In this document: one piece after another, positions 1 to 64,000 of the stretch | Layout: every line of letters begins with the position of its first letter | Numbering within the stretch: position 1 is the first letter of the stretch | Source: a virus | Lineage: Duplodnaviria > Heunggongvirae > Uroviricota > Caudoviricetes | Strand: one strand, 5' to 3' | IMG/VR virus record: IMGVR_UViG_3300009784_000001 | Coordinates: 214,418-278,417 of that record | Length of the DNA stretch: 64,000 nucleotides | Made by a program: the position numbers and the translations under genes | The notes under the pieces: model-generated | Told to the model about the DNA's origin: nothing | The model's input: only the letters and a program-made list of their open reading frames with translations | Databases searched by the model: none

Positions 1-843
1 TTGCATTTCATCTTCTAAATGTTTAAACAAAAAAGGTATTTTTTCATTTTTAGTTTGTGAAAATCCATAATACTCACAAGGAATAATTAATTCTCTTTTT
101 TCAATATCAAATACTCCTTGTTTTTTTTCTTCATTTTCAACAATTACCCAATTTTTATTAATTTCACAAGGATTTGAAACATGAATATATTTACCACTTA
201 TTTCCTCAATTAAACTAAAAACAAAAGATGGATTTTGTTTTGCTTTATTTATTGCATCATTAATCTCTTCTTCAGACATTCCTCCAACATCAATCATTTC
301 ATCTGCTTCTCTAATTTCATAAATCCAAAATTTATCATAATTGTCTTTTGTTCTAAAAAAATCATCTTTTATATCATAAAATTTAGTAATAATTTTTGCT
401 TTATATATAGGAGTTTTAATATTTTCATCAATTGATTTTACATTTTCAATATAATAAAAATAGTAACCACTTAAAAATTTAATAATAAAAATACCATATT
501 TATTAAACTTTTCATCAAAAATTATATCTTCAATCCATAAAATATTTTTTATTTTGCTTTCAATAGGTAAATAATATCTATTACTAAAAAAATCTTTAAT
601 GTTTATAATAAAATATTTTGCAGAATCTTCTGGTAAAAAACAACTGATAACTAAAAAGGGAGGAACATCTGATTGAAATTGTTTTTCTTTTGGGGCAAAT
701 TGAAACATTGGTTTATGATCAGACGCATAAAAACCATAGCTAATAATTTCAATTAATTTGATAGAATCATTTTCTAATTTACATAGTCTAATTTCATTAT
801 CTTCTTCTATCAAAAGATAATCTTTGTAAAAATCTTTAATCAT
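1..843 (-). CDS. Hypothetical early protein, possible WG-type repeat near the window edge (3' end runs off the window)
   Basis: Not in the ORF track. ATG at 843-841 and the frame is open to position 1 (MIKDFYKDYLL...QGVFDIEKRELIIPCEYY). The last motif resembles WG repeats. A host-type promoter lies at 892-923. Confidence 0.7.
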   Translation of the reverse strand, partial: MIKDFYKDYLLIEEDNEIRLCKLENDSIKLIEIISYGFYASDHKPMFQFAPKEKQFQSDVPPFLVISCFLPEDSAKYFIINIKDFFSNRYYLPIESKIKNILWIEDIIFDEKFNKYGIFIIKFLSGYYFYYIENVKSIDENIKTPIYKAKIITKFYDIKDDFFRTKDNYDKFWIYEIREADEMIDVGGMSEEEINDAINKAKQNPSFVFSLIEEISGKYIHVSNPCEINKNWVIVENEEKKQGVFDIEKRELIIPCEYYGFSQTKNEKIPFLFKHLEDEMQ

Positions 844-891
844 TTTCTTAAAATTTTAAATTGTTATTTAATCACCTCATCAAGGTTATAA

Positions 892-923
892 CAAATATAT
901 AATGTTTTATTGGAAAAAACAAA
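892..923 (-). promoter_or_regulatory. Bacteroidota sigma-A type promoter
   Basis: - strand TTTG (923-920), 20-nt spacer, TATATTTG (899-892), upstream of the ORF starting at 843. Confidence 0.7.
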
Positions 924-945
924 TATTTATATATAAAATACTAAA

Positions 946-3273
946 ATGAGTTCAATTACAAAAAATATATGCTATAGTGTTAGTTCTCTGAATATGGATG
1001 AAGTTTTTCCAAAGTTAAATGCTGATGAAATAATAACAGCACAAATTCTTGATCAATGTGGAAACCTTGTAATGACTTTACCTTGTTCAAAAGAAGAATG
1101 TACAGTAGATAATGCATGCTGTTCAAATCCAACTACTATATATGGAACTTTAGATGTTACTCCTGGTCAAACAGGAACAGCTTGTGGAGATGGAAATATT
1201 ATTGCAAATAAAATAATAGCTAATTCATTACAAGGAGATGGCTCAAATATAACTGGTACAGATGATACAATTGTAACTTCTTTTCAATATAATGCACTTT
1301 TTGATAGGTTAGAATTACAAATAGCAAATCCAAATAATCCTGACAGTGAACGTACATTTACAGTTCAGACTGATATGTTTACACATAATACTGTTATTAC
1401 AAATTTTGATTATGAACAACAAAATTCAAATACACTTGTATTAAAAGATAGTGATAATAATGAATGGAGTGTAGATTTATCAAAATTTGTTTATGATGGA
1501 GAAACGTTTATTGCAGGGGCTTCTTGTGATGAATTTGGACATTTCAAAATGTGGTATAATAGACCTGAAATGTCAAAGATAAATGTAGATATATCTCCTG
1601 CAATTCAAAATCTTGATAAGTATGTAACAGGTGGATTTTTGAATGATGAAACTCTTGTATTAACAAGGAAGAATGATACTCCAATAAGAATTAATTTATA
1701 TGATTTAATTGCTGGAATAAAATGTTCTGCTGATACAAAAATATCATGTGTTGAATGGTGTGGAAATTCTTTATTAATAAAAGAATCAAATGGAAAAGAA
1801 TGGGAAATTAATTTTGTTCATTTAATTGATCAAATCATAGATGAAATAACTCCAAATGAAATTACAGGGGGTTGTATATTGGAAGATAATACAATTATTT
1901 TACATAGAAGAAATGGTTCTGATTTAGAAATTGGTACTATAACTGACAATGATACTAAATTAGTAAATGCTATATGGAAACCAAATCCAACATTTCCAGA
2001 TGATCCAAAGAAATTAATATTAAGATTAAATAGTTCAGATGGAACAAATATAGATATTAATTTTAGTGAATTAATTAATAGAATACCATGTATTGATACA
2101 TTCATTGTACAAGGAAATATTTCCAAAAGTCCAGGATTAAATAATCCAAATAGTCAAATAATATTAAGAAATAATTTTAATGAAGATATTATAATAGATG
2201 GTTTAATAAATTCAGATACAAGAGTAATAGCAGGAAAATATGACAATTTTACAAATGGAGAAAATAGATTAGTTTTAAAAGAAAGTAATGGAAATGAAAT
2301 AGTTATTGATTTGAGAAGATTAATTGAAGATTGTACTAGTCAACATGATAAATATCTCAAAAGAGCTACAATAGTTGGAAATGATGTGTTACAACTTGAA
2401 GTGGAAGGTGCTCCTACATTACATGTTCCTTTGGCAAGGTTTAGGAATATTGATCAATCAATCAAGACAATGATATTTGATAAAAATTTTGGTACATTGA
2501 CAATAACTGATGGGCAAGGAAAGACAAATACTACTTTAATTTATAAAGAAACTGATTTTAAATACATAAGTCAAGTTGAAATTATGAACAACACACACTT
2601 ATATATTAAACAAGAAAATGGTCAATCATGGACATTAAAATTACCAAACAAATATATACTTTCAGGAACATACAATAACAATGGAAATATAAATAATACT
2701 TCTCCATCTATTACATTAACTAATAATGATAATACAACTGTAACAATCAATAATGTAGAAAATACATTTGCAACTGCATTAAAAGTATTTAACGATACTT
2801 TAAGATTGGAACAAAATGATGGAACAAAGTTAAATGTTAAAATGACACCAGTTATTGATTTAGCAGCAAACAATGCAAAATTAATAGATGGTACATATAA
2901 TCCATTAAATGGTGAAATTCAATTAAATTATGCAAATCCAGATAATTGTATTGTAATAACAGGTTTACCAACTAATGAAAAAACTATTGGTCAAATAACA
3001 TTGGGATATAATGTATGGAATGGAAATGTTAATTATTATATTAATGGGAACAGTGTAATGATTAATATGAATATTACACCAGGTACTGCACCAAGTACAG
3101 TAATAGGAAATATACCAATTACATTACCATTTGTTATAAACAAATATATAACAGGTATTTTGTTAGGAAATCCAATATCAGTTCCAATAATAATATCAAT
3201 GAATGGAGATATTGAATTAACTGGTTCAATTCCTGATTCAATACAAGATAGTTTTACATTAATACTTCAATAA
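946..3273 (+). CDS. Tail fibre-like / receptor-binding structural protein with ~40-aa beta repeats
   Basis: GDGSNIT fibre motif. Many repeats of the form D-x-x-V-x-x-G...LxLxxxNGxxIxIxL. The C-terminal beta domain resembles fibre head domains. Located upstream of the sheath and preceded by TATTTATA. Confidence 0.55.
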   Translation: MSSITKNICYSVSSLNMDEVFPKLNADEIITAQILDQCGNLVMTLPCSKEECTVDNACCSNPTTIYGTLDVTPGQTGTACGDGNIIANKIIANSLQGDGSNITGTDDTIVTSFQYNALFDRLELQIANPNNPDSERTFTVQTDMFTHNTVITNFDYEQQNSNTLVLKDSDNNEWSVDLSKFVYDGETFIAGASCDEFGHFKMWYNRPEMSKINVDISPAIQNLDKYVTGGFLNDETLVLTRKNDTPIRINLYDLIAGIKCSADTKISCVEWCGNSLLIKESNGKEWEINFVHLIDQIIDEITPNEITGGCILEDNTIILHRRNGSDLEIGTITDNDTKLVNAIWKPNPTFPDDPKKLILRLNSSDGTNIDINFSELINRIPCIDTFIVQGNISKSPGLNNPNSQIILRNNFNEDIIIDGLINSDTRVIAGKYDNFTNGENRLVLKESNGNEIVIDLRRLIEDCTSQHDKYLKRATIVGNDVLQLEVEGAPTLHVPLARFRNIDQSIKTMIFDKNFGTLTITDGQGKTNTTLIYKETDFKYISQVEIMNNTHLYIKQENGQSWTLKLPNKYILSGTYNNNGNINNTSPSITLTNNDNTTVTINNVENTFATALKVFNDTLRLEQNDGTKLNVKMTPVIDLAANNAKLIDGTYNPLNGEIQLNYANPDNCIVITGLPTNEKTIGQITLGYNVWNGNVNYYINGNSVMINMNITPGTAPSTVIGNIPITLPFVINKYITGILLGNPISVPIIISMNGDIELTGSIPDSIQDSFTLILQ

Positions 3274-3302
3274 AAATAATAAATTATAAAAAATATAAAA
3301 TC

Positions 3303-3737
3303 ATGGTTGTTTTAAAAGAAGAAGCAAGAAAAGTAATTGAAAACATTGTTACAAAAATGTTAAAAGAAGAGGGGGAAGTAAATTCAGTAAATTTACTAAA
3401 TAACTTTAAAACAGAAGTTAAAAGAAGGCTTGAAAATATTAATATAATACTTACATATAATCAAAATGATTATTATTTTAATTTAAGAAACTTTACTACT
3501 ATAACAACTAATTCTGAGAAGAATCCAAATTTAATAAAAACATTTCAAATATCGGGGGTTACTAAAAATAATAAAGGGATAGATGTATACCTTATACTTA
3601 ATTATAATGTTAAAACCAAACAATTAGTTGTTTATGATATGAATATGAAACAACAAGCTCTTTCAGTTTTAAATCAAAGTGATGTAATTTCTATAGTTTC
3701 AGAGTTAATGCGAAAATACAATATTTTTCTAGAATAA
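3303..3737 (+). CDS. Hypothetical protein, possible head-internal virion protein
   Basis: The N-terminal LKEE...IVTKMLKEE leader resembles Glu-specific prohead-protease-processed leaders. Confidence 0.4.
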   Translation: MVVLKEEARKVIENIVTKMLKEEGEVNSVNLLNNFKTEVKRRLENINIILTYNQNDYYFNLRNFTTITTNSEKNPNLIKTFQISGVTKNNKGIDVYLILNYNVKTKQLVVYDMNMKQQALSVLNQSDVISIVSELMRKYNIFLE

Positions 3738-3742
3738 AAGAC

Positions 3743-3775
3743 AAATCCCCTAACTTTCACAAGTGAGGGGATTTT
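3743..3775. terminator. Intrinsic terminator hairpin, probably bidirectional
   Basis: AAATCCCCT-AACTT-TCAC-AAGTG-AGGGGATTT(T), directly after the stop at 3737. Confidence 0.7.
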
Positions 3776-3815
3776 AAATTTACGACAATTTCGATTGTTT
3801 CTTTCAACACAGGTA

Positions 3816-3847
3816 CAAAGATATAATTAATTTTTCGATAAGACAAA
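3816..3847 (-). promoter_or_regulatory. Bacteroidota sigma-A type promoter with no annotated downstream gene
   Basis: - strand TTTG (3847-3844), N20, TATCTTTG (3823-3816). Confidence 0.65.
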
Positions 3848-3917
3848 GAATAATACAATACTTTTTAACTCAATAAACTATTTATATTAAAATAATAGGT
3901 TAAAAATACAAATTAAT

Positions 3918-6900
3918 ATGGCTATTTTAAATACAGTTCGTGGTTTGCACGTTTCTCCTGGAATTTACACAAAAGAAACAGAATTAAAGACTTCAAATAA
4001 TACATTTGGTATTACTACTTTAGGATTAGCTGGCGAAACATTGAAAGGCCCAGCCTTTTCCCCAATTTCTGTATCAAACTGGCGTGAATATTCAGATACA
4101 TTTGGTGGAACTTCAACAGAAATATATAAAGGAAGCAGATATCCAAGATATGAATTACCTTATGTCGCCCAAGATTATTTAACTGAATCAAATCAACTTA
4201 TAGTAACAAGAGTATTGGGTTTATCAGGATATAATGCAGGAAGAGCATGGTTAATTAAAGCAATAGGAAGTGGCATTGGAAAAGATATGCTTGTAGCAGT
4301 TATTCGTTCAAGAGGACATTATGTAAAAACATTTGGAAATCCAAGTTTTAGTTCTGCCCCTGTTGCCAGTATCGAGGCAAATGTTCAATATGTGGTTGGT
4401 AGAGCTAATCAAAGTAGTGTTACCCCACTTACCCCTACTGATTATATTACATATAATTCCAAACAATATACTTTTGGGCAAAGATTTTTTGGAGTAGCAG
4501 GTCAAACTATTTTTACAAAAAATCCTGCTGTAAATCCTCAATTAACAGTTTATGGATATTGTGGTACTAATTATGATTATGATAAATTTATGTGGGATGT
4601 TTATGATGTAACAATAGGACCAACATCAATTCCTTTAGCTAATTTTACTTGTGGTAAAGTTGGAACATGGGTAGATGGAGCACAAGTTGCTGGAATACCT
4701 TCTACACCAAGTGATTTTGGAACATTTCAATTAACAGTAACTTTAAGAAATAATGACGGAACAGCAGGTGATACAGTTAGTTTTACAGTTTCGTTCAATC
4801 CAGGTCAAAAAAATTATATATATAATGTAATAGGTGGAACACCTGATGATAATGATGCTCCAATTTATATTGAAGAATTATATGATGTTGCATTTCAACA
4901 ATTAGTATTTAAAAATGGAGTTGATCCAGTGAATTTTATAGAAGGTATTTCTACTACTTTAGAATCAACACTTAATGAAAGCTCAATTATACCAATGTTT
5001 CAGCCTGTAGTTTCAATATTAACAACTCCAAATCAATCAGTAACAAAATCAATGCTTGGTAATAGATATTTATACACTGGTTTTGATGTTAATGGTAATT
5101 CTCTTATAACTGAATATGCAAAAGAAACTATAACAATTATAACAACCCCTACTTACAGTAAAACAAGCACAAAAGCCTTCAATACATTAGGAACAACTGA
5201 TATAGGGAAAATATTGGTAGTTAAAGAAGATGTAGATTCAAGTGGTAAAGTAACTTATAATTATCATTACATTGTTACTACAACAGATGGAACAATATTT
5301 GAAGAAAAATTAGACAGTGCATCAGCAAAAAATCCTGATACTGATGGTTATTATTGGGGATTTGTATTTGTAGCTAATGAACAATTGTTTTATGAAATAA
5401 AAACAAATGGAGGAACAACAGTTGTTGAAAGAGTAATTGGAGATTTAAATGATTATACTGAATCATTTAGATATGCTTCTTCTCCTTGGATTGTGTCACA
5501 AATGATAGGTACATTTGCAAATAATCAAGTTCATAAATTATTTAGATTCCATAGTATATCAGATGGAGATACTGCAAACACATTATTTAAAATAAGTATC
5601 CAAAATATTGATCCAGATAATTTAACATTCGATGTTATTATTAGAGATTTTAATGATTCAGATGCTTCTGTTACAGTTCTAGAAAGCTATTTAAGATGTA
5701 ATTTAAATCCAGATAGTAGTAGTTATATATTAAATAGAATTGGTTCATTTGATAATTCAACACCAATAGTATCAAAATATGTAATGGTTGAAATGGCAGA
5801 AAATGATAATATAAGATTTTCAATTCCTTGTGGTTTCTTAGGTTATCCTGTAAGAGATTTAGTTGATGAAAATGTAACAAAACCTGCATTAGCATATAAT
5901 GTAACTCTTAATGAAGAAATAAAAACTAAAAGACAATACTTTGGGATGTCTGATTTGGTTGGAATTGATACTGATATTATATCATACAAAGGAAGAAGTG
6001 CTTACAGTGATGGAACATTTACTGATGGTTTCCACTTAGATAGTAGAGTTAGTAGTTGTTTCACATTAGTAGATGGAGAAAATCCTGGTGTAGATTGTAC
6101 AACAAATCCTACTACTCCTGTTCTTGGAATGTTTACTTGGCAAACTGTTAGTGTTGATACAGTAGGAGCTGGTGGAGAAGCACCACAAATAACAGGTGAT
6201 GATATTACAGGTACAATTTATGAAGATGTTACTACAAGAAAATTCACATTCTGTATGTATGGTGGATTTGATGGATGGGATATTTACAGAACATCAAGAA
6301 CTACTTCTGATGATTTCAAAATGAACAGATACAAAGGTAAAATTAATCCAAATACAGGTCATGGTGAACATTTTTCATGGATTACAAATAATGAATTATT
6401 AAATTTACCTGAAAAAGGAATAACAAGTGATTTTTATGCTTTTTGGGCAGCTATGCTGACATTTAATAACCCTGCTGAAACTCCAATCAATGTGTTTGCA
6501 ACACCAGGTATTGACTATGTAAATGATACATTACTTGTTAGTGAAGGAATAGAAATGATTGAAGATCCAGCACATCAAAAAGCAATTTATATTGCAACAA
6601 CACCTGATAAACCATTTGGTGCAACTGATGCTGTAGCTTCGATGTATTCGCCACAAGATGTTGTAGATAATCTGGAAGGAACAGAACTTGATTCAAGTTA
6701 TGTAGCTACTTATTATCCATGGTGTAGATATATGGATTCTAATGAAAATAAAACAATATTTTTACCACCAACAAGAGATGTAGTAAGATTGTTAGCATTA
6801 ATTGATAATACTTCCTATGCTTGGTTCCCACCAGCAGGTGATCAACGTGGTAGAGTAAATGCTATCAATGCAAGAATAAATACTAAAATAGGTGATGAAG

Positions 6901-7331
6901 ATATTTTATATACAGGAAGAATTAATCCTATAAAAACTTATGCAAGAGATGGTATATATATCTGGGGTCAAAAGAACTTAAAAGTTTCTTATGATAATGA
7001 TAAAGAAGCATTAACCAGAATTGGTGTTAGAAGAATGATGCTGAGAATACGTGATTTAATTATAAGAGTTAATAGACAATTGATATTTACTCCAAATGAT
7101 GCTACTGTTAAAAATAAATTCATATCAAATTGTACAGCAGTATTAAATGATGTAAGATCTAATCGTGGTATCAGTGATTTCAGAATTGAAGTTCAAGATA
7201 GTATTGAAGCACAACAAGCAAGAACCTTACCAGCAGCAATTTGGATTGTACCTCAAGGAATTCTTGAATACATAGAAATAAACTTCATCATCAGCCCTAC
7301 TGGTGTATCACTCAATGACTTAACAGCATAA
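3918..7331 (+). CDS. Contractile tail sheath protein (T4 gp18-like)
   Basis: N-terminal SPGIYTKE and GETLKGPAF..FGG. C-terminal ATYYPW, WFPPAGxxRG, INPI, IWGQKNL, RIGVRRMM, I-x-P...EYIEINF. Confidence 0.95.
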   Translation: MAILNTVRGLHVSPGIYTKETELKTSNNTFGITTLGLAGETLKGPAFSPISVSNWREYSDTFGGTSTEIYKGSRYPRYELPYVAQDYLTESNQLIVTRVLGLSGYNAGRAWLIKAIGSGIGKDMLVAVIRSRGHYVKTFGNPSFSSAPVASIEANVQYVVGRANQSSVTPLTPTDYITYNSKQYTFGQRFFGVAGQTIFTKNPAVNPQLTVYGYCGTNYDYDKFMWDVYDVTIGPTSIPLANFTCGKVGTWVDGAQVAGIPSTPSDFGTFQLTVTLRNNDGTAGDTVSFTVSFNPGQKNYIYNVIGGTPDDNDAPIYIEELYDVAFQQLVFKNGVDPVNFIEGISTTLESTLNESSIIPMFQPVVSILTTPNQSVTKSMLGNRYLYTGFDVNGNSLITEYAKETITIITTPTYSKTSTKAFNTLGTTDIGKILVVKEDVDSSGKVTYNYHYIVTTTDGTIFEEKLDSASAKNPDTDGYYWGFVFVANEQLFYEIKTNGGTTVVERVIGDLNDYTESFRYASSPWIVSQMIGTFANNQVHKLFRFHSISDGDTANTLFKISIQNIDPDNLTFDVIIRDFNDSDASVTVLESYLRCNLNPDSSSYILNRIGSFDNSTPIVSKYVMVEMAENDNIRFSIPCGFLGYPVRDLVDENVTKPALAYNVTLNEEIKTKRQYFGMSDLVGIDTDIISYKGRSAYSDGTFTDGFHLDSRVSSCFTLVDGENPGVDCTTNPTTPVLGMFTWQTVSVDTVGAGGEAPQITGDDITGTIYEDVTTRKFTFCMYGGFDGWDIYRTSRTTSDDFKMNRYKGKINPNTGHGEHFSWITNNELLNLPEKGITSDFYAFWAAMLTFNNPAETPINVFATPGIDYVNDTLLVSEGIEMIEDPAHQKAIYIATTPDKPFGATDAVASMYSPQDVVDNLEGTELDSSYVATYYPWCRYMDSNENKTIFLPPTRDVVRLLALIDNTSYAWFPPAGDQRGRVNAINARINTKIGDEDILYTGRINPIKTYARDGIYIWGQKNLKVSYDNDKEALTRIGVRRMMLRIRDLIIRVNRQLIFTPNDATVKNKFISNCTAVLNDVRSNRGISDFRIEVQDSIEAQQARTLPAAIWIVPQGILEYIEINFIISPTGVSLNDLTA

Positions 7332-7351
7332 TATAATATTTATTAATTATT

Positions 7352-7384
7352 TAAGGGAGTAATTTTTTACTCCCTTATTTTTTT
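7352..7384. terminator. Terminator between the convergent sheath and endonuclease genes
   Basis: TAAGGGAGTAA-TTTT-TTACTCCCTTA, a perfect 11-bp stem followed by a T run. Confidence 0.8.
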
Positions 7385-8377
7385 AATAACTTCTTCAATA
7401 TTTTCAAATATATTTTTTTTATTATAAATTTTATATTTTTGACTTTTTATTAAATATTTTTGATTAAATATATATAATATATTAATTCCATTATTTGAAA
7501 CTAAATTATATTTTAATTCATCTTTTTTAATATTTTTTTCAAATTCATTTTTAGTCCATTCTTCACCTTTTCCTGCAAAATTAACTTCCTCAAAATGCTG
7601 TCTTCCTTGATATTCAATTGCAATATTATAATCTGGGAGATAAAAATCTAATTCAAGAGGATAACTTTTTTCAGCATTTTGTAACCAATCAAATTTACTA
7701 TATTGAATAAAATTAATATTTTCTTCTTGTAGCTTTAATCTAATTTCTTCTTCCATTGTAGTTTCAAAGCATATAGGACAATTAGATTTTTTATTTATAT
7801 GATTATAGGGAGTTTGCCAAAATTCACCATGCTTGGGGCATATTATACAAATTTTTGTTTTATTATTTACATAATTCACCTTTGAGTAATCATATTTATC
7901 CCCATGAACTTGTTTAGCTTTTTCAATAAATTTTTCTCTTGAAAAAGAGAACAATTTTTTATATTTTTCACCTTTACATAAAGGACAATTATATCCTTGT
8001 AAATGACTACCAGGAGTTTGCCAAAATTCACCATGCTTGGGGCATATTATACAAACCTTTGTAATTGAATTAATATAATTCACTTTACTATAGTTATATT
8101 TATACCCATGTATTTTTTTAGCTTTTTCTATAAATTCTTCTTTTGAAGAAGAAAATAATTTACTTAAAAATAATTTGCCACATTTTGAACAGCCTTGTTG
8201 TTTCTCTTTCTTTTTACCTATATGTTGGTTTGGTTCAATAAAAAATTCACCATGTTTTGGACATATAATACATACTTTAGTATGAGAATTTATATATTCA
8301 ACTTTTGAATAATCATACTTATTTCCATGAACTTTTTTGGCTTCTTCTATCCATTCTTCTGTAGTTTTTTTCTTCAT
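7367..8377 (-). CDS. Free-standing putative homing endonuclease: three DUF723-like Zn repeats plus a PD-(D/E)XK-like nuclease
   Basis: 3x ICPKHGEF...HxxxxCxxC repeats. C-terminal LELDFYLPDYNIAIEYQGRQH. Confidence 0.8.
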   Translation of the reverse strand: MKKKTTEEWIEEAKKVHGNKYDYSKVEYINSHTKVCIICPKHGEFFIEPNQHIGKKKEKQQGCSKCGKLFLSKLFSSSKEEFIEKAKKIHGYKYNYSKVNYINSITKVCIICPKHGEFWQTPGSHLQGYNCPLCKGEKYKKLFSFSREKFIEKAKQVHGDKYDYSKVNYVNNKTKICIICPKHGEFWQTPYNHINKKSNCPICFETTMEEEIRLKLQEENINFIQYSKFDWLQNAEKSYPLELDFYLPDYNIAIEYQGRQHFEEVNFAGKGEEWTKNEFEKNIKKDELKYNLVSNNGINILYIFNQKYLIKSQKYKIYNKKNIFENIEEVIKKIRE

Positions 8378-8425
8378 ATTAACGTATTTTCTATATAAAT
8401 ATTAGGATAAATCCAAATATTTAAT

Positions 8426-8464
8426 AAAAAATAAGGGTATTCTAATTAAGATTACCCCTTTTTA
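8426..8464. terminator. Terminator of the - strand early operon
   Basis: Imperfect stem AAGGGTA...TACCCCTT flanked by an A run and a T run, right after the stop at 8462. Confidence 0.55.
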
Positions 8465-8761
8465 TTGGTAAAAATACCGATATTCATCATTTATAAATGT
8501 TTTTACTGATAAATACAAATATTTCAAAAAATTTATACTATAATACAATGGTTTAGCAACACACATCATATAAATTTCTCTAAAATAATCTTCATTTTTA
8601 TTAGAATTAATATCAATATAATATTCACATTTTATTGGAAGTACATACATTCTATACCAATGAAATTTACAAAAACGAAAATTGCATAATGTACCCTTTT
8701 CCCAATTATGATATTTACATGTATCACAAATATATATTGATTTACCTACTGTAACTTTCAT
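8462..8761 (-). CDS. Hypothetical Cys-rich protein
   Basis: CDTCKYH...C...C...C..Y. Last gene of the tightly packed - strand operon. Confidence 0.6.
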   Translation of the reverse strand: MKVTVGKSIYICDTCKYHNWEKGTLCNFRFCKFHWYRMYVLPIKCEYYIDINSNKNEDYFREIYMMCVAKPLYYSINFLKYLYLSVKTFINDEYRYFYQ

Positions 8762-8766
8762 ATTAT

Positions 8767-9000
8767 TTATTCTTCATCCTCTTCTTCATCTTCATCAAAA
8801 TCACATTCCAGATAATCCAATAAAATAGGATGTATTTCATCAGCTTCAAACCCACAATCTGAAGCAGCATCAAAAACTTGATTTTCAAAATCGTCCATTA
8901 AAGTATTAATAAATTTTCTTTTGAAATCTTTGAATTGTTCTTGTGTTATTAATTCATCAGTTTGAAAATCAATATCAATTGTTCCTGTTATTCTTGCCAT
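8767..9000 (-). CDS. Small highly acidic protein
   Basis: 77 aa with 26 D/E and 5 K/R. In the operon. Confidence 0.65.
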   Translation of the reverse strand: MARITGTIDIDFQTDELITQEQFKDFKRKFINTLMDDFENQVFDAASDCGFEADEIHPILLDYLECDFDEDEEEDEE

Positions 9001-9011
9001 ATTATTATTTG

Positions 9012-9635
9012 TTAATTAAAAAATTTTATTTGTGGTATTGTATAAGTATTTGAAAAGCAGTACCATCCATAAGCTATTGCACTTCCGCCACCTTTAATCA
9101 TTGTTTCAAAATCTCCATTTTTAGCACACATAATTCTTGAAGAAGAAACATATAATGTATCAAGAACTCCTCTATCAAATAATTTTCTTCTGCTTTTTCC
9201 TTCAAGAAATTGTAATTTTAAAAACATCATAACTTTACCATTTCCAATAATATCTAAAGCATGTTCCACAAATTTTTGTGCTAATGAATAAGGAGGGTTA
9301 GTAATTATTGCTTGAATATTATTATCAATAATAAATTGTTTATCAACATCAAAAAAGTCAATTCCACCTTGTCCATATCCTCTATCAATTAAATCAGTTG
9401 ATATAACATTAAATCCATTTTTTTCAAATACTTTTGATAAGTGTCCTTCTCCACAAGAAGGCTCATAAATATTTTTAATGAATCTAAAATCTTCTATTTT
9501 TAATAACCATTCAGCAGCTTCAGGACTGGTAGCATAATAATCTTCATTTTGTCTTTCCTTATCAGTATGATTACTAAATCCACCTGTTTTCCAGATACTG
9601 TTTGAATTTCCTTTCCAATCTTTATTTTCTTCCAT
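9012..9635 (-). CDS. Orphan amino (probably N6-adenine) DNA methyltransferase
   Basis: DYYATSPE, motif I EPSCGEG, motif IV ITNPPY. Confidence 0.85.
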   Translation of the reverse strand: MEENKDWKGNSNSIWKTGGFSNHTDKERQNEDYYATSPEAAEWLLKIEDFRFIKNIYEPSCGEGHLSKVFEKNGFNVISTDLIDRGYGQGGIDFFDVDKQFIIDNNIQAIITNPPYSLAQKFVEHALDIIGNGKVMMFLKLQFLEGKSRRKLFDRGVLDTLYVSSSRIMCAKNGDFETMIKGGGSAIAYGWYCFSNTYTIPQIKFFN

Positions 9636-9637
9636 AA

Positions 9638-9901
9638 TTATATTTCCTTAAAAAGTATTTCTAATTCTTCTATTCTTTTCTTTGCTTCTTCAATTAATAT
9701 ATCTCTATATCTTATATCATCAAGTATTTTTACAGGATAATTTCTTATAGAATTATGATAAAGAGATATACCATGTTTGTAAATAGAAAATTCTCTTTCT
9801 AATGGATCTTGTTGTAATTCTTCCAATAATTTAAGAGTCTCTTTAGTATCTTCAAGTTCAATATTAATTTCTTGTGCATTTTTAAACTTTAACTTATCCA
9901 T
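9638..9901 (-). CDS. Hypothetical protein
   Basis: ORF packed in the operon, with a helical charged C-terminus (IEELEILFKEI). Confidence 0.6.
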   Translation of the reverse strand: MDKLKFKNAQEINIELEDTKETLKLLEELQQDPLEREFSIYKHGISLYHNSIRNYPVKILDDIRYRDILIEEAKKRIEELEILFKEI

Positions 9902-10247
9902 TTTTATTTTCTATTAATTCATTTAAATAATCTATTGCTACTTTTAATCCATCTTCAAATGCTTCTTCATAATTAGAATAACCACCTTTATATTTTTCAA
10001 AGAAAATACTCTCATTTAATGCTCTTACTTTCCAATATTCAAAATATTGTACTTCCCATTCATATTCCCATTTAAAATTTCTATCTTCATGAAGTATTTT
10101 TTTATTATCATCAGCATATTCAAGAGAAGGATAAATAATTAATTGAATATTATATTTGTTTCTCAGCCATTCTCGAAAAAATGATTCAGAAGTTATTCCA
10201 TAATCTTTTATAATATCTTTTCTTATATCTTCTTCTGTTATTTTCAT
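9894..10247 (-). CDS. Hypothetical protein
   Basis: ORF in the operon, with WLRNKYNI...YEEAFEDGL segments. Confidence 0.65.
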   Translation of the reverse strand: MKITEEDIRKDIIKDYGITSESFFREWLRNKYNIQLIIYPSLEYADDNKKILHEDRNFKWEYEWEVQYFEYWKVRALNESIFFEKYKGGYSNYEEAFEDGLKVAIDYLNELIENKNG

Positions 10248-10257
10248 ATTTTTAATA

Positions 10258-10833
10258 TTAAAATGGTAATTCTAGTGGTATTATTATTTCTTTAACATCT
10301 CCTCCAATATTATTAATAAGTGGTATTATACATTCAATTGCAGTTTTAGGAGAAGCTCCATTAGCCATTGCTCCCATAGCATATTCTTCACCACAACCCA
10401 TTGCAAAAAAATTTTTAGTAAGAATACTTACTTCAAATGGTTTATCATCATAAAAAACAATATTATATATAACACCATTAATAACAAATATTATTTCAGC
10501 TTCTAAATCATAATAACCATATTTATTTTTAGAATATTCATAAAAATTTAAATATGAATTTACCATTTCTTTCACAATTTTTGCTAATTCAACTGGCTCA
10601 TATATTTCATCTATTCTTTCTATATATGTTCTTTCTTCTTCACTTTCAGATGATGCTAATAAATAAGTTATATAATTTTTAAATCTACATTCACCAATAA
10701 AACAAACAACAAAATCACCAAATAAAAATATTTTTTGTGATTTGTCTGACATTATTTTATCACCTCTTAATGAAATTGAATCTGAAGCTATTTCTATTTC
10801 AAAATCATATCTTCTTATTGCTACTACACTCAT
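10258..10833 (-). CDS. Ntn-hydrolase-fold protein (HslV / proteasome beta-like)
   Basis: M-S-VVAI...IASDS, conserved K (SQKIF), and AMGCGEEYAMGAM matching the AIGSG..YA.GA motif. Confidence 0.7.
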   Translation of the reverse strand: MSVVAIRRYDFEIEIASDSISLRGDKIMSDKSQKIFLFGDFVVCFIGECRFKNYITYLLASSESEEERTYIERIDEIYEPVELAKIVKEMVNSYLNFYEYSKNKYGYYDLEAEIIFVINGVIYNIVFYDDKPFEVSILTKNFFAMGCGEEYAMGAMANGASPKTAIECIIPLINNIGGDVKEIIIPLELPF

Positions 10834-10862
10834 ATAATTTTAAACTTTTATCTATTTATTTA

Positions 10863-10893
10863 CAAAGATATTATTTTTTAATGTTACAGCAAA
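10863..10893 (-). promoter_or_regulatory. Bacteroidota sigma-A type promoter for the 10833-8462 operon
   Basis: - strand TTTG (10893-10890), N19, TATCTTTG (10870-10863). Confidence 0.75.
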
Positions 10894-11414
10894 AAAAAAT
10901 AGAAAAAAATTTTTCAACTAAAAATACAAAACAAAAAGTTTCAAGAAAAAAAAGAGGTAAAAATTTTACTCCCATACGAAAAGAAGTTGAATTTTGGGTA
11001 TATCAAAAATACAAAATATCAAAACAGGATGATATAACCAGACAAAATTTAGATGTTACATCAAGTAAATTAGAATTTCTTTTCAAAGAACAATTTTTAG
11101 ATAAATTAGGATTGAAATATATTCATCAATTTTATTCACCTATTGGTTTTATATATGATTTTGCTATATTATCTAAAAATGAAAAACAAATTCAGTTACT
11201 AATTGAGGTGGACGGTGATTACTTTCATACAAATCCTAAAAAATATCCAAATGGACCAATCTATGAAAATCAGAAAAGACAAGTAAAACGAGATGAAGAA
11301 AAGAATAAATGGGCTGCCTTCAACAACTTTGTTTTATTGCGTTTCTGGGAAAACGATATACACAATAATCCAAAAAAAGTGATGAATGAATTAAAAAGAA
11401 GAATAGATTTATAA
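10881..11414 (+). CDS. DUF559/Vsr-like endonuclease
   Basis: YDFAI...IEVDGDYFH...RDEEK...LRFWENDI. The start is moved to the ATG at 10881 because the track start (10737) overlaps the opposite-strand gene. Confidence 0.75.
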   Translation: MLQQKKIEKNFSTKNTKQKVSRKKRGKNFTPIRKEVEFWVYQKYKISKQDDITRQNLDVTSSKLEFLFKEQFLDKLGLKYIHQFYSPIGFIYDFAILSKNEKQIQLLIEVDGDYFHTNPKKYPNGPIYENQKRQVKRDEEKNKWAAFNNFVLLRFWENDIHNNPKKVMNELKRRIDL

Positions 11415-11430
11415 AAATGAGTAAAAAAAA

Positions 11431-11955
11431 ATGAGTAAAAAATTAACAACAGAAGAATTTATTGAAAGAGTAAAACAAATCCATGGAAATAGGTATGAAT
11501 ATTCAAAAGTTAAATATGAAAATACAAATGCCAAAGTATATATCATTTGTCCTATTCATGGAGAATTTTGGCAAAATCCAAAAGACCATTTGAATGGAAG
11601 TGGATGTCCATCATGCAATCAATCAAAATTAGAAGAAAAAATAAAAAGAATTTTTGAATTTAAAAAGATTAAATATGAATGGAGATACAAAAAAGTTGAA
11701 TGGCTAAAAAATAAAAAATCATTAGAATTAGATTTCTATCTCCCAAATTACAATATCGCTATCGAATGTCAGGGTGAACAACATTTCAAACCATTAGGAT
11801 ATTGTGGCGGAATTAAAAAATTTGAATATACTTTGAATAATGATAGAATAAAGAAAGAATTATGTGAAAAGAATAATCTTCCCTTATATTACATAAATTA
11901 TAATGATGATGTGGAAGAAAAAATGAAAGAAATATTGAATAATATATTGAATTAA
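11431..11955 (+). CDS. Putative homing endonuclease: one Zn repeat plus a nuclease domain
   Basis: ICPIHGEFWQNPKDHLNGSGCPSC and LELDFYLPNYNIAIECQGEQH. Confidence 0.8.
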   Translation: MSKKLTTEEFIERVKQIHGNRYEYSKVKYENTNAKVYIICPIHGEFWQNPKDHLNGSGCPSCNQSKLEEKIKRIFEFKKIKYEWRYKKVEWLKNKKSLELDFYLPNYNIAIECQGEQHFKPLGYCGGIKKFEYTLNNDRIKKELCEKNNLPLYYINYNDDVEEKMKEILNNILN

Positions 11956-11981
11956 TTATATTTTATGTAAAATTTAAAAAA

Positions 11982-12695
11982 GTGAAAACAACTCTATTTA
12001 TTTCACATTACATCTTTGAGGAAAATGAAAAATCATTTCAAAGATTTGTTCCTGAAAATCAAAAAAAGGAAGATTATAATTTAAATATTAAATTAAAAAT
12101 AGATTCTTTAAATGAAAAGGGACAAGAAGTAAGTGAAGATATAGACCATATATTGTGGAATTTTAGTGGATATGAAAATCAAAGTGAAGAAATAAATAAT
12201 TATTTGAAAGCAGATAAACAATTTATTGAAACATTGAAAAATAATGAAAATTTTGATTATTTATCAGATATAAAATTGGAATATGATAAAAATGAAGAAT
12301 TAGAAAAAAAAGTATTATCCCCAATTCCTGTTACAATGTATAATCCAAAAGGAAAGGAATTGCAATTAGGAAATTTAATTGAATATTATAAAAATAATTG
12401 TGATTTCCCTTTTCTTATGAAAATAGATTTTGAAAATATTGATATGGATGCTGAAATTCAATTTAATATATGGGTAAGATTAACTAGAAAGCTATTATCA
12501 ATACCAAATGGTATAATGCCAATGAATGAAAAAATTAAAAAATTACCTATAAAAGATTTGAAATTTGAAACAATAAATAATTATGGAACAATAACAGCAG
12601 GCTATTTAAAAGGTTGTAAAATAATTGAAAAACTATCCATTAATAAATATATTATCTATGTAAATAATATTATTTTTGTTGCTAACAATAAATAA
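11982..12695 (+). CDS. Hypothetical protein
   Basis: 237-aa ORF with a GTG start and no recognised motif. Confidence 0.6.
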   Translation: MKTTLFISHYIFEENEKSFQRFVPENQKKEDYNLNIKLKIDSLNEKGQEVSEDIDHILWNFSGYENQSEEINNYLKADKQFIETLKNNENFDYLSDIKLEYDKNEELEKKVLSPIPVTMYNPKGKELQLGNLIEYYKNNCDFPFLMKIDFENIDMDAEIQFNIWVRLTRKLLSIPNGIMPMNEKIKKLPIKDLKFETINNYGTITAGYLKGCKIIEKLSINKYIIYVNNIIFVANNK

Positions 12696-12696
12696 A

Positions 12697-13587
12697 ATGA
12701 GCAAAAGAAAAACAACAGAAGAATTTATTCAAGAAGCAAAATTAATACATGGGAATATATATGATTATTCTAATGTTGAATATGTAAATTGGAAAACGAA
12801 AGTTTGTATAATTTGTCCAGAACATGGTAAATTTAATCAAATAGCATTAGGTCATTTACAAGGACAAGGCTGTCCTAAATGTGGAGGTACAAAAAAATTA
12901 ACAACAAACGAATTTATCAAAAAAGCTATATTAAAATATGAAAATAAATATGATTATTCAAAGGTAAATTATATTAATAATAAAACAAAAGTGTGTATTA
13001 TTTGTCCTATTCATGGTGAATTTTGGCAAACTCCAAATAATCATTTAACTGGTTATGGATGTGATAAATGTGGTAATTCATATAATTATACAACAGAGGA
13101 ATTTATTGAAAAGGCTAAAAAAGTTCAGGGTGATAAATATAATTATTCAAAAGTAAAATATGAAGATATTAAGAAAAAAATATATATAATCTGTCCAGAA
13201 CATGGTAAATTTTTACAAACTCCTGATAAACATTTACGAGGGCAAGGTTGTCCTTTTTGTAATAAATCTAAATTGGAAAATAGAGTTAGTAGTTTATTAG
13301 AAAATATAAATTATATTTATCAATATAAACCATTGTGGCTAAAAAATGGAAAAGGGCAAAAAAGCATTGATTTCTATCTTCCAGATTATAATATTGCCAT
13401 TGAATGTCAAGGAAAACAACATTTTGAACCTATTAATTGGTTTGGAGGAATAGAAACATTAAAAGGAATACAAGAAAGGGATAAATTAAAGAAGGAATTA
13501 TGTAAAAAGAATAATCTTCCTTTATATTATATAAACTATAATGATAATGTGGAAGAAAAAATGAATAAAATTTTAAATAATAAATAA
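12697..13587 (+). CDS. Putative homing endonuclease: three Zn repeats plus a nuclease domain
   Basis: ATG at 12697 (MSKRKTTEEF) matches the paralog starts. 3x CPxHG..Q...H..G.GCxxC, then IDFYLPDYNIAIECQGKQH. Confidence 0.8.
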   Translation: MSKRKTTEEFIQEAKLIHGNIYDYSNVEYVNWKTKVCIICPEHGKFNQIALGHLQGQGCPKCGGTKKLTTNEFIKKAILKYENKYDYSKVNYINNKTKVCIICPIHGEFWQTPNNHLTGYGCDKCGNSYNYTTEEFIEKAKKVQGDKYNYSKVKYEDIKKKIYIICPEHGKFLQTPDKHLRGQGCPFCNKSKLENRVSSLLENINYIYQYKPLWLKNGKGQKSIDFYLPDYNIAIECQGKQHFEPINWFGGIETLKGIQERDKLKKELCKKNNLPLYYINYNDNVEEKMNKILNNK

Positions 13588-13591
13588 AAAT

Positions 13592-14935
13592 ATGGAAACA
13601 CAAAGAGAGAAATATATAAAAATGCTGAATGAAAGCAAAAAAATGATGCAAGATACCATTGATGAAACTAATACAATTAAAGCTACAAATCCAAATAAAA
13701 AGGTAGCTGATCAAGAACATTTTAAAATAATTGATAATATGTTAGATGAACAATTAACAAATACAGGTGTAAATGTTCCAAAAAAAGAAATAAATAAAGG
13801 TACTTCATCATATATTGAACCTGTAAATAGTGCAGTAACAGGTATTTCAAAAGAAGAAAACGATAAACAAACAAGAAAAGTAGCTGAAAAAAATAAAGTT
13901 GAAAAAGAAGATAAAGTTATTAAAAGAGAAATACCTGAGAATGAAAAAAAAATAATTGAAAAAATGAAAGAACAGGAAAATATAAAAGTTGTTCCTGTTT
14001 ATGATGATTTAAAATTCAATATTTCTTCTACTAATAAACAAAAATATGATATTATAAAATTACCTTCTAAAGGTGAATGTTATGCTTCAAAAAAAGGGAG
14101 ATTACCTATAGGATATTTAACATTGGTTGATGAAAATATTATGATTCAACCAAATATTTTTAGAGATAATTTAATTGTTGATATTTTACTTAAAAATAAA
14201 ATTCTTGATTTGAATTTTGATCCAGATTTATTATGTAAAGGAGATAGAGATGCAATTATGTTATTTTTAAGAGCATCAGGATATGGCACAGAATTTCCAA
14301 TTGTAGCTACTGACCCTGAAACAGGAAAAGAATTTGATACCACTGTTGATTTATCTAAAATTAAATATATTGATTTTAAACTTAAAGGAGATAATAATGG
14401 TTGGTTTGATTATACTTTGCCAAAATCAGGTGATTTAATTAAGTTCAATTTCTTAAATAGAATTGAAGAAAAGCGTTATTTGTCATTAGTTAAACAAATG
14501 GAAGAAAAAGAAAAAAAGAAATTTGTTGAACATTTAATTAAAGAAATTGATAAATTGGATAAAGATTTAATAGAAGACCAAAATGAACAGGATATTCTTG
14601 ATAAGTTTGTTAATACATTATATCAAATGAAAGGGAGAATTCCTGTAAATGAAACTCCATTCATAGGAAAAGTAGTAAGTGAACTGGTAGTTATGATGGT
14701 GAAAGCTGTAAAACCAAAAGATGAAGATACTTGGATTACAGATTGGGATGAAATAAGAACATATTGTGAAAATATGATTATATCTGATTCACAGAATTTC
14801 ATTAAGTATGTAGATGAAAATGAGCCTGCACTAGATATGAGGGTAACTGTTGAAAAACCAGAGAGTCTTGGAGGAGGCTCTATACAGCCCTTTCTCGATA
14901 TTAATACCCAGTCATTATTTACTAACTTTTTTTAA
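13592..14935 (+). CDS. Tail/baseplate assembly chaperone (T4 gp26-like), probable frameshift gene
   Basis: IKLPSKG..Y, LTLVDE, LCKGDRDAIMLFLRASGYG, VDLSKI. Ends FF-stop on a T7 run. Upstream of the tape measure gene. Confidence 0.7.
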   Translation: METQREKYIKMLNESKKMMQDTIDETNTIKATNPNKKVADQEHFKIIDNMLDEQLTNTGVNVPKKEINKGTSSYIEPVNSAVTGISKEENDKQTRKVAEKNKVEKEDKVIKREIPENEKKIIEKMKEQENIKVVPVYDDLKFNISSTNKQKYDIIKLPSKGECYASKKGRLPIGYLTLVDENIMIQPNIFRDNLIVDILLKNKILDLNFDPDLLCKGDRDAIMLFLRASGYGTEFPIVATDPETGKEFDTTVDLSKIKYIDFKLKGDNNGWFDYTLPKSGDLIKFNFLNRIEEKRYLSLVKQMEEKEKKKFVEHLIKEIDKLDKDLIEDQNEQDILDKFVNTLYQMKGRIPVNETPFIGKVVSELVVMMVKAVKPKDEDTWITDWDEIRTYCENMIISDSQNFIKYVDENEPALDMRVTVEKPESLGGGSIQPFLDINTQSLFTNFF

Positions 14936-15155
14936 CCCTTCTTATGAAATTGAGCTATTAAATGAAATTGAAGGTATTCATTCTATTCTTAAATTTTCTA
15001 TGGATGAAATATCATTAATGCCAATCCAAGAAAGAAAATATATGATTATTAGACATAATCAAAGAACAGAAGAAGAAGAAAAAGGAATGAAAAATATGAC
15101 TTCTGGAACAAGTATGCAAGAAGTACAAGATATGGCACAAAATGTTAAAAGATAA
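14934..15155 (+). CDS. C-terminal extension of the tail chaperone (GT / gp51-like), probably reached by frameshift
   Basis: The +1 frame continues from the T7 run. FSMDEISLMPIQERKYMI matches the I..MP..ER motif of chaperone extensions. Confidence 0.6.
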   Translation, partial: NPSYEIELLNEIEGIHSILKFSMDEISLMPIQERKYMIIRHNQRTEEEEKGMKNMTSGTSMQEVQDMAQNVKR

Positions 15156-15187
15156 AGAGTATTATTAATTTAATACTCTTTTTTTTT
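15154..15187. terminator. Intrinsic terminator
   Basis: AAAGAGTATTA-TTAATT-TAATACTCTTT followed by a T run. Confidence 0.75.
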
Positions 15188-15467
15188 ATGCCAAAAAATA
15201 TGTAGATGAGATATTATTACTTATTGAATGATTATTAAATATATAACCTGTTGTTCCATCAAAATATCTAATTTTCTCTTTTTTTTCTGGGATTAATTTT
15301 ATTATTAATAAAAATAATCCAAGAGCAAGAATAAAGATCAAAATTGCTTTAAAAATAACTTTTAAATATTCCCAAGAAGTTAGGCTACTTCCTTCTGTTA
15401 CATAATATTCAGGAAAAATAATACTTTTACCATTTTCATTTAATGGATTTTTATAAATGTATTGCAT
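15186..15467 (-). CDS. Small single-pass membrane protein
   Basis: Hydrophobic segment VIFKAILIFILALGLFLLII. Own promoter CTTG-N20-TATCTTTG at 15546-15515. Confidence 0.65.
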   Translation of the reverse strand: MQYIYKNPLNENGKSIIFPEYYVTEGSSLTSWEYLKVIFKAILIFILALGLFLLIIKLIPEKKEKIRYFDGTTGYIFNNHSISNNISSTYFLA

Positions 15468-15608
15468 ATTCTTTTTTATTTATTATAATTATCATTAATT
15501 TATCAATCACAATACAAAGATAAGAAATTATATTAATATACACAAGTTTTTAATGTTAAAAAAACATAAAAAATTATATTTATACCTATATAAAGAAAAT
15601 ATAGAAAA

Positions 15609-18600
15609 ATGGCTACTCAAAAACAAACAATAGAACAGCAACTTGAATTATTAAAACAATTTAAAGAAGAAGTTAATAATATAATTCAAGAACAAGCTAT
15701 GTTCAATTTTGATGCTATGGGAGAGAATACTACCAAATTAGCTGAAAGATTGGAATATATGCATGAATTAGTACCATTAAATAGAAAAATATTAGACCAA
15801 AATCAAAAACAAGTATCTACTAATCAGGAATTATTAGATATTATAAAAAAACAAACTGAAGAAAGAAAAGAAAGACAAAAAAAAGAAGATGAAATAAATG
15901 AGACAGAAAAAGAACGTGCTAGATTAGAAAAAGAAGAAGCAAAAAGACTTGAAAAGAGTAAAAAAGAATGGGATGATCAAGAAAAAAAGAGAACTGATAG
16001 AAATAATTCTTTACTTCAAGTAGGAAAAAGTATATGGAATGTAGTTTCAGGATTTGTTAAAAATTATGCAGAACAAGATGATAAATTATCTAAAATAAAT
16101 TCTCAATTTGGATTTGGAAAAGAACAACTAGGACAATGGAAAGAACAAATGTATGCTACTGCTTCTCAAACAGCAGTTATTGGTGGTAGTTTACAAGATA
16201 TATTAGAACTACAAAGTAAATATACATCAGCAATAGGAAGAACTAGTTTAATTTCACGAGATGCTATGATGAATATGGTAGCAATTTCAAAAATTATGGG
16301 TAGTAATGAAGCTGCTGTTCAATTTGCATCATCAATGGATGATATGGGAGCAAGTATATCTAGTGTTGGTGATTATATGAATAAAGTTACAGGAGATGCT
16401 TTAAAAAATGGAGTTGATATTCAAAAAACAGCACAAACTGTTCAACAAAATTTAAATCTTGCAAATAGATATACATTTAAAGATGGAATAACTGGATTAT
16501 CTAGAATGGCAGCATATTCAGTAACAACAAAATTAAATCTTCAAGAAGTTGGAAAAGCTGCTGACAAATTAGGGACGCTAGAAGGTGCAATAACAGCATC
16601 AGCAAAATTAAATGTTTTGGGTGGTAGTTTTGCATCAGGTTCTAATCCAATAGATATGCTTTACCAAGCAACTTCTGATTTTGAAGGACTTGGAAAAAGA
16701 TTACAAGATATGTTTTCAAAAAATATGTATCTTAACAGACAAACAGGTGTTTATGAAGCATCACCTGCTGATAAAATGAGAATGAAAGCAGCAGCACAAG
16801 AACTGGGAGTTGATTTTGATGAAATGTGGAAAACAAGTGTTCAAACTAATATAAGAAATTTATTGAAAGATACTGGTTTATTAGGACAAATGAAAAAAGT
16901 AGGGCTTAATGAATCAGATGAAGATTGGATGCTTAGTAAAGCAAGAGTTAGAACAAATAAAGAAACAGGAAAAGATGAAGCTGTTGTTAATGTAGCTGCA
17001 AGTGCAGAAGATGTTAAAAGTGGCAAATATGGTAAAGATATACAAGAAGGACAAATTATAGAAAAAGCAATTGGTGAACTGGATACTAAACAAGTACAAC
17101 AATTAAGACCACAAGAACAAAATATAATAGAAATAGCTCAAACTACAAGAGGTATAGGAGATGATATTCGTGATATTCGTGAAGTTATTTATAACAAATT
17201 ATTTGGTTGGTTACAAAAATTTAATAATTTTTTTGGTATTACAGATAAATTAAAATGGGTAAAAGAAGCAGTAGGAGGACATGCAGGAGTTGTAGCTGGA
17301 GGAGCTGCTGCTCTTTATGCTGGTAGTAGAATTGGTGGAAGTTTTATAAATAATGCAATACAAAATAGATTTTTTAAACCAAGACCTTTTCCAGAATCAG
17401 CAACAGCAGAAGAAGCAGCAACAGCAAGTAGAGGATCAAGATTAAGAAATTTATTTAGATTTGGAAGAAATACAGGTAGGGCAACTGAAGCTGTAGAAGA
17501 AGCTATTACACCATCAACTCGTATCATGAATACGATGAGAAGAGTTGGAATAACTGAGGATATGTTAAAATCTGGGAAAGGTTTAACAAAAGAAGTTGTG
17601 GAAGCTAACCCAGAATTAAAAACTATCTTACAAAATTTTTCAAAAGGGGGAAGAATAAATTATGGTAGTGCGGGTAGTGAAACACTTGGCAAGTTTGTTC
17701 GTACTTTTCGTGGAGGTGAAGAATTTTTAAGTAATGCAAGAGGAGGGAATGTATTAGGAGAAGTAGCTGAAAATGCAAATGCTGCACAAGGAACAATTAG
17801 AGCAACTGAAGAAGTTGCTAGTAATGCTTCTAAATTAGGCAAATTAAGTCGTTTTGGTGGTTTAATAAAACCTGTAGAAGGAATAGCAAAAGTAGGTGGA
17901 GCTGTAACTGGTGGTTTACTTGAAGGTGGATTTACTGCATTTGATGAATATCAAAAAGGAAATTTCAAATCAGACAGTGGAATGCAAGGAACAGCTATAG
18001 GCAAAACAGCAGGAGCAGCTATAGGAGCAACAGCAGGAGCTTTATTAATGTCATGGGCAGGACCAATAGGTATGGCTTTAGGTGGAATGGCTGGTGGATG
18101 GTTAGGAAAAAAAGCTGGTGGTTGGATAGGTTCTTTTTTTGATAAAAAAGAAGACAGAATAAAAAATTTAAATACTGATGAAGGAAAAGCATATAGTAAA
18201 ATAGATGCACAAAAAAACTTTGTTGATGCAATAAACAGTACTGATGATGAGCTATTAGTTATAAAAGAAATAGCAAAATCTGCTTATAATATAGAAGCTA
18301 TATTAAGAAGTAAGTTTGAAATAGATTCTAATAATTTGAATAAAAAAGAAAAAGAAAAACTTGAAGATGCAAAAGTAGATTTTTCCAAATTTGATACAAA
18401 AGATCCATTTAGAAATTATACAGTTGTTAATGATTTATCAGATGAAAATATTGGAACTCCTGCATATATTAAAAGAGGACAACAAACGTATAAAACTCAT
18501 CCAAATGACAAAATTATTGCAACAAAACCTGGTGGACCATTGTGGACTATGAATAATGATCAGTTAAAACTTTCACATGAAATGGCACTCCGTCCTAAAC

Positions 18601-18872
18601 CTGTTTCATTGAATACTCCTTCCATAAAAACACCAAATTATAATAATAATGCTCAATCTATTTCAATGCAGCCACTTGATATTAATATAAATGGAACATT
18701 AAGATTAGAAGCTGATGGAAAAGAAATTGATATAAGTCAAATTATAAAAGATCCAACCTTTGTAAGAAACTTGACAAATCTTATAAGTGCTAGTGTTAAA
18801 GATAAAAATTATCAAGGAAAATACAAATCTGAAAAAAATCAAGTGTTGGGATATTATTATAATGATAAATAA
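15609..18872 (+). CDS. Tail tape measure protein
   Basis: N-terminal coiled coil, Ala/Gly-rich helical body, GxxxG-rich hydrophobic segments. Lies between the chaperone and baseplate genes. Confidence 0.8.
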   Translation: MATQKQTIEQQLELLKQFKEEVNNIIQEQAMFNFDAMGENTTKLAERLEYMHELVPLNRKILDQNQKQVSTNQELLDIIKKQTEERKERQKKEDEINETEKERARLEKEEAKRLEKSKKEWDDQEKKRTDRNNSLLQVGKSIWNVVSGFVKNYAEQDDKLSKINSQFGFGKEQLGQWKEQMYATASQTAVIGGSLQDILELQSKYTSAIGRTSLISRDAMMNMVAISKIMGSNEAAVQFASSMDDMGASISSVGDYMNKVTGDALKNGVDIQKTAQTVQQNLNLANRYTFKDGITGLSRMAAYSVTTKLNLQEVGKAADKLGTLEGAITASAKLNVLGGSFASGSNPIDMLYQATSDFEGLGKRLQDMFSKNMYLNRQTGVYEASPADKMRMKAAAQELGVDFDEMWKTSVQTNIRNLLKDTGLLGQMKKVGLNESDEDWMLSKARVRTNKETGKDEAVVNVAASAEDVKSGKYGKDIQEGQIIEKAIGELDTKQVQQLRPQEQNIIEIAQTTRGIGDDIRDIREVIYNKLFGWLQKFNNFFGITDKLKWVKEAVGGHAGVVAGGAAALYAGSRIGGSFINNAIQNRFFKPRPFPESATAEEAATASRGSRLRNLFRFGRNTGRATEAVEEAITPSTRIMNTMRRVGITEDMLKSGKGLTKEVVEANPELKTILQNFSKGGRINYGSAGSETLGKFVRTFRGGEEFLSNARGGNVLGEVAENANAAQGTIRATEEVASNASKLGKLSRFGGLIKPVEGIAKVGGAVTGGLLEGGFTAFDEYQKGNFKSDSGMQGTAIGKTAGAAIGATAGALLMSWAGPIGMALGGMAGGWLGKKAGGWIGSFFDKKEDRIKNLNTDEGKAYSKIDAQKNFVDAINSTDDELLVIKEIAKSAYNIEAILRSKFEIDSNNLNKKEKEKLEDAKVDFSKFDTKDPFRNYTVVNDLSDENIGTPAYIKRGQQTYKTHPNDKIIATKPGGPLWTMNNDQLKLSHEMALRPKPVSLNTPSIKTPNYNNNAQSISMQPLDININGTLRLEADGKEIDISQIIKDPTFVRNLTNLISASVKDKNYQGKYKSEKNQVLGYYYNDK

Positions 18873-18917
18873 TTTTTAATTTTTCTTGTTTTTTTCAAAA
18901 AAAAATCTATATTTAAA

Positions 18918-18989
18918 GGACCAGAGAACCTTTATTAATTTTAAAATTATTTAAATATATTTTAAATATATTTCTAGGTTCTCTGGTCC
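18918..18989. repeat. Perfect 14-bp inverted repeat around a 44-bp almost pure A/T spacer
   Basis: GGACCAGAGAACCT (18918-18931) and AGGTTCTCTGGTCC (18976-18989). Confidence 0.9.
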
Positions 18990-19002
18990 ACTAGGAGAAA
19001 TT

Positions 19003-19028
19003 TCTTGATTTTTTATCAGGATTTTTTT
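19003..19028 (+). terminator. Intrinsic terminator
   Basis: Stem TCTTGAT...ATCAGGA with a T-rich loop, followed by a T run. Confidence 0.6.
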
Positions 19029-19081
19029 GTTTTATATTAAAAATGAAAATCATTATATTTATTTGAAATAGAAATTAAGAT

Positions 19082-22000
19082 ATGCCATTAACAGGTTTAA
19101 ATAGGATCTCACCATATATACGACAACAAATGTTGTTAAAAATAAACAATAATTTATATCCACAACAAGTTTTTAATGGTCAAACACTTACTCCAGATAT
19201 TGAAGAATATATTTCTCCAAGTGATTCTGTTAATAATAATAGACATTCGGATATTTTAACATTAACATCCAATTTGAATATTGTTAATGCAAGTGATGGA
19301 TATAGTGGAAATGTAAGGAGAGGAAATTATCAAAATCAATGGGATAAAAGAGGAGATGTAATCGAAATACCAAATATATGGGATCAAATAGAAAATCCTG
19401 ATGCTACTTTAATGAGTAATTGGAAAGATTCTAAAAGGAATCAATTCAATAGTTATCTTGATTATACCAATAGTATTTTTGGAACTCCAAGTAGTCTTGT
19501 AAATGTTATTGGAGGAATAGTTTCTGGGAATGGAGCAGGTTTATCACTTGGTGGCGGAAATGTTAGTGTTGTATCTGACTTTGATATACAGCAAACATTA
19601 GCAGGAAGAATATATTCAACAGCAACAGGTGATGATACTCCACTTGGTAAATTTGGTATGAAAGCTGCTGCCATATCAATGGCAAATAATACTTTAGCTA
19701 AAACTCAAAAAAATATTGTTGATCAAGGTGTAAATTGGTTAAAAGGGAAGTTAACATTTTGGGATAAATCAGATGATACGGATTTTGATATATCTTCAAA
19801 TTCAATTACAAATAAACCTGGTATAGTTGATGATATATTAAGTCAAACAGGTTTAGGTGGAGTTGTTAACACAGTAGCAAGTGGATTAGGATTAGGTAAT
19901 CTGTTATCCAATGTAGGGCAAAGTGTGGGAATTGGAATAGCTACTAGTCAAAATGATGGTAAATATATAGAATTGCCTTCTTCAACTTCACTATATAATG
20001 CTGATTCAGTATCTGCTTTATATGGAAAACTTGTAGTTGGTAATAATTTTGTAACAGTTCCAAATTTAAATTTTTTTCTTGATAATACTATAAAAATTTT
20101 TGATAGGAAACATAATAATGAACAATTAATTAGTTGGACTGGAAAGAAAAATGTTCTTACTCTTTATCAACATTTAAATATAAATAAATTTGGACCTGGA
20201 TATGAAAATGATAGTAGAATTAAAACAGGAGCATTAAATGTATCACAAGATTACTTAGAAAGTTTAAGAGATTATATAGGAAATATAAATCAACCACAAT
20301 TTAGTGGTAAAAGAGAAACTGAAAGATATGCAGGAGGCAATGAAGAAGGAACAGGTTCATGGATGGAAGTTGGATGGCAAGGTACTAATTCTGCTTCAAA
20401 TAATATAGAATATTTTGGTTTTGATAAGATTTTTCCAGACATAAATTATACTGATATTAACAATGGCGTTTATTATGGCTTTGATATTAATACAGGAATG
20501 AATAACAATACATTATTGGATAAAACACAGAGCTTGTTTAGAAATAGTAAAATAAATACAATAATCTCTGCATTTGGTAATGTTAGTGAAGGTATTTCAA
20601 GTATTCAATCAGCAGTAAATCCAATGTGGGGAATGTCAAAAGGAAGAAATTTATTAACAAAAGATTTTTGGGATAAAAAACTTACTGGTAGGAATTCACT
20701 TGGATATGATAATCCTTATTGTAGAGTTTGGACTTGGCATAATCAATATAGAAGATTGTCAAATCTCATCAGACCATTTTGGACGGGTCAAGATGGAGAT
20801 GGACCAGGAGAGCCAATGAAATTAAAGGATTTACATAGTTTACCTGGAATTACTGCTATAAGACCATATTTAGATAATTTTACACGTAATACTGTTTTGT
20901 TAGATAGTGGATTTGTTAAAATAGCTCCATATTATAGTGATTGGAAGAAAGCTAAAACTGCGAATGGTTTTACTGATACATTTGTTCATAGATATATGTT
21001 TTCAATAGAAAATCTTGCTTGGAAAGATATTTTACTGGAAAATAATTTATGTGCAAGTCAGATTGGTCCAAATGGTGGACGATTAATGTGGTTTGCTCCA
21101 TATAATTTGAAATTTAGTGAAGCTACAAATGTTAAAATAAATGAAGAAGATTTTATTGGTAGAGGAGAACCTGTTTATACTTATGTAAATACAGCTAGAA
21201 CAGGTAATTTGTCATTTACATTAATAGTTGATCATTCAGCTTTTATGGATTATATGGTTTTAAAAGATAATGATGCAGAAAATGATGAGCAAAGATTATT
21301 GAGATGGAATGCAGGTTGTGATATTCCTGATTTTCAAAATCCCAATAATGCAGGAAATGAACAAGCTCCTCTTAATGCTGTTCCTGTTCCACCAACAGAA
21401 CCAACAAAAGTTGATCCTGAACCAGATCAAACACCACCAGATTCTCAACCAGCTCAAAAAATTCCAGAAAAGAAAACTACTTTAACAAGAGTATATTATC
21501 CTAATGACTTTAGTGGAGTTGATGAATCAAGTGCAACAACTGCCTTGACATATGTTTATCAAGGTAATGGAAATAACATATATGGAAAAGGAGCTGGATA
21601 TGAGATGGGTGGTAATGTGACATTATCAAACTATAATACAAGTACAACAACAATGACAAGTATAGCATCAGGGCAAATTGTAAAAAATTTATTGTGTTCT
21701 GCTAAAAAAACTACACAAAATAATAGAGTTGTTATAGGTGGAGGTGGGCTTAGTCTTACACTACAAATAAAAGATGATTCTAACAATTTAATAGGTATGG
21801 CTGTAAATAGAACTGTTACAGATAAAGTATCTAATTATGGAGGAAAAGGAAATTTAGATGAGTTTTTACCAAGAGTAAAATATAAAATGGGTTATAGTTA
21901 TTGGGATATAACTAACAATGGATTAAATACACAGGAATTTGATGGTGGACGTTCTTTTAAATCTTTTTATGATGATTGTATGGCTATGCCTCCTAAATCT

Positions 22001-23203
22001 GATTTAATTGAATTATTTGTAGATGCGACTAAAGTTTATATTACAGGATATGCTAATACAGATGGTTATAATGATGATAATTCGCAATTGGCTGGTAATA
22101 GAGCAAAAACTTTATTTAAATTTATTCAGGAAACATTAGGAGGAAAAAGTGTGGATGTTGATAATCCAAATAAAGGTACAGGACAGCCTGCTACAGTTAA
22201 GAAAATATTAAATGATTTTACCAATACAGATAAATGGATCATTGGCCCAGCAGCTAAAACAGTGCAAGCAGACGTTCCAGCATGCTCTTCAGGTACAAAT
22301 TCAAAAGGAGGAAGATATGCTGATATTCAAGTTGTAATAAACCCTCCTGCTACACAAAATATACAAGATACTCCACAAGTGGGAAATGGTGGTAATATCA
22401 ATTCAAATACAGTTATAGCTGATAATAATGTTCGAGATTTTAATGTAGGTACAACTTATAAAATAAATGGTGGAAGAGGTAGATTAAGATATGATGAAGA
22501 AAGAACATTTTTTAAGGCTATTGAAAAAGATACTGATTTATTAATGAATACTTTGAAAGAAAAGATTGGTCATTTTGTACCTGCATTTCATAGTACTTCA
22601 CCTGAAGGGTTTAATGCAAGGCTTGGATTTTTACATCAGTGTACAAGGCAAGGACCAACTGTGAGTGCTACTGATGCTGATTTAATAACAGCAACCAATC
22701 TCTCTTTTGGAAGACCACCTGTTTGTGTATTAAGAATTGGAGACTTTTATCATACAAGAGTATTTATTGAATCATTGAATATTGAATTTGAGAATAATGG
22801 TGCTATTCAATGGGATTTAAATCCAGAAGGCATAGGAGTTCAGCCAATGTTTGCAAATGTATCTATGTCATTTAAATTTATGGGTGGACAAGATTTATCT
22901 GGCGCAATTAGTAGATTACAAAATGCTGTTACATTTAATTATTATGCTAATCAATCAGTTTATGATGATAGATCTGATATAATTTATAATAGAACACAAA
23001 AAAAATATGGAAGTACAAATACAAATACACAAGTAAGAGATGAAAATGGAGAACAAGAATTAAATCCCAATGATTTAGTTTTAGATAATTATTTGGAATT
23101 GTATGATCCATTTACTTATGTAAATGCAAAAGGAATACCAAAGAAAATAGAAGCTGGACCGATACAACCATTACCCCTTCCTAATCCAGTTGCTGTTCCA
23201 TAA
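19082..23203 (+). CDS. Baseplate tail-tube-initiator-like protein with an inserted OmpA-like domain
   Basis: FIGRGEPVYTY...GNLSFTL and RPPVCVLRIGDF...IESLNIEF are tube-fold motifs. ITGYA...NSQLAGNRA is an OmpA-like motif. Confidence 0.65.
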   Translation: MPLTGLNRISPYIRQQMLLKINNNLYPQQVFNGQTLTPDIEEYISPSDSVNNNRHSDILTLTSNLNIVNASDGYSGNVRRGNYQNQWDKRGDVIEIPNIWDQIENPDATLMSNWKDSKRNQFNSYLDYTNSIFGTPSSLVNVIGGIVSGNGAGLSLGGGNVSVVSDFDIQQTLAGRIYSTATGDDTPLGKFGMKAAAISMANNTLAKTQKNIVDQGVNWLKGKLTFWDKSDDTDFDISSNSITNKPGIVDDILSQTGLGGVVNTVASGLGLGNLLSNVGQSVGIGIATSQNDGKYIELPSSTSLYNADSVSALYGKLVVGNNFVTVPNLNFFLDNTIKIFDRKHNNEQLISWTGKKNVLTLYQHLNINKFGPGYENDSRIKTGALNVSQDYLESLRDYIGNINQPQFSGKRETERYAGGNEEGTGSWMEVGWQGTNSASNNIEYFGFDKIFPDINYTDINNGVYYGFDINTGMNNNTLLDKTQSLFRNSKINTIISAFGNVSEGISSIQSAVNPMWGMSKGRNLLTKDFWDKKLTGRNSLGYDNPYCRVWTWHNQYRRLSNLIRPFWTGQDGDGPGEPMKLKDLHSLPGITAIRPYLDNFTRNTVLLDSGFVKIAPYYSDWKKAKTANGFTDTFVHRYMFSIENLAWKDILLENNLCASQIGPNGGRLMWFAPYNLKFSEATNVKINEEDFIGRGEPVYTYVNTARTGNLSFTLIVDHSAFMDYMVLKDNDAENDEQRLLRWNAGCDIPDFQNPNNAGNEQAPLNAVPVPPTEPTKVDPEPDQTPPDSQPAQKIPEKKTTLTRVYYPNDFSGVDESSATTALTYVYQGNGNNIYGKGAGYEMGGNVTLSNYNTSTTTMTSIASGQIVKNLLCSAKKTTQNNRVVIGGGGLSLTLQIKDDSNNLIGMAVNRTVTDKVSNYGGKGNLDEFLPRVKYKMGYSYWDITNNGLNTQEFDGGRSFKSFYDDCMAMPPKSDLIELFVDATKVYITGYANTDGYNDDNSQLAGNRAKTLFKFIQETLGGKSVDVDNPNKGTGQPATVKKILNDFTNTDKWIIGPAAKTVQADVPACSSGTNSKGGRYADIQVVINPPATQNIQDTPQVGNGGNINSNTVIADNNVRDFNVGTTYKINGGRGRLRYDEERTFFKAIEKDTDLLMNTLKEKIGHFVPAFHSTSPEGFNARLGFLHQCTRQGPTVSATDADLITATNLSFGRPPVCVLRIGDFYHTRVFIESLNIEFENNGAIQWDLNPEGIGVQPMFANVSMSFKFMGGQDLSGAISRLQNAVTFNYYANQSVYDDRSDIIYNRTQKKYGSTNTNTQVRDENGEQELNPNDLVLDNYLELYDPFTYVNAKGIPKKIEAGPIQPLPLPNPVAVP

Positions 23204-23279
23204 ACTTTAAGAAATCCATTAAACCCATAAAAATAAAACTTGTTTAATTTGAATAAAATATTAATTTATAAATAAAAAA

Positions 23280-23597
23280 ATGTCATATTTACGATATGGT
23301 GGTGTAGCAGAAAGTGGTAGGGTAGAAATTTTGCCTTATCTTAAAATAGATAAAAGAAATACTGATATGTATGAACAATACATACTTGGAGATACTAGAC
23401 TTGATTTACTTTCATATAAATATTATGCAGATTCAAACTATGATTGGTTAATATTATTAGCTAATCCTGATTTAGCTAATATGGAATTTGAAATTGAAGA
23501 TGGAAATATATTGCGTATTCCTTATCCATTGGAAGTAGCATTAAATAGTTTTGAAAATAAATTAAATAGATATAAAAATTTATACGGATTTAGTTAA
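23280..23597 (+). CDS. LysM-like baseplate wedge protein (T4 gp53 / P2 gpX-like)
   Basis: GDTRLDLLSYKYY...WLILLANP...GNILRIP. Confidence 0.85.
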   Translation: MSYLRYGGVAESGRVEILPYLKIDKRNTDMYEQYILGDTRLDLLSYKYYADSNYDWLILLANPDLANMEFEIEDGNILRIPYPLEVALNSFENKLNRYKNLYGFS

Positions 23598-23599
23598 AT

Positions 23600-26500
23600 A
23601 TGGCTACACAACCAAGTACAAATAATAAAATAATTTTTTGGGATCCAAATGATAGTATGGGTGAAGGGCTTGTTCATCATCCAGAAGATTTATCAATATC
23701 AGTTCAATTATTGGTTACAGTTCCAGAAGAAAAGGGTGAAACAGATGGTAAATATTTTTGTATTGAATGGGTTCCAAGTGAGAAAAAAAATGCAGGAAAA
23801 TTAATTAGTTTCTTTAGTGGTAAAAATGTTGGCGGTTTGAATGTTTTAACTGATTTTTATAGTGATGTTAGTTATAATTCATCAAAAGATGGTAACATAC
23901 AAGAAGCATTAGGTATTTCTTCAATAAATATAGAATACGATTCATGGTATTTACCTCAAATTACTATTAATTTTATAGATATTAGAGGATTATCATTAAT
24001 GAATCCTGCACAGTATGCGTATAATGTACAAAGCAAAGTTGCTGGTAGTTTTTTTAAGGCATTATTTACTATTCCATATCCATTGTTTAAATTACAGGTA
24101 AAAGGGTTTTATGGAGATGCAGTAACTTATGACTTGCAATGTTGGGATGTTCGTAGCACATTAAATGCAGACACAGGGAATGTTGATATTGTTGCTAAAT
24201 TTGTTGGTTATACATATGCTTTTTTTGCTGATGTTCAATTTGATTTTATTAAGAGTGCGCCTTTTAACAAATATGGTGGTGAAACATATTGGGCAGAACA
24301 AGTAAATAATGGAAGATTTAAGTTAGATGGAACTGTTCCTATTCCAAATTTACCTGAATTAGAACATACTATTCAAGTTACAGTTGCAATGGCTGAAAAG
24401 TTAGAAACTGATGCTGATTTAAAAGATTATAATGTAGCTAACAATGGTTTAGATTTACTTAATGCAGCATATGTAACATTTGAAAATTATATAATTCAAT
24501 GTAATAAATTTGTTTCAAATCGAATACTAGGTGGAAATAGAGATACTGAAAATATTGTGAAATATTATGTCCCATCTGTATCAGAATTAGAAAATTTATT
24601 AAATGGTGATAAAGAATATCAAGATTCATTGAAAAGTTTAAAAGATGCTATAAATGTTTACAATACTTCTGAAGCAGGCACTAAAATTTCATCACTTGTA
24701 TTTCCTGGTGATAGTGAAGCTAATTGTGGTATAATAAATCATGGAGAACTTACTAAAATTGATGTTGAAGAGGCATATAGAATTGTAAGTGTTGGAGGAA
24801 AAGAAGAAAAAATATTAAATCAAGATATATTGAGTTTAGATTATAGTAATTTTATTACTTCGAGAACAAAAGCAAGGGATTTAATAGATAAAACAAGAAC
24901 TGATGGTGCATTAGCTTCTCAATCCAAGTTAGATGCTGTTATGGAGAAAAATGTAACATTTAGACCAACAATAAAGAATATTTTAAAGATATTTTTTGCT
25001 CATTTTGAAACCTTTTTTCAAGATTATTTTAAATGTATTGATTATATTAATACAAATCCTAGAAATGGTTCAAATCCAAAATTTAGAGGTATTATAGATG
25101 TTGAAAATCAGACCTTATTAAATACTCATACAGGTAATATAGATTTACCTCCATTTTTTCATATTTTTATGAAAGATGATAAGAAAACAGAAACATGGAT
25201 TGGAGATGATAATATTGGTGTTATTAATAAAGAAGATTTTGAAGAAGTTAAATATATAACATTATATACAGATTCCTTAACTGCTTATGGAAAAAGAGAA
25301 GATGAATTAGGAGCTTCTTCTAATATGTCTTATGATGATACATTTTGGTTTCCTATTAATCCATTTGATATAAGTGCTAAAATTGTAAATAATGGGGTTC
25401 ACTTAAATAATCCATATAATGTTTTTAAAACTTCTGATGCTAATTCTGATTTTTATAATGTTGTAACTCAAATTGGGATTAGAATGTTCTTTGGATTAAG
25501 TACATATGATGGAAAAAAACTTTCTGATGAAATTATAAAAGCTATTTCAAAAGCAGAAGCATTAAACATTTATAATATTCTTGGAAATAATAAGGATATG
25601 ATGGCTCATTTTAAACTTGATACAGTTTCAAATGAAATACTAGCTTTATTGCAAGGTAATAGAGATTCTAATAATAAATTTTTAATTGATATTAATATAG
25701 ATCAAAAATTAAGTGGAGTTACAGATAAATCAGATGTATTTCATCCTTTAGCTAGAGTTTTTTCTAGTTCCACTGGTGGAAATTATGTGTATGATTTTAT
25801 AGTTGGAAAAAGTAATATAGATTTTTCAGTTTTACCTTTATTTTCTGCATTAGTTGGAGATTATAATGCTAATGAACAGATTAAAGTAGTTTCTAAAGGT
25901 CAAGCTAATTATAATGCTGGTGTTCCATTATTAGTTAATAAAGAAACAACTTGGAGTGGGGCTAAAAATGCTTTTTTTTCTATTCAAAAATATACAAAAG
26001 ATATTGATAGATTGAAAGATAAAGTAAGTACTGAAGATGCTGATATTGGGCATACTTTAGTTGGACTTTGGTTTTTAGGGGTTGATGATTCAGTTTCATT
26101 ATTTAATAGTAATTTACCTACAGTTTCAAGTTATAAGAATAAAGCAAAACTTATGGAAGGAGATAATTCATATAGAACTATTCCTATGATAACTGATGAA
26201 AATAGAACAAAAAGCACTTCTATTTCCAATGCTTTTTTAAATCTTAGTACTTCTGCTATACAATTTTATGAAAGTGGTCAAAATCTTGATGTTACATTAA
26301 AAGAATTAAGAAATAGTGATTATTCTTCTTATATATTACAAAACATAAGTTTTATTGATAATAAGGGGAATATAAGAAGTTTGTTTGGGGATAAAATTTA
26401 TTATTTACAGAATAATAAATTGTTATTAAATAATTTTACTGATAAAGATGAACAAGAGAGAAGTATATGTGCTAAAGCAGCTTTATTTGTTAATTGTTTA

Positions 26501-29020
26501 GGAATTGATATTGAAAAATTAAATAGTTTAATTGGCAACATTAATAATCCTTCAATAATAAGAATACCAAAAATAGCTATTTTATTAATTGGTTCATATC
26601 TTTGGAGAAGTAAATTTGAAATATATAAAGGAATTGATCCAATAACAACAGATAAAGATGATGTTATAAAAACTGGCGGAGCAACCAATACACTTTTATT
26701 TAAGGGAGATGATACTACTAAAGTATTTTCAAACATTTATACTTCAATAAGAGCAAATCTTATACCAGGATGGAATTTTACTGATTTTCTTAAGAGAGAT
26801 ACTACTTATACTTTTAAATTTAGAACGAGTGTTGTAGATATAATAATTGATTATTTTCAGAATTGGGCTATTAATGAATATCCCTTAATAGAAAAGAATT
26901 TTAGATTATTTGATGTTGGTGGGAATTTTAATATATCTTATGATTCATTTGGTACAACTGACAGTATAACAACTGCACAAATACAAACTATATTTGGAGT
27001 AGATATTTTCAATAGTTATAATTTTATTATAAAAACAAATAGTAATTCAAATTACAAGGGTTTTGTTTTAATAAATAAAATTGGCTCAGATGGTGTTAAT
27101 TTATTAATGGATTTATATAAACAAGATGTTTTATTAATAAACACTTATTTTGATATTTTCAATTATGATAATGATAAGAATATTAAACCTGGCATTAAGT
27201 TTGAAATATCAACTTCTTATGTAACGTCTTATTTAACAAATTTATCAGAAGAATTAAGGAAATTATTAGGAGTTAGTCAGCCTGATGTGAAAAAAAATGA
27301 AGATCCTTCTCTTCCTATAAAAACACCATCAAATAAAGATGCGAATATTGAAAAGTATCAAAAGTTTAGATTATTATATGATAAATGGTGTAGAAAACCA
27401 ACCACAAAGAATGATTTCTTAATGGAAGTTTATTTAGGGAGGCAAGATGGAACTCCACCTGCTGGATTAAATAATATAATGGAAGGTAGTATTAAAATAA
27501 TTGATAAATTTTATAGAGATATATCTGATGAATATATTGTTAATTTAGAAATATTAAAGAATATACTTGAATTAGTAAAGGGTAATCCTAATTTTACATT
27601 TCTTTCATTTTTATCAAAATTATTTTCTGATTTACAAATGATGTTTATTCCAACTCCTAATAGCATTGATTTTACAAAAGTAGAAAATTTGCAAAAGATG
27701 TTTGAGCCAATTCCATATAGAAATAAAACATGGGTAAAACAATTCCCTTCTTATACAGCTATATATACAGGAAAACCTTCTGAAATACCTGATGATGGGA
27801 CTACTAATTTTAAATCGGATGCTTTACATATATATAGAGATAATGGTCAAACTGTATGTAATGCACCTGGCGCTAATAATGGAACATATCATTTGCCTTG
27901 TTTTGCAGTTTCTTATGGTAAGCAAAATCAATCTTATTTCAAAATTGCACAATTAACTAATACAAATCCTACTATTACTGAACAATCTATTAATGCACAA
28001 TTAGAAATTGCACATACTTCAGTAGAAAGTGGAACTCAGAAAATGAATAGTGGTCAAAGTTTATATTCAATATATGCTTCAAACGCATATATGGTTGAAA
28101 TTGAAATGATGGGATGCGCCCAGATACAACCATTAATGTATTTTCAATTATTTAATGTATATCTTTTTACTGGTGCTTATATGATATTTAAAATGAGTCA
28201 TAATATTACACCTGGTAGAATGGTAACAAGATTTACAGGTATTAGACAAAGTACTATATATCCATATATGTCAACACAGGCTTTTTCATTTCAAAATGTT
28301 ATTGGTAAAGATGGTAGTAATCTTGGAGAATTTATACAAAGTGTTGATTATAAGTATAATGCTTATGCTACATCTGGAGCAAAAAGTAATATTGATATAC
28401 AAAAAGAGTATAGGAGATTTGGTGGTATTTATGGACCAAGTAGTATTGCTATTAAGGATGATAATTATGTCAGTGAATCTTTGATGGATGTAAAAATTGG
28501 TAAATATTATACTTTATATGAAATGATAGCGACTATGATGTCTAATACAGGAAGTGTTAGAACAACTGCAAGAAGACAAATGCCTAAAGAAATTTATGAT
28601 CACTATGTAGTTTTTATTCCATATTTGGATAAAGTTAGGGATTATATTAAGACAACATGGGGCGATGATCATAATTTGAGATTACATTCAGTATGGAGAC
28701 ATAGAGATAATGGTAATACAAGTACATTTCATGGATATGGTAAGGCTGCTGATTTTACAGTATTCAAAAATGGAATGTCAGGTGCTGATTTTGTGGCTAA
28801 AAATAATACTTTGTATGAATATTTGAGAACTCAATTTCCTGATAGAGGGCATATAAGTGAATTATTGAAAGAAGGGGCGACAGGAGAGTTTACAACTGAT
28901 TATAGAGGATGGATACATATGGCTATTATAGGTTTTGATTATCCAAATAAACCAATAGTATGTTCTGCCTATGCTAAAAATAGTAAATGTATTGAAGGAA
29001 AATATTATAGAATAACTTAA
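23600..29020 (+). CDS. Baseplate hub-like protein with a C-terminal M15 Zn peptidase
   Basis: Hub-like N-terminus (GISSINIEY..PQITINFIDIRG) and late motif IEMMGCAQIQP...GAYMI...HNITPG. C-terminal SVWR...FHGYGKAADF...WIH. Confidence 0.7.
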   Translation: MATQPSTNNKIIFWDPNDSMGEGLVHHPEDLSISVQLLVTVPEEKGETDGKYFCIEWVPSEKKNAGKLISFFSGKNVGGLNVLTDFYSDVSYNSSKDGNIQEALGISSINIEYDSWYLPQITINFIDIRGLSLMNPAQYAYNVQSKVAGSFFKALFTIPYPLFKLQVKGFYGDAVTYDLQCWDVRSTLNADTGNVDIVAKFVGYTYAFFADVQFDFIKSAPFNKYGGETYWAEQVNNGRFKLDGTVPIPNLPELEHTIQVTVAMAEKLETDADLKDYNVANNGLDLLNAAYVTFENYIIQCNKFVSNRILGGNRDTENIVKYYVPSVSELENLLNGDKEYQDSLKSLKDAINVYNTSEAGTKISSLVFPGDSEANCGIINHGELTKIDVEEAYRIVSVGGKEEKILNQDILSLDYSNFITSRTKARDLIDKTRTDGALASQSKLDAVMEKNVTFRPTIKNILKIFFAHFETFFQDYFKCIDYINTNPRNGSNPKFRGIIDVENQTLLNTHTGNIDLPPFFHIFMKDDKKTETWIGDDNIGVINKEDFEEVKYITLYTDSLTAYGKREDELGASSNMSYDDTFWFPINPFDISAKIVNNGVHLNNPYNVFKTSDANSDFYNVVTQIGIRMFFGLSTYDGKKLSDEIIKAISKAEALNIYNILGNNKDMMAHFKLDTVSNEILALLQGNRDSNNKFLIDINIDQKLSGVTDKSDVFHPLARVFSSSTGGNYVYDFIVGKSNIDFSVLPLFSALVGDYNANEQIKVVSKGQANYNAGVPLLVNKETTWSGAKNAFFSIQKYTKDIDRLKDKVSTEDADIGHTLVGLWFLGVDDSVSLFNSNLPTVSSYKNKAKLMEGDNSYRTIPMITDENRTKSTSISNAFLNLSTSAIQFYESGQNLDVTLKELRNSDYSSYILQNISFIDNKGNIRSLFGDKIYYLQNNKLLLNNFTDKDEQERSICAKAALFVNCLGIDIEKLNSLIGNINNPSIIRIPKIAILLIGSYLWRSKFEIYKGIDPITTDKDDVIKTGGATNTLLFKGDDTTKVFSNIYTSIRANLIPGWNFTDFLKRDTTYTFKFRTSVVDIIIDYFQNWAINEYPLIEKNFRLFDVGGNFNISYDSFGTTDSITTAQIQTIFGVDIFNSYNFIIKTNSNSNYKGFVLINKIGSDGVNLLMDLYKQDVLLINTYFDIFNYDNDKNIKPGIKFEISTSYVTSYLTNLSEELRKLLGVSQPDVKKNEDPSLPIKTPSNKDANIEKYQKFRLLYDKWCRKPTTKNDFLMEVYLGRQDGTPPAGLNNIMEGSIKIIDKFYRDISDEYIVNLEILKNILELVKGNPNFTFLSFLSKLFSDLQMMFIPTPNSIDFTKVENLQKMFEPIPYRNKTWVKQFPSYTAIYTGKPSEIPDDGTTNFKSDALHIYRDNGQTVCNAPGANNGTYHLPCFAVSYGKQNQSYFKIAQLTNTNPTITEQSINAQLEIAHTSVESGTQKMNSGQSLYSIYASNAYMVEIEMMGCAQIQPLMYFQLFNVYLFTGAYMIFKMSHNITPGRMVTRFTGIRQSTIYPYMSTQAFSFQNVIGKDGSNLGEFIQSVDYKYNAYATSGAKSNIDIQKEYRRFGGIYGPSSIAIKDDNYVSESLMDVKIGKYYTLYEMIATMMSNTGSVRTTARRQMPKEIYDHYVVFIPYLDKVRDYIKTTWGDDHNLRLHSVWRHRDNGNTSTFHGYGKAADFTVFKNGMSGADFVAKNNTLYEYLRTQFPDRGHISELLKEGATGEFTTDYRGWIHMAIIGFDYPNKPIVCSAYAKNSKCIEGKYYRIT

Positions 29021-29057
29021 TTTTTTAGTTCTGATAAAAAAATAATATATTTGTTTT

Positions 29058-29657
29058 ATGAAAATTGCAAATATAGTTATTGACAAAGGGCGAAAGTTAT
29101 TAAATGATGAAAGTTTTATATTTGTTACAAGTGAATTACCAGAAAATATTACATCTCCTACATTGATAGTAGGTTGGGAATTAGTTAAAAGATTATTTCC
29201 TAATCAATCTATATTAGATAAAAAAATAAAAGACAATTTATTTTGGACTTTTACAAAGAATGAAAAGAGAGTTGAATATGATAAAGATATTATTGCTTTT
29301 TACAGATTAATATTAGATAATATAATATTGAATAATCTTGAATATTACTTTTTTGATATTTTTAAAGTTTCATTATTTAAAATTAAGAATTTAATTAATT
29401 TGATTAAGTCTGATATAGATAAGCATATTTATATATATGCTAGTTCATTTATATATTTATATTATGAAAAATATGTTATTGGTATTTCAATAGAAGATTT
29501 GGAATATATAGGAGTTAGTAAAGATAAAATACTTAAATTATTATATAAGAATAAATTTAATCATATATTTTATAATACTGATTTTATATCAATGAATATT
29601 TGGAAAGTTGTTAGTTATAACAAAGTAATAATTCCTTACTTGCATTCAATATTGTAA
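29058..29657 (+). CDS. Hypothetical protein
   Basis: PTLIVGWE...FWTF. TATATTTG lies 4 nt before the ATG. Confidence 0.65.
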   Translation: MKIANIVIDKGRKLLNDESFIFVTSELPENITSPTLIVGWELVKRLFPNQSILDKKIKDNLFWTFTKNEKRVEYDKDIIAFYRLILDNIILNNLEYYFFDIFKVSLFKIKNLINLIKSDIDKHIYIYASSFIYLYYEKYVIGISIEDLEYIGVSKDKILKLLYKNKFNHIFYNTDFISMNIWKVVSYNKVIIPYLHSIL

Positions 29658-29667
29658 AAATTGTTTA

Positions 29668-30153
29668 ATGTTTGTAATGAAGGAAAAAGCAAACATTAAA
29701 ACAGTTAGTATGTTAGATGAAAAAATAATTTTAGCCTTTTTTATTAAAGTGAATAAAATTGAAAGTTTTATTTCTTTTATTAAAAAGAAATATAATATAG
29801 AAAAAAATGATATATATCTTTATAATGTTCAAGGGAATAATGATGAATATTTAATTACTTTTAGATTTGATAAGTGTGATAAATTTCTTGAACATAAGGA
29901 TTATGGGAAGCCAATTCATATACATGTTAAATATTCTTGTTTATTTTCTATAAATGCTTTGAATAAATATATTGAATTAAATAATGAGGATATTGAAAAA
30001 GGTAATTTTAATTATAAGCAATTTAAAATAGATTGGGATAAGTTGAAAAATAAGCTGTTATTGATTAAAAATAATAATTTAAAAATAGATACTTTGGTTA
30101 AAGTAAAAGATTTAGCAAAGTATTTTGTAAATAATGATATTTATAATAAATAA
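29668..30153 (+). CDS. Hypothetical protein
   Basis: Packed ORF with an IH...LFSINALN segment. Confidence 0.65.
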   Translation: MFVMKEKANIKTVSMLDEKIILAFFIKVNKIESFISFIKKKYNIEKNDIYLYNVQGNNDEYLITFRFDKCDKFLEHKDYGKPIHIHVKYSCLFSINALNKYIELNNEDIEKGNFNYKQFKIDWDKLKNKLLLIKNNNLKIDTLVKVKDLAKYFVNNDIYNK

Positions 30154-30156
30154 AAG

Positions 30157-30420
30157 ATGGGTAGTAGATTAAATAATATTGAGAAGAGAAAACAAGTAGA
30201 TTACAAACCTAAATATGTTAATAAACTTGTTGTAATAAAAAGAGCTGGTGAAGCAGGATCTGTTATTGCTCCTATTGAAGTTAAAACAACAGATTACTCA
30301 TTAGTAACTAATTGGGAAGAAGAAAAACCTGTTAAAAAAATAGGAAAAAAGAAAAAGGAAGAAGATGCAATTGAAGAGCCTTCTGTATCTGAAATTGAAG
30401 AAATAAATGAACAAAATTAA
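30157..30420 (+). CDS. Hypothetical late protein
   Basis: ORF preceded by TATTTATA (30138). Confidence 0.6.
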   Translation: MGSRLNNIEKRKQVDYKPKYVNKLVVIKRAGEAGSVIAPIEVKTTDYSLVTNWEEEKPVKKIGKKKKEEDAIEEPSVSEIEEINEQN

Positions 30421-30425
30421 ATATT

Positions 30426-30617
30426 ATGAAAAATCTAAATGAAAATCAAGAAATATTGGAAAGGCTAGATGATTTATTAAGTAAACCAATGTTGAATAGT
30501 TATAATCAGAGAGATATTAAAAGAGTAAAAAATACTACAGATAGAGGATTAATTGAACGTGTTAAGAGTTCAAAAGCTATTCTTACTGAGGACAATAAGA
30601 TTTTGCTTTCAGACTAA
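30426..30617 (+). CDS. Small hypothetical protein
   Basis: Packed ORF, GLIERV...ILTEDNKILLSD. Confidence 0.6.
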   Translation: MKNLNENQEILERLDDLLSKPMLNSYNQRDIKRVKNTTDRGLIERVKSSKAILTEDNKILLSD

Positions 30618-30623
30618 TATAAA

Positions 30624-31418
30624 ATGGAAAAGGATAAAAAAATAGTTGAAAATTATCAAAAAAGGTTTAAACTTTTGAATGAATATTCGTTTTATACTAA
30701 TACATTATCAGAAGAAGGTGAAGAAAATTTACCACCTCAACAAGATATGGGTGGAGGAAATTTACCTGATACTGGTAATCAATCAGGAGGGGAAATGCCA
30801 CAACAAAATCCACAAGGAGATGCTGCACCAATGAGTCAATTACCACAAGATTCACAAGTTCCTCCTCAAAATTCACAAGGAATGGAAGATAATTCGATGC
30901 CTCCTATGGAAGGAGAAAATAACATTGAGGATATTGAAATGGATGATGATAGTAATGTTGAAGAAATAGAGATTACAGATTTAGTAGATACACAAGAACA
31001 AACTCATAATGAAGTACAAGAATTAGATACAAAATTTCAGCAATTTACAGATTTTGCTGAAAAATTAACACAAAAGTTGGATGATGTAATTAGTAAATCA
31101 GAAGAAACAGAAAAACAAATACAAAATCTAGGTCAAGAGATTGTTAAAAGAAATCCTACTGAAGTTGAAACCTTAAATTTACGTTCCCTTCAATCTTTTC
31201 CATTTTCTGAAAAAGTTGATGATTATTGGGAAAAGAAAGCAAAAGAGAATCCTAATTATAATATTATTTCTAATAATGATGTTAATAAAGATAAGGGAGA
31301 ATATGTATTAACTCAAAATGATATTGATTCAGAAACTGGAAATAATTATGATATTTATAAATCTTTTGATGATGATAATACTTTTAATAAAAGTTTATCT
31401 GATTTATTAGATTATTAA
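30624..31418 (+). CDS. Acidic, P/Q-rich coiled-coil protein, possible head scaffold or internal protein
   Basis: RFKLLNEY...LSEE leader, low-complexity P/Q/G linker, coiled coil. Confidence 0.5.
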   Translation: MEKDKKIVENYQKRFKLLNEYSFYTNTLSEEGEENLPPQQDMGGGNLPDTGNQSGGEMPQQNPQGDAAPMSQLPQDSQVPPQNSQGMEDNSMPPMEGENNIEDIEMDDDSNVEEIEITDLVDTQEQTHNEVQELDTKFQQFTDFAEKLTQKLDDVISKSEETEKQIQNLGQEIVKRNPTEVETLNLRSLQSFPFSEKVDDYWEKKAKENPNYNIISNNDVNKDKGEYVLTQNDIDSETGNNYDIYKSFDDDNTFNKSLSDLLDY

Positions 31419-31419
31419 T

Positions 31420-31450
31420 TTTGAATTTTAAAAATAAAAATATATTTTTG
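31420..31450 (+). promoter_or_regulatory. Bacteroidota sigma-A type promoter leading the long intergenic region
   Basis: TTTG (31420-31423), N19, TATTTTTG (31443-31450). Confidence 0.6.
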
Positions 31451-31945
31451 ATAAAAGTGTAATTTGACATCTGTGAAGCGTTTGAAGACAGCAGTTACCA
31501 TTTGAGGGTTATATAGGAGGTAATAAGATTTGCTTGTATAATTTAAGAAAGATGGCTCTCCAATCAATAATCGAAAGATGAATAATGATTGAAATACCAA
31601 CAGCCCTTTTAGACTGATAAAAATATTGAATATATTAAGATCACTTTAGAATTGTCACAAAAAAGGAAGATTTATCTTCTAGGTTGGGGTAAAAGAAAGC
31701 TGGACTGTTCGATGGATTGTAAGGCTTGATAGTTCGTTCTTTGAAAATTTATTATTTTTTAAACAAAAGTCCTTGGAAAGATAGGTTAAATATACCCTTA
31801 TTCGTTTAATGGTGAAAAAATTAAGTCCTTGGAAAGATAGGTTAAACAAAACTGTTCAGACTACATATTATGATGAATCAGTATGGGATAGACAGGGAAA
31901 AAGAAGTATAGATTATATATGCGCAGTGTAATTTTTATATGGTTT
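31451..31945 (+). ncRNA. Candidate large structured non-coding RNA
   Basis: No credible ORF. The promoter is directly upstream, there are multiple hairpins and 5'/3' end complementarity, and the region is visibly more G-rich than other intergenic DNA. Confidence 0.45.
31767..31846. repeat. Two exact 24-bp direct repeats with a 32-bp spacer
   Basis: AAGTCCTTGGAAAGATAGGTTAAA at 31767-31790 and 31823-31846. Confidence 0.9.
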
Positions 31946-32041
31946 GAAAATAATAAAAAATAGAGGAATAGTAATAAAATACTTGAATTATGTTTGTGTT
32001 TATTTATTAATTTAATTACAAATATGTTATATTACATAATG

Positions 32042-32175
32042 TGTATACGCCAGTCTGGTGCAGATTTATAACTTTTTTATAATTGAATTTACAAGTTGTT
32101 ATAGGTGGTTAAATATGGAAAGACCTTTGTTTATGTATACGCCATGACTGGTGCATAAATCTGTAACTTTTTTAT
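32042..32175. repeat. Two ~40-bp imperfect direct repeats
   Basis: TGTATACGCCA-x-TGGTGCA-y-TAACTTTTTTAT at 32042 and 32134. Confidence 0.85.
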
Positions 32176-32241
32176 TGAAGAAAAATGAATAGTTGGTATG
32201 AGATTTCATACTGTGAATAATTAAAAAAAATTAAGAAAGAA

Positions 32242-33306
32242 ATGTACACACAATTTAATCCCACAAGGGAAATGATGGATGCGCTTTATGCGTTGGAAGA
32301 AGAAGATAGAAAAAAGAAAGAAGAAACAAAAAAGAAATTTTTCAAAAAAGTAGAATTTTCAGTTAATCATTATTTGTCAAATAGTTTAAGATTAGAAAAT
32401 AATGAAAAAGAAAAGATTGTTGTGTTTAGACCATTACCATTTATTCTAGAAGATGGTTTTACAACTATGTTTATTAAAGTAGCTGCTCATGCAGTTAAAA
32501 AGGGGAAAGAATTTAATTATTATATTTGCCCCAGACACACCAAAGGGATTGAACATTTTGAATTGGGTAAAGAATGTCCTTTCTGTGAATTAGAAGCTCG
32601 TTTTTTAAGTGAAAAGAAAAATGCTATAACAGAAGAAAAAAAGAAATCTTTTGGAATGGAAGCTATAAAAAATCGTGTTGTTTATCAATGGATAATGAGA
32701 GGAATTGAGAGGGGAAAAGAACAAGATGGGGTAAAATTTTGGAAATTTAATGATGTTACTAAAGGTGGTAATTATGATAGAATTGTTAAACTAGATCAAT
32801 TAAGAAATAAAGAAAGTGTTGAAGCTGGAGATGGAGTATATTCAATTTTTGATTTGGAGAAAGGAAAAGATTTAAATATTCAATTATCTAAAAGCATTAA
32901 TAAAGATGGAAAGGAAGTTGTAACTATTACCTCAATAACTGATTCTGGAAGAGAAACTCCAATTTCAAAAAATGAAGAACAAGGTATGAAATGGCTTACT
33001 GATGATGTTAGATGGTATGATGTTTTTACACCAAAACAATATGATGTTTTAAGAATATTTGCTATGGGCGGCACACCTATGTTTAATAAAGAAGCTAAAG
33101 TATGGACAAATAAAGATGACTTTGACAAAATTAAAAATGCAGGTGGTAATCCTATTTATGATGAAGAAAGTGATGAATGGATAGATGAAAAAGATTATAA
33201 TACCAAACACAATAAAACTTCTGAAATTGACGAAATTGAAAAAATAGAAGAAACTTATTCTAATGTTGTTGAAAATCATAATGAAGAAGATGATTTACCG
33301 TTTTAA
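32242..33306 (+). CDS. Single-stranded DNA-binding protein (T4 gp32-like)
   Basis: FRPLP, H...C...CPFC Zn site, GVKFWKF, GKDL, and an acidic tail ending DDLPF. First gene of the replication block. Confidence 0.8.
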   Translation: MYTQFNPTREMMDALYALEEEDRKKKEETKKKFFKKVEFSVNHYLSNSLRLENNEKEKIVVFRPLPFILEDGFTTMFIKVAAHAVKKGKEFNYYICPRHTKGIEHFELGKECPFCELEARFLSEKKNAITEEKKKSFGMEAIKNRVVYQWIMRGIERGKEQDGVKFWKFNDVTKGGNYDRIVKLDQLRNKESVEAGDGVYSIFDLEKGKDLNIQLSKSINKDGKEVVTITSITDSGRETPISKNEEQGMKWLTDDVRWYDVFTPKQYDVLRIFAMGGTPMFNKEAKVWTNKDDFDKIKNAGGNPIYDEESDEWIDEKDYNTKHNKTSEIDEIEKIEETYSNVVENHNEEDDLPF

Positions 33307-33334
33307 TTTTTTAATTTAATATTGTTACGTTTTT

Positions 33335-33913
33335 ATGGCAAAACTTGTATTTAAGTTTGGAAGCATGGGAAGCAGAAAGACTGCTAATCTTCTTATTCAA
33401 GCATATGACTTTGATGAGAAAGATATAAATTTTCTTTGTATGAAACCTGGTATTGATAATAGAAATGGTATTAATATTATTAAATCTAGGATACCAGGTT
33501 TACAAAGGGAATGTATAACTATTTACGAAAATAGTGATATTTTTGAAGCTATTTCATCTGTAATGAATAGTTTAGATTCAGATAATCCAATACAATATAT
33601 ATTAATTGATGAAGCACAATTTTTATCTTCCAAACAAGTTGATCAAATTGTTAAAATAGTTGATGATTTGAATATTAATATATTTTGTTATGGACTTCGT
33701 ACTAATTTTCAAACACACTTATTTGATGGTTCAAAGCGTTTATTTGAAATGGCAGATAAACTTGAAGAATTTGATACTATTTGTGAATGTGGAGAAATGG
33801 CTATTATAAATGCACGAATTGATAATAATGGCAATGTAGTAAAAGAAGGTGAAGAAATTGAAATAGGTTATGATTATATAACTGTATGTAGAAAATGTTA
33901 TGGAAAAATGTAA
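33335..33913 (+). CDS. tdk: Thymidine kinase
   Basis: G-x-M-x-S-x-KT, KPGIDNR, IDEAQFL, YGLRTNF, C-x-CG ... CRKC. Confidence 0.92.
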   Translation: MAKLVFKFGSMGSRKTANLLIQAYDFDEKDINFLCMKPGIDNRNGINIIKSRIPGLQRECITIYENSDIFEAISSVMNSLDSDNPIQYILIDEAQFLSSKQVDQIVKIVDDLNINIFCYGLRTNFQTHLFDGSKRLFEMADKLEEFDTICECGEMAIINARIDNNGNVVKEGEEIEIGYDYITVCRKCYGKM

Positions 33914-33925
33914 AATAAAAAAATT

Positions 33926-34213
33926 ATGGAAAAATTAATATTAGTATTTTATATAGATATTGGAGCGATTGATAGTTCTGATATATATCAATTTATGAAA
34001 GAGGTATCAGAGAATTTGAAAGATGAAGAATGTAAACAATTTTTCATTCCTATTATGGGAAATGGAACTAAAACAAAAATTGAATGTCTTAATCCAAAGT
34101 TATTGAGTGAGAATGAATATGAAGATGTAAGAAAAAAATTAGAATATATAACAAATAAATACGAAGAATTATATGGTAAAACAACCAGTACCAGCCAAGA
34201 AAAAAAGTGCTGA
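33926..34213 (+). CDS. Hypothetical protein
   Basis: ILVFYIDIG...FFIP...KIECLNP. Packed in the operon. Confidence 0.65.
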   Translation: MEKLILVFYIDIGAIDSSDIYQFMKEVSENLKDEECKQFFIPIMGNGTKTKIECLNPKLLSENEYEDVRKKLEYITNKYEELYGKTTSTSQEKKC

Positions 34214-35339
34214 TGATTTTAAAAAAATATCTAATTTAGATAAATTAGAAATAGTCAATAAATTAAAAGAAGAAAATAATTTAAATGGTGTAAAAGATAA
34301 AGAATTGGAATGGTATATTTTTCCAGAAGCCTTTGAAGAATCTGTTAAATTACCTGGTGTTCCAAAAGGCTTTTTTACAATTTTTAGGGGAAAAAGTAAT
34401 ACAGGAAAAAGTACTGCTAAAATTCATGCGATTGTAGAAGCACAGAGGCAAGGTGATTTACCAATTATATATGAAACAGAATCTAATTTTCCTTGGGATC
34501 ATGCAAAAATGATGGGTATGGAATTTGAAGAAGTATGGGGTGATGTAATTGATGAAGAAACTGGTGAAACTATTAAAAAAGTAATTGATCACACAGGTTT
34601 TTTTATTTTTTATGATAATCAAAAATTATTTGAAAAATATGGGAATATAGATCATACAACAGGCGAAAGGAAAAAAATTCCAACAAGAAGAGTTCCAGTT
34701 ATTGAAGATATTGCTTATTCAATGAATGAATATAGAGATATGCAAGAAGATGGGAAATTACCTATGAATATTGTTTGTATATGGGATTCTGTTGGTTCTA
34801 TAATTTCATATAAATCAGCAACAGCTAAAGTTATTAATGCGATGTATGATGCAGGAGCAATTAATTTATGCTTCAAATCATTAATAAATAATAGAATTCC
34901 TTCTTCAAGGAAGGAAACTTCTCAATATTATATGACATTTATTGCAATTAATAAAGTTTGGATAGATAATATGCAAATGGGAGGTCCGCAAGTTAAAAAT
35001 TCAAATGGTGAAAGTTTTTATTATGGAGCTCGTTTAATTGTTCATATGGGAGGTATTATGTCTGCTTCAGTTGAAAAGTTAAAAGCAACATCACTTGGAG
35101 ATACTTATTATTATGGTACTCAAACAAAGATAAAAGTAGAAAAAAATCAAGTAAATGATATTACTTATGAAGGTAAAATTGCTTGCACTCCCCATGGATT
35201 TTGGTCGCCAGATAAATTAGAAGAATATAAAAAGAAAAACGCAAAATTTTTACTTGGAAGAATAGGACAATTATCTGGAGGTAAAGAATTTGATGAGAAT
35301 AGTGAAATTGAATTGGGTAGTGAAGAAAGTGATGATTAA
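34173..35339 (+). CDS. uvsX: RecA/UvsX-like recombinase
   Basis: G-V-PKG, Walker A GKSNTGKST, ETE, Walker B WDSVGS, K-x-EKN. Confidence 0.85.
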   Translation: MVKQPVPAKKKSADDFKKISNLDKLEIVNKLKEENNLNGVKDKELEWYIFPEAFEESVKLPGVPKGFFTIFRGKSNTGKSTAKIHAIVEAQRQGDLPIIYETESNFPWDHAKMMGMEFEEVWGDVIDEETGETIKKVIDHTGFFIFYDNQKLFEKYGNIDHTTGERKKIPTRRVPVIEDIAYSMNEYRDMQEDGKLPMNIVCIWDSVGSIISYKSATAKVINAMYDAGAINLCFKSLINNRIPSSRKETSQYYMTFIAINKVWIDNMQMGGPQVKNSNGESFYYGARLIVHMGGIMSASVEKLKATSLGDTYYYGTQTKIKVEKNQVNDITYEGKIACTPHGFWSPDKLEEYKKKNAKFLLGRIGQLSGGKEFDENSEIELGSEESDD

Positions 35340-35351
35340 GAATGAAAAGTT

Positions 35352-35552
35352 ATGGCTAAAAGATTATTTAGAGAACCTTCAATAGAAACAAGGCAAAAAA
35401 TGAGCGCAAAAAAGAGTGGTAGTAATAACCCAAATTATGGTAAACCAAGAGATGAGAAAACAAAGAAAACTATTTCAGAAAAACTAACCGCATATTGGGC
35501 ATTATTACCAACCAAAGAAGAGTATGAAAAAAGTTTGTTGAATAAAGAGTAA
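35352..35552 (+). CDS. Stand-alone NUMOD3 DNA-binding protein
   Basis: SIETRQKMSAKKSGSNNPNYGKPRDEKTKKTISE. No nuclease domain. Confidence 0.75.
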   Translation: MAKRLFREPSIETRQKMSAKKSGSNNPNYGKPRDEKTKKTISEKLTAYWALLPTKEEYEKSLLNKE

Positions 35553-35557
35553 AAAAT

Positions 35558-36706
35558 ATGCAACAACCAATAAAAAAAGAAGTACTTGATAATGGAATTA
35601 AGATAAAAGAAGATCCATTTTACACATTACTTTTGGACGGGACTTCACTTTTGAAAGTATGTATGGCTGATCCTACATTAAACGAAAATGGTAAATTAGT
35701 AGGTCCAATATTTCAATTTCTTCTTCAAGTTAAAATACTTATGAATAAGAGAAATTTCAAACATTGTTATTGCTTTTGGGATTGTTCTTTGTCAGGTTTA
35801 CTTAGATACAATTGTTATTCTGATTACAAAAAAAATAGAGATAAATCTTACTCTGAATATGATCAACAATTAAAAGCATTTACAAAAAAGGTTTTATCTT
35901 ATTCAGAAAAGACGGATAAGCAAAATAAAATAGATAATGAAAGAAAGCAATTTGAAGAATTAAAATTAGTTCTTCATTTGATTTTAGAAGAATTATATGT
36001 TCGTCAGGTATGGGATGAAGAAGGAACAGAAGCAGATGATTTAATAGCTTATTATTGTTTGAACAAATTGCCAAATGAGAAAATTTATATTATTAGTAGG
36101 GATAATGATTTAACCCAGCTTATAGATGAAAATATTTGTATATATCAACCTACTGAAAAATTGTTTTTACATAAAGGTAATTTTCAACAAATAAAAGGAA
36201 TCCCAGTTGAAAATGTAGTACTTAAAAAGATATTAACTGGAGATGTTTCTGACAATATAAAAGGTATAAAAGGTTTAGGCGAAAAAACTTTATATGAATT
36301 ATTTCCTGATATAAAGAAAAAACCTATTACACTTGATTATATTTTTGATACTGCTAAATTAATAAATGAACAAAGATTACAAAATAAACCAAAACAAAAA
36401 CCTTTATCAGTATGTGATAATATTTTAAATAAAGTTACAGATGGAGTACAAGGAAATGAAGTTTATGAAATAAATGAGAAAATAATTAATTTGAAAAATC
36501 CATTATTAACTAATTCAATAAAAGAAGAAATGGATAATCTAATACATATTCCAATAGACCCAGAGGGAAGGAGTATGGAAAATTTATATCAGATAATAGT
36601 TAATAATAAAATACAGGATTTAATGGGTAATAAATTTTCAATTTTTTTTTCAACATATAAAAAATTGATTGATAATGAACTATTATTTTTTAATGAAAAT
36701 ATTTGA
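35558..36706 (+). CDS. 5'-3' exonuclease / flap endonuclease (T4 RNase H / Pol I N-terminal-like)
   Basis: LLDG, WD, YKKNR, EADDLIAY, SRDNDL, GDVSDNIKGIKGLGEKT. Confidence 0.92.
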   Translation: MQQPIKKEVLDNGIKIKEDPFYTLLLDGTSLLKVCMADPTLNENGKLVGPIFQFLLQVKILMNKRNFKHCYCFWDCSLSGLLRYNCYSDYKKNRDKSYSEYDQQLKAFTKKVLSYSEKTDKQNKIDNERKQFEELKLVLHLILEELYVRQVWDEEGTEADDLIAYYCLNKLPNEKIYIISRDNDLTQLIDENICIYQPTEKLFLHKGNFQQIKGIPVENVVLKKILTGDVSDNIKGIKGLGEKTLYELFPDIKKKPITLDYIFDTAKLINEQRLQNKPKQKPLSVCDNILNKVTDGVQGNEVYEINEKIINLKNPLLTNSIKEEMDNLIHIPIDPEGRSMENLYQIIVNNKIQDLMGNKFSIFFSTYKKLIDNELLFFNENI

Positions 36707-36791
36707 TATATGTGTTGTAAAATATTAATAAAAAATATATTTTAGTTATATTATAAAAAATGAATGTTTAACTATTAAAAAGAATTTAAAA

Positions 36792-37565
36792 ATGGATATT
36801 AAAGATAAAAATGTGGTATTGAATAATAAAAGTAGCGTTCCTTTAGATTACAAAAATTTTGATTATGAATTTTTATTTAAAATAAATGATGATATTATAT
36901 GTCAGAGATTATTTGATATAAGATTTTTTGATAATAGTTCAATTAGAAGTTTTGATCTAAAATATGCTATTGATGAAATAGTAGAACTTATAAATGATGA
37001 TTTAAAAAGTAAAACAAGAATTTATATGTTTAATATGTGTTATTCAAGAGATAATGAAAAACAGGAAAAAGGAAATAAAATTGTTTTAATAAGTGGAGTA
37101 AGAGGTAATGGAGAAGAAGTTATTGTAGATTATAATGATATGTGGGTGTATCTAGAAAAATCTCCTGAATTTATTCCTATTAAAAATGAAAAAAGTGTAT
37201 ATGAAACATATTTAAAAAATGGTTTTTATACTAATAATAAAGGAGAAAAAACAGAAGTTACGGGCTTTTATAATAGACCAAAAATGGTTAATGGAATAAA
37301 AACATATTTACATGATTATGAAAATCAATTTTCTTTTTCATTTAAAATAAAAGGAAAACCAGTTATTACAAAGATATGGTCAGCAGATGATTATCCTACT
37401 TTTGTTCGTTCTAGTGTTGATATAGCTAATAAAAAAGTGTATATAGGAGTAAATGAATCTCAATCAAGCTATGAATTAAGAAAAAAAATGTTTGAGAATA
37501 GAGAAGATTTAATTCCTAAAATTATTTCAATTTTTAGAGATACTTGTTCAAAAGTAAAATTTTAA
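36792..37565 (+). CDS. Hypothetical protein
   Basis: INDDIICQRLF...YPTFVRSSVDI. Directly before the helicase. Confidence 0.65.
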   Translation: MDIKDKNVVLNNKSSVPLDYKNFDYEFLFKINDDIICQRLFDIRFFDNSSIRSFDLKYAIDEIVELINDDLKSKTRIYMFNMCYSRDNEKQEKGNKIVLISGVRGNGEEVIVDYNDMWVYLEKSPEFIPIKNEKSVYETYLKNGFYTNNKGEKTEVTGFYNRPKMVNGIKTYLHDYENQFSFSFKIKGKPVITKIWSADDYPTFVRSSVDIANKKVYIGVNESQSSYELRKKMFENREDLIPKIISIFRDTCSKVKF

Positions 37566-37573
37566 TTAAACAA

Positions 37574-39028
37574 ATGAATAAAAGTAAAGGAAGAACGGAT
37601 CTAGCTTATTTAGGAGAAGATTTTCAGTTTAAACTTATTAAAGCATTTATGGATGATAATGATTTATTCAAAGAATTACTTCCATTTATAGATCAAAACT
37701 GTTTTACAATTTCAAATTTAAAAGTTATAGTTGGTTTTTTGAAAGAATTTTTTGAAAAACAAAATTATATCCCATCCTATGAATTATTATCTATTCAATT
37801 ATCTAATTTTATTAAAAATGGCATAGAATTGGAAGAAATAAGAGAAACTATTAAAGAAATTAAGAAAACTTCTGTTGAAGGTGCTGACTTAATTAAAAAA
37901 GATGGCATTAAGTTTTTTAGACAACAACAATTTTTAAGACTATTTAAAGAAGGCATAGAATATTTGGAAAAAGGAATTGATATTGAAGAGACTGATGTTG
38001 AAACTAAACTTCAAAAAACGATGAATATTGGTAAAACAGAAAAAATATGGGGTACTGTTTTTGAAGATTTGGAAAATACATTATCAGAAGAAGAAGATAT
38101 AAGAATTCCATTGGGCGTTCCAGAAATAGATGAATATTTAGAAGGAGGTTTTATAAAAGGTAATTTAGCTGTTGTTGCGGCAGGAACAGGTGTTGGTAAA
38201 ACTACCATTAGCAGTACTTTAGCTGCAAATGCTGCTACTTATAAATGTGAAAAAAATAATTATGAAGGATTTAAAGTTTTACAAATATTTTTTGAAGATA
38301 AGTTTAAAGCCATAAGAAAAAAACATTTTGGAAAGATAACTGGAATAGAAGCACGTAATTTGAGTAAAAAAGAATATGTAGATTTGGTTAAAGAACATCT
38401 TTCAAATTATGAAGATAAGGAATTATTAGAAAAAAATCTTAAGTTAGGAAAATTTAGAACAGGTGAATTAACAGTATCTCAATTAAAAAATTATATTAAA
38501 AATGTAACTCAATCTGGTTTTAAACCAGATGTTATTTTGATTGATTATTTTGAATGTTTACTCAGCCCTAAACTTAATACTAAAAGTAGTGAATGGACAG
38601 GAGAAACTGCTAGGATGCGTGAATTAGAAAATTTAACTGATGATTTTAATGCACTTGTTGTGATTACAACTCAAGGAACAAAAGAAACAGCACAAGGTAT
38701 GTTAATGACACTTGATAAGATTTCTGGTTCAGCAGGAAAAGGGCAAGTGGCCCATATAGTTCTTTCAATAAGTAAAACTAATAAGGATAAGGATGAAGAT
38801 AGAGCAACTATATATATACCCAAATTTAGAGAAGGTAAAAGTGGGAAATCATTTAGTTGTTATTTTAATAATGGGACATGCGAAATAAAAGTTGAAGAAA
38901 TATTTGATAATCTTGATGAACTATTTAAAAATCAAAACAAAGATACAGATAAATTAAATAAAGAAATACAAAATGAAGTTTTAAGAAATACAAGTAAAAA
39001 ACAATTTAACCAGGAAGTACCATTTTGA
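37574..39028 (+). CDS. dnaB: Replicative DNA helicase (DnaB / T4 gp41-like)
   Basis: Walker A GTGVGKT, FFE, IDY, TQ, KFREG. The in-frame ATG at 37574 is preferred as start. Confidence 0.9.
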   Translation: MNKSKGRTDLAYLGEDFQFKLIKAFMDDNDLFKELLPFIDQNCFTISNLKVIVGFLKEFFEKQNYIPSYELLSIQLSNFIKNGIELEEIRETIKEIKKTSVEGADLIKKDGIKFFRQQQFLRLFKEGIEYLEKGIDIEETDVETKLQKTMNIGKTEKIWGTVFEDLENTLSEEEDIRIPLGVPEIDEYLEGGFIKGNLAVVAAGTGVGKTTISSTLAANAATYKCEKNNYEGFKVLQIFFEDKFKAIRKKHFGKITGIEARNLSKKEYVDLVKEHLSNYEDKELLEKNLKLGKFRTGELTVSQLKNYIKNVTQSGFKPDVILIDYFECLLSPKLNTKSSEWTGETARMRELENLTDDFNALVVITTQGTKETAQGMLMTLDKISGSAGKGQVAHIVLSISKTNKDKDEDRATIYIPKFREGKSGKSFSCYFNNGTCEIKVEEIFDNLDELFKNQNKDTDKLNKEIQNEVLRNTSKKQFNQEVPF

Positions 39029-39061
39029 TTATAGTATAAAAAGATTTTTTTAAACTCTTGG

Positions 39062-39098
39062 AATGACTTATTTGTGAAAATAGGTCATTTTTTATTTT
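39062..39098 (+). terminator. Terminator of the replication block
   Basis: AATGACTTATTT-GTGA-AAATAGGTCATT followed by a T run. Confidence 0.8.
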
Positions 39099-39156
39099 AA
39101 ACTATTGATTTTGAAAATATATTTTTTAATATTTATAATAACAAAAGTATAATAGA

Positions 39157-39543
39157 ATGGCGACTAAAAAATATTATTCTATAAATTTTCCATTTACGGC
39201 TGATGCTCCTGAAAACTTTTATGTTGATTTAGCTTCTGATCCTTATGTAGGTATAAAACAGGATTTGATGCATTTATTATTTACACCAAAAGGGCAAAGG
39301 TTACGAAATCCTGATTTTGGTACTAATTTAATGAGACAAATTTTTGAACCAAATGATGATGTAACATTTGGTGATATTAAGATAGAAATGCAAACAGTTA
39401 TTTCTAAATATTTCCCTAATGTTAGTATTACTACATTAGATGTTATTCCAGATGCAGAAAATAGGAGTGTAACTATTAATTTAGCTTATGATATAAATCA
39501 AGGCAATTTTACTGTTCAAGATCAAATAAATTATAGTTTATAA
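39157..39543 (+). CDS. Baseplate wedge protein, gp25/GPW-like
   Basis: INFPF...LLFTPKGQRLRNPDFGT.L....FEP. Confidence 0.92.
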   Translation: MATKKYYSINFPFTADAPENFYVDLASDPYVGIKQDLMHLLFTPKGQRLRNPDFGTNLMRQIFEPNDDVTFGDIKIEMQTVISKYFPNVSITTLDVIPDAENRSVTINLAYDINQGNFTVQDQINYSL

Positions 39544-39545
39544 TT

Positions 39546-40532
39546 ATGGCTAATAAAATAAATGAAAATATAGTTATAAATAGAATATTGAATAAATGTA
39601 AAGATATGGATTATGAATTTAGGGGATTTGCCAATGATGATAATTCATATCAAGGGAATATTACATATTTAATATTGTATTGTAATAAGCATAATCATGA
39701 ATGGAAAAGTACATATGCTAATTTTATTAGGGGAAGAAAATGTAAATTTTGTGGGAATGAAAGTAAAATACAGAATAAAACTATAGATAAAACACTTGCA
39801 AGAAAAAAAATAGAAAAAAAATGTAAAGAGAAAGAATACATTTTTAAATGTTTTAAAAATGAAAAAAATGAATATCAAAAATGGGATGATAGATTATTAA
39901 TTTATTGTGATAAACATCAATATGAATGGGAGGTTAGTTATACAAATTTTGTAAATGGTTCTATTAATTCTCCTTGTTGCAAAGGAGGTATTGCATTAAA
40001 AGAAAAAGATGTTATAAATAAAATAAATGATAAATGTACTAAATTAAATTATACTTTCAAAGGCTTTATTGGAAATAAATATAAAAATAATAAAACTAAA
40101 TTGATTTTGTTTTGTAATAAACATAGTTATGAATGGTATCCTATTTATTCTGATTTTATTTGTAGAAATTCAGGTTGTCCTATTTGTAGAGAATCTAAGA
40201 TAGAAAAAGAAGTTGTTGATATATTAAAAATCAATTTAATTAAATTTGAAAGATGGTATAAAGATTTTGATTGGCTAAAAAATAAAAAAACTAATAGGAA
40301 ACTTGAACTTGATTTTTATCTTCCAGATTATAATATTGCTATTGAATGTCAAGGCGGACAACATTTCAGAGCTATAAAACAATTTGGTGGCATAAAAGGA
40401 TATGAAAAAATAAAATATAGAGATCAAATAAAAAGAGAATTATGTGAAAATCATAATTTAGCTTTATATTATATTAAATATAATGATAATATTAAAAGTG
40501 AAATGAATAAAATATTAAATTTAATAAAATAA
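39546..40532 (+). CDS. Putative homing endonuclease: three Zn repeats of a different subtype plus the same nuclease domain
   Basis: 3x C-x-KH..EW...Y..F...CxxC, and LELDFYLPDYNIAIECQGGQH. Confidence 0.8.
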   Translation: MANKINENIVINRILNKCKDMDYEFRGFANDDNSYQGNITYLILYCNKHNHEWKSTYANFIRGRKCKFCGNESKIQNKTIDKTLARKKIEKKCKEKEYIFKCFKNEKNEYQKWDDRLLIYCDKHQYEWEVSYTNFVNGSINSPCCKGGIALKEKDVINKINDKCTKLNYTFKGFIGNKYKNNKTKLILFCNKHSYEWYPIYSDFICRNSGCPICRESKIEKEVVDILKINLIKFERWYKDFDWLKNKKTNRKLELDFYLPDYNIAIECQGGQHFRAIKQFGGIKGYEKIKYRDQIKRELCENHNLALYYIKYNDNIKSEMNKILNLIK

Positions 40533-43000
40533 TGACAACAGTACCAACTAAACGCATTTCTGGTTTAGCTAGATCTTTCGAGGAATATCAAAACGAATTA
40601 CTGAATTTTACTAAATTATTTTATCCTGATATATTGAATAATCTTAATGATAGTAGTGTAGGAGCTTGGTTTATTGATTTAAACGCTTCAATTGGGGATA
40701 ACTTATCAAATTATATAGATAGAAGCTATCAAGAAACAAGTATAGACCAAGCACAGTTAAGAAGAAGTTTATTTTCAATTGCTAGAACAAAAGGATTGAA
40801 AATACCTGGCAAAAAAGCATCATTGGTTGAATGTGAAATAGCTTGTGATGTACCTATGGATAGTAATCTTAATCCAAATGTTAATTATTTACCAATTATA
40901 AGAAAAGGATCACAAGCAACAGGAAATGGTAGAGTTTTTGAATTTATTGATGATTCAGATTTTTCAAATCAGTTTAGTAAAAGTGGAGTTAGTAATAGAC
41001 AAATTATTCCAAAAAGAGATAGTAATGGAACGATAACTGGATATACTGTTAAAAAGTTGGAAGTATTATCAGGAAGTCAAACAAAAATATATAATACTGT
41101 AATAGATGATTTTATGGTAGTACCTTTTATGGAAATTGTATTACCTGAACCAAATGTATTATCAATAGATTCTATAATTTTTAAAGAGGGCACTAACTTT
41201 CAATATACTCCATCTAATCAAGATTTTTCTTTACAACAAGAGTTTTTAGATGGCAGTTCTACAAGTGATGGATTGCCTACATGGAAATATTTTGAAGTGG
41301 ATAGTTTATTGGAAGATAAATTATTTTTACCTGATTTAGAACAAATACCTGGTGGATTTGATAACTATCCACATGAAGTATCTAATAATTTTAATGGTGT
41401 TTCTGTTAATTCAAATGTCAGGATTATAAATGGTGGAACTGGTTATACAACAGGAAATGTGTCTATAACACAAATAGGCTCTGATAATAATGCAACAGGA
41501 ACGGTTACTGTTGCCAGTGGTGTTGTAACAGCAGTTACTATTGTTAATGGTGGAACAAACTATACAAATGGTGCAACAGTTATAATTTCACAAGGTTCAA
41601 ATAGAACAGCAGCAGGAATTGCAGTTGTTAATAGTAGTGGCATAATAACAAGTGTTACAGTTCCAAGTGGAAGTATTATTAACAATGCTGATATAAGACC
41701 AGGTGTTGGTTACAGTATTAATATGATTAATTCAAGTGGAAATGTTCCTGTAATTACATATAATGGGAGAACTTATGCAGCAAATTCTAACAATCAGTTT
41801 TTTGGTATTAATGGTGTAACAACAGGTACAGCACCCATAACAAATCCTACAAATGCTTCTGTTCTTGATATAACTAATTATAATGTTTCAATCGTACCAG
41901 GTTCATGGAAAACTATTAGACAAAAATATATTACAGAATACACAGATAAAGGATTTATGAAAATCATATTTGGTGCTGGTTCTGATTATGGCTATTTTTC
42001 AAATGGCATATTAAGCTCTGGACAAGAACAAATAAGAAGAATTATTAATAATGATAATATGGGTGTATTGCCAAATCCTGGTTGGACTATGTTCATTCAA
42101 TACAGGATAGGTGGAGGTGTGCAATCTAATGTAGCTTCTAATGTTATTAATCAATTAAGTTTTAGAAATATTGATATACCAGGTATTGGAGATGGAAGTG
42201 GTGATGATGCTTATTGGAAAAATTATGTAGATAGATCAATTACTATAACCAATACTTCTCCTTCCGTTTCAGGAAGAGATGAACCATCTAATGATGAAGT
42301 TAGATATATGATAAAATATAATAATCTTGCTCAAAATAGGTGCGTTACAATTCAGGATTATAAGGATAGAATTGAAAAAATGCCACCTTTATATGGTACA
42401 CCATTCCGTTTGGGAATTATAGAAAGAAATAATATTATATATATTTCAATATTAGGTATAGATCAAGGTGGTCATTTAACTGATAATGTAAGTACTACGT
42501 TAATTGATAATATGAGTAATTATTTGAGTGAATATAAAATAATGACTGATTATGTTATAATTAAGCCTGGTAAAATTGTAAATTTACAGATTGAAGCTGA
42601 TATAATTGTTAATAAGGCTTTTAATAATAATGATGTTGTTAAAAATATTATTGAAACAATTCAAGATTTTTTTGATATTAATCAACGAAAAATGGGAGAA
42701 AACATATACATTTCTCAATTAAATCAATCAATATTGTCAGTATCAGGTATTAACAATTTAATTGAAATAAGGGTTTATAATATATTTGATAATGAATATT
42801 CAAAAAATAGAATAAGTCAAGCTATTATTGCAGGGCAATTTACAAATGGTGGAATATGGCAGCCAAGTCAAACTGCTGGAACAAATAGAGTTCAAGTTGA
42901 TTTATTAAATAGTGAAGGTATTCTTTTTGCTGATATAGATACAATGTTTGAAGTAAGAAATATAAATGTTGATATAAAAATAAGAGTTAAAAATAATTGA
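40532..43000 (+). CDS. Baseplate wedge subunit (T4 gp6 / baseplate J-like)
   Basis: RSF...L...YP, D..YQE..I..AQ, YRIGGG..SN, GRDE, QNRCVTIQDY. Follows the gp25-like gene. Confidence 0.88.
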   Translation: MTTVPTKRISGLARSFEEYQNELLNFTKLFYPDILNNLNDSSVGAWFIDLNASIGDNLSNYIDRSYQETSIDQAQLRRSLFSIARTKGLKIPGKKASLVECEIACDVPMDSNLNPNVNYLPIIRKGSQATGNGRVFEFIDDSDFSNQFSKSGVSNRQIIPKRDSNGTITGYTVKKLEVLSGSQTKIYNTVIDDFMVVPFMEIVLPEPNVLSIDSIIFKEGTNFQYTPSNQDFSLQQEFLDGSSTSDGLPTWKYFEVDSLLEDKLFLPDLEQIPGGFDNYPHEVSNNFNGVSVNSNVRIINGGTGYTTGNVSITQIGSDNNATGTVTVASGVVTAVTIVNGGTNYTNGATVIISQGSNRTAAGIAVVNSSGIITSVTVPSGSIINNADIRPGVGYSINMINSSGNVPVITYNGRTYAANSNNQFFGINGVTTGTAPITNPTNASVLDITNYNVSIVPGSWKTIRQKYITEYTDKGFMKIIFGAGSDYGYFSNGILSSGQEQIRRIINNDNMGVLPNPGWTMFIQYRIGGGVQSNVASNVINQLSFRNIDIPGIGDGSGDDAYWKNYVDRSITITNTSPSVSGRDEPSNDEVRYMIKYNNLAQNRCVTIQDYKDRIEKMPPLYGTPFRLGIIERNNIIYISILGIDQGGHLTDNVSTTLIDNMSNYLSEYKIMTDYVIIKPGKIVNLQIEADIIVNKAFNNNDVVKNIIETIQDFFDINQRKMGENIYISQLNQSILSVSGINNLIEIRVYNIFDNEYSKNRISQAIIAGQFTNGGIWQPSQTAGTNRVQVDLLNSEGILFADIDTMFEVRNINVDIKIRVKNN

Positions 43001-43013
43001 TATATAGATTGTT

Positions 43014-43346
43014 ATGGGATGTAATTGTAAGGGGGTCGAAAAAGCTCAAAAAATTGAAAGAATATTTAAAAATCATGCGACTAATATTAAACCAAAAGAG
43101 AATGTTGAAAAAGAAGGAGTGACTTTATTTTCAATTATAAGTAAATTGTTTGAAGTTATTGGAAAATTTATTTTTACTTCAATAATTGCAATATTAGTAT
43201 TTATAATATTGATTCCTGTTTTATTATTCATAAGTATATGGAATATTTTTTCAAAAAAGGAGTTAACAGTTAAACTTCCAATATATTGGTTTAAAAAATA
43301 TAAAAAATTAGCAGATAATGTAGAATTCAATGTCAGAGATAAATAA
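43014..43346 (+). CDS. Small membrane protein with an N-terminal MGCNCK motif
   Basis: Long hydrophobic segment FIFTSIIAILVFIILIPVLLFISIW. Confidence 0.65.
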   Translation: MGCNCKGVEKAQKIERIFKNHATNIKPKENVEKEGVTLFSIISKLFEVIGKFIFTSIIAILVFIILIPVLLFISIWNIFSKKELTVKLPIYWFKKYKKLADNVEFNVRDK

Positions 43347-46300
43347 TAAATCATATAGAATAAAGGTAAAGTCAAATGCCACAGAAAGTTCTAAAATTTC
43401 TGTTAAATTGGATAGAGATTATAGTTTTATTGAAATTTTATCATTAAAAATTAATCAAGAAGATTTTTATAAATTATATACATCAGATTATGGAATAGTT
43501 GTTGGTAGAGTTCAAGCTAATGGGGGGATTGGTGTAGAAAATGCTAAAATATCAGTCTTTATTCCTGCTGATAGTACAACTTTTAATGATCTTGAAAAAT
43601 ATCTTATTTATCCTTACACTACATTACAAACAAAAGATATAAATAATATTCGTTATAATTTATTACCAAGTACTAAATTAAATGATTGCTATCAAGTAAT
43701 TGGAACATTTCCTAGTAAAAGATTTGTTTTAGACAATAATAGTGTTCTTGAAATTTTTGATGAATATTATAAGTATACAACAGTTACTAATAAAGCAGGA
43801 GATTATATGATATATGGTCTTCCTGTTAATAATAATTTATTACATGTTGATATAGATTTAAGTGACATTGGTATTTTATCACAAAAACCTCGTGATATGT
43901 TTTACAAGGGATATAATGTGGAACAGTTTCAATCTTCAACCCAATTTAAGACAGATAGTAATTTAAATAATTTAACACAAATTATAAGTCAGGATCAAAA
44001 TGTATTTGTATATCCATTTTGGGGAGATGAGAGTGAAACTAATGTTGCTATTACAAGATGTGATATAAATATTCAGTATAAATTTGAACCTACATGTATT
44101 TTTATGGGTTCTATCTTTACTGATACACAAGAAGCTGGAATATTAAAAAATTGCAAAGTACAAAAAGCTGTTGGAAGAATGTCTTCATTAACTACAGGAG
44201 AAGGTAAAATTGAAATGATAAGGAAAACTTTTGATGGTATTATTGAGGAGTTTCAAATTAAAGGAAATAGATTAATAGATGGTGATGGGGTTTTTTGTTA
44301 TCAAATACCAATGAATTTAGATTATGTAACAACTGATGAGTTTGGTAATTTGATTCCAACTGATAATCCAAATAAAGGTATTCCAACAAGAGCAGAAGTT
44401 AGATTTAGACTTTCATTAGATAATGTTGGTGATGAAGGATTTAGTAAAAAAAGAGGAGAATTTTTAATTCCACATAATCCACAAATTCAAAACGAAATTG
44501 ATTTTAATTTTGGAGTTACTACAAAAGATACTAGTTTCGTCAATTTATTTTGGAATAAAGTATATAGTGTTAAATCATATATTCCAAGGTTACAATTAAT
44601 AAATAGTTATCGTAATAGAGAATTTATTGGGATTAAAACAATTAATGATTATGGTCAAAATAATCCATTTCCATACAATACTGTTTATATAACAATGCCT
44701 ATTGCATTTAATATATTATGTTTATTAACAGACTTTGTAATTAATATTGTTTCAGTTTTAAATAAATTTTTAAGTTGGCTTCATAACTTAGGATTTTTGG
44801 GAGTTCATCCTTTTCGATCAGTTAATTGTATTAGTGTAGGTAGTGGTTGGTGTACTTATCTTGATCAAACATTATATCCTGGCTGTTATGGAAATGCAGC
44901 AAGAGGAAAATATACAAATACGGATGTTATTAGAGATTGTGTAACAACAAGTTTGGCTGATGATTTTAATGTATATAATTTTGACTTTGGTAATGATTGG
45001 GTAAATGGCTCAATTTATTCACCTTTATTTCAAACAAAAATAAAGAAAAAGAAAAAAAGAAGATTTTTAGGATTATTTGGTTCTAGAGTTATAAGTGAAA
45101 CTCTTACATTTTGTGGTTTATATAATAATGATGTAAGTGCTGCTACAAATAGCGGATTTTGGCTGTGGAGTAGAGGTGCTGGTAATGTTCGTTTACTTAG
45201 CAATTGTATTGTTAAATTAATTAGTAGTGGTGATAGCTGGTCTTATTCAGCCAATTCAAATTCTGATTGTAAAAATAATAATTGTTATAAACAAAGTGGT
45301 AATTTTCCAATAGGTCAGGGATATATTAATCAAGTAACAGATGAAAATAATAATATACATTATTATTATATTCCAGCAATTATGAGAACTAATAATGGTA
45401 ATCCTTATCCTGTTCTTTTATATACTATTGATGTTATATTATTAGGTTCAATGAATGATTGTGATATAGATGGTATATTTCCATTACATAAATTTTTACC
45501 TTCAACAACATATCAATTACCTTCTCCAATGTATGATACTGGTCAAAATGTTGAACAAAGTGATGACCCAAATGATCCAACTAACACAGGTACTAATACT
45601 TCAACCTACACAGAAGCAGCAGGTATAAATTGGGGAAGAAATGGGGGACATAGAGGAGATGATCAAGTAACAACAAGTGGTATTAATGGAAGAAAATATG
45701 AGCAAAGTTCTGGCGGGTTGTTTATGGGAATTGGATGTACAGGATCAGATACATATCCAAAGTCTTGTTTTAATGTTACTAGAATATGTGAAGTTGGTGT
45801 ATCATTGGATGAATCTGATATTGAATTTAATAGTTGTAATACTGATGGTATTGTAATTGCGCCTGATGGCTGGATTTTGAAAAAAAATGAATTAATTCAA
45901 TCTGAAGTTAGACAGATGTTTGCTACTTTAAATTCTATACCATTATATAATAGAACAAATGAAAAAAATAATATTATTTCTATTTCAGGTAAATATTTTT
46001 ATAATTTTAAATATTATTATCCTGAAAATTTTGATGGAAAATTAAAATATTTTATAAGTAATTCTGCTATTACTCAAGTTAATTATGTTAATGAAATTAA
46101 AAATTCAGATTATATGGATTTTAGGTTTGGAACTAATTCTAGCCAATTACAATATTATTCTCCAATAGATTATACTTTACCTAGATATATAAATTCTTTT
46201 TATTTTTATTTTGGAATAAGACCTGGTAAAACAGCAATAGATAAATTTAGAAGTGGATTTTATAGTGAATGTGTTTCGATTGTAAAACCTCCTTTTATTG

Positions 46301-49300
46301 TTCAACCTAGAGTTTTGAATGGAGCATTAATTTGCGCTTGTGATAGCAGTAAAGTAATTCCTGTTATAATTAGCATTAATATAAGAGAATTTATTGGAAG
46401 TTATTCAATTCAATTAGAGGATATGTTTGGAACTTTATATCCATTAACTCCTACTCCTTCACCAGAACTAAGAAAAACAAATTTAATAATAAGTTCAAGT
46501 CCAACATATTCTCCTCAAGATTTTTATAGTACTATTTTAGCAAATGGCGGCTTTTTTTATTTAACAATTAAAGATGAGAATGGTGTTAATGTTAGAAGAG
46601 AAATAAATATTCCTGTTTTTGGGATTGTTAATTTTGATTATACAACGGAATCTATTACAAATAATACAGGTGATGATCCTAATAATTATATTGGTCATCA
46701 AACTTCTCTTAATTTATTGAATAAGGGAAAAATAAATATATCTAATTTGAGTGATATTGCTGAAAAAGGATGTCTTCTGAAAAATTATACTTTATCAATT
46801 ACAAGACAAGTTAGAACTGGTACAGATCCTAACACAGGTGGACCGACTTTTGGTCTTCCCTCTACTAAAATTTATAATAGTAGTGATCCTGATTGGTTAG
46901 CAATAGCTAATTATTTTGATACTGGCGCAATATCAACAAGTGGTAATGTATTTAGAATTGTAAGTGGGGGTTCAGGATATACAGCAGGAACAGTTAATAT
47001 TATTCAAGGAACAAATTCAACAGCAACAGCAACAATAACAGTAAATAGTGGGATTATACAAACTGTTACAGTTGTAAGTGGGGGTTCAGGATATACAGCA
47101 GGAACAGTTAATATTATTCAAGGAACAAATTCAACAGCAACAGGAGTACTTAATGAACCACATAGTTTTACAATATATCTTTGGGATGGTAATTATACTA
47201 TAATATTACAAAATAATTATAATTGTCCTTCTTCTTGTCCATGCAAAAATGATTCTAAAGAAATAAATGAAGTTTTTGATGTTGTTCCTCCAATTGAATT
47301 AATAATTGGTGATAGTAATATACGTGCTAAATATTTAACAATTAATAATATATCTTCTGGTTTTGATATATGGTGGCAGAATTTTTATCAATATTTAACA
47401 GGTGGAGATATTACTCTTAATACCTTAAAAAGTTATTATAATGATGAAATGATAACAAGTGAAAATATGGCAGATATAAAGCAAGCATTACAAAACACTT
47501 TTATTAGTTATTGTTCTAATATAAGTATACATTTGACAGGTTTGGGTACTAGACCAGTTTACAAGACTTATTTATTTGGAAAAACTGCTATTATTCCCAT
47601 AATATCAATTGATTATGGAGGAACTGGTTATACAACAGGAATTGCTGATATTATTCAAAATGGTAATGATTCAAGTGAAAATATTATGATAGTGAATATA
47701 ACTGCTATTTCTGGAGCGATAACACAAGTAACTTCAATTAATACTTATGGGCTTGATTATGTTAATACAACTCTTGATGGTTTAAATCCAATTTCATTTC
47801 GACAAGATGGTTCTGGTAATAATGCAACTGGTAAAATTAATGCTCCTCAAGCACAAGATTTCTTGAATAATAATAGTAATCCTTTTCCTGTAATGACAAA
47901 TGAAAGTGCATTGGATGGTACAAGTCAAGTTGTTTTTACATGTAGAAGATTAATAGTAAATGGTAGTAATCTTACTCTTCCTACTGGGTATAAAATGGGT
48001 GGTTATTTTGCAGGAATTATAGGAAATAATGGAGATGGAAATGCATGGAATGATAATTTTAATCAATATGTTTTTGATTACAGAAATAATTTTCCTGTAC
48101 CTGGTAGTGAAAATGATAATGCAATTGATATATTTAATTTGTATGCTATAAACTCTAATAATTGGAGTACTGATCCTTCTACTTATACATTTCCATATAA
48201 AAATTTTGTTTATTTTCAATTATTTGATAGACAATTGAAATTTTATTTGCCATTGTGTAGAATAACAACTAGTAAAACTAATTATTATCTTTATTCTATT
48301 GATTCAAGTACACCTGTTATTCCTATAAATATAGAAACTTATGCCAGTTTTATATATTTTAATGGAGCAGTTTATGATATTAATGGTCATGTTATAAATG
48401 ATGATGGTCATGGAAATAGTACTTTATCTTTTGTTTATGATGATAGTGGTGGAACTGATGCCAATCCAGTTTTTAATTTTGTTGCACAGGTATCTCCTAA
48501 TTTAACAGGTTTTTCAATGGAGAATACTAATAGTCCAGGTATTTTTTTGTTTGGGACTACTTCTCAAACTTTACCAAGTATAAGAGGGTTTAATACAATT
48601 TTTGGGCAAAATATAATGCCATTAGTTTATAATTTTACTATAATAGATGAATATAATGATTGTGAAGATATTACTATTAGTATAAATACTGTTTTTGATT
48701 TAATAAATTCAAAAATATTAGTAATAGATAGTGGTACAAATGATAGTATTCCTAATATTAGCAATACTGCTACATTTACAGTTACAACATTACCACTTAT
48801 TACTAGTACTTTTTATCTAATTAATGCCAGTACAGTTAATTTATTGCCAGAGAAAATTTTATATCCAGATAATACTTTTCCTTTAACAGGTACTATTAAT
48901 TCAGATCCAAGTAAAGTTTATTTTAACTCATTGGATGTTGTTGAGGCAATTTATTCTGATCTAATGCCAACACCACCAAATAGTCATTTTATTGATAGAT
49001 TACCAGAAAGAATTTTAACAAATACAGGTATAACAAATAAAATTTATGTTAAGAAGCCTGGAACTGTAACAGATAATATTAATGGAAATGTTACTTATAG
49101 TGAATCTGGCATGACTGATATGTATTATGTAATTGCGGTTAAAGATGATTCAGTGAGAACTTTTTCACAACCTATTAATTTATCGTATAATAGAATTGAA
49201 CTAGATTTGCCATTTGTTGATAGTGATATAAAAGTAAATTTTGTAGGTTATTCCATTTTACAAAGTTTTGGATATACCTTTAAATTACATAAAGGTAATT

Positions 49301-50343
49301 ATAACCTAAATTATACTACTATAGAAGCAGATGACTTTTTTATTGCTGATTCCAGTTTTACTGAAATTGTACAACTAGTAACAAATGATAACACTTATAC
49401 ATTTAATAATGTAAGTGTAGATACAACAGATCCAACTAAAATAATTAGAATATCTGTTTCAAATGTATTAGGAGTTACTCATATCCTTTATACAAGTATG
49501 TTTAAAGGAATTTCTCCAAATGATGAAATTGCATGTGCATTATGTAATAGTACTGGGGAAAGAACTTATGGAACTAGACCTATTGGAAGTACTAATGTTC
49601 CAACTTCTTTTGTATATTATACTGCAAGTTTAGATTTTATTGGTAGTATTCAATTAAATTCTGATAAAACTTTAAAAGGCGAACCAGTTACAAGTGGAAC
49701 GATAACAAAAGATGAGTTTTTAGGATTAGGTATAGGTGATGAAAGTAAACTGCCTGATTGCTGTGATTGTGATCCTGTATTATCATCATTAAGTATTTCC
49801 TCAACCCCAAATACTTTTACTCCTGCGTTTAATTCAAATACTTTTGCCTATACAGCAACTTATACTACAAGACCAAGTGGAAATGCAACTGCAACTGCTG
49901 TTATTGATACTACAGTTAGTTCCCCAACAATAGGACAGGTTACAAATATTACAGTAAATAATCCTTCAAATGTTGGATATACAACAGCACCAATAGTTAC
50001 AATATCAGCACCAGGTGGAGTAGGGAATGTAACAGCAACATCAACTGCTGTTATTGATACAGTTTCAACATCTCCAACTTATGGTCAAATTACAGCTATA
50101 AATATAACAAATCATGGATCTGGTTATACATCAGCACCAAATGTTACAATATCAGGTGGAGGATATCTTATTAATATTAATGCAACTATTTCAAATAATA
50201 ATTGTTATGAAATAGTAAGTGGGACAGGACAACAATCAATTACTTCAAATTCTCAACAACTTCAAGTAATTGTTCGCATTAAAGATGATGTTCCTGTTAT
50301 TAGTAATACTTATGTAATTACAGTAGTTTCTAATTTTTTATAA
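43330..50343 (+). CDS. Very large baseplate/tail structural protein
   Basis: N-terminal carboxypeptidase-regulatory-like sandwich (GRV...NAKISVF...TNKAGDY), GxGYT repeats and a C-terminal cadherin-like beta sandwich. Lies in the baseplate cluster. Confidence 0.7.
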   Translation: MSEINNKSYRIKVKSNATESSKISVKLDRDYSFIEILSLKINQEDFYKLYTSDYGIVVGRVQANGGIGVENAKISVFIPADSTTFNDLEKYLIYPYTTLQTKDINNIRYNLLPSTKLNDCYQVIGTFPSKRFVLDNNSVLEIFDEYYKYTTVTNKAGDYMIYGLPVNNNLLHVDIDLSDIGILSQKPRDMFYKGYNVEQFQSSTQFKTDSNLNNLTQIISQDQNVFVYPFWGDESETNVAITRCDINIQYKFEPTCIFMGSIFTDTQEAGILKNCKVQKAVGRMSSLTTGEGKIEMIRKTFDGIIEEFQIKGNRLIDGDGVFCYQIPMNLDYVTTDEFGNLIPTDNPNKGIPTRAEVRFRLSLDNVGDEGFSKKRGEFLIPHNPQIQNEIDFNFGVTTKDTSFVNLFWNKVYSVKSYIPRLQLINSYRNREFIGIKTINDYGQNNPFPYNTVYITMPIAFNILCLLTDFVINIVSVLNKFLSWLHNLGFLGVHPFRSVNCISVGSGWCTYLDQTLYPGCYGNAARGKYTNTDVIRDCVTTSLADDFNVYNFDFGNDWVNGSIYSPLFQTKIKKKKKRRFLGLFGSRVISETLTFCGLYNNDVSAATNSGFWLWSRGAGNVRLLSNCIVKLISSGDSWSYSANSNSDCKNNNCYKQSGNFPIGQGYINQVTDENNNIHYYYIPAIMRTNNGNPYPVLLYTIDVILLGSMNDCDIDGIFPLHKFLPSTTYQLPSPMYDTGQNVEQSDDPNDPTNTGTNTSTYTEAAGINWGRNGGHRGDDQVTTSGINGRKYEQSSGGLFMGIGCTGSDTYPKSCFNVTRICEVGVSLDESDIEFNSCNTDGIVIAPDGWILKKNELIQSEVRQMFATLNSIPLYNRTNEKNNIISISGKYFYNFKYYYPENFDGKLKYFISNSAITQVNYVNEIKNSDYMDFRFGTNSSQLQYYSPIDYTLPRYINSFYFYFGIRPGKTAIDKFRSGFYSECVSIVKPPFIVQPRVLNGALICACDSSKVIPVIISINIREFIGSYSIQLEDMFGTLYPLTPTPSPELRKTNLIISSSPTYSPQDFYSTILANGGFFYLTIKDENGVNVRREINIPVFGIVNFDYTTESITNNTGDDPNNYIGHQTSLNLLNKGKINISNLSDIAEKGCLLKNYTLSITRQVRTGTDPNTGGPTFGLPSTKIYNSSDPDWLAIANYFDTGAISTSGNVFRIVSGGSGYTAGTVNIIQGTNSTATATITVNSGIIQTVTVVSGGSGYTAGTVNIIQGTNSTATGVLNEPHSFTIYLWDGNYTIILQNNYNCPSSCPCKNDSKEINEVFDVVPPIELIIGDSNIRAKYLTINNISSGFDIWWQNFYQYLTGGDITLNTLKSYYNDEMITSENMADIKQALQNTFISYCSNISIHLTGLGTRPVYKTYLFGKTAIIPIISIDYGGTGYTTGIADIIQNGNDSSENIMIVNITAISGAITQVTSINTYGLDYVNTTLDGLNPISFRQDGSGNNATGKINAPQAQDFLNNNSNPFPVMTNESALDGTSQVVFTCRRLIVNGSNLTLPTGYKMGGYFAGIIGNNGDGNAWNDNFNQYVFDYRNNFPVPGSENDNAIDIFNLYAINSNNWSTDPSTYTFPYKNFVYFQLFDRQLKFYLPLCRITTSKTNYYLYSIDSSTPVIPINIETYASFIYFNGAVYDINGHVINDDGHGNSTLSFVYDDSGGTDANPVFNFVAQVSPNLTGFSMENTNSPGIFLFGTTSQTLPSIRGFNTIFGQNIMPLVYNFTIIDEYNDCEDITISINTVFDLINSKILVIDSGTNDSIPNISNTATFTVTTLPLITSTFYLINASTVNLLPEKILYPDNTFPLTGTINSDPSKVYFNSLDVVEAIYSDLMPTPPNSHFIDRLPERILTNTGITNKIYVKKPGTVTDNINGNVTYSESGMTDMYYVIAVKDDSVRTFSQPINLSYNRIELDLPFVDSDIKVNFVGYSILQSFGYTFKLHKGNYNLNYTTIEADDFFIADSSFTEIVQLVTNDNTYTFNNVSVDTTDPTKIIRISVSNVLGVTHILYTSMFKGISPNDEIACALCNSTGERTYGTRPIGSTNVPTSFVYYTASLDFIGSIQLNSDKTLKGEPVTSGTITKDEFLGLGIGDESKLPDCCDCDPVLSSLSISSTPNTFTPAFNSNTFAYTATYTTRPSGNATATAVIDTTVSSPTIGQVTNITVNNPSNVGYTTAPIVTISAPGGVGNVTATSTAVIDTVSTSPTYGQITAINITNHGSGYTSAPNVTISGGGYLININATISNNNCYEIVSGTGQQSITSNSQQLQVIVRIKDDVPVISNTYVITVVSNFL
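46958..47143 (+). repeat. Exact 72-bp in-frame duplication (period 114 bp)
   Basis: 46958-47029 is identical to 47072-47143 and encodes VSGGSGYTAGTVNIIQGTNSTAT. Confidence 0.92.
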
Positions 50344-50370
50344 AATAATCTAAATATATTTATGTAAGAA

Positions 50371-52977
50371 ATGGAAATATTATTACCAACAGCAACCTCA
50401 ATAACTTCTCCTTTAAGTGATATGCAAATGGGTATATCACTTAATAGGGATTATAATGTAATTGATGAATTTGATATAAAAAATACAATTAATTTATATG
50501 ATCAATATGTAAAAGAAAGAAATGATTGTACATTATATAGATTAATTCTTACTATTGATCCTGTTTGTACCAATGTTTTATTTAATCCAGTAACTATTGT
50601 ATTAGATAAAAATAAAAATAGATTAGAAGATAAACCTATTTTATCTGGAACTACTGTTATTGGAGTTAATGATTATAATTATGTTACAGATGCAGTTTAT
50701 TGTCCATCTAATAATCAAACTTCAAATCCTAATATTTCAGCAAAAAAACCATATACTTATTATTGTGGATATAATATATTTGATAATTATTTATTTAGGA
50801 CAGAATTATTTAAAAGAGCAATAAAATTAGATGATATATCAAATAATTTATATGTTTATATAATGGATGATATTATATCATTTCCATCTGCTATTACTAA
50901 TTCTTTAATTGAATATGATGGTTGGGTTGGTTTTAGAAATCCATCAAAAATAATAACATATACTCAAGCTACTTCAACTTCTCCTTATACAAAAGAAACT
51001 TCTGCCCTTTCTTTTTTAGTGAATAAGAATAATTGTGATATAATTGATATGTTTCCAACTCGTGAAATGTTTTCATTTAATCCAATTGTTAGTGGTGAAA
51101 GTACTAATGGATTTTCGATGGAATATAATTGGAATTATATAATAACATATCCATTTGAATCATATTATGATCATTTTCTTGTTCAGAGTGATAATATAAA
51201 TGGTATTCCAATATTATATGTTTCTTTTTTGAGTGTTGGTGATACAGGGAATACATTTTCTATTCCAGTTTTACAAATTCAAACAGCATATAATAATGGT
51301 TTAAATTTTGATGATACAATTGAAATTGAAACTCAAACAATAAAGAGAACATATAAAGTAACAAAAATAATAGATAGTTATACTTTTAATGTAAGAAATG
51401 ATAATGTTTTAACCTTAACAGATTTTAATAAAAGTAGATTAAGAAGGATAGTTAGTGGTATAAGGAGTGAATATTATATTAGAAAATTTAGAAAACTTCC
51501 AAATTGGAAATTTGAATCAGAAGAGATTACTTTGAATAATATTGATGATAAATTAGGAAGTAATAATATTAATTTTACAAATTCATCATATGGTTTATCA
51601 TTTGCTAGTAATATATATGATGATAAAATAAATCAAACAGTATTTACAGATAGTTTAGACATAAAATATTTAACAGATAATCTTGGAAGACCATTAACTG
51701 AATTATATTTAACAATTATAAAGAATAGTGATAAAAATGCTACTTATCAACAATATTGGGGTGATATTTCTTCTGGCTTTGAATTACAGGATTTAATTGA
51801 TAATAATTTATGGTTTTCACCTGCTGATTTAAATACTTTTATAAGTAATTATCCTTCTATTTTTTATTTACATAATTTACAAAAAAATGGAGGAAGTAAT
51901 GTAGTTCTTCCAAGTTTGACTGCATCATTACCTTATATTTTAAGTGTTAATACTATAACTGTAAATACAGATACTACACAACCTATTTTAAAATTTCCAG
52001 TTTCTCCTAATTCGTTAGATTCTAATGTTAATGATATTGAAATATCTGGTGACATTGTTGAATTTAATAAGTATACAATGAATGAAATTGTATTAGCCCC
52101 TGTTATGTACAGATTTAATACTGCAACTAGAGAAAGTTTTGATGAAAGAGATAGAGTAATTAAATTTCATGAAATATATCAAGATGACAATGATAAAGGG
52201 TTAGATTCTAGTGGACATACACAATTAACTTTTCAATATGATGCTTTAGGTGGAAGATATTTTTCCAATACTATTAATAGAGATTGTGATGGAACTGGTA
52301 CATCTTCAAATTATTTTATATACAGAGGATTATTAAATGTCGGTCCAAGACCAGAGGGGTATTATTATCAAGCACATAATAGAATACCATTAAAAAATTG
52401 GTCAAATAATTTAAATCAAACTTCTTTTGCTTTGATAGATTTTAGTGAAATGAATGAAGAAGATTATTCATGGGTTAGAAATGGTACTTCTAATAGTTTA
52501 AAACAGATATGTTTTATTACAATTGCTATACATCATTTAATTTCTGAAGATTTAGTTAGAATAGAATGGGATTATAATAATAAGCATTATGATAAGATAT
52601 TTACAGTTAGAATTGATCTTAAAGATAAATATAAATTTTTGATTTTGTATGATGATACTTTATATAATGGAACTAATGTTCAAGTGAGATATTTTAGCTT
52701 AGATGTTCCTTCTTATTCTCAACATATTGGTAATGGAAGATATGTTTGGAAAAACATATTAGTAGAAGGTGAAAGAGAAGATATAAATACAACTTCTCTT
52801 GAACATGTTTTCACTAATGGTCATCTTTATCTTGATAGTAATATTAAATTTTATTTGAAAAGACAAGACCCATTTGGAGAACATGGAATGATTTATACTG
52901 AATTTCCAAATGATATATATGGAGATAAAATTAATCTTGAAAATTCTATTTATAATCAAGTAAATGAGCAATGTTAA
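50371..52977 (+). CDS. Putative baseplate/tail structural protein
   Basis: Large beta-rich ORF in the structural cluster (ER..C..YR, SEYYIRKF, DNLGRPLTELYLTI, LKRQDP). Confidence 0.65.
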   Translation: MEILLPTATSITSPLSDMQMGISLNRDYNVIDEFDIKNTINLYDQYVKERNDCTLYRLILTIDPVCTNVLFNPVTIVLDKNKNRLEDKPILSGTTVIGVNDYNYVTDAVYCPSNNQTSNPNISAKKPYTYYCGYNIFDNYLFRTELFKRAIKLDDISNNLYVYIMDDIISFPSAITNSLIEYDGWVGFRNPSKIITYTQATSTSPYTKETSALSFLVNKNNCDIIDMFPTREMFSFNPIVSGESTNGFSMEYNWNYIITYPFESYYDHFLVQSDNINGIPILYVSFLSVGDTGNTFSIPVLQIQTAYNNGLNFDDTIEIETQTIKRTYKVTKIIDSYTFNVRNDNVLTLTDFNKSRLRRIVSGIRSEYYIRKFRKLPNWKFESEEITLNNIDDKLGSNNINFTNSSYGLSFASNIYDDKINQTVFTDSLDIKYLTDNLGRPLTELYLTIIKNSDKNATYQQYWGDISSGFELQDLIDNNLWFSPADLNTFISNYPSIFYLHNLQKNGGSNVVLPSLTASLPYILSVNTITVNTDTTQPILKFPVSPNSLDSNVNDIEISGDIVEFNKYTMNEIVLAPVMYRFNTATRESFDERDRVIKFHEIYQDDNDKGLDSSGHTQLTFQYDALGGRYFSNTINRDCDGTGTSSNYFIYRGLLNVGPRPEGYYYQAHNRIPLKNWSNNLNQTSFALIDFSEMNEEDYSWVRNGTSNSLKQICFITIAIHHLISEDLVRIEWDYNNKHYDKIFTVRIDLKDKYKFLILYDDTLYNGTNVQVRYFSLDVPSYSQHIGNGRYVWKNILVEGEREDINTTSLEHVFTNGHLYLDSNIKFYLKRQDPFGEHGMIYTEFPNDIYGDKINLENSIYNQVNEQC

Positions 52978-52980
52978 TAT

Positions 52981-55107
52981 ATGGAAAGATATACAATAAA
53001 TAATTCAAATCCTCAAATAGAAATTAAAATTTATAATTTATTATTATATTATAATAATATAGATTATAATTTTTTTGAATTTTATTTAACTGCACCACAT
53101 TTATTAGTTGATAATACATTAATTAATGTTACTGATGAGGATAATATTGATGTTGCTTTAAATACTTCTGTATATTTAAGAAATCAGATAAAAATAGGTA
53201 TTAATGTTAATTTTGTATTAAAATGGAGATATATTGATGACAGTAATGAATGGCAAGACATAGGAACTGTTACATCAACACTAGTAGTAAATCATATATT
53301 ACCTGATTATGATTATATAAGTACTTTTTCAGATTATAGCATAGATTATCAAATAAATAATGGAATTGTTCAAATTAAAGAAACTCATAGTAATATATGG
53401 CAAAATTTAATAGATGTATCAGAAATAAATGCAATTGCTTCAAGTGGGACATTTTTATCTAAAAACTCTAATATAAGAAATGTACCTATTAATGATACTT
53501 ATTTAAGAATTTTTTCATTTGATTTAAATAGAGAAGTTAATATATTAAAAAGAGGATATAATGATGATAAAAGTGATTATATATTTACCACTGATTATTT
53601 CATGGATATTAATAATATATTTCTTGCTCAATTAAAAACAGGAGATAAATTAATAGCAACTTTAATACCAGATTTTTTAGACCCTGATTCTTTATTTTTA
53701 CCTAGTCTTACTGATCCAGATGGTTCAATTCCTTTAATGAATGAATATTGGATGAATCAGGATTGGTTTAATTCAAATATTGCAAGTTCTATTGAAGAAG
53801 GAAAAACATATAAAGTTATCCAAGGCAGTATAGTTTATAATGGAAATACTTATACTATAAATCAATTATTTCAAGGAACAAGTAATTCTTCTTTTGATTC
53901 ATTTTCAACAGATGCAGTAGTATATATTGTTAATAATCCAGATAATTTATATAATATAAGTGCAGATCCTGTTTCATTACTTCCTGCTCAAGAAATAGAA
54001 ACTGTTATTGTAAATGTTGATCCTCCTTGTGAAAGTGATTTATTTTACACTTTTACTATAACAAATTTAGCAGTATTAAATATTTTACCTGAAAATATTG
54101 ATATATTATATAAAGAAATAGATTTAAATACAGTTCATTTTTGGAAGGAATTTGGAAGTTATCAAATTGGAATTAATATGGAAACTAATTTCTCTATTAA
54201 TGTACAACAAAGTGATTTGATTGATAGAGATTTTTTTGAAGCTGAAATAGCAAAAGTTATAAATCCAATTATTGATAATGAAAGAATAAGATTTGAACCA
54301 TATTATCCTGATACTTCTCAACCTAGTGGATTTAGGAAGATAAATTGTATTAATTTTAGGTTAAAATTTGATGATGGTGATACAACTTATCCAAATACAA
54401 CAAAATGGGGTAGTTCTATTTTAAATTTTACAGATGAAGATGTTAAATATCAGAAATTGAGATTAAAAAATACATTTCTTAGATTAAGTTATTATAATAT
54501 GCAAAATCCAACTGTTCAATTATTAGAGCATTATAATACTGTTTTTGTTGATACAAATATGATGTATGCTGATTATGTAAATAATCTTAATAATATGAGT
54601 GGTATAAATCCAATAACTAATCAAGCCTTTATTGATGCAACAACAGGTCAACCAACAGGAGGATTTAATACTAGTTTTTATGTTTATAATCCATATATTA
54701 AAGAAATTGTAAGAGATGTCACTAAGAAAATTAATTATTCATATACTGGTTCATCAGAAGGATATTATATTTATCTTTTCGGGCAAGAATATAAAGATTT
54801 GATACCAACTGATATTTTTATGAAGATTGAATTTAATAATGCAATGACAGGAAAAAGGACGTTATTTTTTAATAGATCAACAACTACTGGAAGTCCTCTT
54901 AATAATGTTTTTTTTGATATTCCTGATAGCGTAACCCCTACAAGTTTGAATTTTGTTTATATTAAATTTTCAGTTGTTTATAATAAAATCTTAGACAAAT
55001 TTATATATTATCCAAATTCAAAATATATGGATAATACAGGTAAATGGGGCATATCAGTTAATAATGATATAATGACAATAAGCCTTTTTGAAGCAAATGT
55101 GCAATAA
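52981..55107 (+). CDS. Putative baseplate/tail structural protein
   Basis: INPIIDNE.IRFEP, FLRLSYY, EGYYIY, MKIEF.NA. Cluster context. Confidence 0.65.
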   Translation: MERYTINNSNPQIEIKIYNLLLYYNNIDYNFFEFYLTAPHLLVDNTLINVTDEDNIDVALNTSVYLRNQIKIGINVNFVLKWRYIDDSNEWQDIGTVTSTLVVNHILPDYDYISTFSDYSIDYQINNGIVQIKETHSNIWQNLIDVSEINAIASSGTFLSKNSNIRNVPINDTYLRIFSFDLNREVNILKRGYNDDKSDYIFTTDYFMDINNIFLAQLKTGDKLIATLIPDFLDPDSLFLPSLTDPDGSIPLMNEYWMNQDWFNSNIASSIEEGKTYKVIQGSIVYNGNTYTINQLFQGTSNSSFDSFSTDAVVYIVNNPDNLYNISADPVSLLPAQEIETVIVNVDPPCESDLFYTFTITNLAVLNILPENIDILYKEIDLNTVHFWKEFGSYQIGINMETNFSINVQQSDLIDRDFFEAEIAKVINPIIDNERIRFEPYYPDTSQPSGFRKINCINFRLKFDDGDTTYPNTTKWGSSILNFTDEDVKYQKLRLKNTFLRLSYYNMQNPTVQLLEHYNTVFVDTNMMYADYVNNLNNMSGINPITNQAFIDATTGQPTGGFNTSFYVYNPYIKEIVRDVTKKINYSYTGSSEGYYIYLFGQEYKDLIPTDIFMKIEFNNAMTGKRTLFFNRSTTTGSPLNNVFFDIPDSVTPTSLNFVYIKFSVVYNKILDKFIYYPNSKYMDNTGKWGISVNNDIMTISLFEANVQ

Positions 55108-55112
55108 ATCAC

Positions 55113-57113
55113 ATGGAATTAATTAAAAGAAATATAAAAATAACAGATTATCAATGTTTGAATACAGTCCAAAATGTAAAAGTATTCAATGGATTTTTGA
55201 ATTCTGATGGTTTATTAACTTCAGCATCATGGTCAAATAATATTCCAGAATATAATAATATACCTTTATATATTTTATCAAATGGTCAATGGATTATTAA
55301 TCCAAATTGTGATATTACACAAGAATTAACTTTTAATCCATTTGGTAGAGTTATGGCTGATTTTATATTACCAAAAGGAAATGGAAGTAATGGTATAACA
55401 CAATATAATCCATATTATTCAAATAATGATATTATTCTTCCTTATAGCCAGATTAGAAGAATGTACAATGATATTGTAAGATATCAAGATTTTATTACTC
55501 TTTTATGTCAAGAATGTAAGTTGGACATTGCAAATTTTATTACAGATTACATAGATTTGATAGATCAATATTATTATAGTGATGGCGATTTTTTATTAAA
55601 ATATTCTGCAAATCTTTTATTTACCAATTTACCAAAATACATACCATTAAGCACTGGGCAATCATCATTTTTGAACTATATACTTGCTGCATGTGGTACT
55701 AATACAAGTTATCCATTTGATTTTACTAATGATTATAGTTTACTTATTATATTTGGAAATACAACTAGTGTAAATAATTTTATTCATGAATATGTTTTAT
55801 TATCAAATAAAATTATGGTACTTATTGATTTGATAACAAATTATATATTAAATAATAATACTTCATTACCCAATGATTTAAGGGATACAAATTCAGAAGT
55901 AAGGAATATTGTTACAGGTTTTATATATGATAGTGCAATTAATTATTATAATTTATACAGTAATTGTAATTTTATAACTATTCCATTTTATACAAATTAT
56001 AATTATGTAATGGATAAAAATCCTACCATTTCAATTCCTATTTTAATTACTTCTGATTTTGAAGATTTAGGTATTTCATTTAATCCAGTGGAAGATTGGG
56101 TTCTAGGAAAGAGATATTATGTAGGGGATGTTGTTTTATTTAATGATTTTACTTATATTTTAAAAGATACAAATCCTTCTTCTTTACCTTTTGACAGTTT
56201 AAATAATCAATATTATTTCACAGGTGCATTAAATCCTTTAGAAAATATAATTTACTTTGATAATTTTAATAAAGATAGCAATGGTTTTACTACTTCATTA
56301 ATAATGAATGGAAATAATTATACACACTGGATTAGAAATGTTAAAAATAATTATTCTTCAAATGATGAAGAACTAGTTCAAGCAAGAATAGATAGTCAAA
56401 TAGCTACATTAAGATCATATAGAAAATCTTCATTCACTAACTTTTGGGATCCATTTGGCAATTTTAAAACTAATGTTTATTTTAATCAAGAAACATTTAC
56501 TGATAATAATGGTGTTAGTAGAATTTATCAAAGTTATATATCTGATGTGTATAAAAAAGATACTCTCACATTTTGGCACAATGGTATAGATGTAACTTCA
56601 TCAACAACTACTCTACAAAGTTTACAAGCATTAACAGATCTTTTTGGTTTTAATATTAATGAAATTGGGCATGATTTTGTTTTATATCAATATACAATTG
56701 ATGAAGCTATGGTAAATAATAAAGTAGTTAATAATGGTATACAATTTTCAGAAGTTTATCATAGATATAAAATTGATAATAATGGGAATTATGTTTATGA
56801 TTTTCAAGAACAACCATTTATTTCATATCAAATAAGTAATTCTAATACAATAAATAATTTTACTAGTCCTAATTTAGATAACAATAATATTTATTTGAAA
56901 GGTGAGCCAGAAATATTAAATTATGCACCTCAATCTAAATTAGAATATGAAAATAATATAGTTTTTTCTCCTTATGTTGAAAGTGATGTTTTTGTAGATA
57001 GGGGAATAAATTATGCATGGGACAAACATTTAAAGTTAAGTGAAATAAAAAGTCTTGCACAATTATACAGTTATAATAATGGGGGATTTTTTACAATAAA
57101 TAATAATAATTAA
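55113..57113 (+). CDS. Putative baseplate protein with a CBM5/12-like motif
   Basis: WVLGKRYYVGDVVLFNDFTY, and C-terminal SDVFVDRG. Confidence 0.6.
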   Translation: MELIKRNIKITDYQCLNTVQNVKVFNGFLNSDGLLTSASWSNNIPEYNNIPLYILSNGQWIINPNCDITQELTFNPFGRVMADFILPKGNGSNGITQYNPYYSNNDIILPYSQIRRMYNDIVRYQDFITLLCQECKLDIANFITDYIDLIDQYYYSDGDFLLKYSANLLFTNLPKYIPLSTGQSSFLNYILAACGTNTSYPFDFTNDYSLLIIFGNTTSVNNFIHEYVLLSNKIMVLIDLITNYILNNNTSLPNDLRDTNSEVRNIVTGFIYDSAINYYNLYSNCNFITIPFYTNYNYVMDKNPTISIPILITSDFEDLGISFNPVEDWVLGKRYYVGDVVLFNDFTYILKDTNPSSLPFDSLNNQYYFTGALNPLENIIYFDNFNKDSNGFTTSLIMNGNNYTHWIRNVKNNYSSNDEELVQARIDSQIATLRSYRKSSFTNFWDPFGNFKTNVYFNQETFTDNNGVSRIYQSYISDVYKKDTLTFWHNGIDVTSSTTTLQSLQALTDLFGFNINEIGHDFVLYQYTIDEAMVNNKVVNNGIQFSEVYHRYKIDNNGNYVYDFQEQPFISYQISNSNTINNFTSPNLDNNNIYLKGEPEILNYAPQSKLEYENNIVFSPYVESDVFVDRGINYAWDKHLKLSEIKSLAQLYSYNNGGFFTINNNN

Positions 57114-57123
57114 TTAAAATAAT

Positions 57124-58041
57124 ATGGCAGTAGGTTTAGTTGGGACAAAAACGATAGCAGTAGTAGATCCAGCAATTGATGTGGATGTTTATTATAGCTA
57201 TAGACCAACAAGAAATTCAATAGATAATACTTTTGGGAATGGTTTTATGAAGCATCCAAATCCAGTTGAAATGTTACAGACTGTTAATGTACAGGGTACA
57301 GCTACTTCATCAGTAAGTTCTACTCTTAATGGTGTGTATAATTTAAATTTACCTTTAACTATTTTTTCAAATAAGGGAATTTATACTATATTAATTGCAC
57401 CTAAAGAAATATATGGAACTATAACTGATTCTCCTTCTGTCTTAACTGCATATCCTTCTGTAAGAGGAGTTGTTATTAAAGCAAGTGATTTTACAGGTCT
57501 TGTAGTGCAAAATCAGGGTTTAGTTGGATGGAAAATTTCATATTTTGATGAGAATGGAAATAAATTGGATGATTTTAAAATTATAACAAGCAATGGTTTA
57601 GTAGAACCAGTAGCAACTAATTTATCTAATACAAGTCAAAAAAGTATTTCTTATAGATATAATGATAATTCAAATTTAATATTTTTGACAGTTAGCCCTT
57701 CTTCTGCACCTGTAGTAAGACCAAACGCTCTTCCATCTATTGGTGCAGTAGGGCAAACTATAAGTCTTTCAAATACAAAATTTAATCCTATATTAGTAGA
57801 AGTAGAAATGATAGATTCTGATAGTAGTACAATTACTGATTTATTATCAAGTGATCAGGCATTAAATTTGGATAATGGGATTTTAACAACATATAATATA
57901 AATCAAGATATTGTAAATCAAGTAGAGATATTACAGAAAAAGGATAGTTATACTGGTAGGGCAATATATGAAATTAGAAGAAATTTAAGAAATACTATTA
58001 ATAGAAATGAAAATTATCAAAATACATTCAGTGGGGTATAA
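57124..58041 (+). CDS. Putative virion structural protein
   Basis: Beta-rich ORF in the cluster (GVYNLNLP...KGIYTI). Confidence 0.6.
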   Translation: MAVGLVGTKTIAVVDPAIDVDVYYSYRPTRNSIDNTFGNGFMKHPNPVEMLQTVNVQGTATSSVSSTLNGVYNLNLPLTIFSNKGIYTILIAPKEIYGTITDSPSVLTAYPSVRGVVIKASDFTGLVVQNQGLVGWKISYFDENGNKLDDFKIITSNGLVEPVATNLSNTSQKSISYRYNDNSNLIFLTVSPSSAPVVRPNALPSIGAVGQTISLSNTKFNPILVEVEMIDSDSSTITDLLSSDQALNLDNGILTTYNINQDIVNQVEILQKKDSYTGRAIYEIRRNLRNTINRNENYQNTFSGV

Positions 58042-58065
58042 TTATTATAAAATAAATTAAAAAAA

Positions 58066-61000
58066 ATGCTAGAAAACAATAATATTTTAATATCAAGATC
58101 TTTATTTTCTAATAGACAAAGGCATCAAACATTAGATGGAAATATAAGTACAATTTTTGAAACTGATTATTCTACTATTCAAACAAATTTGAGACAAAGT
58201 GTAGATACAGGTAATTTTAAAATTATATTTAATACTGATTCAAATGCTTCAAAAAAATATGGTACAGGTAATTGGATACAACCATCCTTAAATAGTGGAG
58301 ATTTAATACAAGATCCAGATAATATATTTTGGACTTATAATGAGTTAGTGTTTGATAATGTACAAGATAATACAGATACATCAAATACAACTAATGATGA
58401 AGCAAAATTGAAATTAGATTTTTCTTTATTAACTAGTTTTGCTTATTTTGGCTCATTAATAGAATTAATTAGAAGTTCGGTTGAAAATATAATTGAAACT
58501 TTTCCTGGAAGTTTGTGGATAAGAGTAAATACAGATAATACAATTTATGAATTAAGTAATCCTTTTAACTTAGATTTACAAACAGAAGAAATTGATGCTG
58601 ATCCATTAAATTTTAAAATACTATCAAAACAATTTCAGAATTATGAAGTTGTTAAAACTGTATATTTTAATGGTTATTTGGAACCTTGTGGGATAGTTAA
58701 TTATAAACAGAATCAATTGGTAGATTGTAGATATGATATTAGCAGTATTGTTCAAACTTACTGGTATGTATATGTAAAAAGAGCAGGCTGGGCTGGTACA
58801 AACGATGGTAGTTTTACAGGTAATTTTTATAAAATACCTGATGCACCTAATTCTACATTAGATGGAAGTAATGCTTATTATCCTTATATAAAATTATTAA
58901 ATGTCGTTACTTTTAATTGTTCTAAAAATAATGATAGCACAGAATGTGATGTAATTGATCCAAATACATTAACTATAACTTTAAGTTATATATATAATGA
59001 TGCTAATGGAGAGCCTTGTACACTTTTAAGAATTGAAAGCAGAGTTTCAGGTAAAACTTCAACAGGTGATTCTCTTAATACCTTACCACCAGCATATCAT
59101 ATAAAACCTAAACAATCTTTTATTGATTTATTTTTTCAAAATTTAAATGATTTTCAATCAGTTTTATTGAGTACCTATACAAATCCAAGATATACTTCTA
59201 ATTTTAAAGTACCTGATGAAGATGAAACAGGAGTTCATTATGTAGATAACATATTTACATGGACAACACCTGATGGATGGAATATAGATGTAACTTCATT
59301 AGATTATGTTAATTTTATGGACAGATTAATAAATGCTGCTGAATTTTTTGATAATTTTAAAACAGACAATTTATATAGGATGCTCACTCATGATTCTATA
59401 AAGAATATGGATTGGTCATTTGAAAGAATTATAGATGAAATAAAAACACAAGAATATATAATAGGTGGAAGTAGAATAAATAAGATATTAAGAATATATG
59501 GAAGGGCTTATGATGAGTTAAAAAAATTTATTCGTGGAATTGAGGTTATGAATAATCTTTCATATGATGAAAAAGACAATTATCCAGATGTTTATTTAAA
59601 AGTCAATCTAGAATATGAAGGATGGAGATCATTGTCATTAGTAAATTCAGGTAACATTGGTAATATAACAAATAATTTATATTATGGGCATATAGAAGGT
59701 TATTCTATAAATGAGCTTGAAACGGAATTTTATAGAAGATTACTATTAAATTCTCCTTATATTACAAGGTGGAAAGGAACAAAACATGGTCTTGAAATGT
59801 TGATGAATTTATTTGGTATTGATAGAAATGATTGGGATATTCAAGAATTTATCTATGTTGCAAATGCTTCAAATTTTTGTGCCCCAAATGGCTGCAATAA
59901 TTTAAATTTATTTAAGGATCAAGTAAATATTACAAATACTCAAATAAAAGAAGGATATATATATCGAGTATTGGCTAATGTTGGGATTTCTTATTATGTA
60001 ACATATAATGCTGTTAATTATTATAATGGAGATTCATTTATTGGTGTATATAATGTTCCAAATTATACATCTACTGGTGGGGCGACAGTTTATATGGATG
60101 AATTAGAAAATTTAGCTTATCTTAATAAACAAAGAAGTTATACAATGAATGGAGCTGTATATTATGAAGGTGAATTATCAAATGAAAGTGAAGCAGAATA
60201 TGATGATCCTGATGATTTACATGATTTATGTGTAGAAAGATTTTATTATGGAAATTTTATAACTTGTCCTGTTTGCGGAACTTATGATTCAGTAACAAAT
60301 ACAGGTGGAGGAGTTACATTTATAGATGGTCAAAAGGCTATGTGTCCAAGATGTAATGGAACTGGTGTTATAAGAAAATTTTATGGGGTTCCTGTTTTTA
60401 AAGGAAATTCTGAAATTTTGTATTATCAACAATTTGGTGAATGGTATCAACAAACTTTTAGAAGTTTGAAAATGGCTAATACATTGGATGAATTATATAG
60501 ATTAAATAGAAGTGATTTAACAATTGGGGATGTATATTTTGTTAATAACAGTAATGTTATAACTGACATAACTTATTATTGGACATTGGTTAATCTTAGC
60601 TCATTTAATGATATAGAAGGATGGTTTAATATGACAAAAACTGGATATGATTACAGTATTAATAACCAAGATTTTGTTGGAGTATCTAATACAGTTATCC
60701 TTACACAAACTGGAAGTGGAAATAATGCTACAGGAATAGCTACGATTTCAATTGATGGTAAAATACTGGATGTTACACTTACAAGTGGTGGTTCAGGATA
60801 TACAGCAGGAACGATTCATGTTGCTCAAGGAACAAATTCAACAGCAATAGGAAGTATTGTGGTTAATAATGGGGCTATACAAAGTGTTACAATTACAAAT
60901 GGTGGAACTACTATTTACAATCCTATATTTCAAATAAATTTTTATATATTGGAAAATACAAAAGATATTACAGATGGAAATAATCCTCATGGCGGAGATT

Positions 61001-61536
61001 ATGATATGGGTATTTCTTATTTGAAAAATATAGGTTATAATATCACTACAATAAATGATGGCATTTTACCAGTAATACCTAATAATGGGCTATTTAAATA
61101 TGTAATTGATAATTCTCCTGAATGTATTCAAGATAAACCACAATATCTTAATATGATTGGTAAAGGTTTTATGATAAAACAAGTTTTGGATACTAAAAAA
61201 TGCTGGGGAGTATATAATAATACAGATAATAAATTGTCTATTTCATCTACTTATAATTTGTTTGCATTAAAAAAATTACCTTTTGTTAATATGGAAACAG
61301 AAACTGATAGAAAAAATTGTAATATATATAGATGGCAAAAAGGTATAAATATAAGAACTGTAGATTATAGTAGTATTAATAATTTAGAATTTTACAGAAT
61401 TATAAATACAAAAAATATAAAATTTACTTATAGAGCAAGTACTGATTATAAATTAAATGAATTTAATAATACAATTTTACATTATATTGAAGAAATGATA
61501 CCTTCAACAACAATAATTGAATTATATACACCTTAA
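58066..61536 (+). CDS. Baseplate wedge-like protein with a P2 gpI-type motif
   Basis: FAYFGS, RRLLLNS...KGTKHGLEMLMNLFG, C-terminal YIEEMIPSTTI. Confidence 0.7.
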   Translation: MLENNNILISRSLFSNRQRHQTLDGNISTIFETDYSTIQTNLRQSVDTGNFKIIFNTDSNASKKYGTGNWIQPSLNSGDLIQDPDNIFWTYNELVFDNVQDNTDTSNTTNDEAKLKLDFSLLTSFAYFGSLIELIRSSVENIIETFPGSLWIRVNTDNTIYELSNPFNLDLQTEEIDADPLNFKILSKQFQNYEVVKTVYFNGYLEPCGIVNYKQNQLVDCRYDISSIVQTYWYVYVKRAGWAGTNDGSFTGNFYKIPDAPNSTLDGSNAYYPYIKLLNVVTFNCSKNNDSTECDVIDPNTLTITLSYIYNDANGEPCTLLRIESRVSGKTSTGDSLNTLPPAYHIKPKQSFIDLFFQNLNDFQSVLLSTYTNPRYTSNFKVPDEDETGVHYVDNIFTWTTPDGWNIDVTSLDYVNFMDRLINAAEFFDNFKTDNLYRMLTHDSIKNMDWSFERIIDEIKTQEYIIGGSRINKILRIYGRAYDELKKFIRGIEVMNNLSYDEKDNYPDVYLKVNLEYEGWRSLSLVNSGNIGNITNNLYYGHIEGYSINELETEFYRRLLLNSPYITRWKGTKHGLEMLMNLFGIDRNDWDIQEFIYVANASNFCAPNGCNNLNLFKDQVNITNTQIKEGYIYRVLANVGISYYVTYNAVNYYNGDSFIGVYNVPNYTSTGGATVYMDELENLAYLNKQRSYTMNGAVYYEGELSNESEAEYDDPDDLHDLCVERFYYGNFITCPVCGTYDSVTNTGGGVTFIDGQKAMCPRCNGTGVIRKFYGVPVFKGNSEILYYQQFGEWYQQTFRSLKMANTLDELYRLNRSDLTIGDVYFVNNSNVITDITYYWTLVNLSSFNDIEGWFNMTKTGYDYSINNQDFVGVSNTVILTQTGSGNNATGIATISIDGKILDVTLTSGGSGYTAGTIHVAQGTNSTAIGSIVVNNGAIQSVTITNGGTTIYNPIFQINFYILENTKDITDGNNPHGGDYDMGISYLKNIGYNITTINDGILPVIPNNGLFKYVIDNSPECIQDKPQYLNMIGKGFMIKQVLDTKKCWGVYNNTDNKLSISSTYNLFALKKLPFVNMETETDRKNCNIYRWQKGINIRTVDYSSINNLEFYRIINTKNIKFTYRASTDYKLNEFNNTILHYIEEMIPSTTIIELYTP

Positions 61537-61832
61537 AAATCATTTTCTTGAATAACATAATATTTTATTTTTTTTAAGGTAAGGAAAGGCATATCATCAA
61601 TTCTGACCCATGCTTTTTGTGTTGGTATTGCAACATTATAGGGATTATTATTGTTTAATAATTGAATTTTATACCAGTGTCCTCCAATATATCTTCTCCA
61701 TATTTTAAAATTTGAAAAGAAAAAATCAATGGGATGTTTTTCACCATCTATTTTTAATTTATAATAAACTCCTATAAAAGAAATAAGTATATATATTGCA
61801 ATTAATAATAAAGTTAATGTAGTTCTGCTCAT
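61533..61832 (-). CDS. Small membrane protein (early)
   Basis: N-terminal TM helix. Own host-type promoter at 61861-61892. Confidence 0.7.
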   Translation of the reverse strand: MSRTTLTLLLIAIYILISFIGVYYKLKIDGEKHPIDFFFSNFKIWRRYIGGHWYKIQLLNNNNPYNVAIPTQKAWVRIDDMPFLTLKKIKYYVIQENDF

Positions 61833-61860
61833 ATAAAAAATAATTTAAAATATTTATTTA

Positions 61861-61892
61861 CAAAGGTACAAAATAATTTTTTAATTAACAAA
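61861..61892 (-). promoter_or_regulatory. Bacteroidota sigma-A type promoter
   Basis: - strand TTTG (61892-61889), N20, TACCTTTG (61868-61861). Confidence 0.75.
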
Positions 61893-61893
61893 A

Positions 61894-62616
61894 ATGTCAT
61901 TAGCACAAAATGATATAATTCAATTAACATTGAATCAAGAAGGTGGTTATGGAATTGATAACAATGGCGCACAAGTATATAAAGGTATAAATCAGGCTTA
62001 TAATAAAGACTGGGATGGCTGGGCAATTATCAATAGATTAGTTTCTTCTCTTGGAGGTTCTGGAGCAGCTAGAAAAGCAACCTCCCAAAAACCCTATAGT
62101 TTTGGAAATACAGATTTAGATTCTTCACTTATTTCAAGAGTTATAAAAAATTATTGGAATGGGCATAACTTTGAAAGTTATACAGATGGAAAAGTTACTG
62201 CACAACTTTTTGATCATTTATATAATGCAGGTCCTGGAGGGCTAAATTCATTATTAATGAATTCTTTTAATGCAACTCAATCAACAGCACCAGGTATTAT
62301 TAATGCTGATTCTCAAGCTGTTCAAAAAGTAATTGAAGCAAGAAAAGCGTTTTATTCTAAATGTACTTGGCACACAGATGATTTAAAGAAGAGAGAAAAT
62401 TATACAAAAGGAGCTTATAGAAGAGTAGACGATATTGCTTCATCAACTGGTTCCCAGCAGTTTAGTGGTCAAGTAGCAAATGTTAATAATCTTCAAAATA
62501 ATGGGGGAGCAGCTATGCAACAACAATTATTATCTTCTCCATTTGACCAGATGGATAATATTTATTTTAGAGAAAGAGGAAAAATTACTACAACATCTTC
62601 TTTACCTATTATTTAA
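61894..62616 (+). CDS. Glycoside hydrolase family 108-like lysozyme (endolysin or virion-associated)
   Basis: EGGY, YKGI, YW, LFD..YNAG, R..FY...KG..RR. Confidence 0.75.
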   Translation: MSLAQNDIIQLTLNQEGGYGIDNNGAQVYKGINQAYNKDWDGWAIINRLVSSLGGSGAARKATSQKPYSFGNTDLDSSLISRVIKNYWNGHNFESYTDGKVTAQLFDHLYNAGPGGLNSLLMNSFNATQSTAPGIINADSQAVQKVIEARKAFYSKCTWHTDDLKKRENYTKGAYRRVDDIASSTGSQQFSGQVANVNNLQNNGGAAMQQQLLSSPFDQMDNIYFRERGKITTTSSLPII

Positions 62617-62617
62617 A

Positions 62618-63589
62618 TTATAAAGTTAATAATTTAAATTCAGGTATTTTGTATGAACTATGTAATAATTCTGCAATTCCTTTATTTCCTTGTTTTTTAA
62701 ATATACTTGAAGGATCTTCCTTTGAATTATAATTTACAATTTTAATTTTTCCTTTTAGTTTATTACAATTCAAATTTTTATATATTTTTAACCAATCATT
62801 AAATGCTTCACCATCTCCAAGTAAAGTGATACTATTAGCTTTTTCCATTAATTGATGAAATAGATAAAAAGTTTTGTCAAGCTCTTTTCCAAGAATTGGA
62901 ATTGAATTAGGAACCACTATATGATCAAATGTACCTTCTAATAATCTTATATCTCCGTCCCAGTTAATTAAATATTCATTAAATATAATATCTTTTTTAT
63001 TTTTATCTGGATTTAGATATTTTGTTTGATAATTATTTTCTTTATATAACCTACCTACCCAGTAATTTAATTGATTAAATCTGTCATAACTAGGAATTAT
63101 TATTCTAAATCTCATCTTCCAATCATTACAATCAAATTGTGTACAGTAAATATTATATTTTTTTATTATTTCATCAGTTAGCCCTCGTTCTTCAAATAGA
63201 TATTCACAGGCTTTTTTATGTTTATAATTTTTAACATTTACTTTTTGACAACATGTAGGTAATTCAAATAGATTTTCTCCAACACTTAAATCTTCAAGAT
63301 TTTCATTTTTATCTAAAATATATAATCTACTTGTTCGGATATTATCAATTTCTTTTTTATATTCTTCAAATATTGTTTGATCTCCATATCTTTTTATAAG
63401 AGTAGATAATTTTCCACTATTATCTTGGCATGACCAACATTTAAATATGCCTTTTTTAAAATTACATTCAAGATTAAATTTACCATCATCACATTCTGGG
63501 CAATCAAACTGACATTGTGAATTTTCATTAATGCCTCTTTTGCTTTCACCTAAAAATGATTCAAATATGTATAATAGTTTATCCCACAT
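62618..63589 (-). CDS. dnaG: DNA primase (Zn finger plus TOPRIM)
   Basis: CPEC...CWSC, YL..RG, RIIIP, GR, KYLNP, EGTFD. Confidence 0.88.
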   Translation of the reverse strand: MWDKLLYIFESFLGESKRGINENSQCQFDCPECDDGKFNLECNFKKGIFKCWSCQDNSGKLSTLIKRYGDQTIFEEYKKEIDNIRTSRLYILDKNENLEDLSVGENLFELPTCCQKVNVKNYKHKKACEYLFEERGLTDEIIKKYNIYCTQFDCNDWKMRFRIIIPSYDRFNQLNYWVGRLYKENNYQTKYLNPDKNKKDIIFNEYLINWDGDIRLLEGTFDHIVVPNSIPILGKELDKTFYLFHQLMEKANSITLLGDGEAFNDWLKIYKNLNCNKLKGKIKIVNYNSKEDPSSIFKKQGNKGIAELLHSSYKIPEFKLLTL

Positions 63590-63624
63590 AATAGGGCAAA
63601 GATACTATTATTTTCTTAATCTAC

Positions 63625-64000
63625 CTAATCTATTTCATTTTCCCATTTTACTATATGCTTCCAATTATCTTGTCCTCCAAAAGAAGTTACATATTCAATA
63701 TAATTTTCTTCTTCTGAACAACAAACAATTTGTAATTTTTCTGAATTATAGTATTTTTTATTCAAATATCCTAAAATACAACAAAGCGAATCACTTCCAT
63801 CAAAATTTGATTTTACTAATTCTCCTTTTTTATCAAATAACCAATCAATGTTAGGGAACTGTTCACTTATTTTATTCAATATTACTTGTTTTTTTTCTAT
63901 CTGAAATGGATAACTACCAAATAGAACCACTTTATCATTCTTGATTGCTTTTTTTATTTCTTTTGCATCTCTTTTTTCATTTTTTTTGTTATAAACATGT
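63625..64000 (-). CDS. Probable RuvC-like Holliday junction resolvase, C-terminal part (5' end outside the window)
   Basis: The frame is open from 63625 to the window end. KK-VI...W...NFDGSDS resembles the RuvC D-x-x-D motif. Adjacent to the primase. Confidence 0.5.
   Translation of the reverse strand, partial: HVYNKKNEKRDAKEIKKAIKNDKVVLFGSYPFQIEKKQVILNKISEQFPNIDWLFDKKGELVKSNFDGSDSLCCILGYLNKKYYNSEKLQIVCCSEEENYIEYVTSFGGQDNWKHIVKWENEID

What the first reader, a model, noticed from the sequence alone, without database searches (positions are those of the whole stretch)
31420..31945. Candidate large structured phage ncRNA (~490 nt) with its own host-type promoter
Seen: this is by far the longest stretch without a credible ORF in a very compact genome, and it begins right after a canonical TTTG-N19-TATTTTTG promoter. 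It holds many stems: CTGT/ACAG around tandem GAAG (31471-31491), GTTACC/GGTAAT (31494-31524), CAATCA..ATC-GAAA-GAT..TGATTG (31561-31591), GAAGAT/ATCTTC (31666-31679) and CATATT..TGA-TGAA-TCA-GTATG (31864-31885). The ends can pair (ATAAAAGT...TTG-A-CAT with ATG-CG-CAG...ATTTTTAT). AGTGTAATTT occurs at both ends (31456, 31925). Knowledge: phages encode large ornate RNAs such as ROOL and GOLLD. Inference: this is a ROOL-like or new large RNA in a Bacteroidota jumbo phage. The terminal segments remind me of ROOL ends, but that is recollection and not an alignment.
Basis: partly seen in the sequence, partly recalled or inferred. Interest (0 to 1): 0.8.

Follow-up and report, generated by a model that had tools for sequence, protein, structure and literature searches.

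The report
New knotted RNA before phage gp32
The gene-free gap holds a roughly 500-base, knotted non-coding RNA of a family found in no catalogue searched; one small clade of giant gut phages has it inserted between the promoter and the first gene of its DNA-replication operon, and it may pair up with itself and recruit the host's anti-termination proteins.

Summary
The feature is real, but it is not ROOL. The 823-nt gap (31419-32241) lies before the gp32-like gene of a complete 360-kb jumbo phage. Two relatives carry a homologue at the same place (gp32 87% and 43% identical). Together the three form one clade. All other relatives seen have only a 70-375-nt spacer, usually with the same host-type promoter. 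Folding energy is no better than shuffles (z +0.4 to +0.9), but base-pair covariation supports a fold from about 31455 to 31957: a long-range helix crossing an invariant core helix, an H-type pseudoknot, a 16-bp helix closing the 3' domain, and a hairpin whose loop stays palindromic. The invariant core contains a boxA-type motif, which these phages otherwise place in tRNA clusters. There is no Rfam 15 match, and no further copy or member was found. Best reading: a new large ornate RNA made from the replication-operon promoter, kept from premature termination by host NusB-S10, and dimerising through a kissing loop. Main rival: a purely cis-acting leader that gates the operon. Only three sequences exist and no transcript data could be obtained, so expression and function are inferred.

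The parts
31420..31450 (+). Bacteroidota housekeeping-type promoter (-33 box 31420-23, -7 box 31443-50); predicted start near 31455; probably the ancestral gp32-operon promoter
   Evidence: -7 box kept in L003 and L006; same motif a median 65 nt before gp32 in 57 relatives
31455..31957 (+). Conserved structured RNA core, about 500 nt (about 430 nt in L003, about 610 nt in L006), two domains
31472..31731 (+). Helix A, long range: 31472-31479 with 31724-31731; three pair types at one position
   Evidence: suggested by the two-sequence alifold, then found as 7 perfect pairs in L006
31494..31541 (+). H-type pseudoknot: stem 1 31494-99 with 31519-24; stem 2 31509-15 with 31535-41
   Evidence: stem 1 covaries in L006; stem 2 has 3 double changes in 7 bp versus L003; stem 2 is unresolved in L006
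31561..31591 (+). Hairpin; loop-closing pair C-G here, U-A in L003
   Evidence: not identified in L006
31595..31690 (+). Self-contained folded expansion holding the about 73-nt insertion that L003 lacks
31692..31742 (+). Invariant core helix 31692-97 with 31737-42; crosses helix A, making a second pseudoknot
   Evidence: invariant, so the pairing itself is inferred
31736..31746 (+). boxA-type motif inside a 13-nt invariant block
31748..31957 (+). 3' domain closed by a 16-bp helix, 31748-64 with 31942-57
   Evidence: (I6); GC-rich and same length in L006
31767..31846 (+). Two 24-nt direct repeats (small hairpins) around a conserved 32-nt hairpin segment
31910..31934 (+). Hairpin with palindromic loop hexamer at 31920-31925; candidate self-kissing loop
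32030..32173 (+). Two about 92-nt repeat units (one in L003); the second ends in a three-way junction (32098-104 with 32161-67) and a U run, a possible weak terminator; the first copy can invade it
32194..32213 (+). Hairpin before the gp32 start with two compensatory changes; likely the ancestral gp32 leader/operator hairpin
   Evidence: hairpins at this place in 52 of 81 relatives
32242..33306 (+). gp32-like ssDNA-binding protein, first gene of the gp32-TK-UvsX-exonuclease-helicase operon
   Evidence: Pfam PF08804 E 2.5e-07; PHROG hits for neighbours; helicase by homologues

Best explanation
A previously undescribed family of large (430-610 nt) pseudoknotted non-coding RNA. It entered the leader of the replication operon once, in one phage clade. 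SHOWN: the locus, its conservation, the helices and the single-clade distribution. INFERRED, step by step: (1) Host RNA polymerase starts at about 31455. (2) The boxA-type motif binds host NusB-S10 as it emerges, as the same motif probably does in these phages' tRNA clusters. This shields 700-1300 nt of untranslated RNA from Rho and helps polymerase run on into gp32. (3) Helix A and the core helix then bury the motif. (4) Part of the transcripts end at the stem and U run upstream of gp32, or are cut there, giving a stable RNA. (5) That RNA dimerises through the palindromic loop and acts in trans as a scaffold or decoy made in step with the replication genes, in the manner of OLE, ROOL and GOLLD.
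For: Homologues at the orthologous position. A profile built without L006 finds the L006 core as best hit in 2.3 Mb, E 0.03. On structure-blind alignment blocks, 5 helices of at least 6 bp have at least 2 double changes, against 0.58 in shuffles, 0/300. The proposed partner is the best or among the best in the whole spacer for most helices. G-U pairs are kept, which points to RNA on the + strand. Insertions fall in closed sub-domains. The loop hexamer is palindromic in all three and its centre switches CG to UA, the signature Kretsch et al. use for intermolecular kissing loops (PMC12286853). The boxA-type motif is 10/11 identical to the B. subtilis consensus that binds NusB (PMC13753749). In non-coding DNA it occurs only here and in the tRNA cluster of this genome, and in long gaps of two relatives only in tRNA clusters. 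L006 has a strong stem plus U8 before gp32. The window and L006 are sisters with 100/100 support, apart from an RNA-less relative.
Against: No transcript data. Only three independent sequences. Folding energy is ordinary. A lax two-sequence covariation count did not beat its null, and the stricter tests were set up after I had seen the helices. One of the five counted helices is the closing helix out of register and one is probably spurious. The palindrome switch is a single event (my estimate p about 0.1). The core helix never varies. The terminator is not the favoured fold in the window or L003 once flanks are included. The RNA is always single-copy and always 5' of gp32, which fits a cis role at least as well.
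Confidence: 0.45

Rival explanations
1. A purely cis-acting leader. The fold hides or shows boxA, or is melted by gp32, and so sets read-through past the stem and U run into the replication operon. No free RNA with a job of its own is made.
For: It sits between the ancestral promoter and gp32 in 3 of 3 cases and is single-copy. No second host-type promoter with both boxes lies before gp32 in the window, and L003 has no second -7 box. boxA is paired in the model. In the window the duplicated unit out-competes the terminator-like stem by about 7 kcal/mol. T4 gp32 binds a pseudoknot in its own leader (PMC535899).
Against: No anti-terminator pairing is conserved between the three sequences (inspection). 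More than 90 relatives run the same operon with a short spacer. The pseudoknot is about 700 nt from the start codon, against under 70 nt in T4. The size, the variable expansions and the palindromic loop exceed what a switch needs.
Confidence: 0.3
2. Replication origin, or an RNA primer of ColE1 RNA II or T4 R-loop type; the repeats are iterons.
For: Next to gp32, UvsX, an RNase H-like exonuclease and a helicase; direct repeats in the window and in L006; similar length to ColE1 RNA II (own knowledge).
Against: No skew inflection at 246 kb; skew follows gene direction. Absent from most relatives. The repeats differ wholly between the window and L006. Conservation is of RNA-type pairs.
Confidence: 0.07
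3. One-spacer mini-CRISPR array or anti-CRISPR repeat mimic (24/32/24 nt) with a leader.
For: Exact 24-nt repeats 32 nt apart.
Against: The 'spacer' is 31/32 identical in L003 while the repeat centres differ between copies. The unit is not recognisable in L006. It lies inside a domain closed by a 16-bp helix. The spacer has no significant match in the genome.
Confidence: 0.05
4. A very divergent ROOL or GOLLD member.
For: Size, pseudoknots, phage location, palindromic loop.
Against: No score against either model for any of the three sequences, including the GC-richer L006; not near tRNAs.
Confidence: 0.04
5. No functional RNA: a decayed insertion whose similarity reflects descent only.
For: Ordinary folding energy; AT-rich DNA forms helices easily; few sequences.
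Against: Invariant 10- and 13-nt blocks and same-length helices with different sequence survive between phages whose gp32 is 43% identical and whose G+C is 27% against 44%.
Confidence: 0.06

Closest known systems
ROOL (RF03087), GOLLD (RF02032) and OLE large ornate RNAs (PMC5737381, PMC12286853)
   Same: Large, several pseudoknots, variable expansions, phage-encoded, a palindromic loop whose centre covaries as in OLE L9.3 and GOLLD L21a.
   Different: No match to the models; not near tRNAs; lies in the leader of a replication operon; carries a boxA-type motif in its core; known from one clade only.
T4/RB69 gene 32 translational operator (PMC535899)
   Same: An H-type pseudoknot upstream of a gp32-family gene; a hairpin and an A/U-rich stretch before the start codon.
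   Different: The T4 pseudoknot is about 28 nt and adjoins the ribosome site. Here it is about 700 nt away inside a 500-nt fold. The better operator analogue is the hairpin at 32194-32213.
boxA / NusB-S10 anti-termination of rRNA operons and CRISPR arrays (PMC13753749)
   Same: Motif 10/11 like the B. subtilis consensus; found in long untranslated transcripts of these phages.
   Different: Lies about 280 nt into the transcript and is predicted to be base-paired in the folded RNA; binding untested in Bacteroidota.
Multi-copy large RNAs of Rak2-like jumbo phages
   Same: Reported as 450-650 nt, knotted, promoter-driven and absent from Rfam.
   Different: Single copy here; the core model finds nothing in phages Munch or fENko-Kae01, E>=0.9. 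A relation at fold level was not tested.

Membership tests
ROOL (RF03087) | Score against the Rfam covariance model | tested here: not met
   no hit at E<=10 (E<=5 for the two relatives); no positive control rang
ROOL (RF03087) | Length about 581 nt | tested here: inconclusive
   430-610 nt across three members
ROOL (RF03087) | [quoted passage not shown] | tested here: inconclusive
   two pseudoknots supported; no ROOL consensus in hand to compare
ROOL / GOLLD | Often next to tRNA genes | tested here: not met
   nearest tRNA genes about 54 kb away
GOLLD (RF02032) | Score against the model (conserved 3' region) | tested here: not met
   none at E<=10
OLE/ROOL/GOLLD-type multimers | Adjacent-base covariation in a palindromic loop | tested here: inconclusive
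   palindrome kept in 3 of 3, one CG-to-UA switch; single event
OLE/ROOL/GOLLD-type multimers | RNA-only oligomer in solution; abundant discrete transcript | not testable with these tools
tmRNA, RNase P, group I/II introns, 6S, SRP | Rfam or ARAGORN match | tested here: not met
T4 gene 32 operator | Pseudoknot adjoining the A/U-rich ribosome-binding region | tested here: not met
   pseudoknot 31494-31541, start codon 32242
T4 gene 32 operator | gp32 binds and represses its own leader | not testable with these tools
   needs footprinting or a reporter
boxA | Consensus sequence | tested here: met
   31736-31746, 10/11 to B. subtilis; chance in the shuffled region 0.007; invariant but for the last base
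boxA | Used in other long untranslated transcripts of the same phages | tested here: met
   tRNA clusters of G000, G001 and G003
boxA | Binds NusB-S10 and promotes read-through | not testable with these tools
   needs experiment
CRISPR mini-array | Repeats conserved, spacer variable | tested here: not met
   spacer 31/32 conserved, repeat centres variable
Bacteroidota housekeeping promoter | -33 and -7 boxes at 19-21 nt | tested here: met
   82 of 134 such sites in the genome are non-coding, though only 11% of the genome is

The most novel reading that the evidence does not exclude
The RNA is a 500-nt anti-termination switch of a new kind. A boxA site is locked inside a double pseudoknot, and its exposure depends on RNA dimerisation or on melting by gp32. 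Host NusB-S10 would then be loaded, and the phage replication operon transcribed, only at the right RNA or gp32 level. This would join ornate-RNA self-assembly to Nus-dependent gene control and give such an RNA a measurable output.
Probability: 0.12. Interest if true: 0.85.

Novelty: new variant of a known kind. Interest (0 to 1): 0.62.

Why it matters
Large ornate RNAs of phages have solved structures but no known function. This one differs in two testable ways. It lies in the leader of an essential replication operon, and its invariant core is a recognisable host-factor site (boxA). Relatives with and without the insert exist, so the effect of the RNA on read-through into gp32 can be measured with a reporter in a laboratory Bacteroides strain. 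The limits are that only three sequences are known, the host is not identified beyond its promoter type, and expression is unshown.

Tried and rejected
Rfam scans at gathering and E-value thresholds, and ARAGORN: nothing. ROOL and GOLLD models on the genome, and ROOL on 24 relatives: nothing, with no positive control for ROOL. blastn of the gap and of the L006 spacer against 50,697 phage records: chance hits only. Pattern scans of IMG/VR and GTDB for the repeat, the core, the terminator hairpin and the 3' hairpin: only chance hits, mostly in coding DNA. The metagenome scan gave only a second contig of the L003 phage. The core model found no second copy in the genome and no member in 24 relatives, two Rak2-like phages or Lak-A1. 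Folding energy versus shuffles: uninformative. Lax two-sequence covariation with free register: no excess over null, because A/T runs dominate. One search used a mis-placed structure and was replaced; the constrained fold and the helix-A table were off by one base and are not used. An intramolecular kiss between a 5' loop and the palindromic loop was dropped: it overlaps helix A and fails in L006. An anti-terminator pairing between 31468-76 and 32099-107 was dropped: not kept in L003.

Full report
Setting. The window is part of a complete 359,943-nt virus record with direct terminal repeats, 26% G+C, standard code, with a tRNA cluster at genome 300-313 kb. The finding lies in an 823-nt gap, 31419-32241, the longest in the window. 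Downstream are a gp32-like protein, thymidine kinase, UvsX and a 5'-3' exonuclease, then a DnaB-type helicase as judged from homologues. The promoter fits the Bacteroidota consensus, and that motif is strongly enriched in non-coding DNA of the genome. A termite-gut origin is stated by earlier AI notes and fits my recollection of the sample series; I did not verify it.

Observation. The folding energy is not better than shuffles on either strand, so the case rests on relatives.

Relatives. Searching with gp32 gave two informative loci. L003 (LSPY01000378.1, gp32 87% identical) has a 620-nt spacer about 75% identical in blocks. L006 (Ga0466719_218124, gp32 43%, 44% G+C) has a 1,497-nt spacer. 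L004 (53%), L171, L177, L219, L222, L245, L246 and 80 IMG/VR loci have spacers of 70-375 nt, most with the same promoter box a median 65 nt before the start codon. A three-gene tree joins the window with L006 at 100/100, apart from L004; gp32 alone leaves this open. One gain in one clade, between the old promoter and the old gp32 leader, is the simplest reading. L006 is a true homologue: a profile made from the window and L003 alone ranks its core first in 2.3 Mb (E 0.03), at the orthologous place, with invariant blocks of 10 and 13 nt. The 5' and 3' blocks of L006 are too diverged to be found this way.

Fold, 5' domain. Helix A joins 31472-79 to 31724-31. It was suggested by the two-sequence consensus and then found as seven perfect pairs in L006, with G-U, U-A and G-C at one position. 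Its 3' arm lies inside the invariant core helix (31692-97 with 31737-42), so the two cross. Inside helix A lies an H-type pseudoknot: stem 1 (31494-99 with 31519-24) covaries in L006; stem 2 (31509-15 with 31535-41) has three double changes in seven pairs against L003, not reached in 100 permutations, but is unresolved in L006. The 31561-91 hairpin has one compensatory pair. The window's 73-nt insertion folds as a closed sub-domain.

Fold, 3' domain. A 16-bp helix (31748-64 with 31942-57) closes it in all three; in L006 it has the same length, several G-C pairs in place of A-U, and no rival partner in 1.4 kb. Inside are the two 24-nt repeats, a conserved hairpin between them, and a hairpin at 31910-34 that pairs in 18 of 18 cells with three double changes. 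Its loop hexamer is a palindrome in all three and its two central bases switch together in L003.

Statistics and limits. On three structure-blind alignment blocks, five helices of at least 6 bp carry at least two double changes, against 0.58 in column shuffles (0/300); the total of double changes is 14 against 1.9. Three of the five are helices named above, one is the closing helix out of register, and one is probably spurious. A laxer two-sequence test showed no excess. Thresholds were chosen after inspection and only three sequences exist. I put the chance that this is a functional structured RNA at about 0.9, and the details of the fold lower.

boxA. The invariant block contains an 11-mer (31736-46) that matches the B. 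subtilis boxA consensus at 10 positions; that consensus binds NusB (PMC13753749). Of 11 such motifs in the genome only two are non-coding: this one and one in the tRNA cluster. In long gene-free gaps of two related genomes the motif occurs only in tRNA clusters, five times. I infer that these phages use host Nus factors for long untranslated transcripts and that this RNA does too. Binding is untested.

3' end. After the core come two 92-nt units (one in L003). The second can form a three-way junction followed by a U run (32098-32173); L006 has an unrelated but equally shaped and stronger stem with eight U's before gp32. With flanks included, this stem is not the favoured fold in the window, where the first copy invades it by about 7 kcal/mol, nor in L003, so termination there is uncertain. 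No second host promoter with both boxes precedes gp32 in the window (a lone -7-like box lies at 31989), so the operon probably depends on read-through, on upstream transcription or on a phage promoter. A covarying hairpin at 32194-213 matches the hairpin seen before gp32 in most relatives and is the likelier analogue of the T4 gene 32 operator (PMC535899).

Mechanism. Most likely (0.45): host polymerase makes the RNA from the replication-operon promoter, boxA loads NusB-S10, folding buries boxA, and a stable RNA is released that dimerises by its palindromic loop and works in trans as a scaffold or decoy. The main rival (0.30) is a cis-acting leader gating the operon. The two are not exclusive. 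Origin or primer (0.07), CRISPR mimic (0.05), divergent ROOL/GOLLD (0.04) and no function (0.06) are less likely for the reasons listed.

Comparison with what is known. It works like the ornate RNAs in size, knots and loop signature (PMC12286853; PMC5737381), but fails the model tests for ROOL, GOLLD and all of Rfam 15. Literature searches found no description, though most subscription papers are not covered. Other notes of this scan describe multi-copy large RNAs in Rak2-like phages; the core model does not match two such genomes. No further members were found in IMG/VR, the metagenome collection, GTDB or GenBank phages.

Verdict. A real, undescribed large structured RNA of narrow known range, with a boxA-type core and an unusual position. 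Interest 0.62.

Noticed in passing
window 31552-31581: A tiny ORF (MALQSIIER) inside the RNA; L003 keeps MALQSII with three synonymous changes; not seen in L006. Could be chance, since the changes also fit the hairpin.
   Followed up: partly
window 31456-31465 and 31925-31934: The 10-nt repeat at both ends changes in concert in L003 (same A-to-G in both copies). Both copies can pair with 31910-31917, so the 5' end may compete with the 3' hairpin. Not seen in L006.
   Followed up: partly
genome 306670; L276:17012 and 17906; L277:1612; L287:1511 and 1731: boxA-type motifs in the tRNA clusters of this phage and two relatives, mostly just after a tRNA or tRNA-like sequence; suggests rRNA-style anti-termination of phage tRNA operons. 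My one paper search found nothing on this.
   Followed up: partly
L006:3225-3742: Two 272-nt repeats, each of two related units of about 107-165 nt that fold as long irregular hairpins, between the RNA core and the terminator-like stem.
   Followed up: partly
window 32030-32173: The two 92-nt copies can pair with each other, which would open the terminator-like stem; L003 has only one copy.
   Followed up: yes
   Followed up: partly
window 35352-35552: Stand-alone 66-aa NUMOD3 ORF between UvsX and the exonuclease (Pfam E 1e-10), perhaps a homing-endonuclease remnant.
   Followed up: no
L022:1295-1533 and L222:3230-3400: Other, unrelated inserts of about 150-200 nt behind the gp32 promoter in two relatives; by eye they resemble IS200/IS605 ends. 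The site may be an insertion hot spot.
   Followed up: no
L198:900-1800: Looks like a group I intron with a downstream endonuclease-like ORF, yet has no Rfam hit at the gathering threshold.
   Followed up: no
L277:1462-1532: ARAGORN calls a stop-codon (suppressor) tRNA in the tRNA cluster of relative G001.
   Followed up: no
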